Below, one piece after another: positions 1 to 64,000 of a DNA stretch of 64,000 bases (positions are counted from its first letter, which is position 1; each line of letters opens with the position of its first letter). The notes under the pieces were generated by a model. It saw nothing but the letters and a program-made list of their open reading frames with translations. It ran no database searches and was not told the DNA's origin. The stretch covers positions 320,001 through 384,000 of the forward strand of contig OY970192.1 in the NCBI GenBank assembly GCA_963708135.1, in the 5' to 3' direction. This DNA is from an uncultured Gemmatimonadales bacterium (GTDB taxonomy: Bacteria; Gemmatimonadota; Gemmatimonadetes; Longimicrobiales; RSA9). The translations under genes and the position numbers were made by a program.

Positions 1-420
1 GAGGGCGGCGGCCGGCGCGCGCAGCCGGCCGCGCCGACGCGCGCCGGCGCCGCGGCTCTCCTGGAGACCTGGGGGTCGAGGGGTCATCGAACAGCTTCTC
101 GATCAGTGGATTCGCGGCCGTGCGGCGGCCGCGAGGTCGTGCCGATTCTAGGGAAAGGCGACGGTGCGCGGAAGGGGCCGCGGCGATGTGATGCACCTTG
201 GGCGGTCCGGCGCCGCGCGCCGTCGGGCGCGGCCGTACGGAACCGGGACGCGCGTTCCCGCAACCGGACGGCGTGGTGGCGCGGCGCCACCGCCGCGGAT
301 CCGCCAACCTCTTGTCGCATGGTGCGATGCGCGCGCGGCGCCGCGCGGCACCGGCTCTTGCACGGCCGTGCCGGCGCCCGGCCGCGGGGTCGGGGTCTTC
401 TCGATCGGCGACGGTGCCCC

Positions 421-2838
421 ATGCTTTCGATGCTCGCCTCCCTCCGCCACGCGCTGCGCGGACTCCGCAGGACCCCCTCCTTCTCCATCCCCGCCATTCT
501 CGTGCTCGCCGTCGGCATCGGCGCGAGCGTGGCGGTCTACGGCGTGGTGGATGCGATCCTGTTCCGGCCGCTCGACATCCCTGACGCGGATCGCGTGGCC
601 ACGATCTGCGAGACCAACCCGGCGGCTGGCGACTACTGCTCGGTGTCCACCCCGGACCTCGTGGACTGGGCCCGCGCCGGCGGCGTGTTCGACGCGATCG
701 GCGCCGCGCGCACGGAGTCGATGGCGCTGCGTACCGCGCGCGGGGCGGCGGGCGTGAACGTCGGGATCGCGATGCCTGGCTTCCTCCGCGCCGTGGGCGC
801 ATCGGTGGCGCGCGGGCGGATGCTCGTGGACGCGGACGGCCCACCGGCCGGGGACGGCAGGACGGTCGTGGTGAGCGATGAGTTCTGGCGCTCCGAGCTG
901 GGCGGCGCGCCGGACGTGCTCGGCCGGACGATCGTGCTGGACGGGAAGCGCTACGCGGTGGTCGGCGTGCTCCGCCCCGGCACGGCGATTCCGCGCCTCG
1001 GCGGCGTGCGCGTCTGGATGCCGCTGCCATGGGACCCGGCCACCCCCGCGAACCGCGACTGGCGCGGCTTCGTGGCCGCCGCCCACCTCGCGCCGGGTGT
1101 GAGCATGGCGCGCGCGCAGGCCCGCCTCCGCGCGACCCAGGTCGCGCTGGCCGCCGCCTACCCGGACGCCGTGCGCGGCTGGGGGGTGGACGTGCACGGG
1201 ATGCGCGAGCTCATCGTGCGCGGCGCGCGCCCGCTGCTGCTCGCGTTCCTCGCCGCCGTCGCGCTCGTCCTGCTGCTCGTGTGCGCCAACGTGGCGGGGC
1301 TCCTGCTCGCGCGCGCCACCGCCCGGGAGAGGGAGATGGCGGTGCGCTTCGCCCTGGGTGCCGGGCGCGGGCGGCTCGTCGGGCAGCTGCTCGTCGAGAG
1401 CGTGGTCCTGTCGGTGCTGGGCGGGGCGCTCGGCGCGCTCCTGGCCGGCTGGGGCGTGGACGCGTTCCGCGCGCTCGCGCCCGCCGACATCCCGCGCCTG
1501 GACGAGGTCGCGGTGGACGGACGGCTGCTCCTCGCGGCCGCTGCCCTTTCCCTCGGGGCCGGCGTGCTCGTCGGACTCCTGCCGGCCCTCTCGCTCGGCA
1601 CGCCCCGCACCGCCCAGGTGTTCCGCGCCGGGCGCGGCTCATCGGCGGACCGGCGCACGCGCGCCGCGCGCCGGGCCCTCGTGGCCGGCCAGCTCGCGCT
1701 CGCGCTCGTGCTCGTCACCAGCGCCGGCCTGCTGCTGCGCAGCTTCTCCAACATGCTCGACTGGCGGCCCGGCTTCGACACGGACCATCTGCTCACCTTC
1801 TGGACCGTGGCCTCGCCCGGGAAGTACCCGCAGCCGGCGCAGGCGCTCGGCTTCTACGACCGCGTGGGCGCCGCGCTGCGCGCGCAGCCTGCGGTGCGCT
1901 CGGTCGGCACGGTGTCCGCCGGCCCGCTCTTCGGCGGTGGCGACGGCCGCACGCCCATCCTCGTCGCGGGGCGGGGCTGGACGCGGCAGGAGGCGCCGCG
2001 CGTGGCCTGGTACGACGCGGGCCCCGACTACTTCCCCACGCTCGGCCTGCCCCTCCTGCGTGGCCGGCTGTTCGGTCCCGACGACGACGCCGGCTCGCCC
2101 ACCGTCGTCGTGATCAACCACGCCATGGCCGAGCGCTACTGGCCGGGGCGGGACCCGATCGGCGCGACGCTCTCGCTGCCCGAGCTCGACAGCGTGCCCA
2201 CGGTCCGCGTCGTCGGCGTCGTGGGAGACGTGAAGCCGTTCCTGCCCGACGCGCCGACGGAGCCCGAGCTGTACTTCTCGAATCGCCAGCGCACCCGCTT
2301 TGCGACGTACTTCGTGGTCCGGACCGACGGCGACCCCGCCGCCCTCGCTCCCGCCGTGCGCGCCGCGCTCGCCGGCGTCGATCCCGACGCCGAGGCCTCG
2401 CACCTCGGCACCATGCGGAGCCACATCGGCGGCCAGCTCGTGCGCCCGCGCTTCGAGATGCTCCTCGCCGCCGTCTTCGCCGCCATCGCGCTGCTCCTCG
2501 GCATCATCGGCGTGTACGGCGTGATCGCCTACACCATCGAGGCCCGCGCCAGCGAGATCGGCGTCCGCCTCGCCCTCGGCGCCACTCCCGCCGGCGTGAT
2601 CCTCTGGGTCCTCGGCGATGCGGGGCGCATGATCGCCGCCGGCTGCCTCGCGGGCCTCGGCGGCGCGCTCCTCTTCGGCCGCCTGCTCGCCGGCATGATC
2701 CACGGCGTCTCGGGCCACGACCCCGCCGTGCTCCTCGGCGCCGCGGGCCTCCTCACGCTCGGCGCCCTCGCCGCCGCGCTCCGCCCCGCGCTGCGGGCGG
2801 GCCGCCTGGACCCTATGGTGACGCTCCGGAACGAGTAG
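421..2838 (+). CDS. ADOP-family (duplicated MacB/FtsX) ABC transporter permease
   Basis: LRHALRGLRRTPSFS..LAVGIGAS N-terminus; LLLVCANVAGLLLARATAREREMAVRFALGA and EIGVRLALGA repeats; ends DPMVTLRNE. Start moved to ATG 421. Confidence 0.9.
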   Translation: MLSMLASLRHALRGLRRTPSFSIPAILVLAVGIGASVAVYGVVDAILFRPLDIPDADRVATICETNPAAGDYCSVSTPDLVDWARAGGVFDAIGAARTESMALRTARGAAGVNVGIAMPGFLRAVGASVARGRMLVDADGPPAGDGRTVVVSDEFWRSELGGAPDVLGRTIVLDGKRYAVVGVLRPGTAIPRLGGVRVWMPLPWDPATPANRDWRGFVAAAHLAPGVSMARAQARLRATQVALAAAYPDAVRGWGVDVHGMRELIVRGARPLLLAFLAAVALVLLLVCANVAGLLLARATAREREMAVRFALGAGRGRLVGQLLVESVVLSVLGGALGALLAGWGVDAFRALAPADIPRLDEVAVDGRLLLAAAALSLGAGVLVGLLPALSLGTPRTAQVFRAGRGSSADRRTRAARRALVAGQLALALVLVTSAGLLLRSFSNMLDWRPGFDTDHLLTFWTVASPGKYPQPAQALGFYDRVGAALRAQPAVRSVGTVSAGPLFGGGDGRTPILVAGRGWTRQEAPRVAWYDAGPDYFPTLGLPLLRGRLFGPDDDAGSPTVVVINHAMAERYWPGRDPIGATLSLPELDSVPTVRVVGVVGDVKPFLPDAPTEPELYFSNRQRTRFATYFVVRTDGDPAALAPAVRAALAGVDPDAEASHLGTMRSHIGGQLVRPRFEMLLAAVFAAIALLLGIIGVYGVIAYTIEARASEIGVRLALGATPAGVILWVLGDAGRMIAAGCLAGLGGALLFGRLLAGMIHGVSGHDPAVLLGAAGLLTLGALAAALRPALRAGRLDPMVTLRNE

Positions 2839-2857
2839 GGATTGACCACCGCTCCGC

Positions 2858-3078
2858 CTACGGCGAGTCCAGCAGCTTCAGCGCCTCCTTGTAGCGCCGC
2901 AGCCGCTCGACGCCTTGTCGGTGATGGTCTCGATCCGCGTGACGTCGAGGTTGTCCAGGAGGTCCGCCCGCTTCACCCTCCGCGCGATCGGGTGCGCCGC
3001 CGCGCGCTGCACGAAGGCCATGTACTCCTCCCCGTGCTCGCGGCGCCACGTCAGCGCCTCGACGGCGGAGATGGCCAT
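2858..3078 (-). pseudogene. C-terminal fragment of an HD-domain (RelA/SpoT hydrolase-like) protein, frameshifted
   Basis: VEALT..GEEYMAFVQRAAAHPIARRVKRADLLDNLDVTR continues in another frame as VERLRRYKEALKLL after a 1-nt loss near 2913. The N-terminal HD half is absent. Confidence 0.7.
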
Positions 3079-3173
3079 TCGCGGCCAGCGGGGTTGCGGC
3101 GAGGCAGACGGCGGCGAGGATCGAGAGGACGCATCGTCGCACGGCGGTCACCCGGATCGAGGTCTCGCGGCCG

Positions 3174-3857
3174 TCACGCGATCCGCGCCTCCAGCGCGGC
3201 GGCGAGCTCGCGGGGGCGGCAGAACTGCGGGCAATGCCCGCCGGGGATCTCTTCCGGTTCGACCTGGAGGCGCTCGCGGCTCACGCGCCGCATCCACTCC
3301 GGCGAGATCGTCCGGTCCTCGCGGCAAACCAGGAAGCGCACCGGCACGGTCGGCCAGGCATCCAGCGGGCAGATCTCGTCGAGCACGCCTGTGGCGAGGT
3401 GGACGCGGATGCGGTCGAGCGCCCACGCGGCCGAATCCGCGTTGCAGTCGTGCAGCAGGAACTCTCGTGCGACGGCCTCCTCCCTCGGATCGCGACCGAG
3501 CCAGCCTGGAGCGAACATGGACGGGTCCCTCCGTGCCTGCTGCCGCAGGCTGGCGCCGATCTCGGGGACGACCGCCGCCAGGAAGGTGAGCCGCTTCGGC
3601 GGGCGCTCCCGAGCGGCGAGGGGGACGTACAGCCCGGCCGAGGAGTGGCCCACGAGCTCCACGATGCCCCGGTCGTGCCCGCTCCGGTCGATCGCCTCGA
3701 CAATGGCGCCGGCGTAGTAGGCCGACCCCGCCTCCGGCCGATCGTTCGGGAGCTCCGGGCAGAAGACCTCGTGCCCGCGTTTCTCCAGCGCCTCCTTCAC
3801 CAGAGCCCAGCCGTCGGCTCCGTGCACGCTTCCGTGGACCAGGCAGAATACGCTCAT
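3174..3857 (-). CDS. alpha/beta hydrolase
   Basis: LVHGSVHG, nucleophile motif GHSSAG, C-terminal GGHCP. Confidence 0.85.
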   Translation of the reverse strand: MSVFCLVHGSVHGADGWALVKEALEKRGHEVFCPELPNDRPEAGSAYYAGAIVEAIDRSGHDRGIVELVGHSSAGLYVPLAARERPPKRLTFLAAVVPEIGASLRQQARRDPSMFAPGWLGRDPREEAVAREFLLHDCNADSAAWALDRIRVHLATGVLDEICPLDAWPTVPVRFLVCREDRTISPEWMRRVSRERLQVEPEEIPGGHCPQFCRPRELAAALEARIA

Positions 3858-4381
3858 CCCGGCTCGGCTGCTTCGTCCCGAGTCCCGGGACGGCTCACGC
3901 GTCCGCTCTCGAGCAGCCGGGCCAGCTTGTCGAGCGACTGGCGGGTTCCCGCCTCGTTGTCCTCGGGCCTGATCCCGGGCGGGATATCGGCGAACTCGAT
4001 CGTGACGCGCGTCCCGCCACTCTCCTCCTCGAGCGTGACGTCCATCAGCATCTCGCCGGAGAAGGCCGGGTCGTCCGATTCGAACGTGACCGCCTGCAGG
4101 ATCCGGCGCGGCGGCGAGAGATCCACGAAGCGCGCGAAGAATCGATCTTCCCGGGCCGCCGTCTTCCCCGGATTGCCCGCCGCGTGCGCCGGGTAGAACA
4201 GCGACATCCGATACCCGCCGCCCACGCGTCGCTCGAGCTCGTGGACCTGCCCGGTCATGCCGTCCGGCGCGAGCCAGGCGGCAAGAGCGTCGGCGTCCAG
4301 GAAGGCGTCGTAGACGAGCTGTCGGGGCGCGCGGATCAGGCGGGAGTTGCGCGAGGACCGGTTCGAGGCTGGCGCGGGCAA
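3854..4381 (-). CDS. SRPBCC/AHSA1-domain protein
   Basis: RLIRAPRQLVYDAFLD..WLAP..VGGGYRMSL..SLDKLARLLE; 4-nt overlap with the next gene. Confidence 0.85.
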   Translation of the reverse strand: MPAPASNRSSRNSRLIRAPRQLVYDAFLDADALAAWLAPDGMTGQVHELERRVGGGYRMSLFYPAHAAGNPGKTAAREDRFFARFVDLSPPRRILQAVTFESDDPAFSGEMLMDVTLEEESGGTRVTIEFADIPPGIRPEDNEAGTRQSLDKLARLLESGRVSRPGTRDEAAEPG

Positions 4382-4564
4382 GGATCCCTCCGTCTCGAGG
4401 TTGCGGCCGGAGCCTGGGAGCCTGGCTGGCTCAGGCCCAACCTAGCGCCCGTCCGTGCGGCGGGGAATCCGCGCCGGAGCCCCCGCACCGGGCGCCGAGG
4501 AGCCCGTGGCGGGCGCACCCGCGGGGCGCTCGCCGGGGTCGCGACCGTCCTCGTGCGTCACGCT

Positions 4565-5422
4565 TCACGGCCCGCGCCGGCCCCACCGCCGCGACGGCTC
4601 CAGCCCGCTCCGCACCGCCTGCAGCGTCCCCTCGAGCAGCTGCCCCTCGAAGCAGCCGAGGGTGTACGGGTACTCCCGCGTCATCCGGTAGGCGTAGTGG
4701 TAGGTTCAGACGTTGTGGTAGTGGTACTGCGAGTTGGCCTGCGGATGCCCGTCGCACGCGTCCTGGATCTCGTGCGCCGCGGCGTCGCGCCCCGCGTTGT
4801 CCAGCGCGCTGTACAGCGCCACGCCCGACACCGTGAAGCCGATCATCCCCATCGGCAGGCACGCCGGCTCCGCCGCGACGATGGGCTTCGCCGGGATCTC
4901 GAAGCGCAGCTCCTGCGCGCCGACGTGGTTCGGATTGGTGTCGTAGCGGTATACGGAATCGGTCCGGGCGATGGGGAAGACCCCCGTCGGCTCGCGCACG
5001 GGCAGCCCGTTTCCGCTGAAGGCCAGGTCGCCGCCGTCCGGCGCCAGCGTGAACGCCGCATCCGGCCAGAACACCCGCCCCGAGACGTGCGGCTTCTCCG
5101 CCGGATTCCACGTCGCGCCGTGGAACCAGGGGCCGTCGTGCCGGGCGCCACCCGCGCGGAAGCTCGTGCGGCAGGCGTAGACGCTGCCGGCGGCCGGGTG
5201 GTCGGTCACGTGGCCGTCGCCGAGCGGGAGCGCCTGCGCGCGGGCGCCGGCAGCCAGCAGCAGCAGCGCCGCGAGGGCGGCGGGCACGGCCGTACGCGCC
5301 GCCCCTCGGCCGCCGCGGCCGCCGCAGCAACGCTCTCCCGGCCGGCGCCCGGGCGGGTTAGCTTGCACTGCGCGGGGTCGGGCCGGGGTGCGGGTGTTCC
5401 CACCTTCTCCAGGAGGGATCAT
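4565..5422 (-). pseudogene. YHYH-domain secreted protein with in-frame stop and probable internal deletion
   Basis: GNGLP..G.FP and DACDGHP..QYHYH, then TGA at 4708-4706, then in the same frame TYHYAYRMTREYPYTLGCFEG to TGA 4567-4565. True start uncertain. Confidence 0.7.
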
Positions 5423-6251
5423 GGGTCTACTCTCCGGGTCCGGCCGAAGCCAGCCGGGCCACGCGCAGCTGTCCAGGCTTGCCGCCGCGGTGGAGGCCGG
5501 CGGCCACGGCGTCCCGGGCGATGCCGCTCCCGCCGCCCGCCGTGCCTCGCCGGGCGCCGTCGCGGCGAGGGTGCTGCTTCACGCGGGCTTCCTGCTCATC
5601 GCCATCGGCTGCTTCGCGGCTTACCTGCACTTCCACCTCGAGGGCCGCTCCACCGCGTCGCTCGTGAGCCTTGCGGCCGCCGCCGTGTTCGGCTTCGCGC
5701 CGGTCCGCGACGTTCTTCGCGTCGCCTTCGGGCTCGAGGGGAAGGCGCTGCACCTCGTTCACGCGCTGGGCGGGCTGGGGCTCATCGCGCTGCCGGTGAC
5801 GGGCGCCGTCTCCGGCACCCCGATCCTGAGCCACGCCGCCACGGCGCCCTTCGCCATGATGGGCGCGGCGCAGGCGATGATGCACCAGAACCACCCGCGC
5901 AACGCCGCGCAGGCCGCCGCCCTGCAGCGCTTCGCCGCGAGCATCCCGGAGGTCGCCACCTTCACCTCCTCGAAGGACCTCGCCTCGCCGCAGAACGCGG
6001 CGCGCGCCGTGTCGGCCCTCTCCGACATCCTGTCGAAGGCACAGGCCCTGGGCCAGACGGAGCTCGACTCCGACCCAGGCTTTCAGAACGCGCTGCGGCA
6101 GGTATCCACGCGCGTCGGCGCCGGCCTCGGCCTGGACATGGTCCAGGTCGCGCTCGACCGCATGGCCGCGAACCCCGCCACGGCCGGCGCGGTGCCGGGG
6201 CTGCGCAAGCGGCTGGAGAGCGCGAGAAGGTCGTTCGGCCGCGGCTCGTGA
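5421..6251 (+). CDS. hypothetical membrane protein
   Basis: AGGAGG RBS before ATG 5421; about three hydrophobic segments; GC3-rich codons. Confidence 0.75.
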   Translation: MGLLSGSGRSQPGHAQLSRLAAAVEAGGHGVPGDAAPAARRASPGAVAARVLLHAGFLLIAIGCFAAYLHFHLEGRSTASLVSLAAAAVFGFAPVRDVLRVAFGLEGKALHLVHALGGLGLIALPVTGAVSGTPILSHAATAPFAMMGAAQAMMHQNHPRNAAQAAALQRFAASIPEVATFTSSKDLASPQNAARAVSALSDILSKAQALGQTELDSDPGFQNALRQVSTRVGAGLGLDMVQVALDRMAANPATAGAVPGLRKRLESARRSFGRGS

Positions 6252-6385
6252 GGCAGGGTTCGCTCGCGGACCCGGTCGCTCGCGCTTCCGAGGCGTCTAC
6301 CGCCGCTGGGGGTATCCTCGGAGCGGAGCACGGCACCGGCCGGTTCTGCGCGCGGATCGCCGCCGCCCGTTGACCGGCATTTTTC

Positions 6386-6874
6386 TCACATCCCGAACTG
6401 CCGCAGGTGGTGATCGGCGTGGCGGTACCCCCACCGGCCCCATTCGGCGGCGGCGAGCGGGCCGAACAGCGGGTGGGTGCGGCCGCCCAACGTCGCCTCG
6501 GAGGCGATGAAACGCTCGAGCAGCGAGATGAGCCCGGCCAGGTCGCGCTGGAATTCGACGGGCGGCGTGCCGGCGCGCTCCTGGTCCCATTCCGCGATCG
6601 TCGCCACCCCCCTCGGCCACGGCATGGGCGTGTGGAAGGCGACCCGGCGCAGGAGCATGCGTCCCGCGAGCGTGACCCGCGCTGGGGCCCGCCGCTCGCC
6701 GAGCGCGTCGCGGTAGGCGTCGCTCAGGTGGCAGACCATCTGGTGCGCGCTCATCCGTCCCCAGCGGGCCGGGGCATCGGGCGTGAGGGCGCGCAGGCGG
6801 CCGAGGATCGCGGCGCCGCCGTCCGCGTGGAATAGGCTGTCGGCGGGCGGGCGGTCCGGACCCCCGCCCGTCAC
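6386..6874 (-). CDS. DinB-like DUF1569 protein
   Basis: WGRMSAHQMVCHL..HPLFGPL..EWGRWGYRHADHHLRQFG. Confidence 0.85.
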   Translation of the reverse strand: MTGGGPDRPPADSLFHADGGAAILGRLRALTPDAPARWGRMSAHQMVCHLSDAYRDALGERRAPARVTLAGRMLLRRVAFHTPMPWPRGVATIAEWDQERAGTPPVEFQRDLAGLISLLERFIASEATLGGRTHPLFGPLAAAEWGRWGYRHADHHLRQFGM

Positions 6875-7401
6875 GGCAGCGGGATCGCACGCATAAGCCC
6901 GTCCGCTCCTCGTCCCCGCCGGACCTCGTCGCCTGGCTGAGCCGCGTCCTTCACCACCAGCTCGACCTCGCAGCCCAGCACGTGCAGGAGCGACAGCATC
7001 TGCCCGACCGACTTGCGGTAGTTGGTCTGGTCCAGCAGCCGGTAGAGCTGACTCGCGGACGTCCCGAGCCGACGGCTCATCTCGCGCTTGCTCAGCGCCG
7101 TCGCCTCGGCCCGGCGCTGCGCCTCGAGCGTCAGCTTGTAGAGGAGGAGGTTGCGCAGGTACCCCGGGTCGTCATTGTACTCGAGCACCGCATCGAGGGC
7201 CACGCTGTCCTCCGTCCCGTCGGTCAGCACGTAGGTGAACGCGTCGCCGCCGAGCTCCGCATCGACCCGGGCCCCCTCGATCCGGTTCTCCGGCGTCGGC
7301 TGCAGGCGCAGCCGCGCGTACGGGAAATCCAGCACACCCTCCGAAGTCTCCACCTCGAAGGCGCGGCGGCGGTTGTTCACGGTGACGGCACGGATGCTCA
7401 C
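6871..7401 (-). CDS. antitoxin-like protein with C-terminal HTH
   Basis: VNNRRRAFEV..FPYARL..VDAELGGDAFTY; LSKREMSRRLGTSASQLYRLLDQTNY HTH. Confidence 0.75.
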   Translation of the reverse strand: MSIRAVTVNNRRRAFEVETSEGVLDFPYARLRLQPTPENRIEGARVDAELGGDAFTYVLTDGTEDSVALDAVLEYNDDPGYLRNLLLYKLTLEAQRRAEATALSKREMSRRLGTSASQLYRLLDQTNYRKSVGQMLSLLHVLGCEVELVVKDAAQPGDEVRRGRGADGLMRAIPLP

Positions 7402-7455
7402 GGTCGCCCTTCCAGCTCACGAAGACGGAGTCGCCCCGGGCGGATCTCGCCCGCG
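7402..7455 (-). pseudogene. N-terminal remnant of a small toxin-like partner gene
   Basis: Decayed GEIR-RGDSVFVSWKGD, resembling the G.IRRGGYVFV.WKGDH start of small genes found upstream of such HTH proteins; abuts the GTG of the HTH gene. Confidence 0.45.
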
Positions 7456-7457
7456 AA

Positions 7458-7486
7458 ACGTTACCTCTCGTGGTAACGGTCGTCAA
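7458..7486 (-). promoter_or_regulatory. sigma70-type promoter with overlapping palindromic operator
   Basis: TTGACG-17nt-TAACGT on the minus strand; inverted repeat CGTTACC-6nt-GGTAACG at 7459-7478. Confidence 0.6.
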
Positions 7487-7554
7487 CGGGTCGCGACGCC
7501 CCTCACGCTTGCCGAAACCGATCGCCGCGGCGCCAACCCTGGACGTCGGCAGCG

Positions 7555-7995
7555 CTACAGCTCCTTCCGGAAGCACCGCACGATCCCCGCGTCCTCGAAC
7601 CCGCAGGCCAGGTGCGCGTCGATGCTGGCTCCGTTGTCGAGCGCCGTGTCCGAGGCGAATTCCGCGCAGCCGGAGCTTCGTGCCCAGTCCTCCGACGCCG
7701 CCAGCATGGCTCTTCCGATCCCCTCGCCGCGCCGCTCCTCGCGGACGAACCAGCCCTCCAGGTACGCCACCCGGTCCGTGGCGCACCCTTCGGCGCAGGG
7801 CCGGATGGACAGCTCCGCGAAGCCGACGAGCGTCCCACCCTCCGCCGCGACCATCACCGCCCGCGGCTCCGCGGCATGGCCCGCCAGGAACCGGTCGATC
7901 TCGGGCCCGTGGTTCTCCGCACCCTCGGGCCAGAGCAGCATCCGCATCTCCAGCCACTGGTCCCGGTCCGCGGGTTGCGCAGGTCGCACCCTCAT
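7555..7995 (-). CDS. GNAT acetyltransferase, AAC(6')-I-like
   Basis: GFAELSIRPCAEGC.TDRVAYLEGWFV..GIGRAML..GCAEFASDTALDN..AHLACGF..CFRKEL. Confidence 0.85.
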   Translation of the reverse strand: MRVRPAQPADRDQWLEMRMLLWPEGAENHGPEIDRFLAGHAAEPRAVMVAAEGGTLVGFAELSIRPCAEGCATDRVAYLEGWFVREERRGEGIGRAMLAASEDWARSSGCAEFASDTALDNGASIDAHLACGFEDAGIVRCFRKEL

Positions 7996-8035
7996 CGCCT
8001 CCACCCGTGCGCGCGCGTGCGCCGCCGCCCGTTCT

Positions 8036-8605
8036 TCATCGGCGAGGCTCGCTGTCCCCCAGCCGCGCCGCGTGCGCCGCGGGCTTCTCCGCGTCCGGCC
8101 GCCGGTTGTATTCCGCGGATCTTCCCGGCGGGATGCTGAGCCAGCTCCACTCGCCGCCGCGCAGCATCTTGCTCACGTACACGATCTGCCCGACGTGGTA
8201 GGCGGTGTGTCCGAGCGAGCGGTGCAGCGCCTCGTACACCTTCAGCGACACGCCGCGGATCGTGATGGAGCGCTCGAGGTCGTCGTCCGAAAGCGACGCC
8301 AGCGCCTCCAGCAGCACGCCCCAGCCGTCCTCCCACTTCGCGCGCACCTCGCCCGGGCCAACCTCGCGCGCCGCGAACTCCGACTCCCGCTCCCGCCACG
8401 GCTTCTCGCCGTCCGACGTCAGGAAGTCCGTGAAGCGCGACTTCAGGTTCCCGCTCACGTGCCACACGAGCGTGGCGATCGAGTTGTCCGTCGCCGCGCC
8501 CCGGCGGCCGAGATCCTCGGCCCCGAGCTGCCCGAACGCCGCCTCGCCCAGCGCCTTGTAGCGACGGTACTCCGCCTCGATCGATGCGACGATGTCCCGC
8601 TTCAA
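8036..8605 (-). CDS. DUF1572 (DinB-like) protein
   Basis: NSIATLVWHVSGNLKSRFTDFLTSDGEKPWRERESEF..HTAYHVGQIVY. Confidence 0.88.
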   Translation of the reverse strand: MKRDIVASIEAEYRRYKALGEAAFGQLGAEDLGRRGAATDNSIATLVWHVSGNLKSRFTDFLTSDGEKPWRERESEFAAREVGPGEVRAKWEDGWGVLLEALASLSDDDLERSITIRGVSLKVYEALHRSLGHTAYHVGQIVYVSKMLRGGEWSWLSIPPGRSAEYNRRPDAEKPAAHAARLGDSEPRR

Positions 8606-8699
8606 CGTTCACCTCCCGGATAGGTGCGGGCGCCCGGGTCCCGGCGCGCGTCCGACATCGCGTGTGGTCGAGTCGCCATGACGCTCCCGATCGACCCGA

Positions 8700-8812
8700 A
8701 GCGCTACAACGGGTCCAGAGAACCTCCGACTCCGTCAACCCGTACAGGCGGAGGCACCGCGACCCCCAACAGCCCCAACATCAGGTAGATCTGACCGCCG
8801 TGATGGATCTCA
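8700..8812 (-). pseudogene. C-terminal fragment of a DinB-family gene
   Basis: EIHHGGQIYLMLGLLGVAVPP, then frameshift to LYGLTESEV; 5' part missing. Confidence 0.65.
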
Positions 8813-8927
8813 GCCGAACCGCTGCCGAAACCCCACAAGCGGCCGATGTCAGGCCGGCATGCCTCCAACGTCGCGTGGAAATCGGCGAGCGCCCGGGACT
8901 CAGGGCAGTCCAACCCCCTGGGAACCC

Positions 8928-8966
8928 TTGCCTCGGACCCCGGGTAGTTATTACCATCGTGATAAC
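8928..8966 (+). promoter_or_regulatory. putative promoter/operator of the AbrB-Doc module
   Basis: TTGCCT-18nt-TACCAT; imperfect palindrome GTTATTAC-4nt-GTGATAAC at 8947-8966. Confidence 0.5.
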
Positions 8967-8984
8967 AGTCTCGCGAGGACTCCG

Positions 8985-9212
8985 ATGCCCAAGCAGACCA
9001 CCATTCGTGCGATCGGCAACTCGGCCGGTACGACCATTCCGAAGCCCATGCTCGAGCGATATCATCTGGCGGAAGGCGATACCGTCCATTTGGTCGAGAC
9101 CGAGGAGGGCATCCTGATCACTCCCTTTGATCCCAGCTTTGACGAAGCTATGGAGATCTACGCCGACGGTGCCAAGCGGTACCGCAACGCCATGCGTGAA
9201 CTCTCCAGGTGA
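8985..9212 (+). CDS. AbrB/MazE/SpoVT-family antitoxin
   Basis: IRAIGNSAGTTIPKPMLERYHLAEGD..YRNAMRELS; GAGGA RBS. Confidence 0.9.
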   Translation: MPKQTTIRAIGNSAGTTIPKPMLERYHLAEGDTVHLVETEEGILITPFDPSFDEAMEIYADGAKRYRNAMRELSR

Positions 9213-9604
9213 ATGAGCCTCGTTGGCTGACTCCCACCTACGTCCTCGCCATCCACGCGGATCAGATCCAGGCCCACGGAGGCGCTGTCGGACTGCGCGA
9301 CCGTGGGCTCCTCGAATCTGCGCTCCAACGGCCCCGCAACCGACTTCACTACGACCCGGACTCCGACCTTTCGACTCTGGCCGCGGCCTACGGCTTCGGC
9401 ATCGCGCGCGACCATCCCTTCAGCGATGGAAACAAGCGCGTGTCCTTTCAGGCCATGTATCTCTTCCTGGGCCTGAACGGCTTCCGCATCGACGTTGCCG
9501 AGGAAGAAGTCGTCACCACCATGCTCGCTCTGGCAAGTGGTGATCTCGATGAGCCGTCTCTGGCTGCTTGGCTCCGCGATCATATCACCCCACGTTCGCC
9601 CTGA
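9209..9604 (+). CDS. doc: death-on-curing (Doc/Fic) toxin
   Basis: GLRDRGLLESALQRP, Fic motif HPFSDGNKR; GTGA overlap with the antitoxin. Confidence 0.92.
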   Translation: MNEPRWLTPTYVLAIHADQIQAHGGAVGLRDRGLLESALQRPRNRLHYDPDSDLSTLAAAYGFGIARDHPFSDGNKRVSFQAMYLFLGLNGFRIDVAEEEVVTTMLALASGDLDEPSLAAWLRDHITPRSP

Positions 9605-9625
9605 TCTGCTCCGCCACGGCATGGC

Positions 9626-9721
9626 GGTTAACGTTTCCAGGTGAGCGACGCCCGCCGCATGGGGGGTGTCCCGTAGGGGCGTAGCGGCGAACGCCGCTTA
9701 GCCGCTCACCGTGTGTTATGT
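9626..9721. other. attC-like integron cassette recombination site
   Basis: GGTTAAC-gtttcca-GGTGAGCG...CGCTCACC-gtgt-GTTATGT; 96-bp imperfect palindrome with inner hairpin AGCGGCG-aa-CGCCGCT. Spacer asymmetry favours the minus orientation. Confidence 0.72.
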
Positions 9722-9752
9722 GAAGTCGCCCCTCTGCCCGGCTTCAATCGTG

Positions 9753-10079
9753 CTATCCGCCTACTATGTCGCGATTCGACGACTTGTATCGAGGAATCTT
9801 CTTCAAGATGTCGGCCTCGGCCTCTCGAGCGTGGTACAGATCCCATCGCAGCTGAAGGTTCATCCAGAAGTCCGTCAACGTGCCGAAGTAGGTCGATAGC
9901 CGCAGTGCAGTGCTCGGGGTCACTCCCCGTCGTCCGTTCACGATCTCGTTGACCCGCTGATACGGGACTGCGATCGCGTCGGCAAGCTCCCGCTGCGTCA
10001 GCTCCATCGGGCCGAGAAACTCCTCGAGGAGCATCTCCCCCGGGTGCGTCGGTCGGCAATGGGTCGGTACTCGGACCAT
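9753..10079 (-). CDS. higA: HigA antitoxin
   Basis: PTHPGEMLLEEFL..TQRELA..RVNEIVNGRRGVTPSTALRL..FWMNLQLRWDL. Confidence 0.93.
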   Translation of the reverse strand: MVRVPTHCRPTHPGEMLLEEFLGPMELTQRELADAIAVPYQRVNEIVNGRRGVTPSTALRLSTYFGTLTDFWMNLQLRWDLYHAREAEADILKKIPRYKSSNRDIVGG

Positions 10080-10087
10080 AGTATGCC

Positions 10088-10381
10088 TCAATGGTAGTCA
10101 ACGACTTCTACGTCTTCCGGTCCTGCGTCCGTCCATCGAAAACAGATCCGGTACTGGCTGTTGATTCGGATGCTGTGCTGACCGCGACGATCTCCCTTCA
10201 AGGCTTCCAATCGATTCCCTGGCGGAACTCGTAGGTCGTCCAACATCCCGGCCGAGTCAACCGCATCGAGCTTCACCGACGCCTTCTGCCACAGCGACAG
10301 TGGAAGCGCTTTCCGAGCTGCCTTCGTCGAACGACCGTAGAACAGATCCTCGGTCGCCGCATCCCGGAATGATCGAATCAT
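10088..10381 (-). CDS. higB: HigB toxin (RelE family)
   Basis: MIRSFRD..DLRVPPGNRLEALKGDRRGQHSIRINSQYRICFRW..VEVVDYH. Confidence 0.93.
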   Translation of the reverse strand: MIRSFRDAATEDLFYGRSTKAARKALPLSLWQKASVKLDAVDSAGMLDDLRVPPGNRLEALKGDRRGQHSIRINSQYRICFRWTDAGPEDVEVVDYH

Positions 10382-10382
10382 C

Positions 10383-10415
10383 TAGCATGATAGCACGGCA
10401 CCCATGCTACGACAA
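10383..10415 (-). promoter_or_regulatory. higBA promoter (likely leaderless) with operator
   Basis: TTGTCG-17nt-TATCAT ending 5 nt before the ATG, no SD; inverted repeat TAGCATG...CATGCTA at 10383-10409. Confidence 0.65.
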
Positions 10416-10470
10416 GTCAGGTGGGGGTCTCTCAACCGCAGCGGATTCAGCGGCCTCCGGGCGATTTCAA

Positions 10471-12231
10471 CCTCCCGTATTCACCACGCGTAGGTTGAGC
10501 CGATTGAGCGCGTGATTTGGAATTCGGCGGCGGCGTGCGTGGCGCCCGGGCTGATTACGGGGACAGCCCCCCTTTCCCCCGGCGCGCCGCCGACGGCTCC
10601 GTGCTCCGATCGCTCCCCGCCCGAGAAGGCCTACGCTGGAGTGGGCAGGGCCAGGGCGGCGGGGGAGCCGCGGGCCGAGTAGCGCCGGCTCATTTCTCGC
10701 CAGAAGCGCTGCCACAGGTGCGCGCGGCCCGCGTCGATGACGAGCGTGAGTCGTCGGCCGCTCACCAGCACGCGTCCCGCCGCTTTGAGCACGAGTTGGC
10801 GGAAGCGCTGGCGGGTCATGACCTGACGTTCGCCGCACGAGACCAGTTCTGCGCCAGCTCTCAGCAGGTTGGCCGCGATGAGGCTCAGCAGCAGGCGCGC
10901 CTCGTTGGCGCCGAAGCTGTCGGTGTCGGGCTCGGGCGTGGCGACGCTCCGCCCGCGGTAGTGCTTCTTGGGCCGCGGCGCCGACGAGAGCGCCAGCGCC
11001 AGCGTGCTTTTCCAGTCCCCGAACTCCCGCTCGGCTTCTCCCCGCGCCCGGTAGCGCTCCAGCAGCGCCGGGCCGTCTACCTCTTCGGTGCTCGCGTTCG
11101 TGAGCAGGAAAAAATGGTCGAGGAACAGCTCCCCCTGCTCGTCCGAGCGCTCCAGCATCACGAGCACCACCCGGCGCGCATGGTCCCAGCGCCCGGCAGC
11201 ATAGGTCAGCTCGTGCGTCCAGATCCGACCTTCGGCCGGCGGGTGTCCAGGCGGCCGCTTCAGGTACGGCGCCGCGAGTCTCTCCAGGCGTGCATTCCCA
11301 CGCAGCCGGGCCACGTAGCGCACGCCCTCGTCCTCCAGCGTGGCCAGCAACTCGTTCTCCGGGAATCCCGCATCCATGCGCAGCCACACCTGCTCCGCCT
11401 GCGTCTTCGCCCAGAGCACCGCGGGGACCACAAAGCCCAGCGCGCCTTGCGCCGTGTGCGCGTTTCCCTCTCGCAGCTCGGCCGCCAGGAAGTCTCCCAA
11501 CTCCCAGCGCAGCACCAGCGGGTGGTAGCAGCAGCAGCCATAGTGCGCGTTCCACGAGCTGCCCGGCTGCAGCCCGTGCACTTCGACCGGCAGCGAATCC
11601 AGATCCAGCGTGACCTCCGCAACGCGCGGCGCGTTCCGGCCCCGCCGCCGCTCCGCACCCCGCAGCAGGAGCGTGGAAAGGCCCTGCCGGTTTCCCGGGT
11701 CGGCCAGCACCGCCAGGAGCCGCGACAGGGTTGGCTGAGAGGCCAGCCCGGAGGCCGCGCCCGCAGCCCCACCCCGCACCGGCGCCGTCCCCCGGCGCCG
11801 CGACACGGCCACGCGCAGCGCCGGATCGGCGCGCAGCAGGTCCGCATCCCGCTGGTCCGTCCATCCCTGCGCCAGCAGGAGCACCTGCGTGAGCATCAGC
11901 TCGAGGAAGTCGTGCGTGATCCGCGCGGGGTCGCGCGGGTCGTGCAGGTGGTGGTGGACCAGCGCCGGGAAGCCCAGCCGCTCCAGCAGCGCACGCAACA
12001 GCACCGCGCCCGCGTCCGAGGTCAGCCGCTCCGGTCGCGCCTCCACGCCCATCGAACGGTTGAAATCCAGCCGGAAAAGTGTACCTTGTTCTTCACCCAT
12101 GGCGTGTTTGTCGTGTGGTCCGGAAGGATGGTTTGGTTTGCACCCCCATCTTACGGTCACACAGGCAGATGCGCCATGGGCGCTTACGCCCTACACAACC
12201 CCTCCACTAACCCGCTCGTGAATACGGCAGG
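10471..12231 (-). mobile_element. IS1380-family insertion sequence
   Basis: Terminal IR CCT(C/G)CCGTATTCAC, 13/14 match (10471-10484 and 12218-12231); flanks TTCAA / TTCAC (near-perfect target duplication). Confidence 0.88.
10631..12100 (-). CDS. IS1380-family DDE transposase
   Basis: LTSDAGAVLL, LDLDS..VHGLQ..NAHY..CYHPL, LREGNAHT, LRMDAGF, YRARGEAE. Confidence 0.92.
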   Translation of the reverse strand: MGEEQGTLFRLDFNRSMGVEARPERLTSDAGAVLLRALLERLGFPALVHHHLHDPRDPARITHDFLELMLTQVLLLAQGWTDQRDADLLRADPALRVAVSRRRGTAPVRGGAAGAASGLASQPTLSRLLAVLADPGNRQGLSTLLLRGAERRRGRNAPRVAEVTLDLDSLPVEVHGLQPGSSWNAHYGCCCYHPLVLRWELGDFLAAELREGNAHTAQGALGFVVPAVLWAKTQAEQVWLRMDAGFPENELLATLEDEGVRYVARLRGNARLERLAAPYLKRPPGHPPAEGRIWTHELTYAAGRWDHARRVVLVMLERSDEQGELFLDHFFLLTNASTEEVDGPALLERYRARGEAEREFGDWKSTLALALSSAPRPKKHYRGRSVATPEPDTDSFGANEARLLLSLIAANLLRAGAELVSCGERQVMTRQRFRQLVLKAAGRVLVSGRRLTLVIDAGRAHLWQRFWREMSRRYSARGSPAALALPTPA

Positions 12232-12249
12232 TTCACATAACATCCAGTC

Positions 12250-13575
12250 CAGTAGTGTCCCGTCATAAGTCAAAGAGCTGCAACTGGTTACGAATATCGG
12301 CGTCTGTGGCAGCGTAGCCGGGTGTCGCAAGTACCTGTGGGAGCGAGACTTGCTCGAACGGACAGACGCTCAGGATCTGGAGCAAAGTGTAGAGGTCGCG
12401 CTGGATGTGCAGCCGTTTTCTCACGATTGCGACGAGCACGTACACACTGATCGCGATCCAGATTTGCGTCCGCACGGCGTTGGGGCTCGTTCCATAGAAG
12501 CGCTTGATCCGCAGGTGCTGCTTGATCCACTTGAAGAAGAGCTCGATTTGCCAGCGGCACCGGTACAGGCCGGCGACTGTGGCCGCCGGGAGGAGGAAAT
12601 CGTTGGTCAGTAGCACGACCTCGTTGCCGGTGTCGGGATCCCGCGAGCGGATGCGGCGGAGCTTGTCCGGGTAGGCCTGAGCCGAGCGCTGGACCGTCAG
12701 GCGGATCGTCTGATCGCAGCGGAGTGCGGTGGTCCGGTCCACGGGATGCGAGTAGAGCCGGCGGAACTGGAGGTTGGCCTTCGCGCGCACGATAAACGTC
12801 GTACGGGCGCGGTGTAAGCGGTGAAGCCGTCCGAAGTCGATGTAGCCGCGGTCCATGATGTAGATGGCACCCGGTTCGGGCACGAGCACGTCGAGAATGC
12901 GCACGTCGTGCGTCTTCGCGTCCGTAATCCAAGCGTACGAGGGAATGCTGCCGGCCAGCTGCAGTAGGGTGTGCAGCTTGACGCCCGCCTTCGTGGTGCG
13001 GAAGTGCGCCCAAGGGAAGAGCGAGAGAGCCAGATCGATCGTCGTGGCATCGAGCGCGTAGGCGGTCCGGTCGAGCTCGAGGCCGATCGGTTCGTCCACG
13101 TAGAGCTGGCAAGCGCTCGAGATGAGGGGCTGAGCGAAATCGGCGTAGATCCGCCAGTCGCGCTTCTCGTTCGCCACCGCCAGGGTGTTTCGGGCCACAC
13201 CGCCGCCGAGGCCCATGTGGTACAACTTGTCGGGCACGGCGCGGAAGCATGCTTCGATGTCGCGCAGGCTTTCGCGGTAGGTGAGCTGAGCGAAGGCCAT
13301 GCAGAGGTACTGGTGCCAGCACGTGAAGCTGCGCACCCGTCGATCGCCGTGGTAGCGCCGGACGGCGCGGCGGAAGGTGTGCCGCGGCAGGTGAGCCATG
13401 AGCTGAGCGAAGACGGTCGGTCCGGTGTACATCGGCCACTCCCGGAGTGCAGGGAAGCGGCACGATGGACCGGGCAGAACGCGCGCTCAAGTCCGTGACA
13501 CCTGCGAACGTGGCGCAAGCCATTGGTGTTCAGGCACTTGCAGCATCAGAAACATCCGTTAACGGGACAGTAGTG
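12250..13575 (-). mobile_element. IS4-family insertion sequence (1326 bp)
   Basis: IRs CAGTAGTGTCCCGTCA / CACTACTGTCCCGTTA; perfect 8-bp target duplication ATCCAGTC at 12242-12249 and 13576-13583. Confidence 0.93.
12263..13432 (-). CDS. IS4-family transposase (DUF4372 + DDE_Tnp_1)
   Basis: FAQLTYRESLRDIE, LDATTIDL, MDRGYIDF, YRCRWQIELFFKWIKQHL. Confidence 0.95.
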   Translation of the reverse strand: MYTGPTVFAQLMAHLPRHTFRRAVRRYHGDRRVRSFTCWHQYLCMAFAQLTYRESLRDIEACFRAVPDKLYHMGLGGGVARNTLAVANEKRDWRIYADFAQPLISSACQLYVDEPIGLELDRTAYALDATTIDLALSLFPWAHFRTTKAGVKLHTLLQLAGSIPSYAWITDAKTHDVRILDVLVPEPGAIYIMDRGYIDFGRLHRLHRARTTFIVRAKANLQFRRLYSHPVDRTTALRCDQTIRLTVQRSAQAYPDKLRRIRSRDPDTGNEVVLLTNDFLLPAATVAGLYRCRWQIELFFKWIKQHLRIKRFYGTSPNAVRTQIWIAISVYVLVAIVRKRLHIQRDLYTLLQILSVCPFEQVSLPQVLATPGYAATDADIRNQLQLFDL

Positions 13576-13797
13576 ATCCAGTCAACGAATTTCGCTCTTG
13601 CGGCGTTTCAACGAATTCGTTAACCGCGAGCGTTCCGACTGTAATCCGCACCTCCTCGCCGGTCAATGGAATTCCCACTCCCATCGGCGCTCGGGCGTCC
13701 GTCGCCCGCCTGCCATTGCCCCCCGCCCCCCGCCACCCTACCATCCCCCGACCGCCCCTCCGCGGGCAGGCATCCTCGACAACCAGGCAATTCCGCG

Positions 13798-16700
13798 ATG
13801 ATCGATCTCCCGAGCCGGCGCCGCACGGCGCCCGCCCTCGCCGCGTGCGCCGCCGCGCTGACCCTCGCCCTCGCCTCCGCCTCAGCCCACGCCCAGGCGC
13901 CCGTCCCTCGCCGGGCGCGGGCCGCGGGTAGCGTCCGGGCGCCACTGGCCGCTCCCGCCGCGCAGGCCGCGGGTAGCGCCCACACGGAGCACGCCCTCGC
14001 GCGGGCCGCGGGTAGCGCCCAGGCCGCCCCCGCCCAGCTCCCCGCCGCCGCGCTCTCCGGGCTCCGCTGGCGCCTCATCGGCCCGTTCCGCGCCGGGCGC
14101 GCCCTCTCCGCCGCGGGGGTCCCGGGAAACAGCTCCACCTTCTTCTTCGGCGCCGTCGCCGGCGGCGTCTGGAAGACGGTGAACGCCGGCGTCACGTGGG
14201 AGCCGATCTTCGACGGACAGCCGATCGCCGGCGTGGGGGCGCTCGCCGTGGCGGCGTCCGACACGAACGTCATCTACGTCGGCACGGGCGAGGCCGACAT
14301 GCGGTCGGACATCACGTACGGCAACGGCGTCTACAGGACCAGCGATGGCGGAAAGACCTGGCAGCACGTCGGGCTCGACGATACGCGCCACATCGGCAGG
14401 ATCCTGATCGACCCGAAGGACCCGAACACCGTCCTCGTCGCGGCGCTGGGACACGCCTACGGGTCGAACGACGACCGTGGCGTGTACCGATCGACGGATG
14501 GTGGAGAGACGTGGACCAGGACGCTGTTCCGGAACGACAGCACCGGCGCCGTGGACCTCGCCTGGGACCCCGCGTCGCCCGACGTCGTCTACGCGACGCT
14601 GTGGAACGCCCACCGCACGCCGTGGAGCCAGTACCCGCCGGACGAGGGGGCGGGAAGCGGGATCTGGAAGTCGGAGGACGAGGGGCGCACGTGGACGGAG
14701 ATCACGGCGTCGCCTGGATTGCCGTCCGGCAAGCTCGGGCGCATCGGCGTGGCCACGGCGGAGGGCGGGCGGCGCGTCTACGCCATCATTGAAGCCACCA
14801 AAGGCGCCGGGCTGTACCGCTCCGACGACGGCGGCGCGCACTGGCGCTTCCTCTCGGACGACTCGCGCATCACCACGCGGGGCTGGTACTTCGGGCGGGT
14901 GTTCGTGGACCCGTCGAACCCGGACATCGTCTACATGCCGAACCGCGGCATCGTGCGCTCGAAGGACGGCGGCCGCACGCTCGAGACCATCAAGGGCGAG
15001 CCGGGCGGCGACGACTACCACTACGTCTGGATCGACCCGAAGGACGGGACGCACATCATCCAGGCGTCGGACCAGGGCACCAACATCTCGCTCGATGACG
15101 GCGCCACCTGGTCGAGCTGGTACAACCAGCCCACGGCGCAGTTCTACCACGTGGTGACCGACGACCGCTTCCCGTACTGGGTCTACGGCGCGCAGCAGGA
15201 CGCGGGCACGGTGGGCATCGCCAGCCGCAGCGACTACGGCCAGCTCACCTTCCGCGACTGGATGCCCGTCGGCGCGGGCGAGGCGGGCTTCATCGCGCCC
15301 GATCCGGCAGACCCGGACATCATCTACGGCGGCGACACCTACGGCGCCGTCTACCGCTTCGACAGGCGGACCGGCCAGCGGCAGGACATCTCGCCGACGC
15401 CGGCCACCTCGTTCGACACGCCCATGAACCTGCGCTCGCACCGCTTCACCTGGACCTCGCCGATCGTGTTCGATCCGTTCGACCCGAAGACGATCTACCT
15501 GGGCGCGGAGCGGGTGCTGAAGACGACGGATGGCGGGCTCCACTGGACGGCGGCGAGCCCGGACGTCACGGGCGCGACCGAGGCGGCCCGCAAGCAGGCG
15601 GGGCCGCTGACGGTGGAGAACGCGGGCCCGCGCGGCCACGGCGTCGTCTACACCATCGCTCCCTCGCCCGCCCGCGAGGGCGTGATCTGGGCGGGGACCG
15701 ATGTCGGGAAGATCCAGCTCACGCAGGACGGCGGGAAGACGTGGAGGGACGTGACGCCGCCGGGGCTCGGCCCGTGGAGCAAGATCAGCCTGATCGACGC
15801 CGCGCATGGCGACGCCGCCACCGCCTACGCCGCCGTGGACCGCCACCGCCTCGACGACCTCACGCCGCTCATCTACCGCACCCACGACGCGGGCGCGCAC
15901 TGGACGAAGATCACCGACGGCATCCCGCGAGGCGCGTTCGTGCGCGCGGTCCGCGCGGATCCGGTGCAGCCGGGGCTCCTCTACGCGGGCACCGAGCTCG
16001 GCGTCTACGTCTCCTTCGACGACGGCGCGCGCTGGCAGCCGCTGCAGCTGAACCTCCCGACCGTGCCGGTCCGCGACCTGGCCATCCACGGCGCGGACCT
16101 CATCGCCGCCACGCACGGCCGGAGCTTCTGGGTCCTGGACGACGTGGCGCCGCTGCGGCAGCTCGCGGCGGGCAGCGTCGCCGCGGAGCCGTTTCATCTG
16201 TTCGCGCCGGAGCCCGCGTTCCGGCTGCGCCGCAGCAACAACCGGGACACGCCGCTGCCGCCCGAGGAGCCGCACGGCCAGAACCCGCCCGCCGGCGCCA
16301 TCCTCGACTGGTGGCTGAAGGACGCCGCGGCCGGGCCGGCCACGCTCGTGATCACCGATTCCGCAGGCGACGTCGTACGGACGATCACCGGCGCCGACAC
16401 CCCGCCCCCGTACTCCGAGATCCCGTTCTTCACGACCGAGTGGCTGCCGCGGCCGCAGCCGCTCACCACGCACGCGGGCGTGAACCGCTTCGTCTGGGAC
16501 CTGCGCTATCCGCGGCCGCCGGCGTCGAGCTACAGCTACAGCATCTCCGCCATCCCGGGGGAGGGAACCGTGGCGGAGCCGGAGGGGCCGCTCGTCGCGC
16601 CCGGCACCTTCACCGTGAAGCTGACCATCGGCGGCAAGACGGAGACCCGGCGGCTGGTGGTGAAGCCGGACCCGCGCGTCCACGTGCCGGACAGCGTCTT

Positions 16701-17097
16701 CGCCATCCAGCTCGCCGCCGCGAAGCAGATCGTGGCCGACATGAAGGAGGGCGCCGCGGCGGCCCGAGAGATCGCCCCCGTCCGCGCGCGACTCGACTCG
16801 CTGCGCGCGGCGAAGCTCCCCGCGGACGCGGCGCGGCGGGTGGAGGCGCTCGCCGGCCACCTGTCCCTGATCCAGCCCGCCGCCCTGGCGGATCGCATGG
16901 GGGGGCTGCTCACCGTCGTGGAGGGGGCGGACCGCGTGCCGCCCGACCAGGTACGCGTCGCCTACACGAACCTGCACGCCCGCCTGGGCGTCGAGATCGC
17001 CCGCTGGAACCACCTGAAGCGGACCGAGCTGCCGGGGCTCGACGCGGCGCTGAAGAAGGCCGGCGTGCGGGGGATCGAGGTGGCCAGAGGGCAATGA
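13798..17097 (+). CDS. secreted VPS10/BNR (Asp-box) repeat beta-propeller, glycosyl hydrolase-like
   Basis: Signal peptide; LRWRLIGPFRAGR; many SxDGGxTW repeats. Confidence 0.9.
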   Translation: MIDLPSRRRTAPALAACAAALTLALASASAHAQAPVPRRARAAGSVRAPLAAPAAQAAGSAHTEHALARAAGSAQAAPAQLPAAALSGLRWRLIGPFRAGRALSAAGVPGNSSTFFFGAVAGGVWKTVNAGVTWEPIFDGQPIAGVGALAVAASDTNVIYVGTGEADMRSDITYGNGVYRTSDGGKTWQHVGLDDTRHIGRILIDPKDPNTVLVAALGHAYGSNDDRGVYRSTDGGETWTRTLFRNDSTGAVDLAWDPASPDVVYATLWNAHRTPWSQYPPDEGAGSGIWKSEDEGRTWTEITASPGLPSGKLGRIGVATAEGGRRVYAIIEATKGAGLYRSDDGGAHWRFLSDDSRITTRGWYFGRVFVDPSNPDIVYMPNRGIVRSKDGGRTLETIKGEPGGDDYHYVWIDPKDGTHIIQASDQGTNISLDDGATWSSWYNQPTAQFYHVVTDDRFPYWVYGAQQDAGTVGIASRSDYGQLTFRDWMPVGAGEAGFIAPDPADPDIIYGGDTYGAVYRFDRRTGQRQDISPTPATSFDTPMNLRSHRFTWTSPIVFDPFDPKTIYLGAERVLKTTDGGLHWTAASPDVTGATEAARKQAGPLTVENAGPRGHGVVYTIAPSPAREGVIWAGTDVGKIQLTQDGGKTWRDVTPPGLGPWSKISLIDAAHGDAATAYAAVDRHRLDDLTPLIYRTHDAGAHWTKITDGIPRGAFVRAVRADPVQPGLLYAGTELGVYVSFDDGARWQPLQLNLPTVPVRDLAIHGADLIAATHGRSFWVLDDVAPLRQLAAGSVAAEPFHLFAPEPAFRLRRSNNRDTPLPPEEPHGQNPPAGAILDWWLKDAAAGPATLVITDSAGDVVRTITGADTPPPYSEIPFFTTEWLPRPQPLTTHAGVNRFVWDLRYPRPPASSYSYSISAIPGEGTVAEPEGPLVAPGTFTVKLTIGGKTETRRLVVKPDPRVHVPDSVFAIQLAAAKQIVADMKEGAAAAREIAPVRARLDSLRAAKLPADAARRVEALAGHLSLIQPAALADRMGGLLTVVEGADRVPPDQVRVAYTNLHARLGVEIARWNHLKRTELPGLDAALKKAGVRGIEVARGQ

Positions 17098-17202
17098 AGA
17101 GCCGACGTTTCGTTGCCGCCGCGAAGGGTGAAAGGAGTAGCTCGATCGAGGCGTCGGCGCTGAAGAGCACTTGTAGGGTGTGCACCGCAGGGCCGTGAAG
17201 GG

Positions 17203-17740
17203 ATGGGACGACCGATGTCGTTTCTCGATGACACGTCGGACTTGTCGTGGACGATCTATAGGGAGGCTGACCGTGCCGAAGCGCGTCGCTTCCTCCAAGA
17301 TATGATCGGCACACATCATCCGGACTGGCTCGAACGGCCTGTTGGGCCTCTAGGTCTCCAGTGGACATCCGGCGGGCCTGCACCAGCCTGCGAAGTCATC
17401 GCGGTATGCCGAACTCGGTGTGGGTGCGCTCTTCGCAACGCGCGCCGGGCCTGTGTCTCTCGATCCCTTGGTTCCGAGCGAACTGATCAATGATCCCCAC
17501 AGGCGCCCGCGGTCTCCCGACTTCGGTATCCGCCTCCCCGACGCGGACGTCCTCATCGAAGTTACCACTTTCCACTCCGACGTACTCGGCCCGCGGATGC
17601 CTGCACCCGTTTCATTCGTTCAGTTGGTGGACGCGGGCGCGTCGTTCCGGGACGGTAAGCCGACGCCTTCCGGCTGAGGAAGGTCGAAGAAGGACACCCC
17701 AGAGCCAGTTGATGGGGCGGTGTGGGCTAATGCCTTGAAG
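17203..17740 (+). pseudogene. fragmented lower-GC gene, possibly PD-(D/E)xK nuclease-like
   Basis: Broken frames 17203-17493 and 17420-17677; SPDFGIRLPDADVLIEVT; atypical composition. Confidence 0.4.
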
Positions 17741-17858
17741 ACGAATGGGAGGTGCGGGGCTTCGGCGGTTTCCCCCATCAGCGTTTCCGGAGGGACAAAC
17801 GCTCCGGCCTCTTTCGTTCGCGCCGAGATGCCTCTGTCCGTCCCAGGGTAGGCCGGAA

Positions 17859-17902
17859 TTGTCATTCACGGCATGAATGATTATCATTCACGTCATGAAT
17901 GG
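17859..17902 (+). promoter_or_regulatory. promoter overlaid by two tandem palindromes
   Basis: TTGTCA-17nt-TATCAT-7nt-ATG; TCATTCACG(G/T)CATGAATG twice at 22-bp period (17862, 17884). Confidence 0.75.
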
Positions 17903-19121
17903 ATCACCCCTGCCCCGACTCGCCCAGGCCGCCGTGGCGGCGGCGCTGCGCGCCATGCCCGCGGTGGTGGTTACGGGCGCGCGACAGACGGGGAAGAGCA
18001 CCCTGGTCCGTGCGCTCGAGCCCGGGCCTGATCGTCCGTACTTCACCCTGGACGACCTGGATGTTCGGGACCAGGCGCTACGGGACCCGGAGGCGCTGGT
18101 CGGGCGGACAGAGCGGATGACGCTGGACGAGGTGCAGCGCGCGCCGGACCTGCTGGTGGCGGTGAAGCGGGCCATCGATGAGCGGCGGGAACCGGGCCGC
18201 TTCGTGCTCACCGGCTCGGCGAACCTGCTGCTCATGAAGGCGGTGAGCGAGTCGCTCGCCGGCCGCGCCACATACATCACGCTGCGGCCGATGACGCGGC
18301 GGGAGCAGCGGGGGCTGGGACGAGCCGGGCTCTGGCGTGAGCTGCTGGAGTCCAGGGAGAAGGACTGGCCGGCCGTCCTGGCGCGCCACGACGCGGGCCG
18401 CGAGGACTGGCGCGCGCTCGCGCGGCGCGGCGGCTATCCCACGCCGGCCGTCGCCATGCGGTCCGCGGAGCAGCGGGCGTACTGGTTCGACGGCTACGTG
18501 GCGACGTATCTCGAGCGGGACCTGCGGGAGCTGTCCGCGATCTCCTCGCTTCCGGACTTCCGGCGCCTCATGGGCGCGGCCTGCCACCGGCTGGGGCAGC
18601 TCGTGAACCAGACGGAGCTCGGGCGGGATGTGGCGTTGCCGCAGCCGACGGTGCACCGCTGGCTGGCGCTGCTGGAGACCTCCTACCAGCTCGTGCCGCT
18701 GCCGGCGTTCAGCGTGAACCGCACGAAGCGGCTGATCAAGACGCCGAAGCTCTACTGGGGCGACACGGGGCTCGCCCTCCACCTCGCCGGCGGCATCGAG
18801 CCCTCGGGCGCCCACCTGGAGAACCTCGTGCTCCTCGACCTCCTGGCCTGGCGTGACACGGTGCCCTCGCCGATCGGTGTCTTCTACTGGCGCACGGCGT
18901 TGGGGCAGGAGGTCGACCTGGTGGTGGAAGCCGGCCGGGAGCTCCTCCCCATCGAGCTCAAGGCGACGGGCCGGCCGCGCGTCCCGGACGCCGATGCGCT
19001 GCGCAGCTTCCGCAGGGAATACGGCGACCGTGCGCGTGCCGGGCTCCTGCTCCACGGCGGCGCCACGATCGAATGGCTGGCGCCGGATGTCCTGGCGGCG
19101 CCGTGGTGGGCGGTGGTGTGA
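17895..19121 (+). CDS. AAA_14 ATPase + HTH + DUF4143 nuclease-like protein
   Basis: Walker A GARQTGKST, LDEVQRAP, LTGSA, GGYP, KTPKLYWGDTG, EVDLVVE..PIELK. Confidence 0.92.
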   Translation: MNGSPLPRLAQAAVAAALRAMPAVVVTGARQTGKSTLVRALEPGPDRPYFTLDDLDVRDQALRDPEALVGRTERMTLDEVQRAPDLLVAVKRAIDERREPGRFVLTGSANLLLMKAVSESLAGRATYITLRPMTRREQRGLGRAGLWRELLESREKDWPAVLARHDAGREDWRALARRGGYPTPAVAMRSAEQRAYWFDGYVATYLERDLRELSAISSLPDFRRLMGAACHRLGQLVNQTELGRDVALPQPTVHRWLALLETSYQLVPLPAFSVNRTKRLIKTPKLYWGDTGLALHLAGGIEPSGAHLENLVLLDLLAWRDTVPSPIGVFYWRTALGQEVDLVVEAGRELLPIELKATGRPRVPDADALRSFRREYGDRARAGLLLHGGATIEWLAPDVLAAPWWAVV

Positions 19122-19161
19122 CCGGCACCTTCGCGTCCGCATGCCGGCGCCGGGAGGACGC

Positions 19162-19653
19162 TTACCCCCACCCCTCGTCCGCCGTCGGCCCGTACACCGA
19201 GGGCACGGGCACGTCGAGCAGCCGCAGGTAGACCGTGAGCTGGCCGCGGTGGTGCGCCAGATGGCTGATGGTCGTGCGCACGACCAGCGCGCGCGGCTGC
19301 GTCATGAGCACGCGGTCGCCGTGGCGCAGCGACCAGTCCTCGGCGTAGTCCTCGTCCTCCGACGCGGCAATGGCCTCGCGGGCGGCCGCGGCGTTCCGGT
19401 CGAACCCCCCTAGCAGCGTCTCCGTCGTCTCCGTCGAGTAGCCCTCGGCGGCGCCGAGGTCGAGCGACGGCTCGGCCAGCATGTTGGCGATCCAGCCCGG
19501 CATCCACGACACGAGCTGCGCCAGGTGCGCGAGCGAGAACGACTTCGGGTGCGGCTTCCACTCGCCCTTCTCGCTCGGCACGCGCTCGAGCACCCGCCGC
19601 GTGATCTCCATCTCCTGCTCGAAATCGGGGAGCAGCGTTTCGGCGACGGACAT
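19162..19653 (-). CDS. DinB-family protein
   Basis: WKPHPKSFSLAHLA..HLAHHRGQLTVYLRLLDVPVPSVYGPTADE. Confidence 0.9.
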   Translation of the reverse strand: MSVAETLLPDFEQEMEITRRVLERVPSEKGEWKPHPKSFSLAHLAQLVSWMPGWIANMLAEPSLDLGAAEGYSTETTETLLGGFDRNAAAAREAIAASEDEDYAEDWSLRHGDRVLMTQPRALVVRTTISHLAHHRGQLTVYLRLLDVPVPSVYGPTADEGWG

Positions 19654-19670
19654 GGTTCCTCCCGGTCGGA

Positions 19671-20591
19671 CTATGGGTTGCTTCGCTCCAGCGCCACCCG
19701 GTCCCAGCCGCCCAGCTCGGCGGCCGCGATGTAGGTCTGCAGCAGAAAAGACTCGAGCAGGGAATCGGGATCCCCGGCCGTCCGGACGGCGTCCCAGGGC
19801 AGGATCCACTCCCGCAGCTCGGGCTGGTAGTAGGCGCCGGGGACGGTGAGCGGCCACGTCGCATACCCCTCCGGCTCCGGGTAGGCGTACGAGTAGAACG
19901 CGGGCTCCGGCAGCGCGTCGCTGCCGGGCCAGAAGCCGGCGCTGCTGACCTCGTGCGAGTACGCCTCGCGGACCACCCAGTCGGCCATGTTCGGGACGCC
20001 GCCCGGGTGCTCCGGCGCGCGACGGCCCGAGAAGCGCGTCACCGCCAGGTCGAAGCCGCCCCAGAAGAAGTGCACGGGGCTCGACTTGCCCAGGAAGGCG
20101 CCCCTGAACGCCCGCATCATGCGGTCCGCCTGCAGCAGCACGTGCAGGAAGGCACGAGCGTGGGCCGCGTCGAAGGTGCGGTGCGACTCGTCGCGTTCGA
20201 ACGGGATCGCGTCCTCCACCTCCTGTGGCCGCGTCCAGATGCGCACGGGCAGCCCCAGCCCGTCGAGCGCCGCGATCGTCTCCCGGTAGAACGAGGCGAC
20301 GGAGCGCCCCGCGAGCCCCAGCGCGCGCACGTTCCCCTCGCCCGTCAGCACCCGTAACTCGCCATCCAGGAGGTCGAGGTCGATCTGGAACACCCGCGTC
20401 CCGTGCGGCATCAGGGACGTCGTGAGCCCGCGCGGGGTGACGTAGAGCGTCGTGCCCCACCAGTGGTTGACCATCGGCCCGCACGCCAGCCGGATCTTGC
20501 CCACCACCTGGGTGATCATGTGCAGCGTGGCATACGTGTCGCGCCATGCCTCGAGCGGCAGTGGCGGCCAGGCGGGCTTCGATTCCGCCAT
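19671..20591 (-). CDS. DUF5996 (Ava_C0101-like) protein
   Basis: WRDTYATLHMITQVVGKIRL..NHWW; GKSSPVHFFWGGFDLAVTRFSGR; EAYSHEVSSAGFWPG. Confidence 0.9.
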   Translation of the reverse strand: MAESKPAWPPLPLEAWRDTYATLHMITQVVGKIRLACGPMVNHWWGTTLYVTPRGLTTSLMPHGTRVFQIDLDLLDGELRVLTGEGNVRALGLAGRSVASFYRETIAALDGLGLPVRIWTRPQEVEDAIPFERDESHRTFDAAHARAFLHVLLQADRMMRAFRGAFLGKSSPVHFFWGGFDLAVTRFSGRRAPEHPGGVPNMADWVVREAYSHEVSSAGFWPGSDALPEPAFYSYAYPEPEGYATWPLTVPGAYYQPELREWILPWDAVRTAGDPDSLLESFLLQTYIAAAELGGWDRVALERSNP

Positions 20592-20746
20592 TGCGTGACC
20601 TCCGATAATGAGTGGGATGGCCGACGCTTCCGCGCCCGGCGTGCCGGAGTGGGAGAGTGGGGGAGTGGGGGACCGGGCGACGTTGCCGCCGGCCGCGGGT
20701 GCATCGGCCATTCCGCCCGCCTGGCGGCCGGCAGCTCCATTGCCGA

Positions 20747-21028
20747 TCATATCCGGACCTGAGCCGTCCCCTCGTCGATCGCGTCATCGATGTAGCACCA
20801 GCGCCAGTGCTCGCCGGGCTCGAGGGAGCGGACGACCGGATGCTCGGTGGCGTGGAAGTGCTTGGTCGCGTGGCGGTTGGGCGAGGAGTCGCAGCAGCCG
20901 ACGTGCCCGCATTCCTCGCACAGCCGCAGGTGCACCCACCAGCTGCCCATCGCCAGGCACTCCTCGCAACCGTTCGGTGTGCGCGGCTCCGGCTCCTTCC
21001 GCCGCTCCAGGTGCTCGCAGATCGCCAC
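20747..21028 (-). CDS. UBP-type zinc-finger protein
   Basis: CEHL..GCEECL..WVHLRLCEECGHVGCCDSSPNRHATKHFH..WRWCY. Confidence 0.92.
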   Translation of the reverse strand: MAICEHLERRKEPEPRTPNGCEECLAMGSWWVHLRLCEECGHVGCCDSSPNRHATKHFHATEHPVVRSLEPGEHWRWCYIDDAIDEGTAQVRI

Positions 21029-21500
21029 GGTGCCGTCCTCCTCGGGATCCGAGCGCAATGTAGCAGGCCCGGCAAGGGGGCGGTGGTCCGCGCGCCGGCG
21101 GCCGGGGCGGTTGGGGGGGCGGGGTTGGCCGGCGGGCGTGGGCGGGGTCGGCTGGGGCGGTGGGGGGGCCGGCGGCCGGGGCGGGGGCGGCGGTGGCCGG
21201 GGCGGGGCGAGCGAAATCGGGAAATGGAGGTCTGCGCGGGGCACCGAATCCCGATTTCGATCGGGTTCCGAGTCGAACTCGCGCAACGGACCGGTGGTGG
21301 GCCTGTCGCGAGGCCCGCTATTGCTCGGTTTCCGAGACGAATCGGGATCCCGGGCGGACCGCCTGTGTCGAGTGCGCGATTCTGATCGCCCGCCCACCGC
21401 GCTCACCCGCATACAGCCTTGTATCCCAGAGCGCTGCCCGCTAGTATTGCCTACAATATCGGGGGGCCGGGCCCCGAGCGCGGGAGGCGCGGAGCCGGGC

Positions 21501-21610
21501 CCGCGCCCGGATCCGCGCCCCAGCCCCGGGCCCCGGATCCGCGCCCCGGCCCCGCGCCCGGGGGCCGCGCCCCGGCCCCGCGCCCGGATCCGCGCCCCAG
21601 CCCCGGGCCC
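21501..21610. repeat. GC-rich tandem repeat, about 26-bp unit x4
   Basis: GGATCCGCGCCCC(A/G)GCCCCG-type units at 21509, 21535, about 21561 and 21586. Confidence 0.75.
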
Positions 21611-21688
21611 GGGTCCCGAGCGGGAGGCGCGGCCCCGAGCCCTGAGCCACAGCCGCGCCCGCAGCCCCGAACCCCGGAGACGACCTCC

Positions 21689-23386
21689 ATGCGCAGGATG
21701 CTTCCCCTCGCCGCCGCCGCCGCCCTGGCCGTCCTCCTCCTCGCCGCCTGCGCGCGCGGGCCGACCTACGACGTCGTCATCCGCGGCGGCACGGTCTACG
21801 ACGGGAGCGGCGCGGAGCCGGTGCGCGCGGATGTGGGGATCCTGGGCGACAGCGTGGCGGCGGTCGGGGATCTGTCGGGGGCGCAGGCGGACCGGGTGGT
21901 GGACGCGGCGGGGATGGCGGTGGCGCCGGGCTTCATCAACATGCTGTCGTGGGCGGTGGAGCCGCTGATCGCGGATGGGCGCTCGCAGAGCGACATCCGG
22001 CAGGGGGTCACGCTGGAGGTGTTCGGCGAGGGGGACTCGTGGGGGCCGTGGTCGGACAGCATGAAGGTGCTGATGAAGGCGCAGCAGGGGGACATCAAGT
22101 ACCCGATCTCCTGGACGACGCTGGGCGAGTACCTGGACTTCATGCAGAAGAAGGGGGTGAGCCCGAACATCGCGTCGTTCGTGGGGGCGGCCACGGTGCG
22201 GGAGGACGTGGTCGGCTTCGACGACCGCGCGCCGTCGCCGGCGGAGCTGGACTCGATGCGCGCGCTGGTGGACCGGGCCATGGAGGAGGGCGCGCTGGGG
22301 GTCGGCTCGGCGCTGATCTACGCGCCCGGCACGTACGCGAAGACGCCCGAGCTCGCGGCGCTGGCGAAGGAGGCCGGGAAGTACGGCGGCATGTACATCT
22401 CGCACATGCGCAGCGAGGGGCCGTTCTTGCTCGAGGGGGTGGATGAGTTGCTGACGATCGCGAAGGAGGCGAACGTGCCGGCGGAGATCTACCATCTGAA
22501 GGCGAGCGGTCGCGAGAACTGGGGCAAGATGGACGCGCTGATCGCGAAGGTGGACTCGGCGCGCAAGGCGGGGCTGCACATCACGGCGGACATGTACATG
22601 TACCGCGCGGGGGCGGCGGGGCTGGATGCGGCGATGCCCACGCGGGTGCAGGAGGGCGGGCTCGAGGCGTGGCGCAAGCGGCTTCAGGACCCCGCCATTC
22701 GCAAGCGGGTGGTGAGCGAGATGCGCTCGAAGCCGGTCGGCTGGGAGAGCCTGATGCAGCAGTCGGGCTCGCCGGACCAGGTGCTGCTCATCGCCTTCAA
22801 GCAGGACTCGCTCAAGTACCTGACGGGCAAGACGCTGGCCGAGGTGGCGAAGATGTGGCACGAGAGTCCGGAGGACGCGGCCGTCGATCTGGTGATCAAG
22901 GATGACTCGCGCGTGGGCACCGCCTATTTCATCGCCAGCGCCGACAACCTGAGGAAGCAGGTGGCGCTGCCGTGGGTCAGCTTCTGCTCCGACGAGGGCT
23001 CCTACGCGCCGGAGGGCGTGTTCCTGAAGTCGAAGCCGCACCCGCGCGCCTACGGCACCTTCGCCCGCGTGCTCGGCAGGTACGTCCGCGACGAGCATGC
23101 CCTCACGCTGCAGGCCGCCATCCACAAGCTGGCGGGCCTGCCGGCGACGAACCTCAAGCTGCGCCGCCGGGGCTTCCTCAAGCCCGGGTACTACGCCGAC
23201 GTCGTCGTCTTCGACCCGAAGACCATCCAGGACCACGCCACGTACGACGAGCCGCAGCAGTACGCCACCGGCATGAAGGACGTGTTCGTGAACGGCGTCC
23301 AGGTGCTGAAGGATGGCGAGCACACCGGCGCCACGCCGGGCCGGGTCGTGCGCGGTCCGGGGTGGAAAGGGTGGTCGAAGAGCTGA
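21689..23386 (+). CDS. N-acyl-D-amino-acid deacylase (lipoprotein)
   Basis: Lipobox LAAC; YDVVIRGGTVYDGSG, APGFINM, HMRSEG, HPRAYGTFARVLG. Confidence 0.9.
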   Translation: MRRMLPLAAAAALAVLLLAACARGPTYDVVIRGGTVYDGSGAEPVRADVGILGDSVAAVGDLSGAQADRVVDAAGMAVAPGFINMLSWAVEPLIADGRSQSDIRQGVTLEVFGEGDSWGPWSDSMKVLMKAQQGDIKYPISWTTLGEYLDFMQKKGVSPNIASFVGAATVREDVVGFDDRAPSPAELDSMRALVDRAMEEGALGVGSALIYAPGTYAKTPELAALAKEAGKYGGMYISHMRSEGPFLLEGVDELLTIAKEANVPAEIYHLKASGRENWGKMDALIAKVDSARKAGLHITADMYMYRAGAAGLDAAMPTRVQEGGLEAWRKRLQDPAIRKRVVSEMRSKPVGWESLMQQSGSPDQVLLIAFKQDSLKYLTGKTLAEVAKMWHESPEDAAVDLVIKDDSRVGTAYFIASADNLRKQVALPWVSFCSDEGSYAPEGVFLKSKPHPRAYGTFARVLGRYVRDEHALTLQAAIHKLAGLPATNLKLRRRGFLKPGYYADVVVFDPKTIQDHATYDEPQQYATGMKDVFVNGVQVLKDGEHTGATPGRVVRGPGWKGWSKS

Positions 23387-23415
23387 GGGGGGGAGTGGGG
23401 GAGTGGGGGAGTGGG
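23387..23415. repeat. 8-nt GGGAGTGG short tandem repeat
   Basis: (GGGGAGTG)x3; related tracts at 20646-20672 and 40474-40555, inverted copy at 40711-40726. Confidence 0.75.
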
Positions 23416-23454
23416 TGATGTTCGCGGCGGCCGAACGTTCCCGGGGCCGTGTCT

Positions 23455-24552
23455 TCAGGAAGCTTTTCGGATGGCCGCGATGAGCTCCTGCTTGGACATC
23501 GCGCTGCGCCCCGGAATGTCCAGGTCCTGGGCCCGCTCGTAGAGCGCTGTCTTCGTCTCCTTCTTCAGCTCGGCGGCCGAGGGCGCCGCGCGGTCACCTC
23601 GCGCCGCCGCGTTGCCGCCGACCGTCGTCGCCGCCCGCTGGCCGGCGGCGCGCCGCCTGGCCGCGCGCTTCGGCCGCTTCGCCTTGCCCTCGGCGGCGCG
23701 CAGGCTCTGCTTGATCACCTGCATGAGGTCGATCACGCCGGCCTCGGCCTCCTCCTCCTCCTCCTCGACGGGCTCGGGCGCCACCACGTCCTCTCCCTTC
23801 CGCTTCTTCCTGCGCACGAGGTCGATCAGGCGGCGGGCGGCGTCGTCCTCGAGCTCGGTCGTCTCGATGTCCGGCTTCTCGAGCTTGCGGATCGTCTTCT
23901 CGAGGCGGCGCCGGGCGGCGACGTCGCCCTTGCCGGTCCCGGGCAGGCCGACGGCCTCCGGCGCGCGCACCTCGTCGGCGAAGCGCAGCGTCTCGGCGCG
24001 CAGGATGCCGTTCTCGGCCAGGATGGCGACGAGGTACTCCTTGCCGCGCATGACGAAGGTCGCGATGCCGGCCCGGCCGCGCTTCTCCATCGTCTCCGCC
24101 AGCAGCCGGTAGGCCTTGGTGGACTCGCCGCCGGGCGTGAGGAAGTAGGCGCGCTCGAAGAGGATCGGGTCGATCTGCTCGGCGGGCACGAAGCGGCGCA
24201 GGTCGATGTCGCGCGAGCGCTCGGGGGCGAGGGCCTCGAGCTCGTCGTCGGAGACGAGGACGAAGCGGCCGTCGTCGAGCTCGTAGCCGCGCACGATCTC
24301 CTCGGGCGGCACGTCCTTCCCCGTCTCCGGATCGTAGTAGCGGCGCCGGAGGGGCGTGCCGTCGGGGGCGAGCATGCGCAGCGAGACGCGCTGCGACCGG
24401 TTGGCGGGGAAGAGGTTCACCGGAATGCTGACCAGCCCGAAGGTGATCGTCCCGGACCAGAAGGCGCGGGCGCGGACCTCGTCCTCGTCGAGCGCGTCCG
24501 TCGCACGCCGGCGGTGGCTCTGGCGGACGGCGCCCGTCTCGTCACGCGGCAT
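23455..24552 (-). CDS. ku: NHEJ Ku protein with basic tail and C-terminal Rho_N/HeH-like domain
   Basis: RAFWSGTITFGLVSIPV, IVRGYE, KAYRLL, VIDLMQVIKQSL; tail TKTALYERAQDLDIPGRSAMSKQELIAAI. Confidence 0.92.
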   Translation of the reverse strand: MPRDETGAVRQSHRRRATDALDEDEVRARAFWSGTITFGLVSIPVNLFPANRSQRVSLRMLAPDGTPLRRRYYDPETGKDVPPEEIVRGYELDDGRFVLVSDDELEALAPERSRDIDLRRFVPAEQIDPILFERAYFLTPGGESTKAYRLLAETMEKRGRAGIATFVMRGKEYLVAILAENGILRAETLRFADEVRAPEAVGLPGTGKGDVAARRRLEKTIRKLEKPDIETTELEDDAARRLIDLVRRKKRKGEDVVAPEPVEEEEEEAEAGVIDLMQVIKQSLRAAEGKAKRPKRAARRRAAGQRAATTVGGNAAARGDRAAPSAAELKKETKTALYERAQDLDIPGRSAMSKQELIAAIRKAS

Positions 24553-25330
24553 GGCGGCCCTCCTTCGCGCGGGCCAGGCTGGCCTCGAGCACGCCCGCGA
24601 GCGACTCCTCCGCCGCGGCCGGCTTCTCCTTCGGCCGCTCCAGGCGCACCGTCTTGCCGCTCGCCTTGGCCTCGATCAGCTCGAGCACGCGGTCGCGGTA
24701 GTCGTCGCGGTAGGCGGCGGGGTCGAAGTCGGCCTCGAGCGCCTCGATCAGACGCCCGGCCATCTCGACCTCCTTGCGGTCCGGCGCGCGCCCGCCCGGC
24801 CGCGGGAGCGCCGAGACCGGGACCACCTCGCCCGCGTGGCGCAGCGTGATCAGCATCAGGTGGTCGCCCTCCAGGCGCAGCGCCCCGACGTACTCCTTGC
24901 CCCGCATCACCCAGCGCGCGACGCCCTCCTCGCCGGACTTCCGGAGCGCCGCGACGAGCGCCGCGTACGCCCCTTCGTCGCCATCCGGGCCCAGGAAGTA
25001 GGGGCGGTCGTACCAGCGGTGGTCGATCTTCTCGGGCGGCACGAAGCGGGTGATCTCGACGTCGCGCGAGGGCTTCGGCTCGACCTCCTCGAGTTCCTCG
25101 GGCTCGAGGATGACGAAGCGGCCGTCGTCCAGCTCGTAGCCGCGGCGGATCTCCTCGTACGGGACGACCTCATCCGTGCGCGGGTTCACCATGTGCTGCT
25201 TCACGGGGGTGCGGTCCCTCTCGTCGAGGAGGCGGAAATGGACCGTGCGGTCCTCGACCGCCGAGTACAGCTTGACGGGCACCGTCTCGCCGCCGACGCG
25301 CAGCACGGCCTTCCAGATCGCGCGCGCCAC
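24542..25330 (-). CDS. ku: second Ku protein (core only)
   Basis: ARAIWKA..VPVKLYSAV, IRRGYE, DRPYFLGP, FDPAAYRDDYRDRVLELIEAK. Confidence 0.92.
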   Translation of the reverse strand: MARAIWKAVLRVGGETVPVKLYSAVEDRTVHFRLLDERDRTPVKQHMVNPRTDEVVPYEEIRRGYELDDGRFVILEPEELEEVEPKPSRDVEITRFVPPEKIDHRWYDRPYFLGPDGDEGAYAALVAALRKSGEEGVARWVMRGKEYVGALRLEGDHLMLITLRHAGEVVPVSALPRPGGRAPDRKEVEMAGRLIEALEADFDPAAYRDDYRDRVLELIEAKASGKTVRLERPKEKPAAAEESLAGVLEASLARAKEGRHAA

Positions 25331-25333
25331 CGC

Positions 25334-25549
25334 TCAGCCCTCCGTCCCGCCGGCCGGCGCGCAGTCGGGGCAGAACACCTCGGCCTCGGCACGCACGACC
25401 ACGACGCACAGGGGGCAGACGGGGCCGTCGCAGGCGACGCAGCGGTACTCCACCTCCACCGCGTAGCGCTGCAGGCAGTGCTCGCAGACGTGCCAGCCGC
25501 CCGCCAGCCACCAGGGGCGGCGCTGCTGCTCGGTGGTTTCCCCTTCCAT
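25334..25549 (-). CDS. small 4x CxxC zinc-finger protein
   Basis: CEHC, CVAC, CPLC, CPDC in 71 aa; GGAGG RBS; stop 3 nt before the ku start. Confidence 0.8.
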   Translation of the reverse strand: MEGETTEQQRRPWWLAGGWHVCEHCLQRYAVEVEYRCVACDGPVCPLCVVVVRAEAEVFCPDCAPAGGTEG

Positions 25550-25591
25550 CGCTTGCCTCCCCGCTGCGGAGCGTTCCGGAGCGGGGAGGAG

Positions 25592-25606
25592 GCAAAATCC
25601 CTGCCG
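25592..25606 (-). promoter_or_regulatory. sigma54-type -24/-12 motif
   Basis: CGGCAGGGATTTTGC, 42 nt upstream of the Zn-finger gene. Confidence 0.55.
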
Positions 25607-25699
25607 ACGGCGGGGCGTTGCGAGCCCCGGCCAGTCCGGGGCGGTCGCCGCGTCGGCGGGAACTCCGGAGCGTGGCGGGTGGCGAGGAGGTCCGGCCCC

Positions 25700-27538
25700 C
25701 TACCGCCCGCGATCCCCGAGCGCCCCCAGCAGATAGACCAGATCCGCCGCCACGTCGGTCACCGGCTCGTTGGTGGAGTAGTCGCCGAGGTCGTCATGGT
25801 AGACGATGAAGCCGGTGTTCCAGGGGGCGTACTCGTCCGGGTGCAGCAGCCGGATCCCGAGCAGGCTGGAGTAGATCGAGCGGTAGACGGGGCCGTCCAC
25901 CACGCCGCCGGTGAGCAGCGACACGCCCAGCCGCTCCGAGACGATGGAGTGCGGGTCGGTCGGCGTATCGGCGCCCGCGGGGTAGCCGATGACGAAGGAG
26001 GTGCCCCACGGGTTGGTGCCGAAGAGCCAGTCGAGCGCGGCCTGCTCGAGAGGGCGGTAGCGAGGATCGCCGGTCATGCGCCGGTAGAGATACGCCTGGG
26101 TGGCGGCCGAGATGACGAGGTCGTTCGAGACCCAGATGAAGGGCACGCCGATGCGGAACCCGTTCCGCGCGTGGTCCGCCAGCCGCTCGAGGCCGTGGCG
26201 GTAGTACGCGGCCAGGGTGTCGCGCTCGGCGCCCCGGCTGTCCCGCCACAGCTCGTAGTGGCCGTCGTTCAGGAACGGGAACCACTCGTAGTGGCGGGCG
26301 GTGTCCGCGCCCATCCACGGCTTCACGGGCTGCCTTGCCGCGAAGGCGGCGGCCGCGCGCCGCAGCGCCGGCTGCCGCGACGTCGCGTACAGCTCGGCGG
26401 CGGCCAGCTCCATGTCATCGACCCAGTCCTGCTCCTCGTAGAAGTAGGGCGCGCGACCCGGCGCGGTCTGGCACACGCCGGGGTGCGCGAGCCCCAGCGC
26501 GTAGGCCTCGCCGGCCTTGCGCGCGAGGGTGTCCGCGAACGCCGGGTCGCGGGCGCGCAGCAGCCGGGCGCCGAGCGCCATGGCCGCGGCGAACTTGCCT
26601 GCCGTGTTGGCCAGCCCGTTCGAGCGGTTCCTGTGGCCGAGCAGCCCCTGCGGGTGTCCCGTGCACGGGTAGACCGGGCGGTAGCCGCCCTTTCCCCAGC
26701 CGTAGTCGGAGCTGTCGTCGGTGGGCAGGTCCGGGAAGGCGTGGTCGCGGTCGTCGCCGATCTGGTCCAGCAGGAGGTCCGGCCGCGGGTACATCTTCAC
26801 CAGCCACTCGAGACCGTGGCGCGCCTCGTCCAGCACGTCCGGCTCGCCGTTCGAGCCCGGCAGCCCATCCGCCTGGAAGCGGTCCGCGAACGCGCGCGGG
26901 TGGTCCCGGTATGCCTGCAGCAGCACGAACGTGGCGTGCCCCGAGGTGGTCACGTACTGAAGGTAGTCCGCGGCATCGGCCCAGCCGCCGGCCACGGGGA
27001 TGAAGCGCCCGGAGTCGGGATGGTCCACGAGGATCGCGTCGGTTCCCACGTGGACGGAGTCGTGGAACACCGGGTTCCAGCCGGAGCGCTGCTCGCGCAG
27101 GTAGGAGAGCAGCGTGTCCGCCGCGCCGCGCCAGGTGTCCGCCCCGATGTGCACGGGAGGCGACGTGTCCGCCGCCGCCACCACGCGGTAAGTCCCGCCG
27201 CGGCTGAGCGCCGAGAAGTCGAGGCGGTGCGTGGAGGCGCACGGGCCGAAGCCGCCGGTGGCCACGGCCGGGCTCGGCCCCAGCACCGTCCGGCCGCGCG
27301 CGTCCACCACGCGGAAGGTGCGCAGCACGCGCGGCACGGTCGAGCACGCCACCGCCACCTTCGGCGCACCGGGAAGGTAGCCGACGAGGTTGATCCGGAT
27401 CGCGGAGTGGCCGGTGCCCGCGGCGGCCACGCTGCCCCTTCCGCCGCCCCCTGCCGCGGAGGCTCGCGGGGAGCCGGCGGGGGAGAAGCGGGCGGCCAGC
27501 AGCGCCGCGAGCAGCAGTGGGAGGGGCGGGATCCTCAA
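25700..27538 (-). CDS. glycoside hydrolase family 9 with N-terminal Ig-like domain
   Basis: IRINLVGYLP, GGWADAADY, LFGTNPWG, YHDDLGDYSTNEP. Confidence 0.9.
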   Translation of the reverse strand: MRIPPLPLLLAALLAARFSPAGSPRASAAGGGGRGSVAAAGTGHSAIRINLVGYLPGAPKVAVACSTVPRVLRTFRVVDARGRTVLGPSPAVATGGFGPCASTHRLDFSALSRGGTYRVVAAADTSPPVHIGADTWRGAADTLLSYLREQRSGWNPVFHDSVHVGTDAILVDHPDSGRFIPVAGGWADAADYLQYVTTSGHATFVLLQAYRDHPRAFADRFQADGLPGSNGEPDVLDEARHGLEWLVKMYPRPDLLLDQIGDDRDHAFPDLPTDDSSDYGWGKGGYRPVYPCTGHPQGLLGHRNRSNGLANTAGKFAAAMALGARLLRARDPAFADTLARKAGEAYALGLAHPGVCQTAPGRAPYFYEEQDWVDDMELAAAELYATSRQPALRRAAAAFAARQPVKPWMGADTARHYEWFPFLNDGHYELWRDSRGAERDTLAAYYRHGLERLADHARNGFRIGVPFIWVSNDLVISAATQAYLYRRMTGDPRYRPLEQAALDWLFGTNPWGTSFVIGYPAGADTPTDPHSIVSERLGVSLLTGGVVDGPVYRSIYSSLLGIRLLHPDEYAPWNTGFIVYHDDLGDYSTNEPVTDVAADLVYLLGALGDRGR

Positions 27539-27611
27539 CGGTCACCTCGGCTTGCGTGGACGGAAACTGCGCCGCTCCCCGCCGCCGCGGCGGGTGGAGC
27601 GAGGCGTTCCG

Positions 27612-27626
27612 GGGAATGTATCTTGC
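27612..27626 (+). promoter_or_regulatory. sigma54-type -24/-12 motif
   Basis: GGGAATGTATCTTGC upstream of the PRC-barrel gene. Confidence 0.5.
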
Positions 27627-27691
27627 CCCTCCTCGCACCTCCAAGCGGCCGCCGCGGAAGGCGGCCGGTGCGCTGCCAACGGAGGTCGCCG

Positions 27692-28084
27692 ATGGACCCA
27701 CGCAGGAGGTTTCCCCACCTGGCCCGGCTCTCCCAGACCGGACGCGGCTCCATCAACTTAGCCCGCAATCCCCGCGGCCGGCCCGTCGTGGCGGCCGACG
27801 GCCGCGAGGTCGGCGCGGTGGATGACCTGATCATGGATACCGATGCGGACCGTGTCCGCTACCTCGTCTGCCGCCTGGACTCGGCCGACGAATCCGAGCC
27901 GTCGCCGCGCGTGCTGCTTCCGATCGGGCACACGCGGCTCACGCCGGACGGCCGCGTCCGCCTCCAGCGCTGCACCTCGGAAGAGGTCGAGGAGCTGCCG
28001 CGCTTCCGCGGCTCGCTCGAGGAGGGCTCCGAGGGGATCTGGACGACCTACGGCACGGAGGCCGAGGACGGCTCCTGGCGCTGA
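27692..28084 (+). CDS. PRC-barrel domain protein
   Basis: NPRGRPVVAADGREVGAVDDLIMDTDADRVRYL..VLLPIG; GGAGG RBS. Confidence 0.85.
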   Translation: MDPRRRFPHLARLSQTGRGSINLARNPRGRPVVAADGREVGAVDDLIMDTDADRVRYLVCRLDSADESEPSPRVLLPIGHTRLTPDGRVRLQRCTSEEVEELPRFRGSLEEGSEGIWTTYGTEAEDGSWR

Positions 28085-28246
28085 GGGCGCGGACGACGCG
28101 AGCGCGCTCTGCGATGGCCCTGTTCCTGCTCCCCCCGGGTGTCCGCGGAGTGGCCGGTGATGCCGTACGCACCTTGGCTGGGCCTCCCAGTGGATTCCGG
28201 CGGAGAACGTGATGCCGCACAGCCGACGCCCGGTGGGGCGCTGAAA

Positions 28247-30565
28247 ATGGATTCGCCCGTGGATCCCGCCCGCGAGCTGGCCGAGGCGCGCGCGCGCCAG
28301 CAGCGGGAGGTGGCGGAGCTCGGACTGCGCGCGCTGGCGGGGGTCTCGCCGGAGACGCTCGCCGAGATGGTGGGGGAGCGGGTGGCCGCGACCCTCGGGG
28401 TCGAGTACACGGAGGTGCTCGAGCTGCTTCCGGCGGGCGACGAGCTGCGGCTGCGCGCCGGAGTCGGCTGGCGGCCGGGCAGCGTGGGCACCGCCACGGT
28501 CGGCGCGGGCAGGGACTCGCAGGGCGGCTATACGCTGCTCCGGGACACGCCCGTGCTGGTGGAGGATCTGCCCGCCGAGCGGCGCTTCCAGGGGCCGCCG
28601 CTGCTGCTGGAGCACGGCGTCGTGAGCGGGATGACCGTGGTGATCCAGGGCCCCGCCGGGCCGTGGGGCGTGCTGGGCGCGCACACCCGCGAGCACCGCC
28701 GCTTCACCCCCGATGACGCGAGCTTCCTGCAGGGGGCGGCGAACGTGCTGGGGCAGGCGCTCTCGCGCGCGGCGGTCGAGGCGCGGCTGCGCGCCTCGCG
28801 CGATGAGATCGCCGCCATCCTGCGCAGCGTCGGCGACGGCATCGTGGTGCACGATCCGGAGTTCCGCGTCGTCTACGCGAACGACGCCGCGGCCCACCTC
28901 CTCGGCTACGAGCGCGCCGCCGACCTGACCGGGCTCCTGCTCGGCACGGTTCGCGAGCGCTACGAGGCGCGCGACGAGGCGGGCGCGCTTCTCGCCCCTG
29001 GCGACTTCGCGGGCGAGCGCGTGGCGCGCGGGGAGGCGGACTCGGTCGAGCAGTTGCTCCGGCTGCGCTTCCCGGACCGCAGCGAGGAGCGCTGGACGGA
29101 GGTGCGGGCCAGCGCGGTGCGGGGCAGCGAGGGACGCGCGCGGCTGGTGGTCAACGTGCTGCGCGATGTCACCCGGTCCGTGGACCAGCAGCGCGCGCTC
29201 GAGGAGCAGGCCAGCCAGCTCGAGGAGAGCGCGGTCGAGCTCGAGACCAAGCTGGATGAGCTCCAGGTCCGGACGCGCGAGGCCGAGGAGGCGCGTGCCG
29301 CCGCGGAGGCGGCGGAGCGGCGCTCTGGCTTCCTCTCGGAGGCCGGCCGGGTGCTCTCGTCCTCGCTCGACTACGAGGTCACGCTGCGCAGCGTGGCGCG
29401 CCTGAGCGTCCAGGATCTCGCCGACTGGTGCGTGGTCCACGTCATGGGCGAGGAGGGCGAGCTGCATCGCCTCGAGGTGGCGCACGCCGACCCCGAGAAG
29501 CTGCGCGCGGCGCTCGAGCTCGAGCGCCTCTACCCGCCGCAAGATGGCAGGGACACGGGCGTCATGACCGTCATCCGCTCCGGCAAGCCCGAGCTCTACC
29601 CTGTCATCACGGACGAGATGCTCGCCGCCACCGCGCGCGATGAGGAGCACCTGCGCCGGCTGCGCGAGCTGGGCATCGACACGGCCATGACCGTTCCGCT
29701 GGTCGCCCGCGGGCGCACCGTGGGCGCCATCCAGATGCTGGGCGCCGCCCCCAAGCGCTACGGCCCCGGCGACCTCGCCCTCGCCGAGGAGCTCGCCCGC
29801 CGCGCCGCCGCCGCGGTGGACAACGCCCGCCTCTACGCCGAGGCGCAGGAGGCGAACCGCGCCAAGTCCAACTTCCTGGCGGTGGTCTCGCACGAGCTGC
29901 GCACCCCGCTCAACGCCATCATGGGCTACACCGACCTGCTCGATGCCGGCGTCGCCGGCGAGCTCGAGGCCGACCAGCACAAGCACCTCGGCCGCATCCG
30001 CACCAGCTCCAAGCACCTGCTCCAGCTCATCGAGGAGATCCTCGAGTACGCCCGCATCGAGGCGGGCCGCGAGGACGTGCGCATCGACGTGGCCCGCATC
30101 ACCGACATCGCCGCCGAGGCCGCCGCCGTCGTCGAGCCCCTCTCGGCCGCCAAGGGCCTCGAGCTGCGCGTCGATGCCGACCCCGCCGCCGCCGTCCGCA
30201 CCGACACCCGCAAGGTCCGGCAGATCCTGCTCAACCTCCTCTCCAACGCGGTCAAGTTCACCGAGCACGGCTCCGTCGAGCTCCAGGCCACGGTGGAAGG
30301 CGAGGAGGTGGTCTTCCGCGTCCGCGACACCGGCATCGGCATCCCCGCCGACATGCGCGAAAGCATCTTCCAGGCCTTCTGGCAGGTCGAGCAGCCGAAC
30401 ACCCGCCGCACCGGCGGCACCGGCCTCGGCCTCAGCGTGGCCCGTCGCCTGGCCCACCTGCTGGGCGGCACGCTCACGGTCGACAGCCAGCCGGACCAGG
30501 GCAGCACATTCACCCTCCGCCTCCCCGGCGACGCCACCGCCCGCGCCCGCCGCGCCGCCGATTGA
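28247..30565 (+). CDS. GAF-PAS-GAF sensor histidine kinase
   Basis: H-box SHELRTPLNAI, N-box NLLSNAVKFT, DTGIGI, GGTGLGL. Confidence 0.93.
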   Translation: MDSPVDPARELAEARARQQREVAELGLRALAGVSPETLAEMVGERVAATLGVEYTEVLELLPAGDELRLRAGVGWRPGSVGTATVGAGRDSQGGYTLLRDTPVLVEDLPAERRFQGPPLLLEHGVVSGMTVVIQGPAGPWGVLGAHTREHRRFTPDDASFLQGAANVLGQALSRAAVEARLRASRDEIAAILRSVGDGIVVHDPEFRVVYANDAAAHLLGYERAADLTGLLLGTVRERYEARDEAGALLAPGDFAGERVARGEADSVEQLLRLRFPDRSEERWTEVRASAVRGSEGRARLVVNVLRDVTRSVDQQRALEEQASQLEESAVELETKLDELQVRTREAEEARAAAEAAERRSGFLSEAGRVLSSSLDYEVTLRSVARLSVQDLADWCVVHVMGEEGELHRLEVAHADPEKLRAALELERLYPPQDGRDTGVMTVIRSGKPELYPVITDEMLAATARDEEHLRRLRELGIDTAMTVPLVARGRTVGAIQMLGAAPKRYGPGDLALAEELARRAAAAVDNARLYAEAQEANRAKSNFLAVVSHELRTPLNAIMGYTDLLDAGVAGELEADQHKHLGRIRTSSKHLLQLIEEILEYARIEAGREDVRIDVARITDIAAEAAAVVEPLSAAKGLELRVDADPAAAVRTDTRKVRQILLNLLSNAVKFTEHGSVELQATVEGEEVVFRVRDTGIGIPADMRESIFQAFWQVEQPNTRRTGGTGLGLSVARRLAHLLGGTLTVDSQPDQGSTFTLRLPGDATARARRAAD

Positions 30566-30796
30566 GCCGGCGGCCTCCGCGACCGTCTCGTCCCTCGCGC
30601 GCCTCACCTTCGGGCGGCGCTCCGGTGGGCAGGCCCTCTCCGGTGCTGTGGAACGCTCGGCCCTGAGCGCGGGGAGCCGGGCGCCGCGCTCGGCCGACGT
30701 CCTCGCCCCGGCGCCGCCCGCCCGGGGTGGCCCCGCTCCCCGGCGTGCCGTTATCTTTTCCACACCTCCTCTCCGGCAACCCGAACCCCCGATCCC

Positions 30797-32155
30797 GTGC
30801 TGACGCAGCCCACCACCACCACCGCGCCGCCGTCCGCGCGCGAGGAGCGCCTTCCCCGCCGGCTCGGCCTCTGGAGCGCCATCGCGGTGCTGGTCGGCTC
30901 GACGATCGGCAGCGGCATCTTCCGCGTTCCGAGCACGGTCGCCGCGGACGTGGGTGCGGTCGGCGCCATGGCGATCGCCTGGATCGTGGGCGCCGTCGTC
31001 GCCCTGTTCGGCGCGCTGACGCTGGCCGAGCTGGCCACGCTGTACCCGCGCTCCGGCGGCATCTACGTCTTCATCCGCGAGGCGTTCGGGCCGGTGCCGG
31101 CGTTCCTCTTCGGCTGGACGGAGCTGCTGGTGATCCGGCCGTCCGCGCTCGGCGCCATCGCGATGATCTTCGCCGCCTACCTGGGCGAGTTCATCCCGCT
31201 GACGGACGTCCAGACGCGGCTCGTGGCCGCGGCGGCCATCGCGCTCCTGTGCGCCGCGAACATCCGCTCCGTGCGCTGGGGGGCGGCCGTGGAGAACACG
31301 ACGACCGCGGCGAAGGTGATCGCGCTCGGCGGCCTGGCCGTGCTGGCCTTCGTGCTGGGGCGGGCGGGCACGGGCGCGCTGGCCGGCCCGATCCTGTTCC
31401 AGCCCGCGTCGTGGGGCGGCTTCGGCGTCGCCCTCATCGCGATCCTGTGGGCCTACGACGGCTGGGCCGACCTCACGTTCATGGCGGGCGAGGTGCGGGA
31501 CCCGGCGCGAAACCTCCCGCGCGCGCTGCTGGGCGGCGTCGGCATCATCGTCGTCCTCTACCTGCTGGTGAACGCGGCCTACCTGTACGTGCTGCCGGTA
31601 GCCGCCATGAAAGGCTCCGCGCTGGTGGCCGCCGACGCGGCGACGCGCGTGGTCGGCCGCGCGGGCGCCTCGGTCGTGGCCGCGCTCGTCATGCTGTCCA
31701 CCTTCGGCGCGCTCAACGGCTCCACCATGACCGGGCCGCGGATCCTCTACGCCATGGCAGACGACGGGCTCTTCTTCCGCCCCATCGCCGCCGTCCACCC
31801 GCGCTGGCGCACCCCCTGGGCCGCCATCGCGCTCGCCGGCCTGCTCGGCATCGGCTACGTCTCGATCCGCACCTTCGAGCAGCTCGCCGACGCCTTCATC
31901 CTCGGCATCTGGCCCTTCTACGCGCTCGGCGTGGCCGCCGTCTTCACCCTCAGGCGACGCCGCCCCGACCTCGAGCGCCCCTATCGCACCGTCGGCTACC
32001 CGGTCGTGCCGCTCGTCTTCCTGCTGGCCTCCGTGGCCCTGCTCGCCAACGCGCTGGTCGAGCAGCCGGTCTCGACCGCGTTCGGCTTCGCCATCATCCT
32101 GCTCGGCGTGCCCGTCTACTTCGGCTGGCAATGGGTGCGGGCGCGCCGGCCATGA
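30797..32155 (+). CDS. APC-family amino acid permease
   Basis: IGSGIFRVP, AELATLYPRSGGIY, WAYDGW, GEVRDPARNLPRA. Confidence 0.92.
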   Translation: MLTQPTTTTAPPSAREERLPRRLGLWSAIAVLVGSTIGSGIFRVPSTVAADVGAVGAMAIAWIVGAVVALFGALTLAELATLYPRSGGIYVFIREAFGPVPAFLFGWTELLVIRPSALGAIAMIFAAYLGEFIPLTDVQTRLVAAAAIALLCAANIRSVRWGAAVENTTTAAKVIALGGLAVLAFVLGRAGTGALAGPILFQPASWGGFGVALIAILWAYDGWADLTFMAGEVRDPARNLPRALLGGVGIIVVLYLLVNAAYLYVLPVAAMKGSALVAADAATRVVGRAGASVVAALVMLSTFGALNGSTMTGPRILYAMADDGLFFRPIAAVHPRWRTPWAAIALAGLLGIGYVSIRTFEQLADAFILGIWPFYALGVAAVFTLRRRRPDLERPYRTVGYPVVPLVFLLASVALLANALVEQPVSTAFGFAIILLGVPVYFGWQWVRARRP

Positions 32156-32925
32156 CCGAGTTCGCGCCCGCGCGGCCGGTCCGGGCCACGCTGGACCGGG
32201 TGGGCGGCGGCGCGCTGCTGGCCTGGTCGGTCGCGCGCGCGCTGCCGCGGCCGCGCACCTACATGGCGAGCGCGCTGGACCAGGCCTACGCCATAGGCAT
32301 CCGCTCGCTCCCCCTCGTCCTGATCATGGCCGCGCTGGGCGGCGCGGTGACCTCGCAGCAGTCCGGGGCGCAGTTCTCCGGTGGGCTGCCGCTCTGGGTG
32401 ATCGGCAGCATCTCCGCCGCCAGCATCCTGACCGAGCTCGGGCCGGTGCTCACGGGCATGGTGCTGGTCGGGCGGATCGGCGCGAGCATCGCCGCCGAGC
32501 TCGCCTCGATGAAGGTGACCGAGCAGATCGATGCGCTGAACGCCATGGGCCGCGATCCCATCCTCTTCCTGGTGGTGCCGCGCGTCGTGGCCGGGATGCT
32601 GGTCGTGCCGCCGCTCGTCGTGCTCGCGGACGCCGTCTCCCTCGCCGCCGCCTGGCTGGTCGCGCTCGTGGCGGTGCCCGGCATGACGACCGCCACCTTC
32701 CTGTACGGCGTGCGCTTCTACTTCTATCCTTTCGCGCTGGAGTTCAGCGTGATGAAGGGGGCGGCGTTCGGGCTGGCGATCACCTTCCTCGCGTGCGCGA
32801 TCGGGCTCGAGGGCGGCGGCGGGGCGGAGGGCGTGGGGCGCACGACCACGCGGGCCGTCGTGGCCGCCACGCTGGCGCTGATGCTCGTGGACGTGGCGTT
32901 CGCACCGCTCCTGAAGTACTTCTAG
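32152..32925 (+). CDS. mlaE: MlaE-family ABC permease
   Basis: ELGPVLTGMVLVGRIGASIAAELASMKVTEQIDAL; GGAEGVGRTTT. Confidence 0.92.
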   Translation: MTEFAPARPVRATLDRVGGGALLAWSVARALPRPRTYMASALDQAYAIGIRSLPLVLIMAALGGAVTSQQSGAQFSGGLPLWVIGSISAASILTELGPVLTGMVLVGRIGASIAAELASMKVTEQIDALNAMGRDPILFLVVPRVVAGMLVVPPLVVLADAVSLAAAWLVALVAVPGMTTATFLYGVRFYFYPFALEFSVMKGAAFGLAITFLACAIGLEGGGGAEGVGRTTTRAVVAATLALMLVDVAFAPLLKYF

Positions 32926-32946
32926 GCGGATCGGACGGGAGAGCAC

Positions 32947-33699
32947 GTGATCGAGTTCCGCGGCCTGGAGAAGCGCTTCGGCGCGAACGAGGTGCTGCGC
33001 GGTGTGGACCTCACGGTCCGCGAGGGGGAGACGCTCGCCCTGCTCGGTCCCTCCGGCTCGGGCAAGAGCGTGCTGCTCAAGTGCGCGATCGGGCTGCTGG
33101 ACCCCGATGCCGGCGACGTCTTCGTCGATGGCGTATCCATCGCGTCCGCGGGGGAGCGCGAGCTGCGCCGCGTGCGCCGCCGCGTCGGCTACGTCTTCCA
33201 GAACGCCGCGCTGTTCGACTCGCTGACCGTGGCCGAGAACCTCTGGCTGGCGCAGGACGACGGGCGCGGCGGGCGCGACATCGCCGGCGGCCGCGCCGAG
33301 GCGGTGGAGCTGCTGCGTCGCGTGAACCTGGATCCCTCCGTGCTCGGCCTGCGGCCGGCCGAGCTCTCGGGCGGGATGAAGAAGCGGGTCGGCGTGGCGC
33401 GCGCCATCGCCAGCCGGCCGGCGTACCTGCTGTGGGACGAGCCCACCACCGGGCTCGATCCCGTCAACGCGGACAACATCGACACGCTCATCGCGGAGCT
33501 CGGCCGCGAGCCGGGGGTGACCAGCATCGTCGTGACCCACGACCTGGACACCACCTTCGAGGTCGGCAACCGGATCGCGCTCCTCTACGAGGGCCGCATC
33601 CGCGCCTGCGCCTCGCCGGCCGACATCCTCGAGGACGAAGACCCCGTCGTGCGACGATTCGTGCGCCGGATGCGCGCCGATACGGCCCCTGCGGCCTGA
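32947..33699 (+). CDS. mlaF: MlaF-like ABC ATPase
   Basis: GPSGSGKS, LSGGMKKRVG, DEPTTGLDP. Confidence 0.92.
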   Translation: MIEFRGLEKRFGANEVLRGVDLTVREGETLALLGPSGSGKSVLLKCAIGLLDPDAGDVFVDGVSIASAGERELRRVRRRVGYVFQNAALFDSLTVAENLWLAQDDGRGGRDIAGGRAEAVELLRRVNLDPSVLGLRPAELSGGMKKRVGVARAIASRPAYLLWDEPTTGLDPVNADNIDTLIAELGREPGVTSIVVTHDLDTTFEVGNRIALLYEGRIRACASPADILEDEDPVVRRFVRRMRADTAPAA

Positions 33700-33709
33700 G
33701 GGAACGACC

Positions 33710-34582
33710 ATGGACAGACGCAAACGCAACATCACGGCGATCGGCGGCCTCGTGCTCGCCGGCGCAAGCGTGTTCATCTGGGGCTTCTACTACCTGCTCG
33801 GCACGCCGATCTTCGGCGGTGGCACCGGCATCTACGTCGAGATGCACGACGGCGCCGGCGTCAAGCGCGGCGACCCGGTCGAGCTGCAGGGCGTGCGCGT
33901 CGGCTCCGTCGGCGCGGTCCAGCTGCGCGCCGGCGCCGGCGTGCTGCTCGCGCTGCGCCTCGAGTACCCCGATCTCAAGGTCCCCGCCGACACCCGTGCC
34001 GCCGTCCGCGGCGACGTCTTCGGGGCCCACAGCGTCCAGCTCCTGCCCGGCTCCGCCCTCGTCCGCCTCGAGGAAGGCGACACCATCCGCGGCGCCCGCG
34101 AGGCCCAGCTGCCCGACCTCGCCGCCGAGCTCGGCGGCCGCGCCCGCGCCGTCCTTGCCGGCGCCGACTCGCTGCTCTCGCCCGCCGCCATCCGCGACGT
34201 ACACGAGACCGCCGCCGCCCTCCCCGCCGGCGCGCAGGAGCTGCGCGCCGCCTTCGTCGAGCTGCACGCCGCCGCCGCGGCGCTGCACCGCACCTCCGAG
34301 GGCGTCGAGAAAGCCGGCACCGCCGACGCCATGACCAGCGCGCTCGGCCAGGTCGAGGAGAGCGCCCGCGCCCTCACCACTGCGGCCAACACCATGAACC
34401 GCTCCCTCGACTCCTTCGCCTCGATCATGCAGAAGGTCGACTCCGGCCAGGGAACGCTGGGGCGGCTGGTCAACGACTCCACTCTCTACCGGGACCTGCA
34501 CGAGACAGTGCGCGAGGTCGGCGCCCTCGCCACCGACATGCGCGTGCGGCCCGGAAGGTACGTCACCATCAAGGTATTCTGA
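33710..34582 (+). CDS. mlaD: MlaD/MCE-domain protein
   Basis: N-terminal TM; GVKRGDPVELQGVRVGSV; GTLGRLVNDSTLY. Confidence 0.88.
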   Translation: MDRRKRNITAIGGLVLAGASVFIWGFYYLLGTPIFGGGTGIYVEMHDGAGVKRGDPVELQGVRVGSVGAVQLRAGAGVLLALRLEYPDLKVPADTRAAVRGDVFGAHSVQLLPGSALVRLEEGDTIRGAREAQLPDLAAELGGRARAVLAGADSLLSPAAIRDVHETAAALPAGAQELRAAFVELHAAAAALHRTSEGVEKAGTADAMTSALGQVEESARALTTAANTMNRSLDSFASIMQKVDSGQGTLGRLVNDSTLYRDLHETVREVGALATDMRVRPGRYVTIKVF

Positions 34583-34618
34583 CCCCCGCCGGCCGCCGCC
34601 GCGGCGGCCGGGAATCTC

Positions 34619-34633
34619 CGGCACGCGGATTGC
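34619..34633 (+). promoter_or_regulatory. sigma54-type -24/-12 motif
   Basis: CGGCACGCGGATTGC (consensus TGGCACG-N4-TTGC). Confidence 0.6.
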
Positions 34634-34730
34634 CACGCTGCCGGCGCGCTCGCGACGGGCGGCCCCACGGGCTCCGCCCCGCGCGGGCTCCCCGCCTCCA
34701 CCGGCTCCCCGCACCCGGAGGCGCACCTTC

Positions 34731-35009
34731 ATGAAGTCGCTGGATCGGCAGTCCCGCTCCGCCGACGCGGTGACCATCCGCCGCCTCGCCGCCGAAGGCG
34801 GCTTCTGGCGCGTCCGCGTCGAGACCTGGCGCTCCGACGCCGGCCAGTACGCCGGCCGCATTGGCTTCGAGCCCGAGGGTTCCGTCAGCCGCGACCCGCC
34901 ACGCTGGTGCGCCGCCAACCTCCACGCCACCCGCGTGGAGGAGATGGTCGCCGCCGCGCACGACGTCCCGGAATCGAGACTGCGCCGGCTGCTCCACTCG
35001 CTCGCCTGA
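34731..35009 (+). CDS. hypothetical protein
   Basis: GGAGG RBS; 92 aa; coding-like codon use. Confidence 0.7.
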   Translation: MKSLDRQSRSADAVTIRRLAAEGGFWRVRVETWRSDAGQYAGRIGFEPEGSVSRDPPRWCAANLHATRVEEMVAAAHDVPESRLRRLLHSLA

Positions 35010-35268
35010 GCCGGCCGCCCGGCGGACTCCCGGCGCGCGCGCAACCCGGGGCGGCGGCCTCACGCCGCCCGGCGCGTTCGGCCCGTGGAGCCTCGGCACG
35101 CGCGGTCCCGCCCGCAGCGCCGCCCGCGCCCCGGTAGCCGGGCCGCGCGGCACGGCAGGGTCCCCCATTCTGGGCGCGGTCCCGCGCGTCTTCCTCGCCC
35201 TCGGCACGGGTTTGATTCTTGCGCTTCCGGGAAGGTGTTGGAAGGCAAGTTTGCAGGGGAGGTATCAA

Positions 35269-35544
35269 ATGCTGTTCGCCATTCTCGCACTGGTCACGAT
35301 CTCGGTGGCCGTGCTCCTCGGATTCTATCTCTGGCGCGTCCCGGAGAGCGCCCTGTGCCCCCGCTGCGGCCGGCCGACGCAGGCGGAGCCGCCGGACGGC
35401 TCGGCGCTGCGCTGGAACTGGCCGGTGGAGCAGCTCACGGCGGCGGCCGCATGCCCGCACTGTGGCTGGCACGGCCGGACACGGCGGGCGCCGCAGGCGC
35501 AGGCGGTGCGAAGCGGCCCGGGCGCTGGAAAGGCAGGCCGCTGA
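35269..35544 (+). CDS. small membrane-anchored zinc-ribbon protein
   Basis: GGAGG RBS; N-terminal TM, CPRC...CPHC. Confidence 0.75.
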   Translation: MLFAILALVTISVAVLLGFYLWRVPESALCPRCGRPTQAEPPDGSALRWNWPVEQLTAAAACPHCGWHGRTRRAPQAQAVRSGPGAGKAGR

Positions 35545-35876
35545 TGATGGGGACCGGCCTTCGTATCGTGCTGCTGGTATTCGCGCTGGTCGGGTTCGCG
35601 GGTGCGGGCGCCTCGTTGGCGGTCTCGCGCTACCGGCAATGGTCGGATGGCGAGCGCGACGTCGGGATGCTGGGAGTGGCGGCGATGCTGCTGGTATTCG
35701 GAATTCTGTGCACGGCCGTGGCTGCGGGGCTCACGGGCGTGATCGCGTTTGGAGGGGTGGCCTCCTGGGCGAGCTACGTGCTCATGGCGCAGCACCTGGG
35801 CGTCTTCCGCGTCGAGGCGCGCGATGCGCCCTGGACGCACGAGGAGCGTACGGAAGAGCCCCGCTCGCTCACCTGA
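35544..35876 (+). CDS. small membrane protein
   Basis: TGATG coupling; three hydrophobic segments. Confidence 0.7.
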   Translation: MMGTGLRIVLLVFALVGFAGAGASLAVSRYRQWSDGERDVGMLGVAAMLLVFGILCTAVAAGLTGVIAFGGVASWASYVLMAQHLGVFRVEARDAPWTHEERTEEPRSLT

Positions 35877-36705
35877 ATAGAGGGGAGCACCTTCGGCGGA
35901 CGTCGTGTCGGCGCAGATCGGCCGTCCGCTGGAGGAGCATGGGGACGGTGTGCGTCTCCATGATTCCCGCGAGGGCATAGCCGCGGCTCGCGGTGCGCAC
36001 GGCTTCCTCGGACGCCGGCGCCCGCGGGCCGCGGCGGTTTTCATCCGGGTACGCCGAGGCGGCCCAGGCCAGCGCGGGCAGGACGGCCGCCGAGACGAGG
36101 CGGGGCGCCACGAAGACGACCTCGAAGCGGGCCAGGCTGCCCGCGCCGCGATGGCGTGTGTCGCCGGTGAGGAGGAGCGCCGCCGTCGCCATCCGGGCGA
36201 TGTCGTCGCGACTGCGGCGCGCGGCGTCCTGCGCTCGGCCCTGCTCGAGCGCCGTCTGCACCGCGCCGCCGCCCTCCTCCACCCAGCGCAGCAGCCGGTC
36301 GGCGCAGAAGACGGCGTCGGCCGGGGTGAAGCGCAGGCGGAGCGGCGGGGCGCCGGGGGGCCAGAGCGGGATGGCGTCGCGGCAGGCATCGACGAGCATC
36401 GGCGTGCGGCGTCCACGACGCAACTCGCGCGTGGTCACGGTCCACGTCTCGATCGGCACGTGCGTCCGCCCGGCGACGGCGGCGGCCTCGGCCTCGATGG
36501 CGCGCGCGGCCTCGTCGCGGTGGCGGGGCGGCACGCGGCAGAGGAAGAGCAGGTCGAGGTCGGAGGCGCGGTCGTGCGCGCGCCGGGCGCGGGAGCCGAA
36601 CAGCGAGACCTGGTCGGTGCCGAGCTCCGGCCGGGCGAGGACGCGGGCGAGGAGCCGGTCTACGGCCTCGATCTCGCGCGCGGCGAGAGCGGGGTACCCC
36701 CTCAC
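35869..36705 (-). CDS. minimal nucleotidyltransferase fused to a HEPN-like domain
   Basis: LFGSRARR..SDLDLL; C-terminal helical part ATAALLLTGDTRHRGAGSLARFEVVFV; GTGA overlap with the upstream gene. Confidence 0.7.
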   Translation of the reverse strand: MRGYPALAAREIEAVDRLLARVLARPELGTDQVSLFGSRARRAHDRASDLDLLFLCRVPPRHRDEAARAIEAEAAAVAGRTHVPIETWTVTTRELRRGRRTPMLVDACRDAIPLWPPGAPPLRLRFTPADAVFCADRLLRWVEEGGGAVQTALEQGRAQDAARRSRDDIARMATAALLLTGDTRHRGAGSLARFEVVFVAPRLVSAAVLPALAWAASAYPDENRRGPRAPASEEAVRTASRGYALAGIMETHTVPMLLQRTADLRRHDVRRRCSPLFR

Positions 36706-37604
36706 GCGTCCCCCGCCTCGCCGGGCGCGCGGTCCGCGGGTGGGCCGAAGAGCTCGTGCGGGTCGAAGCGCGCCTGGTCGTAGAAGGCGCCCTCGTCCAT
36801 CTCGGCCCGGAATCGCTCCACGAGCGCGCGCTCGAGACCCTCCTCGAGCGCCTCTCCGCCGTATGCCGGGAGGCGGGGCAGGGAGCGGGCGCTGAGCCCC
36901 GCCACCCGGACCGCGTGGCGGCGCGGCTCGAGATGCGCGAAGCCGACCGGCACGAGCAGTCGGCGCGGTTCCATCTCCCCGCCGCCGGGCTCGTCCTCCA
37001 GCGCGCACACCAGGTGGCGCACCTTCATGGCCTCCATGTCCACGATCAGCTCCTCCACCACGCCGACCCGCTCACCGTCGGCCTGGAGCACGGTCCACCC
37101 GCGCGGGTCCGGCTCGCCCTGCGCCACGTCCAGGTCCGGGCGCTCGGAGAGCGTGGCCAGCCGCGAGGCGACGGAGACGTGGTCCTCGAGCTCCGAGGGG
37201 CCGTAGACGGCGCCGGCCCAGGCGGGGCGGGGGGCGTGGGACTCGCGCGCCAGCGCGGATGTGTAGCCCGCCAGCACGCCCTGCTCGTCCTCGCGCGTGA
37301 GCGATCCGGGCTCGTGCGCGTAGGCGGTCAGCGCCTCGAGCTGGTCCATTGCCAGGCCGGGGATCCAGACCAGGCGCCGGGCGGGGTCCGCCCGCGCGTG
37401 GCCGACCGGCAGCAGGATGTGCTTGTCGAAGAGTCCCAGGTCCACATCCAGGTAGCGGCAGATTCCGTCGCCGTCGAGCAACAGGTCGTGCACCGCGCCG
37501 GCGTGCGCGTCGTCGATCAGCGTCCGGACCTCCCACTCGCGGACGTCGTAGGTGCCGTCCGGGAAAACGTAGTCCTGCCGGCCCGAGATCGGATCGAGGC
37601 CCAT
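36702..37604 (-). CDS. tandem PRC-barrel protein
   Basis: YDVREWEV..AGAVHDLLLD..RYLDV and PDPRGWTVLQADGERVGVVEELIVD..VRHL. Confidence 0.85.
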   Translation of the reverse strand: MGLDPISGRQDYVFPDGTYDVREWEVRTLIDDAHAGAVHDLLLDGDGICRYLDVDLGLFDKHILLPVGHARADPARRLVWIPGLAMDQLEALTAYAHEPGSLTREDEQGVLAGYTSALARESHAPRPAWAGAVYGPSELEDHVSVASRLATLSERPDLDVAQGEPDPRGWTVLQADGERVGVVEELIVDMEAMKVRHLVCALEDEPGGGEMEPRRLLVPVGFAHLEPRRHAVRVAGLSARSLPRLPAYGGEALEEGLERALVERFRAEMDEGAFYDQARFDPHELFGPPADRAPGEAGDA

Positions 37605-37685
37605 GGGTCCTCCTCCGCGGCCGCCGCGGCGCGCGCCGGCGGGCCGCGCGTTGTCATCGTGGCTGGAGCGCCGAGGGCGGCGGGG

Positions 37686-37700
37686 GCAAGAGACGTTCCA
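37686..37700 (-). promoter_or_regulatory. sigma54-type -24/-12 motif
   Basis: TGGAACGTCTCTTGC upstream of the tandem PRC gene. Confidence 0.62.
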
Positions 37701-37760
37701 CCCCCCGCCGGGCGCGCACGACTCCCTTGTGCGGTGGTGGGGGGGCGCCTCTCTTTCATC

Positions 37761-38897
37761 ATGATCCTCGTCGCTCCCACAGCCTTCAAGGGTTCTCTCG
37801 GCGCCGCGCAGGCTTCGGCCGCCTTCGCCGCGGGCGCGCGCCGCTGCCGGCCCGAGGAGGAGGTGCTGGAGCGTCCGGTCTCCGACGGCGGCCCCGGGCT
37901 CCTCGATGCGCTCGCCGCCGGGCTCGAGCCGGGGCTCCTCCTGCACACCGAGCAGGTCGAGGTCACGGGTCCGCTCGGCGAGCCGGTGACCGCGCGCATC
38001 CTGCGCGGCCACAGCCTGGCGGTGGTCGAGAGCGCCGACGCGTGCGGCCTCGCGCTGATCCCCGAGGGCCGGCGCAACCCGCTGCTCAGCACCAGCCGGG
38101 GCGTGGGCGAGCTGCTCCTCGCCGCGGCGAAGCCGCGCGGCGGCGCGGCGCCGACCCTCGTGGTCGTGGGCCTGGGCGGCTCGGGCACGGTGGACGGCGG
38201 CGCGGGCGCCGCGCAGGCGCTCGGCTGGGGCCTCGTGACCATGGCCGGCCGGCCGATCCAGCCGGGCGGCTCCGGGTTGGAGCGGTTGGGCGCGATCGAG
38301 CCGCCGCCGCCGGACATGGCCCTCGGCCCGTACGCCCGCGGCACGGGCGTATCGCCCGCCCTCATCGCGCTCGCGGACGTCCGCAACCCGCTCCTCGGGA
38401 CCGACGGCGCGGCGCGCGTGTTCGGCCCGCAGAAGGGTGCGACGCCAGAGGGCGTGGTCCGGCTGGAGGACGCGCTCGAGCGCCTGGCGCGCGTGATCCG
38501 GCGCGACCTCGGGATGGACGTGCGCGGGCTCGAGGGTGGCGGCGCCGCCGGCGGGATGGGCGCGGGGCTCGTCGCCTTCGCGGGAGCGCGGCTGGCGCGT
38601 GGAAGCGAGTGGCTGCTCGAGGCGCTCGGCTTCGACGCGCTGCTGGCGCGCGCGCGTCTGCTCGTCACCGGCGAGGGCGCCTGGGACGCGCAGAGCGGGA
38701 TGGGCAAGGTGACGGGCGTGCTCGCGGCCCGCGCGCGGGAGAGCGGCGTTCCCGTCCTGCTGGTGTGCGGCTCGATCCACGGCCCGCCGCCGGCGGGTGC
38801 GCTGGCGCTGGACGGCGGCGGGCGCCGCCTCGATGCGGCCGCGCTCGAGGACCTCGTGGCCGAGGGCTGCCGCTGGCTGACGGTCCACCCGCACTGA
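37761..38897 (+). CDS. glxK: glycerate kinase (GlxK/GarK family)
   Basis: [47 protein letters not shown]. Confidence 0.9.
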
Positions 38898-39138
38898 TCG
38901 GTGCCTCCCGGTCACGCGGACCACCCTTCGGGGATCTCTCTCGCGGGTTCATCGCCTCCGATGGAGCCGGCGCCGCCTCGGTTGCACGCCGGGGCGGCGC
39001 CCGCGTAACTTGCTGCGCCGCGGCCCCGGGCGGAGCGCCGCGGCGGCCTGCAGCGCGGCGGGGGCGGTCCTGCCGGGCGCGACCGGCCGCCGGCGCGGCG
39101 GGGCGGGCGGCCCTCTCCCGAGAGATCGAGCGAGCCGA

Positions 39139-40461
39139 ATGGCCAACCAGACCGACCTGATGGACAAGCTGGTGTCCCTGTGCAAGCGCAGGGGCTACGT
39201 GTACCAGTCCTCGGAGATCTACGGGGGCACGGGCTCCGTGTGGGACTACGGGCCGCTGGGCGTGGAGCTGAAGCGCAACATCCAGGACGCCTGGTGGCGC
39301 GCGATGGTGCACGGACGCGACGACATCGAGGGGCTGGACGCGGCCATCCTGATGCACCCGCGCGTGTGGGAGGCGAGCGGCCACGTGGCCGGCTTCACCG
39401 ATCCGCTGGTCGAGTGCTCCAGCTGCCACCGTCGCTTTCGGGCGGACAGCCCCGACCTGGAGAAGAACCAGTGCCCTGTGTGCGGCACGCGGGACTCGTT
39501 CACCGAGCCCCGCCTCTTCAACCTCATGTTCAAGACGTTCATGGGGCCGGTCGAGGAGGATGCCGCCGTGGTCTACCTCCGGCCGGAGACCGCGCAGGGC
39601 AGCTACGTCAACTTCCAGAACGTGCTGACCAGCAGCCGGCAGCGCATCCCCTTCGGCATCGCCCAGGTCGGCAAGGCGTTCCGCAACGAGATCACGCCCG
39701 GCAACTTCATCTTCCGCACGCGCGAGTTCGAGCAGATGGAGATGCAGTTCTTCGTCGAGCCCGGCACGGACGACGAGTGGTTCGAGTACTGGAAGGCCGC
39801 CCGCCTGGAGTGGCACGAGGCGCTCGGCATCAGCGCGAAGCGGCTGCGCTTCCACGAGCACGGGCCCGACGAGCTGGCCCACTACGCCAAGCGCGCCTTC
39901 GACATCCAGTACGAGTTCCCCTTCGGCTGGCAGGAGTTCGAGGGCATCCACAACCGCACCGACTTCGACCTGCGCCGCCATCAGGAATACTCCGGCAAGA
40001 AGCTCGAGTACGTCGATCCCGTGGACCGCGACAAGCGCTACCTCCCCTACGTCATCGAGACCGCCGTCGGCCTCGGCCGCACCTTCCTCGTCGTCCTCGC
40101 CGACGCCTACCGCGAGGAGGAGGTCGAGGGCGAGAGCCGCGTCGTGCTCGGGCTGCACCCGCGCCTCGCCCCCATCAAGGTGGCCGTCTTCCCGCTGGTG
40201 AAGAAGGACGGCATGCCCGAGATCGCGACGCGGCTCCACGCCGCCTTCCGCGCCGCCGGCGTGAACTCCTTCTACGACGACAGCGGCTCGATCGGCCGGC
40301 GCTACCGCCGCCAGGACGAGGCGGGCACGCCGTTCGGCATCACCGTCGACGGCCAGACCGCCGAGGACCAGACCGTCACCGTGCGCGACCGCGACACGCT
40401 CGCGCAGGACCGCGTCGCCATCGACCGGCTCGTGGAGCATATCCGGGACAGGCTGGCGTAG
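39139..40461 (+). CDS. glyQS: glycine--tRNA ligase, dimeric type
   Basis: [48 protein letters not shown]. Confidence 0.96.
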
Positions 40462-40793
40462 CGCGGAACGGCAGGAGTGGGCGAGCGGGAGAGGTACGCT
40501 CGCCGGGCGCGGGACGGCAAGAGTGGGAGAGTGGGCGAGCGGGAGAGTGGGGGAGCTTCGCGGGCACCGCACCTGCCGGTCGCTCGACTGGCGGTGGGCC
40601 CCTCGGGGCCGCGGCGGGTTCCGGCGCCGGGCACGGCGCGCGGCGGGACGGGCGGGCGAAGCGCGTGGCGCCCGGTGAGCGCGCGGCGTGGAGAGGCGGG
40701 CCGCGCGCTTCCACTCCCCCACTCCCGCAGCTCCGGGGCGAGTAGCGGACGAATCGGAGATCCCTGCCGGCACCGAACAGACGAGGCAACGGA

Positions 40794-42251
40794 ATGGAGC
40801 GCTTTTCCAGCCGCTGGGGGATGATGGCGGCCATGCTCGGCATGGCGGTCGGGACGGGCAACATCTGGCGCTTCCCGCGCATCGTGGCCACGAGCGGCGG
40901 CGGCTCGTTCCTCGTCGCCTGGGTCGTGTTCCTGCTCATCTGGTCGGTGCCGCTGATCCTCGTGGAGTTCGCCATGGGCCGCGCCACGCGCTACGGCACC
41001 GTGGGCGCGTTCGCGCGGCTGGTGGGGCGCCGCTACGCGTGGATGGGGGCGTGGGTGGCCTGGGTCGCCATCGCGATCATGTGCTACTACGCGGTGGTGA
41101 CGGGGTGGACGATCCGCTATCTGCTGGGCTCGATCTCGGGCGAGCTGTCGGGGGCGCAGCCGGGGGCGCTGTGGAGCCGCTTCGCCTTCACGCCGGCCGT
41201 GCTCTGGTACCAGGGCGCGGCACTGCTGCTGGGGCTGGTGGTGGTCGTGCGTGGGGTGAAGGGGATCGAGGCGGCGGGGCGGGTGCTGATTCCCACCCTG
41301 TTCGTGCTGGTCATCGCGCTGGCGATCCGCGCCGTGACGCTTCCGGGCGCCTCGCGCGGGCTGGACTTCATGTTCACCCCGAAATGGGCCGAGCTGGCCG
41401 ACTACCGCATCTGGCTCGGGGCGCTGACGCAGAACGCCTGGGACACCGGCGCCGGCTGGGGGCTGATCCTGACGTACGCGATCTACCTGCGGAAGAACGA
41501 GGACACGACGCTGAACGCGTTCATGCTCGGCTTCGGTAACAACACCGTCTCGCTGCTGGCGGGGATCATGGTGCTGTGCACGGTGTTCTCGATCATGCCG
41601 GACGCGGGCAGCCAGATCGTGGGCGCGGGCAACGAGGGCATCACCTTCATCTGGGTGCCGCAGCTCTTCGCGCGCATGCCCGCGGGCCGCGTCTTCATGG
41701 TGTTCTTCTTCCTCGCCCTCTTCTTCGCGGCATGGTCGAGCCTGATCTCGATGATCGAGCTGGCCACGCGCGTGCTCGTGGACGGTGGCATGGCGCGCGG
41801 GCGGGCGATCGCGCTCGTCGGCATCGTGGGCTTCCTCGTCGGCGTCCCCTCCGCCCTCAGCAGCGATACCTTCCACGGGCAGGACTTCATCTGGGGGGTC
41901 GGCCTCATGGTCTCCGGCCTCTTCTTCGCCATCGTGGTGCTGCGCTACGGCGTGCGCCGCTTCCGCGAGACGCTCATGAACACCGCGGGCGCGGACCTCC
42001 GCATCGGCGTGTGGTGGGACTGGACCATCTGGCTCGTGATCGTGCAGGCCGTGGCGCTCATCGCATGGTGGCTCTGGCAGGTCCGCACCGAGCCCGCGTT
42101 CGCCTACGACGGCATCGGCACCATGCTGCTGCAGTGGGGCGTGGCGCTCGTGGTGGTCCTCGCCCTGAACGGCTGGATGGTGCGCCGCACCCGCCCCGAG
42201 ATCGAGCGCGAGAGGGCGCCCGAAGGCGAGATGCCCGCCTCCATCCCCTGA
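40794..42251 (+). CDS. sodium-dependent NSS/SNF transporter
   Basis: GMAVGTGNIWRFP..GGGSFL. Confidence 0.92.
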   Translation: MERFSSRWGMMAAMLGMAVGTGNIWRFPRIVATSGGGSFLVAWVVFLLIWSVPLILVEFAMGRATRYGTVGAFARLVGRRYAWMGAWVAWVAIAIMCYYAVVTGWTIRYLLGSISGELSGAQPGALWSRFAFTPAVLWYQGAALLLGLVVVVRGVKGIEAAGRVLIPTLFVLVIALAIRAVTLPGASRGLDFMFTPKWAELADYRIWLGALTQNAWDTGAGWGLILTYAIYLRKNEDTTLNAFMLGFGNNTVSLLAGIMVLCTVFSIMPDAGSQIVGAGNEGITFIWVPQLFARMPAGRVFMVFFFLALFFAAWSSLISMIELATRVLVDGGMARGRAIALVGIVGFLVGVPSALSSDTFHGQDFIWGVGLMVSGLFFAIVVLRYGVRRFRETLMNTAGADLRIGVWWDWTIWLVIVQAVALIAWWLWQVRTEPAFAYDGIGTMLLQWGVALVVVLALNGWMVRRTRPEIERERAPEGEMPASIP

Positions 42252-42257
42252 ACGCGG

Positions 42258-42983
42258 ATGAACTTCGGCGCCTTCGAGGCGGTCGCCCGGAAGGTCTGGG
42301 ACGAGATCCCGGCGGGGTACCGCGAGGGGGTGGACGGCCTCGTCGTCGAGCGCAACGCCCTGCGCCACCCGGACCGGCGCGGGATCTACACCCTCGGCGA
42401 ATGCCGCACGGAGGAATGGCCCTCGGGCTACGAGGGGCCGGAGACCACGCGTTCCGTGCTCGTCCTCTACTGGGGCTCCTTCCGCCAGCTCGCGCGCGAC
42501 GACCCGGACTTCGACTGGCAGGCCGAGATCTGGGAGACCGTCACCCACGAGCTGCGCCACCACCTCGAGTCGCTGGCCTCCGAGGACGCCCTCGAGGACG
42601 TGGACTACGCCGCCGAGGAGAACTTCAAGCGACAGGACGGCGCCGCCTTCGATCCCTTCTTCTTCCGCGCCGGCGACTCCAGCGCGCCGGGCGTCTACGA
42701 GGTCGACGAGGACGTCTTCATCGAGCGCCCGCTCCCGCCCGGCGCGCCGCCCGCCACGGTCGAGTTCCGGGCCGACGACCGCCGCTACCGGGTTCGCGTG
42801 CCGGCCGATCCAGGCGACGTCTGCTTCCTCCTCGTCACCCGCGGCCTTCCCCGCCCGCGCGGCGCCGGCACCCTCACCATCGTGCTCACCCGCCGGCGCG
42901 GCTGGAGGGAGTCGCTGCGGGGCATCCTCCAGCGGCGCGCGGCGCGCGTGGTCGAGGGCGAGGTCGCGGCCGAGCCCGCCTGA
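42258..42983 (+). CDS. zincin-like metallopeptidase family protein
   Basis: YTLGEC, LYWGSF, THELRHHLE. Confidence 0.8.
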   Translation: MNFGAFEAVARKVWDEIPAGYREGVDGLVVERNALRHPDRRGIYTLGECRTEEWPSGYEGPETTRSVLVLYWGSFRQLARDDPDFDWQAEIWETVTHELRHHLESLASEDALEDVDYAAEENFKRQDGAAFDPFFFRAGDSSAPGVYEVDEDVFIERPLPPGAPPATVEFRADDRRYRVRVPADPGDVCFLLVTRGLPRPRGAGTLTIVLTRRRGWRESLRGILQRRAARVVEGEVAAEPA

Positions 42984-43032
42984 GGCCGCCCTCCCTGTCC
43001 CGGCCGGCACGATCCTCGTATCATGCGCCGGC

Positions 43033-43899
43033 ATGCCCGAACCTGTCACGGAGCCGCGCCCGCGCGCGCGACTGACACCCTACGAGCTGGTGTTCGGCGA
43101 GGAGAGCTTCGAGGCGGAGCTGTTCCCGTCGTTGCGGGACGAGCTCGAGGCGCGCGGCGCCTGGAGCACGGACCCGGACGCGTTCGCGCTCCTGGCGACC
43201 GTGGGTGACGCGCTCCGTCGCCTGGCGCCCGCTCCGGCGCCGGAAGAGGAGCGGGCGGCGCCGCCGTCGCGGACGCGCGAGCTCGGCCGGCTGCTCTTCC
43301 ACGCCTACCACTTCTGGCGCTTCGGCCGCGTGCTGCTGCTGCTCGGCGAGGAGCGGGCGCGCGCGCTCGCGGCCGCCCCGCCCGTAGTGGGCTCGTGGAG
43401 CCTCACGGCGCCCGCTCCCGCCGGCTACCTCCAGCTTCCGCGCCACCTGTTCTGGGCGCGCGTCGCGGAGGGCATGCCGGCCGAGCCGGTGGACGGCTTC
43501 TTCTGGACGCTGCTCGGTGCGCGGGAGCCGGACCGGCCGCCTTACCCGCGCCTCGACGTGCTGCTCGCGCTGGGGCTGCGGCCGGGGCGCCCGGGGCTCA
43601 GCGTGCTGGACGCGGGAGCGGCCCTGCCGCCGGACGGTCACTGGGCGGACATGGAGGCGCGCCCCGGCGGCGGCGACTTCTCGAACGTGCTGCCGGGTGG
43701 AGAGGCGTCCGGGCTGCACGCGCTGGTCACCCGCGCGGAGGCGCTGAAGCTCGCCTCGCGCGCCTTCCACGCGGCCGCGCGGCCGGGCGGGCTCGGTCCC
43801 GAGGAGCGTGCGGAGGCGCCCGCCACGCCTCCCGGGCCGCAGGCGCTGCCGGCGTCGGCGCTGGTGTACCGGCGCATCGGGGGCTCAGGCGATGGATAG
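43033..43899 (+). CDS. hypothetical protein
   Basis: 288-aa ORF with coding-like codons, overlapping the polX start by 8 nt. Confidence 0.75.
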   Translation: MPEPVTEPRPRARLTPYELVFGEESFEAELFPSLRDELEARGAWSTDPDAFALLATVGDALRRLAPAPAPEEERAAPPSRTRELGRLLFHAYHFWRFGRVLLLLGEERARALAAAPPVVGSWSLTAPAPAGYLQLPRHLFWARVAEGMPAEPVDGFFWTLLGAREPDRPPYPRLDVLLALGLRPGRPGLSVLDAGAALPPDGHWADMEARPGGGDFSNVLPGGEASGLHALVTRAEALKLASRAFHAAARPGGLGPEERAEAPATPPGPQALPASALVYRRIGGSGDG

Positions 43900-45619
43900 G
43901 CATGCGGCCGCGCTGGTCCTGAACGACATAGGCACGCTGCTGGAGCTCCAGGGCGAGGACCGGTTTCGCGCGCAGGCGTTCCGCGCGGCGGCGCGCGCGC
44001 TGGACGCGGTGGAAGGGGAGCTCGAGGCGCTGGTGCGCGACGGCGGGCTGGAGGCGCTGCCGGGCCTCGGTCCGGCCACGGCGGGCGTCGTGCGGGATCT
44101 GGTCGAGCACGGCGAGTCGAGCATGCACCGGCGGCTGCGCCAGCGCACGCCGAGCGGGCTGGTCGAGATGCTGGCCGTGCCGGGGCTCGGCGCGCGCCGG
44201 ATCCACCTGCTCCACGAGGCGCTCGGGGTGGACACGCTGGAGGACCTCGAGCGTGCCGCACAGGAGGGCAGTATCGCGGCGCTGGCCGGCTTCGGCGCCA
44301 GGTCGCAGGCCCAGATCCTGGCCGGGGTCGGCTTCGTGCGCGGCACGGCGGGCCGGGTCCGCCAGCCGGAGGCGTTCCGCCTCTCCGCCTGGCTGATCGG
44401 GCACCTCGAGGGGCTGGACGCGGTGCGCCGGGTGCAGCTCGCGGGTGCGCTGCGCCGTCGCATGGAGACGGTGGCCGGCGTGGACGTGGTGGTGGAGACG
44501 CGCGCCCCCGACGTCGTCGTGAAGGCGCTGCTCGAGCTGCCGGGCGCTTCCGGCGCGCGCCGGACCGGCCCGGCTTCGGCCGCGGCGCGCTTCTCCGATG
44601 GCGTGGAGCTGCGCCTCTCGTGCGCGGCGCCCGAGTCGTTCGCCGCGGCCTGGATCTACGCCACCGGGAATGAGGCGCACGTGAAGGCGCTCGAGGAGCG
44701 GGCGCGCTCGCGCGGCCTGGAGCTCTCGGCCGCGGGCCTCGTGCGCGCCGGGGAGCCCGTGCCGCTCGAGGACGAGCTCCAGCTCTACCAGGCGCTCGGG
44801 CTGGCGTGGCTCGCGCCCGAGCTGCGCGAGGGGACGGACGAGGTGGCGCGCGCGGCCGGCGGCGGGCTGCCCGACCTGGTGGACGGCCGCCAGCTGCACG
44901 GCTGCTTCCACTGCCACACCACGTACAGCGATGGCAAGGCGACGGTGCACGAGATGGCCGGCGCGGCCCGCGCCCGCGGCTGGCGCTACCTGGGGATCGC
45001 CGACCACTCGCGCGCGGCCGGCTACGCGGGCGGGCTCACGCCCGAGGAGATCGAGCGGCAGCACGGCGAGATCGACGCCTGGAACGAGGCCCACGGCGAG
45101 GACCTCTGGCTGTTCAAGGGCATCGAGGCGGACATCCTGCCCGACGGCACCCTCGACTACGCCGATGAGGGCGATCTGCTCGACCGCTTCGACTACGTGG
45201 TCGGCTCCATCCACTCCGGGTTCGGCCGCTCCGGGCGCGAGATGACCGCGCGCGTGCTGCGCGCGCTGGAGGATCCGCGGCTCACGTTCCTCGGTCACCC
45301 CACGGGCCGGCTCCTCCTCTCGCGGGAGGGGTACCCGCTGGACGTCGAGGCGGTGCTCGAGGCCGCGGCCCGGCTCCGGGCCGGCATCGAGATCAACGCG
45401 GACCCGCATCGCCTCGACCTCGACTGGCGCTGGTGGCGCCGCGCCGCCGGGCTGGGCGTGCGCTGCGCGATCAACCCGGACGCGCATTCGACGGCCGGGC
45501 TCGACAACGTCGAGTACGGCGTCGGCATGGCCCGCAAGGGCTGGCTCCAGCACCAGGACGTGGTGAACGCCTGGGACCTGGTCAGCGTACAGCAGTTCTT
45601 CCACGCGAGAGCGACCTGA
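43892..45619 (+). CDS. polX: DNA polymerase X / PHP exonuclease with altered polymerase motif
   Basis: HhH motifs LPGLGP, VPGLGA; PHP motifs HCHTTYSDG, DHS, GHPTGR, NPDAH. Confidence 0.92.
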   Translation: MDRHAAALVLNDIGTLLELQGEDRFRAQAFRAAARALDAVEGELEALVRDGGLEALPGLGPATAGVVRDLVEHGESSMHRRLRQRTPSGLVEMLAVPGLGARRIHLLHEALGVDTLEDLERAAQEGSIAALAGFGARSQAQILAGVGFVRGTAGRVRQPEAFRLSAWLIGHLEGLDAVRRVQLAGALRRRMETVAGVDVVVETRAPDVVVKALLELPGASGARRTGPASAAARFSDGVELRLSCAAPESFAAAWIYATGNEAHVKALEERARSRGLELSAAGLVRAGEPVPLEDELQLYQALGLAWLAPELREGTDEVARAAGGGLPDLVDGRQLHGCFHCHTTYSDGKATVHEMAGAARARGWRYLGIADHSRAAGYAGGLTPEEIERQHGEIDAWNEAHGEDLWLFKGIEADILPDGTLDYADEGDLLDRFDYVVGSIHSGFGRSGREMTARVLRALEDPRLTFLGHPTGRLLLSREGYPLDVEAVLEAAARLRAGIEINADPHRLDLDWRWWRRAAGLGVRCAINPDAHSTAGLDNVEYGVGMARKGWLQHQDVVNAWDLVSVQQFFHARAT

Positions 45620-46398
45620 TGGCGCGAGACACCGCAGCGAAGCCGGCGGCGAGCTCCACTCCGAAGGACGGGCGGGCAGGGAAGAAGACGGCCCCGAAAG
45701 CCGGCGCCGCCTCGGCGAGGGCCACGCCCGGGCGGCCGGCGGGACGCGGTGGCCGCGAGAGCGCGGCGGCAAAGAAGGCGCGCGCGGCGGAGATCGTGCG
45801 TCGCCTGCACGCACAGTATCCGGGGGCGAAGTGCTCGCTCACGCACGCGGACCCGTATCAGCTCCTCGTCGCCACGATCCTCTCGGCGCAGTGCACGGAC
45901 GAGCGGGTGAACCAGGTCACCCCGGCGCTGTTCCGTCGCTTTCCCGACGCGGAGTCGCTCGCCGGCGCGAAGCCGGAGGAGGTCGAGGAGCTGATCCGCT
46001 CGACTGGTTTCTTCCGCAACAAGACGAAGAGCCTGCTCGGCATGGCGGACGCCGTCGTGGAGCGGCACGGCGGCCGGATCCCCGACACCATGGACGCGCT
46101 CGTGGAGCTGCCGGGCGTCGGGCGGAAGACGGCCAACGTCGTGCTCGGCAACGCCTTCGGCAAGAACGTCGGCGTGGTCGTGGACACCCACGTGAAGCGG
46201 CTGACCGGTCGCCTCGGGCTCACCCTGCAGAAGGACCCCGAGAGGATCGAGCAGGACCTGATGAAGCTCGTGCCGCGGCAGGAGTGGACGGACCTCTCGC
46301 ACCTCTTCATCGACCACGGCCGCGCCGTCTGCAAGGCGCCCACGCCGCGCTGCGAGGCCTGCGTGCTGAGCGAGCTCTGCCCGTCCTCGCGGGTGTGA
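45619..46398 (+). CDS. nth: endonuclease III
   Basis: LSAQCTDERVN, LPGVGRKTANVV, VDTHV, C-x6-C-x2-C-x5-C. Confidence 0.96.
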   Translation: MARDTAAKPAASSTPKDGRAGKKTAPKAGAASARATPGRPAGRGGRESAAAKKARAAEIVRRLHAQYPGAKCSLTHADPYQLLVATILSAQCTDERVNQVTPALFRRFPDAESLAGAKPEEVEELIRSTGFFRNKTKSLLGMADAVVERHGGRIPDTMDALVELPGVGRKTANVVLGNAFGKNVGVVVDTHVKRLTGRLGLTLQKDPERIEQDLMKLVPRQEWTDLSHLFIDHGRAVCKAPTPRCEACVLSELCPSSRV

Positions 46399-46517
46399 GG
46401 CGGAACCGACCCGACGCGGGATGCGGGGTGCGTGGTGAAGCGCGCGCGCGCCCCGAGACGGCCGAGCCCCTGGCGGCACGCCCGATGATCACACCATGCC
46501 ATGACCAGGAGAACACG

Positions 46518-46997
46518 ATGAACACGGACGCCAAGGAGACCCTGCTCAAGCTCGTGCCCTACGGCATGTACGCCATTGGCGTGCGCCGGGGCGAGGAGCG
46601 GAACGCCTTCACGGCCAACTGGCTGATGCAGTGCTCCTTCGAGCCCGTGCTCGTCGCGCTCGCCGTCGAGAACGACGGCCGCTCGATCGCGATGATGCGC
46701 GAGTCGGGGGTCTTCGCCGTCAGCGTCTACTCGGCGGCGCAGCGCCGCCAGGCCGGGCGCCTGGCGCGACCCGCCGCGCGCGCGCCGGAGAAGCTCCAGG
46801 AGATGCAGTACCGCGACGGCACAGCCACGGGCGCGCCGGTCCTGACCGGCACGCTCGGCTACCTCGAGTGCCGCATCGTCGCCGAGCAGGCGGCGGGGGA
46901 CCACACGCTCTTCATCGGCGAGGTGGTGGAGGCGGAGGTGCTCGAGGCGGGCGATCCGCTCGAGATCCACGAGGCCGGCTACAGCTACTCCGGCTGA
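46518..46997 (+). CDS. flavin reductase-like protein
   Basis: WLMQCSFEP..LECRIV..GDHTLFIGEV. Confidence 0.88.
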   Translation: MNTDAKETLLKLVPYGMYAIGVRRGEERNAFTANWLMQCSFEPVLVALAVENDGRSIAMMRESGVFAVSVYSAAQRRQAGRLARPAARAPEKLQEMQYRDGTATGAPVLTGTLGYLECRIVAEQAAGDHTLFIGEVVEAEVLEAGDPLEIHEAGYSYSG

Positions 46998-47039
46998 CGG
47001 GCGGCGAAGTCCGCCACACTCCCGGAATCCGGAGCGCGC

Positions 47040-49130
47040 ATGCCGCAGGACCCGATGCCCACACTGGCCGACTCGCGGAGCCCGTTCCTCCGCCACGGCG
47101 CCACGCAGCCCGTCAGCTGGATGCCGTGGGGCGAGGAGGCGTTCGAGCGCGCGCGTCGCGCGGCCCGGCCGATCCTGCTCGACATCGGCGCGGTCTGGTG
47201 CCACTGGTGCCACGTCATGGACCGCGAGAGCTACGAGGACCCGGAGACGGCCCGCCTCGTGAACGAGCTCTTCGTGCCGGTAAAGGTGGACCGCGACGAG
47301 CGGCCCGACGTGGATGCCCGCTACCAGCGCGCCGTGCAGGCCATCTCCGGCCAGGGCGGCTGGCCGCTCACCGCGTTCCTCACGCCGGAGGGCGAGGTCT
47401 TCTACGGCGGCACGTATTTCCCGCCCGTGGACGGCTACGGCCGGCCCTCCTTCAAGCGGGTGCTGGCCGAGATCGCCCGGCTCTGGCGCGACGACCGCGC
47501 CCGCGCCCTCGAGGGTGCCCGCTCCGTCCGCGAGCGCCTCGCCTCCTTCGAGCGCGCCGAGACCGAGGCGGGCGAGGTCGGCGCTCCGCTCGTGGATCAC
47601 GCCGTCGAGGAGCTCGCGCGCGCGTTCGACTTCCGCTGGGGCGGTTTCGGCTCCGCGCCGAAATTTCCGAATGCCGGCGCGCTGCTGCTCGTCCTCGACC
47701 GCTGGCTCGACGAGGGCGAGGACTGGGCGCTCCGGATCGTCCGCGAGAGCCTCGCGGCCATGGCGCGCGGCGGCATCCACGACCACCTGGGCGGAGGGTT
47801 CCACCGCTACGCCACCGATGCGAGGTGGCTGATCCCCCACTTCGAGAAGATGGCCTACGACAACGGCACCCTCCTCGAGGCCTACGCCCGTGCGGCCGCC
47901 GCGCTCGACGATCCCCTGCTGCGTGACACCGCGGCAGGGATCGTCGCGCACTACCGCGACGTGGCGCCGGCACTCCTCGAGGCCGGCGGCTTCCCCGCCT
48001 CCCAGGACGCGGACCACTCGCCGGATGACGACGGCGACTACTGGACCTGGACCGGCCCGGAGGTCAGGGCCGCCGCGGGCGGCGACGACCGCCTCGCCCG
48101 GGCCGCCACGCTGCGCTGGGGCCTCGAGCGCGTGGACACGGCCATGTCCCACGACCCCGCGCGCCACGTGCTGGCGGTCAGCGCGGAGATCGAGGAGATC
48201 GCGACGGCGCTCGGCACGGACGCGGCGGAGGCGGCCGCCCTCGTCGCCTCGGCGGCGGAGCGCATGAAGGCGGCGCGGGATGCTCGCCCGCGCCCGTTCG
48301 TCGATGAGACGCTCTACGCCGGCTGGGTCGCGCTCGTCGCCTCGGGCCATATCGCGGCCGCGCGGCACCTCGGGATGGAGGACGCGGGACGGGCCGCGCT
48401 GCGCGCGCTCGAGCGCCTCTGGGAGGAGGCCTTCGATGTCGAGGACGGGTTCTCCCACCGGGTCGGCGATGGCGGCGCGGGCGCCTACCTCGAGGACCAG
48501 GCCCTCGCCGCCCAGGCGCTGCTCGACGCCTTCGAGTGGACGCAGGACCCGCGCTGGCTGGAGCGAGCCACGCGCGCGGCCGAGGTGCTGCTGGCCCGAT
48601 TCCGCGACGACGACGGCGCCTTCCGCGACCGCCCCGCCGATGACGCCGCGCCCGCCCGCCCGCTCTCGGAGCCGCACCGCCCGATCCAAGACGCGCCCGC
48701 GCCCTCCGGCAACGCCGTGGCCGCGCTCGTCCTGCTCCGCCTCGACGCCTTGCTGCACGAGCCGCGCTGGGCGGAGGCCGCGCGCGCCACGCTTGCCGCC
48801 TTCGCGGGCTCCGCGCCACGCATGGGCACCGCTGCCGCCACCTACATCCGCGCCGTGGACTGGGCCACCGCGCCCGTGACGAGCGTCGTCATCGTAGGCG
48901 ACGTGGGGGACGCCGCCGCCGACGCGCTCCTCGCCACGGCCCTGCGCACCTACCGTCCCCGCACCGTCGTGCGCCGCTTCGCGCCCGGCGCCGTTGAGCC
49001 GGAGCGGCTCGCGCCGGAGCTGCGCGCCATGGTCGGCGCCGAGGCGCCGCGCGCGTACGTCTGCGCGGGCCGCACCTGCGCCGCGCCGGTCTCGGACGCC
49101 GCCGCACTCGCCCAGCTGCTGCGAGCATGA
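47040..49130 (+). CDS. YyaL/SSP411 thioredoxin-domain protein
   Basis: WCHWCHVMDRESYED, KVDRDERPDVD, GGWPLT, PHFEKMAYDN. Confidence 0.93.
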   Translation: MPQDPMPTLADSRSPFLRHGATQPVSWMPWGEEAFERARRAARPILLDIGAVWCHWCHVMDRESYEDPETARLVNELFVPVKVDRDERPDVDARYQRAVQAISGQGGWPLTAFLTPEGEVFYGGTYFPPVDGYGRPSFKRVLAEIARLWRDDRARALEGARSVRERLASFERAETEAGEVGAPLVDHAVEELARAFDFRWGGFGSAPKFPNAGALLLVLDRWLDEGEDWALRIVRESLAAMARGGIHDHLGGGFHRYATDARWLIPHFEKMAYDNGTLLEAYARAAAALDDPLLRDTAAGIVAHYRDVAPALLEAGGFPASQDADHSPDDDGDYWTWTGPEVRAAAGGDDRLARAATLRWGLERVDTAMSHDPARHVLAVSAEIEEIATALGTDAAEAAALVASAAERMKAARDARPRPFVDETLYAGWVALVASGHIAAARHLGMEDAGRAALRALERLWEEAFDVEDGFSHRVGDGGAGAYLEDQALAAQALLDAFEWTQDPRWLERATRAAEVLLARFRDDDGAFRDRPADDAAPARPLSEPHRPIQDAPAPSGNAVAALVLLRLDALLHEPRWAEAARATLAAFAGSAPRMGTAAATYIRAVDWATAPVTSVVIVGDVGDAAADALLATALRTYRPRTVVRRFAPGAVEPERLAPELRAMVGAEAPRAYVCAGRTCAAPVSDAAALAQLLRA

Positions 49131-50251
49131 GCGCCCCCGCGAGCATGCTCGCCGCCGAGCTGGTGCGTCCCGGCCACGTCGAGCTCCGGGAGGCGCCGCG
49201 GCCGGAGCCGGGCCCCGGCGAGCTGGTCGTCCGCACCGACGTCGCCCTCACGTGCGGCACGGACCTCAAGACGTTCCGCCGCGGCCACCCCCGCATCCCG
49301 CTCCCCACGCCGATGGGCCACGAGCTGGCCGGCACGGTCGCGGCGGTCGGCGCGGGCGTGACCGCTTTCCATGAAGGCGATGCCCTCGCCCTCGTGCCCA
49401 CCGCGCCGTGCGGCGAGTGTCGGCTGTGTCGGCGCGGCCGCGAGAGCCTGTGCCCGCACGCCGTCGGCGAGATGGTGTTCGGTGCGTTCGCCGGCTACGT
49501 GCGGCTGCCGCGTCGCCTGGTGGAGGCGAACGTGTTCGCCCGTCCGGCCAGCATGGACGCGGTGACGGCCGCCGGGCTCGAGCCACTCGCGTGCGTGGTG
49601 CACGGCGCGGGGCGCGTGCGGCTGGAGGAGGCCGAGCGCATCGTGCTCCTCGGCGATGGGCCGATCGCGCTCCTGTTCCTCCAGCTGGCCCGCGCGCGTG
49701 GCGCCGGCGCCGTGCTGCTCGCGGGCCGGCACGCCGTGCGGCTCGAGGCCGCGCGCGCCCTCGGCGCGGACGAGGTGGTGGATGTCGGAAGCGGCGAGCC
49801 CGACGGTGCGGCGCCGCGCGGGCCGGCGGGAGCCTCCGGCACCCCGGCCGGGGCGCCGGCGTCCGCGCCGGGCGAGGACCTCCGCGAGGCGGTGGCCCGC
49901 TGGACCGGCGGCGTGGGCGCGGACCTCGTGGTCGAGTGCATCGGCACCCCGCAGACCTGGCGGCAGGCCTTCGACCTCGCCGCCACCGGCGGGCAGGCGC
50001 TCTTCTACGGCGGCTGTGCCGCGGGCGCCGAGGTCACCCTCGATGCGGAGCGGCTGCACTACGGCGAGGTCGATGCGCTCGGCGCGTTCCACTACGGCCG
50101 CGCCGACGTCCGTCGCGCGCTCGCGTTGCTCGAGGAGGGCGTCGTCCGCATCGCGCCGCTCGTCACGCACGAGCGCCCGCTCGCCCGCCTCGACGAGGCC
50201 CTCGAGCTCGCGCTCTCGCGCGAGGCCATCAAGGTGGCGGTGCGGCCATGA
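49127..50251 (+). CDS. zinc-dependent alcohol dehydrogenase family
   Basis: CGTD, GHE, CGECRLC..C, EPLAC, GDGPI. Confidence 0.9.
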   Translation: MSAPASMLAAELVRPGHVELREAPRPEPGPGELVVRTDVALTCGTDLKTFRRGHPRIPLPTPMGHELAGTVAAVGAGVTAFHEGDALALVPTAPCGECRLCRRGRESLCPHAVGEMVFGAFAGYVRLPRRLVEANVFARPASMDAVTAAGLEPLACVVHGAGRVRLEEAERIVLLGDGPIALLFLQLARARGAGAVLLAGRHAVRLEAARALGADEVVDVGSGEPDGAAPRGPAGASGTPAGAPASAPGEDLREAVARWTGGVGADLVVECIGTPQTWRQAFDLAATGGQALFYGGCAAGAEVTLDAERLHYGEVDALGAFHYGRADVRRALALLEEGVVRIAPLVTHERPLARLDEALELALSREAIKVAVRP

Positions 50252-51369
50252 CGGGCGCCGGCGGGAGCGCGCGTGCCGGCTCGCAGCCCGGGCCGCGAGC
50301 CGTGCCGCCGCCGGCGTCGCCCGGGGCGATCCCGGACACCATGCGCGCCGCTCGCCTGTACGCCTGGGACGACGTCCGCGTGGAGCACGTGCCGGTCCCG
50401 CGACCCGGCCCCGGCGAGGCGCTCGTCCGCGTGGAGGCGTGCGGCGTCTGCGGCTCCGACGCGCTGACCTGGTACGTCGAGCGGAAGGCGCCCGTCGTCC
50501 TCGGCCACGAGCCCGCCGGCATCGTGGTGGAGGTCGGGGAGGGCGTCGCCCGGCCCGCCCTCGGCGAGCGCGTCTTCATCCACCACCACGCGCCCTGCAT
50601 GGCGTGCGAGGAGTGCCGCCGCGGCCTCTGGTCGAGCTGCGCGACGTGGCGCGCCAGCCGCCTCGACCCCGGCGGCTTCGCCGAGTACGTCCGCGTCCCG
50701 GCCGTCAACCTCGAGCGCGACACCCTCCCCCTGCCCGAGGCGATGTCGTTCGAGACCGCCACCTTCATCGAGCCGCTCGCCTGCTGCATCCGCGCGGTGC
50801 GCCGGCAGGGGGCGGTCGCGGAAGGCGACGTCGCCCTCATCGTCGGCCTCGGGGCCATGGGCCAGCTCATGCTCCAGCTGGCCCGCGCGTACGGCGCCCG
50901 TCTCGTGGCCGCGAGCGACTTCCTCCCCGACCGCCGCGCCCTCGCCCTCGAGCTCGGCGCCGACCACGCCTTCGATCCGGCAGCCGACGATCCCGCCGCC
51001 GCACTCCGCGCCCTCACCTGCGGCCGCGGCGCCGACGCCGTCGTCGTCTGCCCCGGCGACCTCCGCGCGATCGACGCCGGCGTGGCCGCCGCGGCGCCCG
51101 GCGGGCGAGTCGTCTGCTTCACCCCCCTCCCGCCCGACCGCCCCATCCACCTCGACCCCGCCGTCTACTTCCACGAGGTCACCCTCCTCCAGAGCTACTC
51201 CTGCGGCCCGGACGAGACCCGCGACGCGCTCCGCCTGCTGCACGAGGGACGCATCCGCGTGGATCCGCTCGTCACCCACCGCACCGGCCTCGACGGCGTC
51301 GGCGAAGCGCTGCTCCGCGCCGCCGGCAAGGGCGCCGGCCTCAAGACGATCGTCTTCCCGGGACGGTGA
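50248..51369 (+). CDS. zinc-dependent alcohol dehydrogenase family
   Basis: CGSD, GHE, CMACEEC..C, GLGAMG; ATGA overlap. Confidence 0.9.
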   Translation: MTGAGGSARAGSQPGPRAVPPPASPGAIPDTMRAARLYAWDDVRVEHVPVPRPGPGEALVRVEACGVCGSDALTWYVERKAPVVLGHEPAGIVVEVGEGVARPALGERVFIHHHAPCMACEECRRGLWSSCATWRASRLDPGGFAEYVRVPAVNLERDTLPLPEAMSFETATFIEPLACCIRAVRRQGAVAEGDVALIVGLGAMGQLMLQLARAYGARLVAASDFLPDRRALALELGADHAFDPAADDPAAALRALTCGRGADAVVVCPGDLRAIDAGVAAAAPGGRVVCFTPLPPDRPIHLDPAVYFHEVTLLQSYSCGPDETRDALRLLHEGRIRVDPLVTHRTGLDGVGEALLRAAGKGAGLKTIVFPGR

Positions 51370-51447
51370 GGGCGCCGCCCTGGCCGGCGCACGAATCTTG
51401 CCCACCTGATGGGTCGCAACTCACACCCCCACAAGGAGTTACCAATC

Positions 51448-52011
51448 ATGGCCTCCCTGAAAGGCAAGAAGATCGCGATCCTGGTGGACAACGGCTTCGA
51501 GCAGGTCGAGATGACCGAGCCGCGCAAGGCGCTGGACGACGCCGGCGCGCAGACGGTGCTCGTCTCGCCGCAGGACGGCAAGGTGAAGGGCTGGCAGCAC
51601 ACGGAGTGGGGCGACGAGTTCCCCGTGGACCTGAAGCTCGACCGGGCCAATCCCGACGACTTCGAGGCGCTGCTTCTGCCGGGCGGCGTCATGAACCCGG
51701 ACCATCTGCGCATGCGGCCCGCCGCCGTGAAGTTCGTGCGCGCCTTCTTCGACCAGAAGAAGCCGGTGGCGGCGATCTGCCACGGCCCGTGGATGCTCGT
51801 CGAGACGGGCGCCGCGAAGGGCCGCACCATCACCTCCTGGCCATCGCTCCAGACCGACATCCGGAACGCCGGCGGCACGTGGGTCGACCGCGAGGTCGTC
51901 GTGGACAACGGGCTCGTCACCAGCCGCAAGCCCGACGACATCCCGGCCTTCAACGGCAAGATGATCGAGGAGTTCGCCGAGGGCCGCCACGACCGTCAGC
52001 ACGCCGCCTGA
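51448..52011 (+). CDS. pfpI: PfpI/DJ-1-family protein
   Basis: GFEQVE, PGGVMNPD, AICHGPW, TSRKPDD; AAGGAG RBS. Confidence 0.93.
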   Translation: MASLKGKKIAILVDNGFEQVEMTEPRKALDDAGAQTVLVSPQDGKVKGWQHTEWGDEFPVDLKLDRANPDDFEALLLPGGVMNPDHLRMRPAAVKFVRAFFDQKKPVAAICHGPWMLVETGAAKGRTITSWPSLQTDIRNAGGTWVDREVVVDNGLVTSRKPDDIPAFNGKMIEEFAEGRHDRQHAA

Positions 52012-52136
52012 CCCCCTCGCTTTACAAGGAGGGCGACGCGCGTGCATCTTGGCCTCCCATCCCCGCCCGGCCGCCCAACCGTGAGCGGCGGCCGGGGGTG
52101 GGAGTGCGCAGCACGTCCGTTCGAAAGAGGAGCGCG

Positions 52137-52691
52137 ATGCCGTCCCGAGACGAAGCGGTGGCCCTGCTCGAGGAGTGGGTGGAGAACGAGGGACTCCGCA
52201 ACCACATGCGTGCGGTCGAGGCGGCGTGCCGCTTCTACGCGCGCAGCTTCGGCGAGGATGAGGAGGCGTACGGCCTGGCGGGGCTCCTGCACGACCTCGA
52301 CTGGGAGAAGTTCCCGGACGAGCACCCGCTGCGCGCCGTCGAGGCGCTGCGGGAGCGCGGCTACGGCGAGCCGGTGCTGCACGCGATCCTCGCGCACCGC
52401 CCGGATTTCACCCACGTCGCCCCCGAGACCCGGCTCGACCGCACGCTCCTCGCCTGCGACGAGATCACCGGCCTCATCACCGCCACCGCGCTCGTCCGCC
52501 CCACCGGCATCTCCGACCTCGAGCCGCGCTCCGTCAAGAAGAAGATGAAGGACAAGGCCTTCGCCGCCGGCGTGGACCGCGACGACGTGCGCCGCGGCGC
52601 CGAGCTGCTCGGCGTGGACTTCGACACGCACGTGGCGAACGTCATCGCGGCGATGCGCGAGATCGCGGGCGAGCTGGGGCTGGAGCGGTAG
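52137..52691 (+). CDS. HD-domain (HDIG-type) protein
   Basis: LRNHMRAVEA, GLLHDLDWE, ACDEITG, KKMKDKAFAAGV. Confidence 0.9.
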   Translation: MPSRDEAVALLEEWVENEGLRNHMRAVEAACRFYARSFGEDEEAYGLAGLLHDLDWEKFPDEHPLRAVEALRERGYGEPVLHAILAHRPDFTHVAPETRLDRTLLACDEITGLITATALVRPTGISDLEPRSVKKKMKDKAFAAGVDRDDVRRGAELLGVDFDTHVANVIAAMREIAGELGLER

Positions 52692-52791
52692 CGCGCGGCC
52701 GCGCGCCGTCCGCTGCGCGCCGCAAGCTGGTGCGGCGTCGCGGTTTCGGGCGTCTGTCTTCCGGATCGTTCACGGTAGTGGATACAACATC

Positions 52792-52826
52792 GGGGAGGCG
52801 AGGGGGCAGATCCCCCTCGCCTCCCC
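52792..52826. terminator. hairpin between convergent genes, probable terminator
   Basis: 15-bp stem GGGGAGGCGAGGGGG / CCCCCTCGCCTCCCC; weak U-tracts. Confidence 0.6.
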
Positions 52827-52850
52827 CTCTTGTTGCTGCGGCCGCTTGGG

Positions 52851-53216
52851 TCAGGCCACGCCGGCGGCCTTGAGCACCTTCTCCACGTACTTGTCGATCC
52901 CGCCGATCACCTCGACCACCTGGGCGCCGTCGGCGGCGCGGACGTCCTTGGCGAAGCCGAGCATGGCCGTGCGCACGGCGTCGCGGTCCACCTTCTTGCG
53001 GCGCCCGCGGGCCGCGCCGCGGCGGCGTGGCCGGGCGGCGGCGGCCTTCCGCTTGATCTGGAGCGGATAGCGTGCGTGGAACTGCCGGATCGTGAGGCCG
53101 GAGACGCTCTTGTCGAGCTTCTTGGCCTTGTCGTAGAGCTCGTCGGTCTTGATGGCGGGGTTCTTCTGCAGCTCGTCACGAACCATGTCCATGACCTTGC
53201 CACTGGCATCCGGCAT
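52851..53216 (-). CDS. small basic hypothetical protein
   Basis: AAGGAG RBS; 121 aa with K/R-rich linker. Confidence 0.8.
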   Translation of the reverse strand: MPDASGKVMDMVRDELQKNPAIKTDELYDKAKKLDKSVSGLTIRQFHARYPLQIKRKAAAARPRRRGAARGRRKKVDRDAVRTAMLGFAKDVRAADGAQVVEVIGGIDKYVEKVLKAAGVA

Positions 53217-53439
53217 TGTTGGCTCCTTCGAGGGGGAGGCAGCCATGAATGTTTGCGAATCGCTGAATAAGGGGGCGCGCGGGTGCATCTGTCAAGAGGG
53301 CGCGTCGGCGTGCGGCGGAGGGGTGGGGAATGGCGTGCGAAGCGGGGCGTTCGGCGGTTCGGCTGGTGGCGCGAGATGGGGCCGCCCGCCATATTGTCGG
53401 CCGTTTGCGGGCGGGCGGAAACCGCAGAGTGGAGGATGA

Positions 53440-53691
53440 ATGGCGAAGCGAAGGAGGGTCGTCCCGGCGGCGGCGGCGGTGGTCGCGCTGGCGCTGGCGG
53501 GGTGCGGCGACCACGCGACGACGGACGAGCGCGGCTACACGAAGGCGCCGCTGGAGGATCCGAACCTGATCATCTCGCCGGAGCCGACGACGCCGATGTC
53601 GCGGCTCGGGGTGAAGCCGAACCTGCCGCCGGTGGTGGTGATCCCGGCGCCGGACACGACGAAGCCGCTGCCGGCGCAGACGAAGTCGTGA
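53440..53691 (+). CDS. small lipoprotein
   Basis: GGAGG RBS; lipobox LAGC. Confidence 0.7.
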   Translation: MAKRRRVVPAAAAVVALALAGCGDHATTDERGYTKAPLEDPNLIISPEPTTPMSRLGVKPNLPPVVVIPAPDTTKPLPAQTKS

Positions 53692-53766
53692 ACAGCGGGA
53701 TTGGGGGTTCGGGGTTCGGGCGGTCCCGCCCGGACGCGTCCCGATCCCCGAGCCCCGAGCCCCGAG

Positions 53767-54051
53767 CTAGACCAGCGGTGGCCGGGGGCGCAGGGCGCGG
53801 CGGTAGAGCTCGATCTGCTCCTTGTCTCCGAGCTCGCGGGCGCGGGTGAGGGCGATGCCGGGAGGTAGGTGCCACTCGACGCCGGTCATGATGGTGTCGG
53901 TGGTGGACAGCTTGCCGTCGCGGCGGAAGAGCAGGGCGTTGTGCCAGGTACCATCGCTGTCGGGCTCGGAGCGGACCCAGACCTCGCGGCGCTGGCCGTC
54001 GACGATCAGCGAGCCGAGCTGTTCCTCGATCACGCCGGGCAGGGTGTTCAT
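53767..54051 (-). CDS. hypothetical protein
   Basis: 94 aa MNTLPGVIEEQ..RRALRPRPPLV; GGAGG RBS; GC3-rich codons. Confidence 0.72.
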   Translation of the reverse strand: MNTLPGVIEEQLGSLIVDGQRREVWVRSEPDSDGTWHNALLFRRDGKLSTTDTIMTGVEWHLPPGIALTRARELGDKEQIELYRRALRPRPPLV

Positions 54052-54072
54052 GCGGTCCCTCCGGAGGTGCGG

Positions 54073-55461
54073 GTGAAGACGATCATCGAGCCGTTCAAGA
54101 TCAAGACCGTCGAGCCGATCCGGATGACCACCCGCGAGGAGCGCCGGGAGCGGCTGGCGGAGGCCGGCTACAACGGCTTCCTGCTCCACGCGGACGACGT
54201 CATGATCGACCTGCTCACGGACAGCGGCACCGCCGCGATGAGCGCGGAGCAGTGGGCGGCCATCATGCGCGGCGACGAGGCGTACGCGGGCAGCCGCTCG
54301 TTCTATCGCTTCGAGAGCGCGGTCCGCGATCTCTTCGGCTTCAAGCACGTCATCCCGACGCACCAGGGACGGGCGGCGGAGCGGATCCTCTTCGGCACCG
54401 TGTGCCACCCGGGGGATGTGGTCCCCAACAATACGCACTTCGACACGACGCGGGCGAACGTGGAGGCCCGCGGGGCGAGGGCGGTGGACCTGCCCTGCCC
54501 GGAGGCGCGCGATACGCAAGAGCCACACCCGTTCAAGGGTGACATGGACGTGGCGGCGCTCGAGCGGCTGATCGAGACGGAAGGGCGCGAGCGGATCCCG
54601 CTCTGCATGATCACGATCACCAACAACTCCGGCGGCGGGCAGCCGGTCTCGATGGCCAACCTGCGTGAGGTGAGCGCCCTCTGCCGCCGGCACGCCATCC
54701 CCCTCTACCTCGATGCCTGCCGCTTCGCGGAGAACGCCTTCTTCATCAAGCTGCGCGAGCCCGGCTACGCCGCCCGCGCCGTGCCGGACATCGTGCGCGA
54801 GATGTTCTCGCACGCGGACGGCTGCACGTTCTCGGCGAAGAAGGACGCGATCGTCAATATCGGCGGGCTGCTCGCCACGAACGACGACCTGCTGGCCCAG
54901 CAGGAGCGCGAGCTGCTCATCCTGACCGAGGGCTTCCCGACCTACGGCGGCCTGGCCGGGCGCGACCTGGAGGCGATCGCGGTGGGGCTCGAGGAGGTGG
55001 TGCAGGAGGACTACCTGACGTATCGGATCGTCTCCACGCAGTACCTCGGCAGCCACATCTCCACGGCCGGCGTGCCGATCGTGCAGCCGCCCGGCGGCCA
55101 CGCCATCTACATCGACGCCGCCCGCTTCCTGCCGCACGTGCCGCCGCTCGAGCTGCCGGGCCAGGCGCTCGTGGCCGAGCTCTACCTGGAGGCCGGCATC
55201 CGCTCCGTCGAGATCGGCACCGTGATGTTCGGCCGCCGCGACCCCGCGACGGGCGAGGAGACGCCGGGGTCGCGCGAGCTGGTCCGCCTCGCCATCCCCC
55301 GCCGGGTCTACACCCAGAGCCACATCGACTACGTGGTCGAGGCCATCCTTCAGGTCTTCGAGCGCCGCGAGGCGATCGGCGGGTTCCGCTTCACCCACCA
55401 GGCCCCGGTGCTGCGCCATTTCACGGCCCGCTTCGAGCCGCTCTACGCCTTCGGCACCTGA
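54073..55461 (+). CDS. tnaA: tryptophanase
   Basis: IDLLTDSGT, PTHQGR, SAKKD (PLP lysine), LRHFTARF (His rather than the Phe of tyrosine phenol-lyase). Confidence 0.9.
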   Translation: MKTIIEPFKIKTVEPIRMTTREERRERLAEAGYNGFLLHADDVMIDLLTDSGTAAMSAEQWAAIMRGDEAYAGSRSFYRFESAVRDLFGFKHVIPTHQGRAAERILFGTVCHPGDVVPNNTHFDTTRANVEARGARAVDLPCPEARDTQEPHPFKGDMDVAALERLIETEGRERIPLCMITITNNSGGGQPVSMANLREVSALCRRHAIPLYLDACRFAENAFFIKLREPGYAARAVPDIVREMFSHADGCTFSAKKDAIVNIGGLLATNDDLLAQQERELLILTEGFPTYGGLAGRDLEAIAVGLEEVVQEDYLTYRIVSTQYLGSHISTAGVPIVQPPGGHAIYIDAARFLPHVPPLELPGQALVAELYLEAGIRSVEIGTVMFGRRDPATGEETPGSRELVRLAIPRRVYTQSHIDYVVEAILQVFERREAIGGFRFTHQAPVLRHFTARFEPLYAFGT

Positions 55462-55480
55462 GGTCGCCTCGGCGCACCCC

Positions 55481-55700
55481 TGCCCGGACACCTCCACCTG
55501 AACCTGAACCCGCCCCTGCCTTCCGCATCTGCCCCCGACCCCTGAACGCACACCTGCCCGTTCACGGGACGGCCGGTTCAGGTGACCATCACCTGCCCCC
55601 TGCCCCTGCCCCTGCCCGTTCACGGGCACGTGTAGCGGCACGGGCAGAAGGCAGAAACCGAAGGCAGGGGCAGGTTCAGGTGGAGGTGGAGGGGCAGGTG
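55481..55700. repeat. hexamer-type repeat tract with inverted arms
   Basis: CCTGAA/CCTGCC units facing GGCAGG/TTCAGG units; CCTGCCCGTTCACGGG occurs twice. Confidence 0.65.
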
Positions 55701-58670
55701 TTACTTCAGCCGCACGATCTCCAGGCGGAAGGCGCCGGGCACGGGCGCGCCCGTGGGGCCGCGGAGCTGGAGGAACTCGGCGGCGGTCTGCACGCCCGAC
55801 AGGTCGAAGAGGGCCGCGGTGCCGCCGGGCAGGCCGTCGAGGGTGACGCCGAAGGCGCCGAAGGAGACCCGCTGTGGCGCGGACGGCCAGGCGGCGGGGT
55901 AGCGCTGCGGGTCGGCCGCGTGCAGCCCGGCGAACACCGAGGGCAGGTTCCAGCTCGGGAAGGCGAGCTGCGGCCGCTCCGGCGCGAGGCCGGCGTCGTC
56001 GTCGAGCGCGAGCGCGAGCGACCAGTCGGCGAGCATCTCCGGGAACGGATGCCCCGCGCGGGCCTCGAGGTTGGCGATGCCGGTGCGGCGCGGCTCCTGC
56101 ACGAGCGCCTTCAGGAAGTCCGATTCCGAGCCGGCGTACTGGTCGATCGTCCAGCGCAGAAGCGACCAGGCGCTGCCATAGAACGACGCATCTCCGGGCG
56201 GCACTGCGCCGAGCGCGGAGTGCACGGCCGCGGCGGCGAGGTAGTCGGCCAGGCGGCTGAAGTGGAAGTCCAGCACCAGCGGCGTGCCCGCGCAGCCGGC
56301 GTCCGCCGGACGCAGCTCGCAGGCGAGCGGGCTGCCGAAGCCAATGTCGCCTCCGGCCGCGTAGCCGAACACCTGCCGCGCCCAGATCTCCTCCGCGACC
56401 ATGGCGGTCGCCTCCTCGAGCCACGGCTCTTCCGCCGGCGCGCCGAGCGACAGCTTCTCGGCGTAGGCGGTGAGGTGCTTGGCCTCGTGGATGAGCGTGG
56501 CGCGCATGACCCGCCGCCAGCCCTCCGCCGTGAGGGCGCCCGGAACCGAGGGCACGATGCCCGCCGCGCTGTCCGTGGGCACGATGCCGTACAGGATCTC
56601 GGCCCGGTTGCTCTCCTGGCACGTGCCGTTGTCGAGGAAGTCGCCGGCGAACGTGAAGCCGTAGAGGTCGCCTTCGGCGTTCGCCCGCGGCGTGAGCAGG
56701 ATCATCACGTGGCCCGTGCCGCCGAGCTGGGCGTCGTAGGCCATCGGATCCCCGAAGCCGGCCTGCAGGATCGGGTAGTCCACGCTCTCGAACTCGCCCG
56801 CCACCGCGGCGTACACCGAGTCGCTCCGTCCCGCGAGCGGCGCGTCGACATCCTCCAGCACCACGGCGCGGGGGCCCACGTACGTCACCCGCGCCCGCAC
56901 GCTCGCAAAATCGCTGCACGGCGTGGCCGAGCCGATCCGCGGCACCCGCAGCGAGAGCGTGTCGCCGACGGCGGGCAGCGCCGCCTGCACCGACGCCTGC
57001 GTGGAAGCCGACGCATCCGCCGCCAGGACCGCGCGCGCCCCCGCCGCCCCGCCAGCCGAGCCTTCCCGCTCCGCCGCCTCGAGCAGCGCCCCGTCCCGCG
57101 CCAGCCGGCGCAGGTGCGCGGCGCCGCCGACCGGCCGCGTCCCCTCCGCGGCCACAGCGGCCGACACGCGCGCGGACAGCGGACGCAGTGAGCCGCTCGC
57201 CGTCGGGCTGGAGGCCGCCGTGCCGATCAGCGTGAAGCCCCCGGCGGCGCCCGCGCTCGCGGCGCCGTTGGCCACCGACAGCATGTAGCCGCCGCCCTCG
57301 TCCGGCAGCCGGACGCAGCGCGCGGCGGCCGGCTCGAGCAGGACCGAGGCGCCGGGCCCGAGCGCCACGGGGGTGGCCGCGGCCAGCGCGTGCGAGATGG
57401 TCTGCCCCACGCCGCCCACGCGCACCCCCACCGGCACGGCGAACGCCGGCGCGCACGGGAAGGCCTGGGCGGGGGGAACCGTCACCACGAGCTGTGACGG
57501 ACTCGCCTGCGTCACCGTGGCGGGCACCCCCGCGACGGTCACCGTGGTGCTGGACGTGGTGCCGAAGCTCGTGCCGGTCAGCGTGGCCGTCGCGCCGGGG
57601 CGGAGCGTGTCGGGCGAGATGGAGGTGAGGGTCGGCAGCGGCGCGGTGCCGGGCGTCGTCGCCAGCCGGGCGATCCCCGTCCGGCCCTCCGCCTCGGCGC
57701 GGATCATCGTGGCGCCCGGGTAGACGCCGAACGCCACGCCGCTGGAGCTCACCGTGGCGACCGCCGGGTCGGCGCTCGTCCACACCACCGGCCGGTCCGT
57801 GATGGCGTTGCCGTACGCGTCGGCCAGGCTCGCCGCGAGCTGCCGGCTCGCCCCCGCCGCGAGGTCGAGGGAGTCGGGCGCCAGCGTGACGGTCGCCACG
57901 GGCCCCGCCGCCCCGATCGCGTGGAAGCGGACGCTGTCGGCGATGCCGGCGACGGCCGCCGCGGCCGCGTTCCCCCCGGACTTCGTTCCCAGCCGCCAGC
58001 GGGTGCGCGCCACCCCCGCCGAGTCCGTCGCGCTCGTGGCCGGCTCGAGCGAGCCGCCGCCGAGCGTGGCCGTCCACGAGACCGCGACGCCGGGCACGGG
58101 GTTGCCGTGCCCGTCCGTCACCCGCGCCGCGAGCGAGGTCGGAAGCTGCTCCGCCACGGCCCCCGTCTGCGCGTCGCCGGCCGCGCCCGCCAGCTTGGCC
58201 GGCGCCCCCGGCCCGGCACGCGCGTGGAACAGCGCCGTCAGCACGCCCGTGGCCGCGTGCACCGTCGCCTGCACCACCGGCGGCTCGGCGGTGCTCGTGC
58301 CGAGGGTCCAGGTCGTGCGCGCCGTGCCGGTCGCGTCCGTGAGCGCCCCCGCCGAGGACAGCGAGCCGCCGCCGGAGCGGATCACGAAGTGCACCGTAGC
58401 GTTGGCCACGGGCTCGGTCTCCTCGTCCAGCACGCGCACGGCCAGTGGCTCGGGCAGCCGCGAGCCTACCGTGGCCTGCTGGTCCGCTCCCCCGACGATC
58501 ACCATGGACGACGGCGCGGAGGATGGGCCGGCCGGGTCCGAGCAGGCGCCCCAGAGGAGGGCGAGCGCCAGCACGACGCCGGCGGCGAGCGCGGCGCCCC
58601 ACCGGAGGTCCGGGCGGCGAGATGTGCGAGCGGTGCGGGTCACGGCCGTGTTCCTGATGTTTGCCGCCAA
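55701..58670 (-). CDS. lipoprotein with Ig-like/IPT domains and C-terminal HExxH metallopeptidase-like domain
   Basis: WGAC lipobox-like; TDATGTARTTWTLG repeats; WTSADPAVATV; TLIHEAKH..WLEEATA. Start uncertain. Confidence 0.8.
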   Translation of the reverse strand: MAANIRNTAVTRTARTSRRPDLRWGAALAAGVVLALALLWGACSDPAGPSSAPSSMVIVGGADQQATVGSRLPEPLAVRVLDEETEPVANATVHFVIRSGGGSLSSAGALTDATGTARTTWTLGTSTAEPPVVQATVHAATGVLTALFHARAGPGAPAKLAGAAGDAQTGAVAEQLPTSLAARVTDGHGNPVPGVAVSWTATLGGGSLEPATSATDSAGVARTRWRLGTKSGGNAAAAAVAGIADSVRFHAIGAAGPVATVTLAPDSLDLAAGASRQLAASLADAYGNAITDRPVVWTSADPAVATVSSSGVAFGVYPGATMIRAEAEGRTGIARLATTPGTAPLPTLTSISPDTLRPGATATLTGTSFGTTSSTTVTVAGVPATVTQASPSQLVVTVPPAQAFPCAPAFAVPVGVRVGGVGQTISHALAAATPVALGPGASVLLEPAAARCVRLPDEGGGYMLSVANGAASAGAAGGFTLIGTAASSPTASGSLRPLSARVSAAVAAEGTRPVGGAAHLRRLARDGALLEAAEREGSAGGAAGARAVLAADASASTQASVQAALPAVGDTLSLRVPRIGSATPCSDFASVRARVTYVGPRAVVLEDVDAPLAGRSDSVYAAVAGEFESVDYPILQAGFGDPMAYDAQLGGTGHVMILLTPRANAEGDLYGFTFAGDFLDNGTCQESNRAEILYGIVPTDSAAGIVPSVPGALTAEGWRRVMRATLIHEAKHLTAYAEKLSLGAPAEEPWLEEATAMVAEEIWARQVFGYAAGGDIGFGSPLACELRPADAGCAGTPLVLDFHFSRLADYLAAAAVHSALGAVPPGDASFYGSAWSLLRWTIDQYAGSESDFLKALVQEPRRTGIANLEARAGHPFPEMLADWSLALALDDDAGLAPERPQLAFPSWNLPSVFAGLHAADPQRYPAAWPSAPQRVSFGAFGVTLDGLPGGTAALFDLSGVQTAAEFLQLRGPTGAPVPGAFRLEIVRLK

Positions 58671-58814
58671 GCTAACCGCGGCGGCGGCCCCTTCTCAAGG
58701 CACCCCGCGCGGCGCAGCGGGGCCCGCTGCGCGGGGTTGCGCGAGCGCCCTCGGGCCCGCCAACTTCTCCGGCTGGAATACACCGGGACCACGCGCGCGC
58801 TCCCCGAGGGACCC

Positions 58815-58931
58815 ATGAGCCTGGCCGGCACCATCACGTTCATCGTCGTCGCAGGGATCGTCTGGGGCGGCTTCCTCCTCATCCTGGTGACGGCCGTCCG
58901 CAGGGAAGGCCGCAAGCAGCGAGAGGGGTAG
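58815..58931 (+). CDS. MetS-like small subunit of an NSS transporter (38 aa)
   Basis: MSLAGTITFIVVAGIVWGGFLLILVTAVRRE: single TM with WGG motif; GAGGG RBS. Confidence 0.7.
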   Translation: MSLAGTITFIVVAGIVWGGFLLILVTAVRREGRKQREG

Positions 58932-58937
58932 CCCGCC

Positions 58938-62258
<3,321 letters not shown>

Positions 62259-62517
62259 GATATACCGGCTCCGGGTGCTTTGACCCGGGGCCTACCAGGG
62301 TGCCGGCCTTCGCCGCTCTCGGGAGGTCTGCTCTACCGGCGCCAACCGGCGCCACAACAATTCCCTGACAAATCTCTGACAAGACCTCGATCTCGCCGGC
62401 CGCGGATGAGGGTATCTTTGCTCGCGGCGCCTCCTCACGGCCGGGCGCATGTCGGCAGATCCGAGCCGAGTGTTCTGCGCCCACCGCCGGCACGCTTTCC
62501 AGGTCCGAGGTCAAATC

Positions 62518-63292
62518 ATGTCGCGGCTCGAAACCCAGCTGCCGGTCTTCAGGATGGATCCGCCGGAGTATCGGGAGCCTCGGCGGATCACCGCAGCCGA
62601 GGCGGAGGACTGCAGCCTGCCGCATGGTACGGTCCTCCTGCTGCGAGGCAGTGAGGACCGTACGCTCGATGAGCTCCTGAGCTCGTATGAGGCACTTCAC
62701 CTCCGGATCGCCGGGGCACCCGTCGTACTCTGGACCGACCTGCTGCCGCGCGGGGCTACGATCGAGATCGTGCAACGCCTCGCGCGAGCCGGTTTCGATC
62801 CCCCGCTCCTGGATCTCGAAGCGACGCTTCACCACCTGCGGCAGGAGCTGACGAACGTTGCTCGGTTTCCCCGGGCCTTCGTGTCCTGGGCAGAGGCGCG
62901 GGGGCTGGTCCGGGATTATCGACTCGAGAAGGATCTTCACTCGCTCGTGACGGGCGCGCGCGAGCATCGCACCCTGTCGGCGTTCGCGGGCTCCGATCGG
63001 GTTCTCAAGAGCCTCGAACGTGATTTCGACCGCGGCTGCCTTAAGCGGCCGTCCGCATTCTTCCACGTCGTGCGGCTTCTCTGGTTCTGTTTGGACTTGC
63101 AGCGGACTCCGGACGTCCGGATCGCTGACGTTGCGGTCGAGTTTGGCTACGCCAGCGATAAGGTGGGTTTCGAAGACCCTGTCCGAGGGGCTCGGGTTCC
63201 GGCCGACCGAGATCCGGCATCATCTCGGCTGGCAGTGGTTGGCACGGAGTGGGCTCCGGCGGCAGGGGGTCTTCCGGGCTTCGCGTGAATGA
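62518..63292 (+). pseudogene. AraC-like HTH regulator with 1-nt frameshift
   Basis: IADVAVEFGYASD, extra base at about 63160, then WVSKTLSEGLGFRPTEIRHHLGWQWL in another frame; lower GC. Confidence 0.6.
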
Positions 63293-63581
63293 CGGTGCCC
63301 GGCTCCCCCCAATCACGACAGTTTTGTCCGCTGCGGGAGGTTCCGCTCGCGATCTCTTTCGGATAAACTGTTGACTTGATTGCGTCTGCTGAGCCAATGT
63401 CCAATAAATCGGATCCGCCGCATGTACAGTTCCATGTCGGGCGCTCGGCCCGACCAGGCGAGAGCGGACCCATCGGCCATCGGATCTCCCCCTCTCCCTC
63501 TCTCACACTTCGAGGCGAGCAACAACCGACTTCTCATTGCTGTGCGCGCCGGCAGGGTTCCCTTCAACGGAGGAATTGGCT

Positions 63582-64000
63582 ATGCTGAGTACCCGATACC
63601 TGCTTCTCGGGCTCCTCGCAACAACAACGGCGGTCGCGCGCCCGTGGCAAAGGCCGCCGGCGCCGAAGCCCGAGTGTGTGGTGGCCCATTCCTGGGTCAA
63701 CAGTAACTCGCACAGGATTCCCCAACACCTTGCGGAGTTCAGTAGTTACGACCTGGCCTTTCGCAAGGCCATCTTCAATGCGCTCCCGAAGAGCGCGCAA
63801 GCGCGGCTTTGGCATGAGCAACTCCGCCAATATGGGCATTCGCGGCGCCTCTCTGCGACACAGCGCGCATTCGTCTTAGCGTTGGATCGCAGGCTTGAGT
63901 CTCTGCTTGCCCCGGATAACCGTGCCGAGCTAAACCGCGTTTCAAACGACGCCCGACGCGTGCTCGGCTTCGAACTGGCTCGGCAAGTTATCGCCGACCT
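63582..64000 (+). CDS. bacteriocin fulvocin C-related precursor (runs off the window; not in the ORF track)
   Basis: GGAGGA RBS; signal peptide MLSTRYLLLGLLA; AHSWVNSN..IPQHLAEFSSYDLAFRKAIFNALP..RLWHEQL..LSATQRAF..LGFELARQVIAD; no stop. Confidence 0.72.
   Translation, partial: MLSTRYLLLGLLATTTAVARPWQRPPAPKPECVVAHSWVNSNSHRIPQHLAEFSSYDLAFRKAIFNALPKSAQARLWHEQLRQYGHSRRLSATQRAFVLALDRRLESLLAPDNRAELNRVSNDARRVLGFELARQVIAD

Follow-up and report, generated by a model that had tools for sequence, protein, structure and literature searches.

Two unrelated insertion sequences split the junction of two stray toxin-antitoxin cassettes in a Gemmatimonadales genome

In the genome of an uncultured Gemmatimonadales bacterium (here G000; 72% GC), two insertion sequences (IS) of unrelated families, an IS1380-family element (IS A) and an IS4-family element (IS B), are separated by 18 bp (12232-12249) beside a toxin-antitoxin (TA) module. 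Positions refer to the window, the whole stretch of 64,000 nucleotides that was analysed. The locus raises the question of which site was hit and why two elements inserted there. According to the original prediction, the site was the attC of a higBA gene cassette and DDE elements may prefer attC hairpins. This interpretation as a whole is partly supported. The two IS split the junction of two stray integron cassettes, each of which is a TA pair. The best explanation, which as a complete account we hold with somewhat better than even confidence, is that two stray integron cassettes form a small cluster here, remote from the main array. The two elements are:

10471-12231, minus strand: IS A, IS1380 family, terminal inverted repeats CCTCCCGTATTCAC / GTGAATACGGCAGG, 5-bp duplications at 10466-10470 and 12232-12236
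12250-13575, minus strand: IS B, IS4 family (DUF4372 and DDE_Tnp_1), 8-bp duplications ATCCAGTC at 12242-12249 and 13576-13583

The predicted extents of both elements and the distance between them are borne out by ends, duplications and profile scores. IS A belongs to the IS1380 family by its DDE transposase (10634-12100, minus strand; 276.8 bits with NF033539 IS1380, cut-off 180), its terminal inverted repeats of 14 nt and its short target duplication, which in the window copy is 5 bp long and mismatched at one base (TTCAA at 10466-10470, TTCAC at 12232-12236). Likewise, IS B belongs to the IS4 family by its DDE transposase (267.5 bits with NF033592 IS4, cut-off 115), its inverted repeats and a duplication within the 8-12 bp of that family. 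The genome contains five copies of IS A and three of IS B, in both cases 99.9-100% identical. All five IS A copies are flanked by 5-bp duplications (TTCAC, ATCAA, AGCAC, ATGAA and TTGAA, that is, WTSAN), which are perfect in the four copies outside the window, and the three IS B copies by duplications of 8, 9 and 9 bp. Pile-ups of IS are also present elsewhere in the genome. At 1.84 Mb, 29 bp separate two IS A copies, and one IS B copy has IS B2, its 74%-identical relative, at a distance of 1.26 kb.

IS A interrupts the first of the two cassettes, which consists of the following parts:

9632-12240, minus strand: higBA cassette, whole, inverted relative to phd-doc; 843 nt without the IS; interrupted by IS A 10 nt inside the 5' end
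9632-9731, minus strand: attC of the higBA cassette, intact, 'type b' of the array (type-b profile in nhmmer, attC grammar, position within the 841-nt duplicate)
9753-10091, minus strand: higA antitoxin gene, intact (TIGR02607 HigA, 103.6 bits versus 47.7)
10088-10381, minus strand: higB toxin gene (Pfam HigB-like_toxin, E 5.5e-17)

That the higBA unit is a gene cassette, as had been proposed, is confirmed by its G|TT bounds, its own terminal attC, a start that is complementary to the R'' box and a 99%-identical copy in the main array. This array of ~23 kb is located at 3.07-3.09 Mb, 2.75 Mb from the locus. Window positions 9629-10469 match 3079070-3078231 over 841 nt with 99.05% identity, and the cassette differs from the array cassette (3078226-3079067) in 8 of 843 aligned columns. 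The identity begins at 9629-9632 and ends at ACATAA|C, and both ends are G|TT crossover points. The HigB proteins of the two copies are identical and the HigA proteins differ by three amino acids. The attC was detected by nhmmer with a profile of the type-b attCs of the array (329628-329720, window 9628-9720; E 1.2e-19) and satisfies the TAAC..8-bp stem..GTTA grammar. Indeed, it is the sole other strong match in the genome to the attC family of the array, where nhmmer found 28 non-overlapping matches. The 17-mer GTTATGTGAAGTCGCCC (9715-9731), which had been noted as an inverted match to the rebuilt opposite end, does match at 16 of 17 positions, provided that the C of the right-hand duplication copy is the original base, which the array copy confirms. 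Since six of the seven occurrences of the 17-mer in the genome (up to three mismatches) are at cassette ends in the window or the array, the end match is not due to chance. Other array cassettes show comparable complementarity between start and R'' box (16/17).

The direction originally assigned to the higBA cassette was wrong, as it runs the opposite way and its own attC lies intact at the far end. The reading that takes the rebuilt site for the attC of higBA itself, and attC hairpins for the target of both DDE elements, accommodates two observations. Read on the plus strand, the rebuilt junction resembles R''(ACATAAC)-spacer-stem...stem-spacer-GTT, and IS1380, IS4 and IS630 elements each have at least one genome copy in the R-L spacer or beside an R box of a cassette site. 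However, the unit duplicated from the array takes in the attC at 9632-9731 and leaves out the hairpin at 13584-13625, and the array cassettes are all oriented as the minus strand of the window. Moreover, neither of the two other IS B copies in this genome is at an attC (0/2), and no attC-family match was found at 30 loci carrying distant IS B relatives (0/30). As for IS630, the element in the L'-R' spacer of an array attC is one of seven copies and is accounted for by its CTAG target, which was present at all five copies whose flanks were read. We give this reading hardly any credence. The rebuilt site is a hybrid junction and not the attC of the higBA unit.

The remaining parts of the junction can be assigned to the second cassette:

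8985-9212, plus strand: phd-type antitoxin gene of the phd-doc cassette (TIGR02609 doc_partner, 61.0 bits versus 55.9; Pfam MazE_antitoxin)
9209-9604, plus strand: doc toxin gene of the phd-doc cassette (Pfam Fic/DOC, E 7.6e-18; TIGR01550 DOC_P1, 64.8 bits versus 38.65)
9624-9631, plus strand: left-hand piece of the phd-doc R'' box, GCGGTTAA, severed by integration of the hig cassette
12241-12249, plus strand: last R'' base (C) of the phd-doc attC and the R''-L'' spacer ATCCAGTC (first IS B duplication copy)
13584-13625, plus strand: rest of the phd-doc attC, with stem AACGAATTTCG (13584-13594), loop, stem CGAATTCGTT (13612-13621) and R' box GTTAACC (13619-13625)

The core consensus of attC sites is RYYYAAC for R'' and GTTRRRY for R'. 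The boxes GGTTAAC and GTTAACC of the restored site each match this consensus at six of seven positions and are complementary to each other at 7/7 positions, or at 9/9 with the flanking GC. The site spans 57 nt from R'' to R', within the range of ~57-141 nt for attC, and its stem (AACGAATTTCG / CGAATTCGTT) has 10 bp and one bulged T (A on the opposite strand). The predicted fold has -14.7 kcal/mol on the plus strand (z -3.5) and -14.1 kcal/mol on the minus strand (z -2.6). The spacing is atypical in that the R' box overlaps one stem arm. The array attC-family profiles gave no nhmmer match to the restored 57-nt site, and an uninterrupted copy of it was found in none of 300 other genomes of the order (best E 0.02). 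It fits a relaxed attC grammar, which only 11 other sites in the genome pass (nine in the array, plus the hig attC and window 63917-63990). The hig cassette, entire and including its attC, sits exactly at GGTTAA|C (G|TTAACC on the other strand), a sequence trace of a past event. Inverse cores, an imperfect stem of suitable length, a position at the 3' end of a cassette and this mark of recombinase use indicate that the site hit by the IS is the attC of the phd-doc cassette. The original prediction was thus right that an attC had been hit and mistaken about its owner, since the duplicated unit excludes the hairpin.

The phd-doc module is a cassette in related bacteria as well. Among 301 genomes of the order, 46 (G000 included) carry modules with 65-78% identity. 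R'' (GGTTAAC) begins 21 nt past the doc stop codon here and 26-27 nt past it at two related loci, of which one (L217) has GTTAACC ~110 nt upstream of phd and a full attC, GGTTAAC...GTTAACC, after doc, and the other (L212) has ctggcGGTTAAC after doc. At two further loci (L219 and L221), GTTATGA precedes the module. Immediately upstream of phd lies a conserved operator, GTTATTACC..GATAAC, as in the relatives. Homology to the relatives begins only at this operator (8939-8947), and a 5' boundary of the phd-doc cassette was not found.

The following history may account for the locus. The phd-doc cassette on the plus strand would have ended in its short 57-nt attC, the R boxes of which form the palindrome GGTTAAC...GTTAACC. 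A tyrosine recombinase probably placed a copy of the array higBA cassette in the R'' box, at GGTTAA|C. Judging from the geometry, the normally silent top strand of the phd-doc attC would have been used, which would explain why the hig cassette is inverted, and the attC of the hig cassette itself would have been left intact. The two DDE elements would then have been inserted independently by ordinary cut-and-duplicate transposition. That the IS arrived after the cassette follows from the cassette copies differing at 8 of 843 positions while the IS copies are 99.9-100% identical to their sisters. IS A landed at TTCAC just before ATAAC, 10 nt inside the hig cassette, and IS B in the 8 nt that separate R'' and stem in the phd-doc attC. 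These positions agree with the earlier placement of IS A just outside the AAC core, and an ATAAC core does lie 5 nt from it, and of IS B between the R and L boxes, the boxes being those of the phd-doc attC. Insertion at the junction would have been harmless, as it is non-coding DNA beside two self-sufficient addiction modules.

As a consequence, 3.9 kb now separate the R'' box of the phd-doc attC from the stem, and the hig cassette has a divided partner site on its upstream side. Excision by attC x attC recombination should no longer be possible for either cassette, so that the IS insertions have probably immobilised both, as had been suspected for the higBA cassette. It might be argued that the insertions were retained by selection, locking of an addiction-module cassette being favourable if TA excision kills or slows cells. 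Both IS are located exactly where recombination is disabled, both TA operons are intact, and another IS A copy inactivates a toxin gene, not an antitoxin gene. Furthermore, an excerpt of PMC11023631, citing an earlier study, names more frequent excision of TA cassettes as the main cause of the growth defect of an inverted Vibrio cholerae array, a cost that would support selection. However, one IS alone would suffice to lock the cassettes, and a working integrase is doubtful. The recombinase beside the array scores 216.9 bits on TIGR02249 (cut-off 265), where its match is broken into two stretches and leaves out model positions 179-234, and aligns 24 residues against 66 in the structure of IntI4 (2A3V). 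It clears NF040815 (225.5 versus 220), and the sole canonical intI in the genome is a truncated, frameshifted remnant. The adjoining recombinase lacks the IntI-specific extra domain, so the array is not a complete integron; it appears to work like an integron and does not pass as a classical one. The risk of excision may therefore already be nil, and retention by selection is improbable.

Why both elements inserted at this junction is likeliest explained by a rare, AT-rich and dispensable sink in a GC-rich genome, as part of the account that we slightly favour. The junction of ~45 nt would be a rare AT-rich patch of the kind that both IS favour, and IS B would not need to recognise attC as such. 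All eight restored insertion sites of the two elements in G000 are within the lowest 8% of local GC. The 20-nt GC of the IS A sites (n=5) falls at genome percentiles 0.0003-0.079 and that of the IS B sites (n=3) at 0.0001-0.0034. Of the other two IS B copies, one occupies an AT-rich spacer that separates CRISPR-like repeats, and the other is ~35 nt upstream of a gene. The eight low-GC sites and the lack of an attC preference in IS B together make the sink the likeliest cause, and the 'safe site' that had been offered as an alternative to hairpin preference fits best when it is combined with AT-richness. However, two of the five IS A sites are only in the lowest 8% and outside the extreme tail, which counts against composition as the cause.

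Indeed, composition alone under-predicts the placement of the IS A clade in attC and cassette DNA: of 3023 low-GC WTSAN sites, 58 are in the array and four within 15 nt of an array attC. IS A-like elements may truly prefer cassette recombination sites, perhaps folded or cruciform attCs or sites of replication pausing, with IS B as a coincidental AT-seeker. The survey of other copies, which had been proposed as a check, provides one real, suggestive hint. Outside G000 the clade was found in one genome, G051 (301 genomes of the order, 73 of the family), where two of three full-length copies are simple insertions inside attC sites. One (L040) has its duplication ATCAG abutting the ATAAC of a type-b attC, in the same position and IS orientation as the window copy, and the other (L021, duplication CTGAA) is in the centre of a type-c attC. 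In G051 attC matches are few, BLAST with two attC types finding 11 (3 + 8), some of them partial or double-matched. A further G000 copy interrupts the toxin ORF of an array cassette, so that three of the eight copies of the clade (five in G000, three in G051) are in attC or cassette-end sequence and one more in a cassette ORF. By a rough estimate, attCs would make up 0.13% of the suitable sites, or ~1.3% if one tenth were harmless, and two hits among the seven non-seed copies would have P ~0.004. Moreover, extracts of PMC3971601 report binding of a peptide from an IS1380-family transposase to the beta sliding clamp, which could tie insertion to replication forks. However, the sample comprises eight copies from two genomes. 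Three of the four other G000 copies (2,869,315 and the pair at 1.84 Mb) are not in cassette DNA, and neither they nor the third G051 copy (L051) have an attC-family match nearby. At ~40 loci with distant IS1380 relatives (55-70% identity), the profiles, which detect this attC family only, gave no adjoining match except two weak ones (L025 and L100; E ~0.001-0.01). Among 77 metagenome stretches matching the IS A end, two are real copies, and inspection by eye found an ATAAC box in neither flank. Furthermore, both insertions at the 'same position' hit the WTSAN pentamer that is best within the most AT-rich stretch of the respective site, and sequence preference therefore explains the position. 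A true attC preference of IS A is thus possible but rather unlikely. For the DDE elements in general, the supposed preference for attC hairpins fails for IS B and is only suggestive for the IS A clade.

Compared with known systems, the double insertion at a cassette junction is an event of an ordinary kind with a testable twist. IS1111-attC elements have a DEDD transposase, make no target duplication and use one defined position and orientation. IS A and IS B do not belong to this group because they have DDE transposases, produce duplications of 5 bp and 8-9 bp and are mostly located outside attC sites. ISEcp1 is ~1.7 kb long, has short inverted repeats at its ends and duplicates 5 bp of AT-rich targets. 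IS A resembles this element and the IS1380 family in all these traits and in its transposase, but shows no sign of one-ended mobilisation, its ends and duplication being those of a simple insertion. The IS3-family elements IS1397 and ISKpn1 insert with high fidelity in palindromic REP/BIME units, in the loop of one repeat family. They are a DDE precedent for choosing palindromic extragenic repeats and a model for a preference of IS A, which, unlike them, hits varied parts of attC (R-box extension, centre) and many non-palindromic sites. Targeting of REP sequences by IS in general is cited in a portion of PMC3971601. Selected parts of PMC3971601 and PMC12444791, citing Tetu & Holmes 2008 and Post & Hall 2009, describe elements of the IS1111-attC group (IS110/IS1111 family) inside cassette attCs, where they hamper cassette mobility, as is probable here. 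Group IIC-attC introns, which according to an excerpt of PMC3001079 insert in attC sites, are likewise mobile elements in attC and differ as retro-elements that recognise the folded attC strand; no such element is present here, as Rfam gave no match at all in 8400-14000. Finally, the two attCs, which have no integrase close by and are 2.75 Mb away from the array, resemble the cassettes off the platform that are described as off-target insertions and CALIN clusters in passages of PMC8618304 and bioRxiv 10.1101/2022.09.11.507474. The difference from the attG route to non-att genomic sites, as outlined there, is that the recipient was the R'' box of another cassette's attC, which would have yielded an inverted cassette.

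The source genome consists of a single contig of 5.45 Mb with a GC content of 72%, of which the window comprises bases 320001-384000. At 8600-13700, the GC content drops to 0.54-0.69, as compared to 0.70-0.85 in the flanks (200-nt windows), except for the body of the first of two insertion sequences (IS) in this region. All features that the original prediction had described for these elements, i.e. both IS, their spacing, the duplication around the second one and an inverted match of 16/17 nt, were confirmed in the sequence:

10471-12231: IS A, 14-nt terminal inverted repeats, IS1380-family transposase (NF033539, 276.8 bits, cut-off 180)
12250-13575: IS B, IS4-family transposase (NF033592, 267.5 bits, cut-off 115)

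IS A is bordered by an imperfect 5-bp target duplication (TTCAA vs TTCAC) and IS B by a perfect 8-bp duplication (ATCCAGTC), and 18 bases lie between the elements. Since each element has its own duplication, they represent two independent simple insertions. A composite transposon formed by IS A and IS B was ruled out because they belong to different families and both duplications are intact. A fragment of a DinB-type gene that the island might have destroyed (8704-8913, minus strand) found no support (BLASTP against the neighbouring DinB protein, E 0.83), and an Rfam scan of 8400-14000 returned no match at E values up to 1. The empty site was also sought by synteny; in G012, the closest relative in which the sortilin-like gene on the downstream side has an orthologue (75% identity), no DNA upstream of this gene is shared.

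The DNA to the left of IS A has a close copy elsewhere in the genome. The segment 9629-10469 aligns in reverse orientation with positions 3079070-3078231 of the source genome (G000), at 99.05% identity across 841 nt. These positions belong to the following array:

G000 3,068,223-3,091,053 (extracted loci L009:8223 to L010:11053, outside the window): cassette array, about 23 kb long, densely packed with small genes and rich in toxin-antitoxin pairs

Profiles of three repeat families identified 28 non-overlapping attC-type sites in the array, which fall into three sequence families (types a, b and c), lie on one strand throughout and have the general form TAAC - 4 nt - stem ... stem - 7 nt - GTTA. 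Toxin-antitoxin-type domains (RelE, HigB, Gp49, HicAB, HepT/MNT, ParE-like and their partners) were detected in 18 of the 30 scanned ORFs. In the whole genome, the only strong match to the attC profiles outside the array is located at window positions 9628-9720 (E 1.2e-19). A weak partial match to the type-a profile (E 2.4e-5, model positions 11-100) was observed far from the array at G000 177,528-177,620 (minus strand).

The segment common to window and array comprises higB, higA and an attC (9632-9731), and it stops at a G|TT crossover at either end. At the cassette start, which is the higB end, the sequence is ..gagagacG|TTATGTGAAATCGCCC in the array copy and ..GACTGGATG|TTATGTGAAATCGCCC in the window copy (minus strand). 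The higBA unit is therefore a bona fide gene cassette, as had been proposed; its orientation has to be corrected because it lies on the minus strand and its own attC is the intact left one. Positions 9715-9731 hold a 17-mer that agrees at 16/17 positions with the rebuilt far end read as reverse complement; with up to three mismatches, this 17-mer occurs seven times in the genome, six times at cassette ends. The inverted match is the usual complementarity between the first bases of a cassette and its own R'' box, and the same 16/17 pattern is found in other array cassettes. The two copies of the hig cassette differ in 8 of 843 alignment columns (seven substitutions and one indel); HigB is identical in both and HigA shows three residue differences. 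Between 9632-10465 and G000 3,078,226-3,079,067, five of the seven substitutions are T in the window copy and C in the array copy.

In silico removal of both IS and of the hig cassette yields GCGGTTAAC - ATCCAGTC - AACGAATTTCG - 17-nt loop - CGAATTC - GTTAACCGC. The restored site starts 21 nt past the doc stop codon of the second toxin-antitoxin unit of the window, phd-doc, and is 57 nt long. It contains two 7-nt boxes near the attC consensus, which are mutually complementary over 9 nt without mismatch, and a stem of 10 bp in which one base is bulged. Its fold is more stable than that of shuffled sequence, with z values of -3.5 (plus strand) and -2.6 (minus strand). TAAC and GTTA are scarce in the source genome (912 and 941 occurrences, respectively), and the grammar TAAC, 8-bp perfect stem and GTTA within 175 nt applies to just 11 genomic places, which are nine sites of the array, the hig attC and window positions 63917-63990. 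The restored 57-nt site passes the same grammar. The match at 63917-63990 (GATAAC-CG-TGCCGAGC...GCTCGGCA-A-GTTATC), the only one besides the array and the hig attC, may be a lone attC-like site or due to chance.

The phd-doc module (65-78% identity) is present in 46 of 301 genomes of the order, the source genome itself and one unpublished genome included. In the extracted locus L217, GTTAACC is located about 110 nt upstream of phd, and GGTTAAC ... GTTAACC flank a long imperfect palindrome downstream of doc. Moreover, ..ctggcGGTTAAC is found 26 nt past doc in L212, and GTTATGA precedes the module in L219 and L221. Judged from such flanks, phd-doc is visibly a cassette in several of these genomes. 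Given this and the attC-like boxes, the stem and the grammar of the restored site, we read the site hit by the IS as the attC of the phd-doc cassette in plus-strand orientation. The left (5') end of the phd-doc cassette was looked for and not found, and the 70-nt right part of the site, used as a query, gave only chance-level matches (best E 0.02) in the 300 other genomes of the order, none of them an uninterrupted copy. The original prediction, which had taken the rebuilt site for the own attC of higBA, is contradicted on this point; overall, its interpretation was partly right, with the anatomy inverted.

The hig cassette sits at GGTTAA|C, the R'' box of the phd-doc attC. GGTTAACC is palindromic, so that a normal crossover, G|TTAACC, is present on the opposite strand. 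In the simplest account, the recombinase would have used the top strand of the nearly symmetrical phd-doc attC, which would have left the hig cassette inverted. Bottom-strand selectivity is described as the rule (PMC11023631). The locus would provide a clean natural case in which a cassette entered an attC with palindromic R boxes upside-down, via the R'' box, and it bears on the failure of strand choice. Both IS must have arrived later than the cassette, since IS A and IS B are each 100% identical to their sister copies in the genome, whereas the cassette copies have diverged.

The R'' box of the phd-doc attC now lies about 3.9 kb away from the stem, and the crossover box of the upstream partner of the hig cassette is separated from its hairpin by 1.3 kb, with an IS 10 nt inside. 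On this arrangement, excision by attC x attC recombination should be impossible for both cassettes. Two resident genes are relevant to the recombinase:

L009:6828-7859 (G000 3066828-3067859), plus strand: tyrosine recombinase adjacent to the array, on the same strand as the array, gene end 364 nt ahead of the first attC
L003:1432-1945 (G000 about 2,844,018-2,844,531, piece 2,844,087-2,844,447), minus strand: canonical integron integrase, present as a remnant that is truncated and frameshifted

The nearest solved structure of the array-adjacent enzyme is IntI4 (PDB 2A3V); the region of the integron-specific domain comprises 24 residues, compared to 66 in IntI4. The enzyme stays below the cut-off of TIGR02249 (216.9 vs 265) and passes that of NF040815 (225.5 vs 220), and the array may be an integron-like system that is run by a Xer-like enzyme. 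The remnant, which is the sole canonical intI piece in the source genome, covers only model positions 189-228 and 244-310 in two frames and directly adjoins an ADOP permease gene; no attC-family match was found near it. A recombinase lacking the IntI-specific segment and an intI gene present only as a remnant raise the question of which enzyme moved the hig cassette.

It had also been suggested that IS1380 and IS4 elements prefer attC hairpins. For the IS4-like element this was not borne out. One of the two other copies of IS B occupies a spacer that is AT-rich and flanked by CRISPR-like repeats (duplication ATCAATATT), the other one lies about 35 nt upstream of a gene (duplication ACAGTCAAG), and neither is near an attC. 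No relative with more than 73% identity exists in the 300 other genomes, none of 30 loci with relatives of IS B has an attC-family match beside it, and the readable duplications at these loci are again rather AT-rich. At L064 (G000 5,134,295-5,138,620, on to 5,139,495), the CRISPR-like direct repeats (..CTCCGCGCTCTTCGGGGCGCGGCCTCATTGAAGC, read by eye) hold an IS4-like copy in a spacer, and a 74%-related copy is located inside a CRISPR-like repeat at a distance of 1.26 kb.

Of the five copies of IS A in the source genome, one is that of the window, another lies inside the ORF of a Gp49-type toxin in an array cassette and a third in an intergenic region between divergent genes; the remaining two are located as a pair, 29 bp apart, in an AT-rich island. 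The members of this pair (G000 1,838,895-1,842,445; L223, L224) have the same orientation and their own 5-bp duplications (ATGAA and TTGAA), and the island also carries fragments of IS4-like relatives. The restored 20-nt sites of all eight IS A and IS B insertions fall into the lowest 8% of the GC distribution of the genome, five of them within about the lowest 1%, and the 60-nt junction struck by both elements belongs to the lowest 0.7%. An IS630-family element of 1171 bp (L010:1447-2617), which always duplicates the TA of CTAG, behaves alike: one of its seven genomic copies is inserted within the 7-nt L'-R' spacer of a type-c attC of the array. Our preferred explanation is that, in a genome with 72% GC, few places offer AT-rich targets, and that the R boxes and spacers of cassette sites belong to these places and can be struck without harm; the mechanism is most likely the ordinary one of an AT-rich, dispensable sink. 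With three unrelated DDE families (IS1380, IS4 and IS630) at R boxes or spacers of attCs, this would be a compositional route to the freezing of cassettes that needs no attC-seeking specialist.

A real attC bias of IS A, which we consider unlikely, would be the alternative to the AT-rich sink. Of the genomic 20-mers with a GC content of at most 0.45, 3% lie in the array, and of the low-GC WTSAN pentamers 58 of 3023 do so, only four of these being at most 15 nt away from an attC. Moreover, in a search of 301 genomes at the order level and 73 at the family level, the clade of IS A (at least 84% identity) occurs beyond the source genome in one genome only, G051, and simple insertions within attCs account for two of the three full-length copies there. 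By BLAST with two attC types, G051 has only 11 attC matches, some being parts of one site or found by both queries. The duplication ATCAG of the first copy abuts ATAAC of a type-b attC, with position and orientation matching those of the window copy, and the array of the source genome has this site in uninterrupted form; the second copy interrupts the centre of a type-c attC. At L051:3259-3275, the third copy has no target duplication and may have arisen by recombination between two copies of the IS. It directly adjoins ATAACAACGGTGAAC, a sequence similar to the R''-L'' start of a type-b attC. The excess of attC hits in the clade is more than we could derive from composition. However, the sample consists of eight copies, the insertion position that they share coincides with the best pentamer within the most AT-rich stretch of the attCs concerned, and more distant IS1380 relatives show nothing comparable. 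A scan of genome contigs with a single IS A transposase gave nothing, an alignment of eight sequences gave 39 loci and no close copies beyond those in G051, and a metagenome scan with the 17-nt end of IS A returned 77 matching stretches, only two of which are real IS copies. It is doubtful that IS A evolved a bias for cassette recombination sites, possibly via hairpin extrusion or via clamp-linked insertion at paused replication forks, and the signal is a small but testable lead. If true, IS A would be the first IS with a DDE transposase known to seek attC, and together with IS630- and IS4-type elements it would progressively freeze the toxin-antitoxin-rich arrays of high-GC soil bacteria with a decaying integrase.

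IS inside cassette arrays are well known, as are stray cassettes, which makes the core finding ordinary. IS inside cassettes and the targeting of attC by IS are reported as frequent (PMC12444791), Gemmatimonadota are known to carry integrons, and attC clusters without an integrase have been proposed to originate from off-target insertion of cassettes (PMC8618304). Experiments have demonstrated integration outside att sites (bioRxiv 10.1101/2022.09.11.507474). Full-text literature searches, judged by title and start of the abstract, yielded no paper on the targeting of attC by IS1380 elements; PMC3971601 mentions attC and IS1380 separately. Known attC specialists are the IS1111-attC elements and the group IIC-attC introns. 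One-ended mobilisation of higBA by IS A, as known from ISEcp1, was ruled out because the moved unit is bounded exactly by the two G|TT points and IS A has a target duplication of its own.

Follow-up and report, generated by a model that had tools for sequence, protein, structure and literature searches.

A small, predicted zinc-binding protein is encoded with an asymmetric pair of Ku proteins in Gemmatimonadota and Acidobacteriota

Introduction

We describe a three-gene locus, recurring in Gemmatimonadota and Acidobacteriota, in which a gene for a small eight-cysteine protein (hereafter the Zn protein) directly precedes the genes for two different Ku proteins, KuA and KuB. Our computational analysis established the linkage of the three genes, the clade structure and sequence asymmetry of the Ku pair, the predicted binding of the Zn protein to both Ku chains, and the conservation of an upstream promoter-like motif. 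The explanation that we prefer, and to which we give about an even chance, is that KuA and KuB form a heterodimer with its own zinc subunit, which probably sits in or at the Ku ring; the complex would work with an unlinked LigD and be expressed from a -24/-12-driven operon.

[quoted passage not shown] Judged by its sequences, KuA-KuB is a second Ku pair that arose independently and is conserved in Gemmatimonadota and Acidobacteriota, both of them abundant soil phyla. With it comes a dedicated small zinc protein, for which we found neither a database model nor a description in the literature.

Results

The Zn protein, KuA and KuB are encoded in a compact gene cluster

The locus lies in a 64,000-nucleotide stretch of DNA that was analysed as a whole (the window; genome coordinates 320001-384000). 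Its features, in window positions, are as follows:

25334-25549, minus strand: gene for the Zn protein, 71 aa, with four CxxC pairs (from the list of open reading frames)
24542-25330, minus strand: kuA, encoding a 262-aa Ku from a GTG start (from the list of open reading frames; Pfam and NCBIfam matches)
23455-24552, minus strand: kuB, encoding a 365-aa Ku whose N terminus is extended by 27 aa, with an acidic/basic linker and the FGLV loop intact
23461..23571, minus strand: Rho_N/HeH end of KuB (PF07498, 31.4 bits)
25591..25606, minus strand: -24/-12 (sigma-54-type) promoter-like element CGGCAGGGATTTTGCC (motif read from the sequence)

A gap of 3 nt (25331-25333) separates the Zn gene from kuA, and kuA and kuB overlap by 11 nt (24542-24552); an earlier note on this DNA had given the same three-ORF layout, and the 71-aa protein with four CxxC pairs that it described is indeed encoded at 25334-25549. 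Read directly from the sequence, a GGAGG-type Shine-Dalgarno stands ahead of all three starts (Zn, kuA and kuB), and no sigma-70-like site or intrinsic terminator was found within 23200-25800. We propose that the Zn gene, kuA and kuB would form a single transcription unit driven by the -24/-12 (sigma-54-type) promoter, the product of which would be a three-protein DNA-end-binding module.

A domain search of the window (320001-384000) found no LigD polymerase or ligase domains, in agreement with the earlier report that it contains no ligD. The source genome encodes four Ku and has three LigD loci with polymerase and ligase domains, at ~0.52, 1.51 and 5.28 Mb. None of these adjoins the operon, the nearest lying ~175 kb away, and the module would act together with LigD encoded elsewhere in double-strand break joining.

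The Zn gene is linked to kuA and kuB in two phyla

The Zn-KuA-KuB order recurs in Gemmatimonadota and Acidobacteriota. It was complete at 26 of 29 genome loci, the other three comprising a contig that ends after Zn, a contig that ends after KuA and one degenerate remnant. Among 80 metagenome loci it was complete at 53; a further 21 run from Zn into KuA before the contig ends, 5 end right after Zn and 1 was too short. The earlier note had named Zn homologues unlinked to ku as a finding that would refute its proposal, and this is clearly not what we observed: at informative loci, defined as those with enough readable DNA downstream of the Zn homologue, a KuA orthologue followed Zn directly every time (27/27 in genomes and 74/74 in metagenomes). 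The distance from the Zn stop to the KuA start ranged from -1 to +7 nt across the 27 loci measured. One additional Zn match, in genome G033 (L020, E 0.002, 33% identity), was treated as chance; no Ku lies near it, and tblastn at 1e-3 failed to recover it.

Other than Ku, no conserved flanking gene was common to the 29 genome loci. Genes for a histidine kinase, an ABC1 kinase, an ABC transporter, Crp, DoxX, DUF2231 and STAS occurred sporadically, each in 3-8 of the 29. The module is also patchy, being present in 2 of 301 genomes in a phylum-wide sample versus 6 of 24 in the source organism's own family. In two genomes (G017 and G036) the tandem KuA-KuB pair gave the only Ku matches, and G017 has one LigD polymerase match, on a different contig from the pair. 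A published relative, G020 (92% complete), has KuA-KuB without Zn, with no Zn match anywhere in the genome and an isocitrate lyase gene ending 22 nt before kuA; an unpublished genome, G016, likewise has the pair without a Zn gene. The Zn gene is thus not obligatory, because G020 has KuA-KuB without it.

KuA and KuB form separate clades with different features

Both proteins are full-length Ku. KuA scored 252 bits and KuB 244.5 bits against TIGR02772 (cut-off 150), and 129.7 and 151.7 bits, respectively, against PF02735 (cut-off 25). KuA had been described as a core-only Ku; it does lack an extended basic tail, but it spans the whole TIGR02772 model (1-259), and therefore only that tail is missing. 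The long Ku with a basic tail and a Rho_N/HeH end reported earlier is present in the form of the source KuB (PF07498 at residues 328-364, 31.4 bits versus a cut-off of 24.9). However, the HeH end was found in 9 of 10 Gemmatimonadota KuB copies and in 0 of 17 Acidobacteriota copies, and because the latter lack it, it is not a constant feature of the module. KuB matched Streptomyces and Kitasatospora plasmid Ku with 92-96% of length aligned, including the HeH end, at 32-38% identity. A C-terminal HEH domain in Streptomyces Ku and a SAP domain in eukaryotic Ku70 are noted in PMC11936186 (citing Aravind and Koonin 2001), and the Rho_N/HeH end of KuB, which resembles the former, is an already known feature that is not specific to the Zn-KuA-KuB module.

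At the level of sequence, the asymmetry claimed for the Ku pair is real. The KuA and KuB clades can be told apart by their FGLV loop, basic tail and N-terminal extension: KuB and single Ku retain the loop, whereas other sequence stands in its place in the KuA clade (RVGGET in the source KuA), and of the pair only KuB carries a basic tail. In M. tuberculosis (Mtb) Ku, as described in PMC12658125, L13 and V14 of the FGLV loop form the filament interface.

In a careful maximum-likelihood tree, the KuA clade (29 rows) had support of 100/97 and the KuB clade (27 rows) 100/100, and all four S. meliloti plasmid Ku, including Ku3 and Ku4, formed a clade of their own (100/99) with long branches. The Acidobacteriota copies nested within the Gemmatimonadota copies in the KuA and KuB clades alike, which indicates inheritance as a unit.

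The S. meliloti Ku3-Ku4 pair acts in stress-induced NHEJ, and a heterodimer has been proposed for it from genetics (Dupuy et al., Nucleic Acids Res 2019, PMC6379672). As that paper describes it, the pair resembles KuA-KuB in several ways: two different ku genes lie in one operon, one product has a lysine-rich/basic tail and the other none, the pair is co-maintained across genomes, LigD is encoded elsewhere, and a promoter for an alternative sigma factor has been proposed. It differs in being an independent duplication, with Ku3 and Ku4 placed outside the KuA and KuB clades (a placement qualified by the length of the S. meliloti branches), in its reversed gene order, with the tailed Ku3 first, and in having no Cys-rich ORF upstream of ku3.

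The patchy distribution (2/301 versus 6/24 genomes), the unconserved flanking genes and the nesting of Acidobacteriota copies, which suggests transfer, would also suit a mobile or defence cassette that binds DNA ends (for Gam-like end protection or against phage) and moves between soil phyla with no role in chromosomal break repair; Ku-like proteins are, moreover, known in phages (phrog_4873). We consider this origin very improbable. No PADLOC model matched the Zn protein, KuA or KuB, 72,556 plasmids searched by tblastn contained no match to the Zn protein, the common flanks showed no integrase or phage genes, and G017 and G036 have no Ku but this pair alongside a genomic LigD. A search of PHROGs with the Zn protein also gave no match.

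The Zn protein belongs to a family with eight invariant cysteines

A profile search with the Zn family yielded 487 clusters at 50% identity (E<=1e-3), and all 150 matches listed from these clusters were 58-145 aa long. The clusters include a member from Planctomycetota (Aeoliella sp.). In an alignment of 136 sequences, eight cysteines were invariant (C22, C25, C37, C40, C45, C48, C60 and C63) and two other residues, W14 and D41, were at least 90% conserved. With a median net charge of -5, the family is acidic. Databases call its members nothing more than "hypothetical protein", and we found no description of the family in the literature. The Zn protein reached the cut-off of no Pfam or NCBIfam model: the best was FYVE_2 at 16.4 bits versus a cut-off of 27.2, and the sub-threshold Pfam matches were to FYVE_2, PHF5 and RING-like models. 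All clusters returned by the ESM Atlas were of 'hypothetical protein', and the leads to Prok-RING_2 and B-box were weak (0.89-0.90).

A Foldseek search of the PDB with the Zn model found nothing at E<=1e-3. The best VIA match had a Z of 4.7 (2cjs_C, rmsd 2.7, 50 residues), within the range below 5 that the tool assigns to common arrangements; RIM, Slp4 and FYVE zinc fingers ranked highest (Z 4.7-4.1 over ~50 residues), with Z of 3.5-4.2 for several FYVE domains. The cysteine spacing, CxxC-11-CxxC-4-CxxC-11-CxxC, provides eight ligands in four pairs and is like that of the cross-braced FYVE, RIM/Slp, PHD and RING domains, whereas the Zn protein differs from FYVE and RING-type domains in falling below every family model's cut-off. 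Taken as a predicted fold, the 71-aa protein would be a two-zinc, FYVE/RING-like cross-braced domain.

The Zn protein is predicted to contact both Ku chains

Predictions of the KuA-KuB-Zn complex, made with our own alignments and two zinc ions, gave ipSAE values of 0.82, 0.79 and 0.78 (median 0.79), compared with 0.01 for the best of three controls, and replacing KuB by an unrelated protein gave 0.01. The ipSAE mark is reached by 116 of 157 solved complexes versus 2 of 215 mismatched pairs, a calibration that is only rough here because our own alignments were used and two zinc ions were included. At least 40% of contacts agreed between runs, and the pLDDT of the partner was at least 69. Since Ku dimers have already been solved, the Ku-Ku part of the predicted complex may be predictor memory.

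In the model, the Zn protein is placed on the pseudo-dyad in contact with KuA (residues 3, 5-6, 23-34, 43-45, 109, 111 and 143) and KuB (residues 31, 49-60, 70-72, 134 and 169-171), and these are equivalent positions of the two chains. The prediction supports an interaction of the Zn protein with KuA and KuB alike. The interface involves 29 of the 71 Zn residues, including the conserved W14 and D41, and 12 of the 38 Ku contact residues are Arg or Lys. Contact positions were more conserved than other positions in KuA/KuB (0.81/0.84 versus 0.74/0.78), a small excess (permutation p = 0.034); at the same positions in single Ku the values were 0.58 versus 0.60. The KuA of G020, which lacks a Zn gene, deviates at 2 of 56 otherwise invariant KuA columns, K44S and P110A; K44 is a contact residue, and P110 lies between two contact residues. 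Ku residues 29-45 are in the bridge-forming arm, and the arm (24-63) is extended in the monomer model. In Mtb Ku, whose numbering is that of KuA minus 1, PMC12658125 locates His35, Cys48 and Cys51 'at the bridge'.

We propose that KuA, without the basic tail or the FGLV loop, and KuB, with the FGLV loop, the basic tail and, here, the HeH end, would form an obligate heterodimeric ring. One copy of the Zn protein would sit on the pseudo-twofold axis and touch the same elements of both subunits, namely the bridge arms, the first strand and the strands bearing DRPY and MRGK. An asymmetric ligand on the dimer axis fits a heterodimer better than a homodimer, and we infer a KuA-KuB heterodimer in a 1:1:1 complex with the Zn protein. 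The predicted contact lists suggest that the Zn protein lies inside the ring; placed within the DNA ring or at its mouth, it could be an assembly keystone or a gatekeeper and would have to move aside as a DNA end threads in. A bolder version, which we think unlikely, makes the Zn protein a zinc-thiolate plug in the DNA channel that would template KuA-KuB co-translationally, shut the ring to DNA, and be expelled by a DNA end or by cysteine oxidation and zinc release during desiccation or oxidative stress.

Some of the contacts (KuA D27 and T29) correspond to Mtb Ku D26-D28, which the authors of PMC12658125 place at the protomer interface, beyond the reach of DNA. Contacts of this kind would suit a Zn protein that is a true subunit of KuA-KuB but lies outside the DNA path, as a bridge-stabilising clamp or an adaptor for LigD or end processing, with no gating function. 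This possibility, which we regard as doubtful though worth serious consideration, draws on the same linkage and predicted binding as the explanation we prefer. In addition, a 600-aa metagenome protein (P0159) carries LigD ligase and polymerase domains (PF01068, PF04679 and PF21686) with a complete Zn domain after them in the same frame, a fusion that an adaptor would predict. However, P0159 is a single sequence that may reflect a missed stop or a frameshift, and no LigD was found within 4.5 kb of the Zn gene in the 80 metagenome loci or in the flanks of the 29 genome loci. Contacts with the bridge arm and barrel of both subunits, burying 29 of 71 Zn residues, are also hard to achieve from the outer face.

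Small bacterial zinc-ribbon proteins are often regulators, and the Zn protein could instead be a co-transcribed nucleic-acid-binding or regulatory zinc ribbon (an autoregulator or RNA-binding factor) that does not bind Ku, in which case the predicted complex would be an artefact. The weak structural matches (VIA Z 4.7, no Foldseek match at E<=1e-3) and the KuA-KuB pairs that exist without a Zn gene are consistent with such a protein. We nevertheless judge it improbable: the acidity of the family is unusual for a nucleic-acid binder, translational coupling of Zn and kuA is strict in all loci measured, and the ipSAE of 0.79, against 0.00-0.01 in controls, comes with W14 and D41 at the interface.

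Alternatively, KuA and KuB might be two separate, co-expressed homodimers with different jobs, such as different end types or LigD partners, with the Zn protein serving only one of them. Most characterised bacterial Ku are homodimeric, as described in PMC6379672 and PMC12658125, and the three LigD loci and four Ku of the source genome are compatible with a division of labour. Yet the two genes keep a fixed order and are inherited together in two phyla, and their trees are congruent; in the predicted complex the Zn protein contacts both chains, and the score is lost once KuB is replaced; and KuA lacks the stacking loop and DNA-binding tail that homodimeric Ku uses (as described in PMC12658125 and PMC6379672). 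We therefore hold separate homodimers to be quite improbable.

A -24/-12 promoter-like element lies upstream of the Zn gene

The sigma54-type motif that had been noted upstream of the operon is present as CGGCAG-N5-TTGC at 25592-25606, 57 nt before the Zn start. Of 10 Gemmatimonadota copies, 6, the source locus included, have a motif of the form (C/T)GGCA(G/A)-N5-TTGC ahead of the Zn gene, with no -24/-12 motif there in the other 4, and TGGAAC-N5-(A/C)TGC occurs in 19 of 19 Acidobacteriota copies. The element has GG and GC 10 nt apart in a TGGCAC-N5-TTGC-like context, upstream of the first gene; each match is individually weak, with 5-16 of 200 shuffles scoring as well. An EcfG-type reading of the Acidobacteriota GGAAC motif (GGAAC-N16-17-CGTT) was rejected because there is no CGTT at N16-17 after GGAAC.

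The source genome contains rpoN, with one Sigma54_DBD match, and ~22 strong Sigma54_activat matches; no sigma-54 activator gene lies within the window. A whole-genome search for YGGCA-N6-TTGC found 56 matches (~90 expected from base composition), none of which fell close to the extra ligase or to any of the three LigD loci. The motifs suggest that expression of the operon may depend on sigma-54, in contrast to the EcfG/RpoE2 promoter of S. meliloti Ku3-Ku4 described in PMC6379672.

Discussion

Much of the module is familiar from canonical bacterial NHEJ, with its Ku homodimer and LigD, as presented in PMC12658125: both Ku are full-length TIGR02772 proteins, LigD is encoded in the genome, and the FGLV loop and a basic C-terminal arm are retained in KuB. 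It differs in having two distinct subunits, of which KuA has lost the L13/V14-type stacking loop, and in having a third, predicted zinc-binding component with no counterpart in the system described there. Together, linkage and predicted binding support the interpretation in the earlier note of an asymmetric Ku with a dedicated zinc-finger factor.

Eukaryotic Ku is bound by accessory factors, among them APLF, XLF, PAXX and CYREN/MRI, which use short peptide motifs to bind the Ku vWA domains. The likeness to the Zn protein is one of concept only, a small dedicated factor docking on a Ku heterodimer, and we found no sequence or fold relation between them. Bacterial Ku is described as having no vWA domains (PMC12658125); a PBZ zinc finger of APLF is mentioned in PMC11936186.

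If the predicted Zn-Ku complex is real, the Zn protein would be an undescribed third part of a break repair pathway thought to need only Ku and a ligase. The Zn protein, KuA and KuB are small and easily expressed, and the question is therefore directly testable. Should the unlikely plug mechanism prove true, the Zn protein would be the first gatekeeper, or redox switch, built into bacterial end joining, and asymmetric Ku would have evolved a second time, independently of Ku70/80 and in parallel with it. A 1:1:1 complex, if real, would offer a simple bacterial model for why Ku rings turn asymmetric, for how access of DNA ends to Ku is controlled, and for how end joining may be switched on under stress through a sigma-54-type promoter.

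Organization of the operon

The operon lies on the minus strand and comprises the following features:

25592-25606, minus: -24/-12 motif CGGCAG-N5-TTGC, from reading the sequence
25334-25549, minus: Zn gene, 71 aa, four CxxC pairs
24542-25330, minus: KuA gene, 262 aa, GTG start
23455-24552, minus: KuB gene, 365 aa

The earlier note had proposed a zinc-finger-Ku-Ku operon encoding a candidate heterodimeric Ku with an accessory protein, and its three-ORF arrangement and spacing are confirmed: the ORF listing places a 3-nt gap between Zn and kuA and an 11-nt overlap between kuA and kuB, and a GGAGG-type ribosome-binding site can be read 5' of all three starts. Judged by their domains, KuA and KuB are both full-length bacterial Ku, matching PF02735 and exceeding the TIGR02772 cut-off of 150 with 252 and 244.5 bits, respectively. 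KuB also carries a 27-residue N-terminal extension, a linker that is acidic and then basic, and, at residues 328-364, a Rho_N/HeH domain (31.4 bits, cut-off 24.9), confirming the description of two dissimilar Ku, one with a basic tail and Rho_N/HeH end. The Zn protein reached the cut-off of no Pfam or NCBIfam model, in line with its description as uncharacterised. The DNA at this locus is 73% G+C, and we set aside the long plus-strand ORFs that overlie the three genes as shadows typical of such DNA. No sigma-70-like promoter or intrinsic terminator was predicted within 23200-25800.

The intergenic DNA just past the kuB stop, between two convergent genes, contains three copies of a short direct repeat, CCCACTC (23385-23420). 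The gene convergent with kuB is a 655-aa amidohydrolase-like ORF with a repeat-like beginning rich in Pro, Gly, Arg and Ala (21419-21700); translation probably begins further downstream, around MRRMLPLAAAA.

The Zn gene is linked to the Ku pair in two phyla

Among 41 relatives, including the window's genome, nine had a Zn match (E<=0.01), one of which (G033, E 0.002) is probably due to chance because no Ku lies nearby. The order Zn, KuA orthologue, KuB orthologue was found at five loci (L013, L014, L015, L017 and L018). With an alignment of eight sequences as query, a scan of 185,579 species genomes gave 29 loci, all in Gemmatimonadota or Acidobacteriota (Blastocatellia, Pyrinomonadaceae), with the order intact in 26; the remaining three comprise a contig end after Zn, a contig end after KuA and a degenerate remnant. 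JGI metagenomes yielded 80 loci, of which 53 are complete, 21 run from Zn to KuA before the contig ends, 5 end directly after Zn and 1 is too short. The possibility that Zn homologues are unlinked to ku, raised in the earlier note, did not survive this analysis: every homologue with readable downstream DNA, in genomes and metagenomes, has KuA, and none lacks it. Across the 27 genome loci measured, the distance from Zn stop to KuA start is -1 to +7 nt, suggesting that the two genes are translationally coupled. Beyond the module, no flanking gene is common to more than 8 of the 29 loci, and no LigD lies within 4.5 kb of the Zn gene at any of the 80 metagenome loci.

The module is patchy, since the Zn gene occurs in 2 of 301 genomes of an even phylum-wide sample versus 6 of 24 within the family to which the window belongs. 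When 1.84 billion representatives were searched exhaustively with a profile, 487 Zn-family clusters were recovered at E<=1e-3, 215 of them at E<=1e-10; lengths among the 150 listed all fall within 58-145 aa, and source names, where given, are 'hypothetical protein' only. One member, a 100-aa protein (P0165) from a cultured planctomycete, Aeoliella sp., shows by sequence that the family extends to a third phylum, Planctomycetota.

In a Longimicrobiaceae MAG (L029), the operon is split by 967 nt between kuA (312-1097) and kuB (2065-3012), where two opposite-strand genes (1265-1896, minus) encode a PIN-domain, VapC-like protein (131 aa) and an AbrB/SpoVT-like protein (79 aa), both named by eye from their sequences.

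Some Ku pairs lack the Zn gene

One relative, G020 (92% complete), encodes an orthologous KuA-KuB with an isocitrate lyase gene ending 22 nt upstream of kuA, and has no Zn match anywhere in its genome. A second, G016, likewise has KuA-KuB without a Zn gene. These two genomes are evidence against an obligatory role of the Zn gene. The Ku pairs of G015 and G022 are uninformative, their contigs ending at or inside kuA. The degenerate remnant, in G011 (L062:2088-3578, also L019/L050), retains the C-terminal half of the Zn gene, embedded in a long open frame, and after it only the first 71 codons of kuA.

Four of the compared genomes are flagged unpublished (G015, G016, G019 and G026). Of the nine relatives with a Zn match and the five complete operons, G019 accounts for one each, and it supplies one row of A1, the Zn-family alignment used for the metagenome scan; G016 provides the second Zn-less case and G015 one of the two truncated pairs. 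The Ku tree uses none of the four, and the main conclusions, drawn from 26 of 29 genome loci, 53 of 80 metagenome loci, G020 and the tree, stand without them.

KuA and KuB are distinct and asymmetric

In a careful maximum-likelihood tree of 82 Ku (support as ultrafast bootstrap/SH-aLRT), the 29 KuA sequences form one clade (100/97) and the 27 KuB sequences a separate one (100/100). Within each, the Acidobacteriota copies are a single clade nested among those of Gemmatimonadota, and thus KuA-KuB appears to have travelled as a unit. A precedent for the Ku-pair idea is Ku3-Ku4 of Sinorhizobium meliloti, for which PMC6379672 gives genetic evidence. The S. meliloti megaplasmids encode four Ku, including tandem ku3-ku4 (L055, 1459-2343 and 2355-3173), and these form their own clade (100/99), which argues that KuA-KuB arose independently of Ku3-Ku4, with the caveat that the S. 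meliloti branches are long.

By sequence, the asymmetry of the pair is systematic. All KuA copies are 259-263 aa without an extended tail; KuB copies span 277-379 aa, extended at the N-terminus and basic at the C-terminus. The FGLV loop, which in M. tuberculosis (Mtb) Ku (L13/V14) forms the Ku-Ku stacking interface required for filaments and survival, as described in PMC12658125, is retained by KuB and by the single Ku that relatives carry, and substituted throughout the KuA clade (RVGGET in the window's KuA). The HeH end, by comparison of these sequences, is neither new nor defining for the module, because it is present in all Gemmatimonadota KuB copies except L049 but in 0 of 17 from Acidobacteriota, and because HEH-tailed Ku of Streptomyces plasmids, which resemble KuB and align over 92-96% of it, are already described (PMC11936186) and provide the precedent for this tail.

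The sole Ku of another genome, G018 (L078; G018:C60:12990-13517), groups as sister to the KuA clade (100/98); its branch is very long (1.09) and its composition deviant. G018 gave no Zn match, and L078 may be a KuA-like Ku acting alone.

The Zn protein is predicted to bind both Ku subunits

Eight Cys are invariant in 136 Zn-family members, W14 and D41 are conserved in at least 90%, and the median net charge is -5. The AlphaFold2 model of the Zn protein is confident in its core, with a mean pLDDT of 80.9 (above 90 across residues 21-50). Foldseek returned no match at E<=1e-3; the best matches from an exhaustive structural aligner were RIM, Slp4 and FYVE zinc fingers (Z 4.7-4.1 over ~50 residues, within the range of common arrangements). 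Taken together, these matches and the Cys spacing lead us to read the model as a cross-braced two-zinc domain outside any named family.

The earlier note had called for structure prediction of KuA-KuB with the small protein. The input was KuA (28-row alignment), KuB truncated to residues 1-300 (26 rows), two zinc ions and, as the partner to be scored, the Zn protein (136 rows). Binding to both subunits was predicted, with ipSAE of 0.82, 0.79 and 0.78 in three runs (median 0.79) and 0.01 for the best of three controls. In calibration, 116 of 157 solved complexes reached the ipSAE mark used, against 2 of 215 mismatched pairs; this calibration is only rough here because our own alignments and a riding ligand were used. 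Runs agreed on at least 40% of contacts, partner pLDDT was at least 69, and swapping KuB for an unrelated protein lowered ipSAE to 0.01. The confident contacts in the predicted complex are:

KuA: residues 3, 5-6, 23, 25, 27, 29, 31-34, 43-45, 63, 109, 111, 143
KuB: residues 31, 49, 53, 57-60, 70, 72, 83-95, 102, 134, 169-171

Given the chain offset of 25-26 residues, the modelled contacts on the two Ku chains are structurally equivalent, which would place the Zn protein on the pseudo-twofold axis. The predicted interface involves 29 of its 71 residues, with W14 and D41 among the closest contacts, and Arg or Lys makes up 12 of the 38 contact residues on Ku. Residue numbers in Mtb Ku are one lower than in KuA, and in PMC12658125 Mtb His35, Cys48 and Cys51 are described as lying 'at the bridge' of the ring; because these residues map there and residues 24-63 of the KuA monomer model form an extended arm between barrel strands, KuA 29-45 and KuB 57-72 would be the bridge arms. 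Predicted contacts also include the barrel, at R109 and Y111 (strand 107-115) and R143 (142-145 turn). The simplest way to reach bridge and barrel from the axis would be for the Zn protein to lie inside the ring or at its mouth, a placement we infer from the contact lists, in which some residues (KuA D27 and T29) match Mtb residues beyond the DNA's reach.

Two small observations support the predicted complex. Contact positions are slightly more conserved than others in KuA and KuB, and not in single Ku (permutation p = 0.034). At 56 KuA columns that are otherwise invariant, the KuA of G020, which lacks a Zn gene, deviates only at K44S, a predicted contact residue, and P110A, which sits between two predicted contact residues.

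A recurring -24/-12 motif

The sigma54-type motif reported upstream of the operon is present and recurs upstream of the Zn gene in both phyla. The CGGCAG-N5-TTGC form is also found at L022 and L024, L030, L043 and L049 carry TGGCA(G/A)-N5-TTGCC, and a clear motif is absent in 4 of 10 Gemmatimonadota copies. All 19 Acidobacteriota loci examined have TGGAAC-N5-(A/C)TGC ~30 nt before the Zn start, in upstream DNA that is otherwise dissimilar. Single matches are weak, with 5-16 of 200 shuffles scoring equally well. The genome encodes rpoN and has 22 strong Sigma54_activat matches, none in the window.

At the Acidobacteriota loci L025-L048, a start ~12 nt after the GC element would fall a few nt before the Zn start codon; if TGGAAC-N5-ATGC is a -24/-12 promoter, the message would therefore be nearly leaderless.

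Candidate LigD partners

The window (320001-384000) lies within a single 5.45-Mb contig, and all LigD loci of the genome are outside it, in agreement with the earlier note. The genome has four Ku: the tandem KuA-KuB and one each at 1.506 Mb and 5.279 Mb, both adjoining a LigD. A third LigD, with polymerase then ligase domains (G000:C1:520091-521925, ~0.52 Mb), has no neighbouring Ku, lies ~175 kb from the operon and is a candidate partner of KuA-KuB; no -24/-12 motif like the operon's was found near it. A further ATP-dependent ligase is encoded at 3.20 Mb. In G017 and G036 the tandem pair provides the sole Ku matches, and G017 has a single LigD polymerase match, on a different contig from the pair; KuA-KuB can thus be the only Ku in an organism that has LigD.

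When the search was limited to longer proteins, it gave a single 600-aa ENA protein (P0159) in which LigD ligase and polymerase domains are followed in frame by a complete C-terminal Zn domain. This arrangement may reflect either a genuine fusion or a missed stop; on either reading of the sequence, ligD is directly upstream of a Zn gene in its source.

Full-text literature searches turned up neither an account of a zinc protein acting as partner to bacterial Ku nor a report of sigma-54 control of ku. From this computational analysis, three things appear to be new: a strongly asymmetric Ku pair that evolved independently; a two-zinc partner strictly linked and putatively translationally coupled to it, predicted to bind both Ku subunits on the dyad; and a conserved -24/-12 promoter motif.
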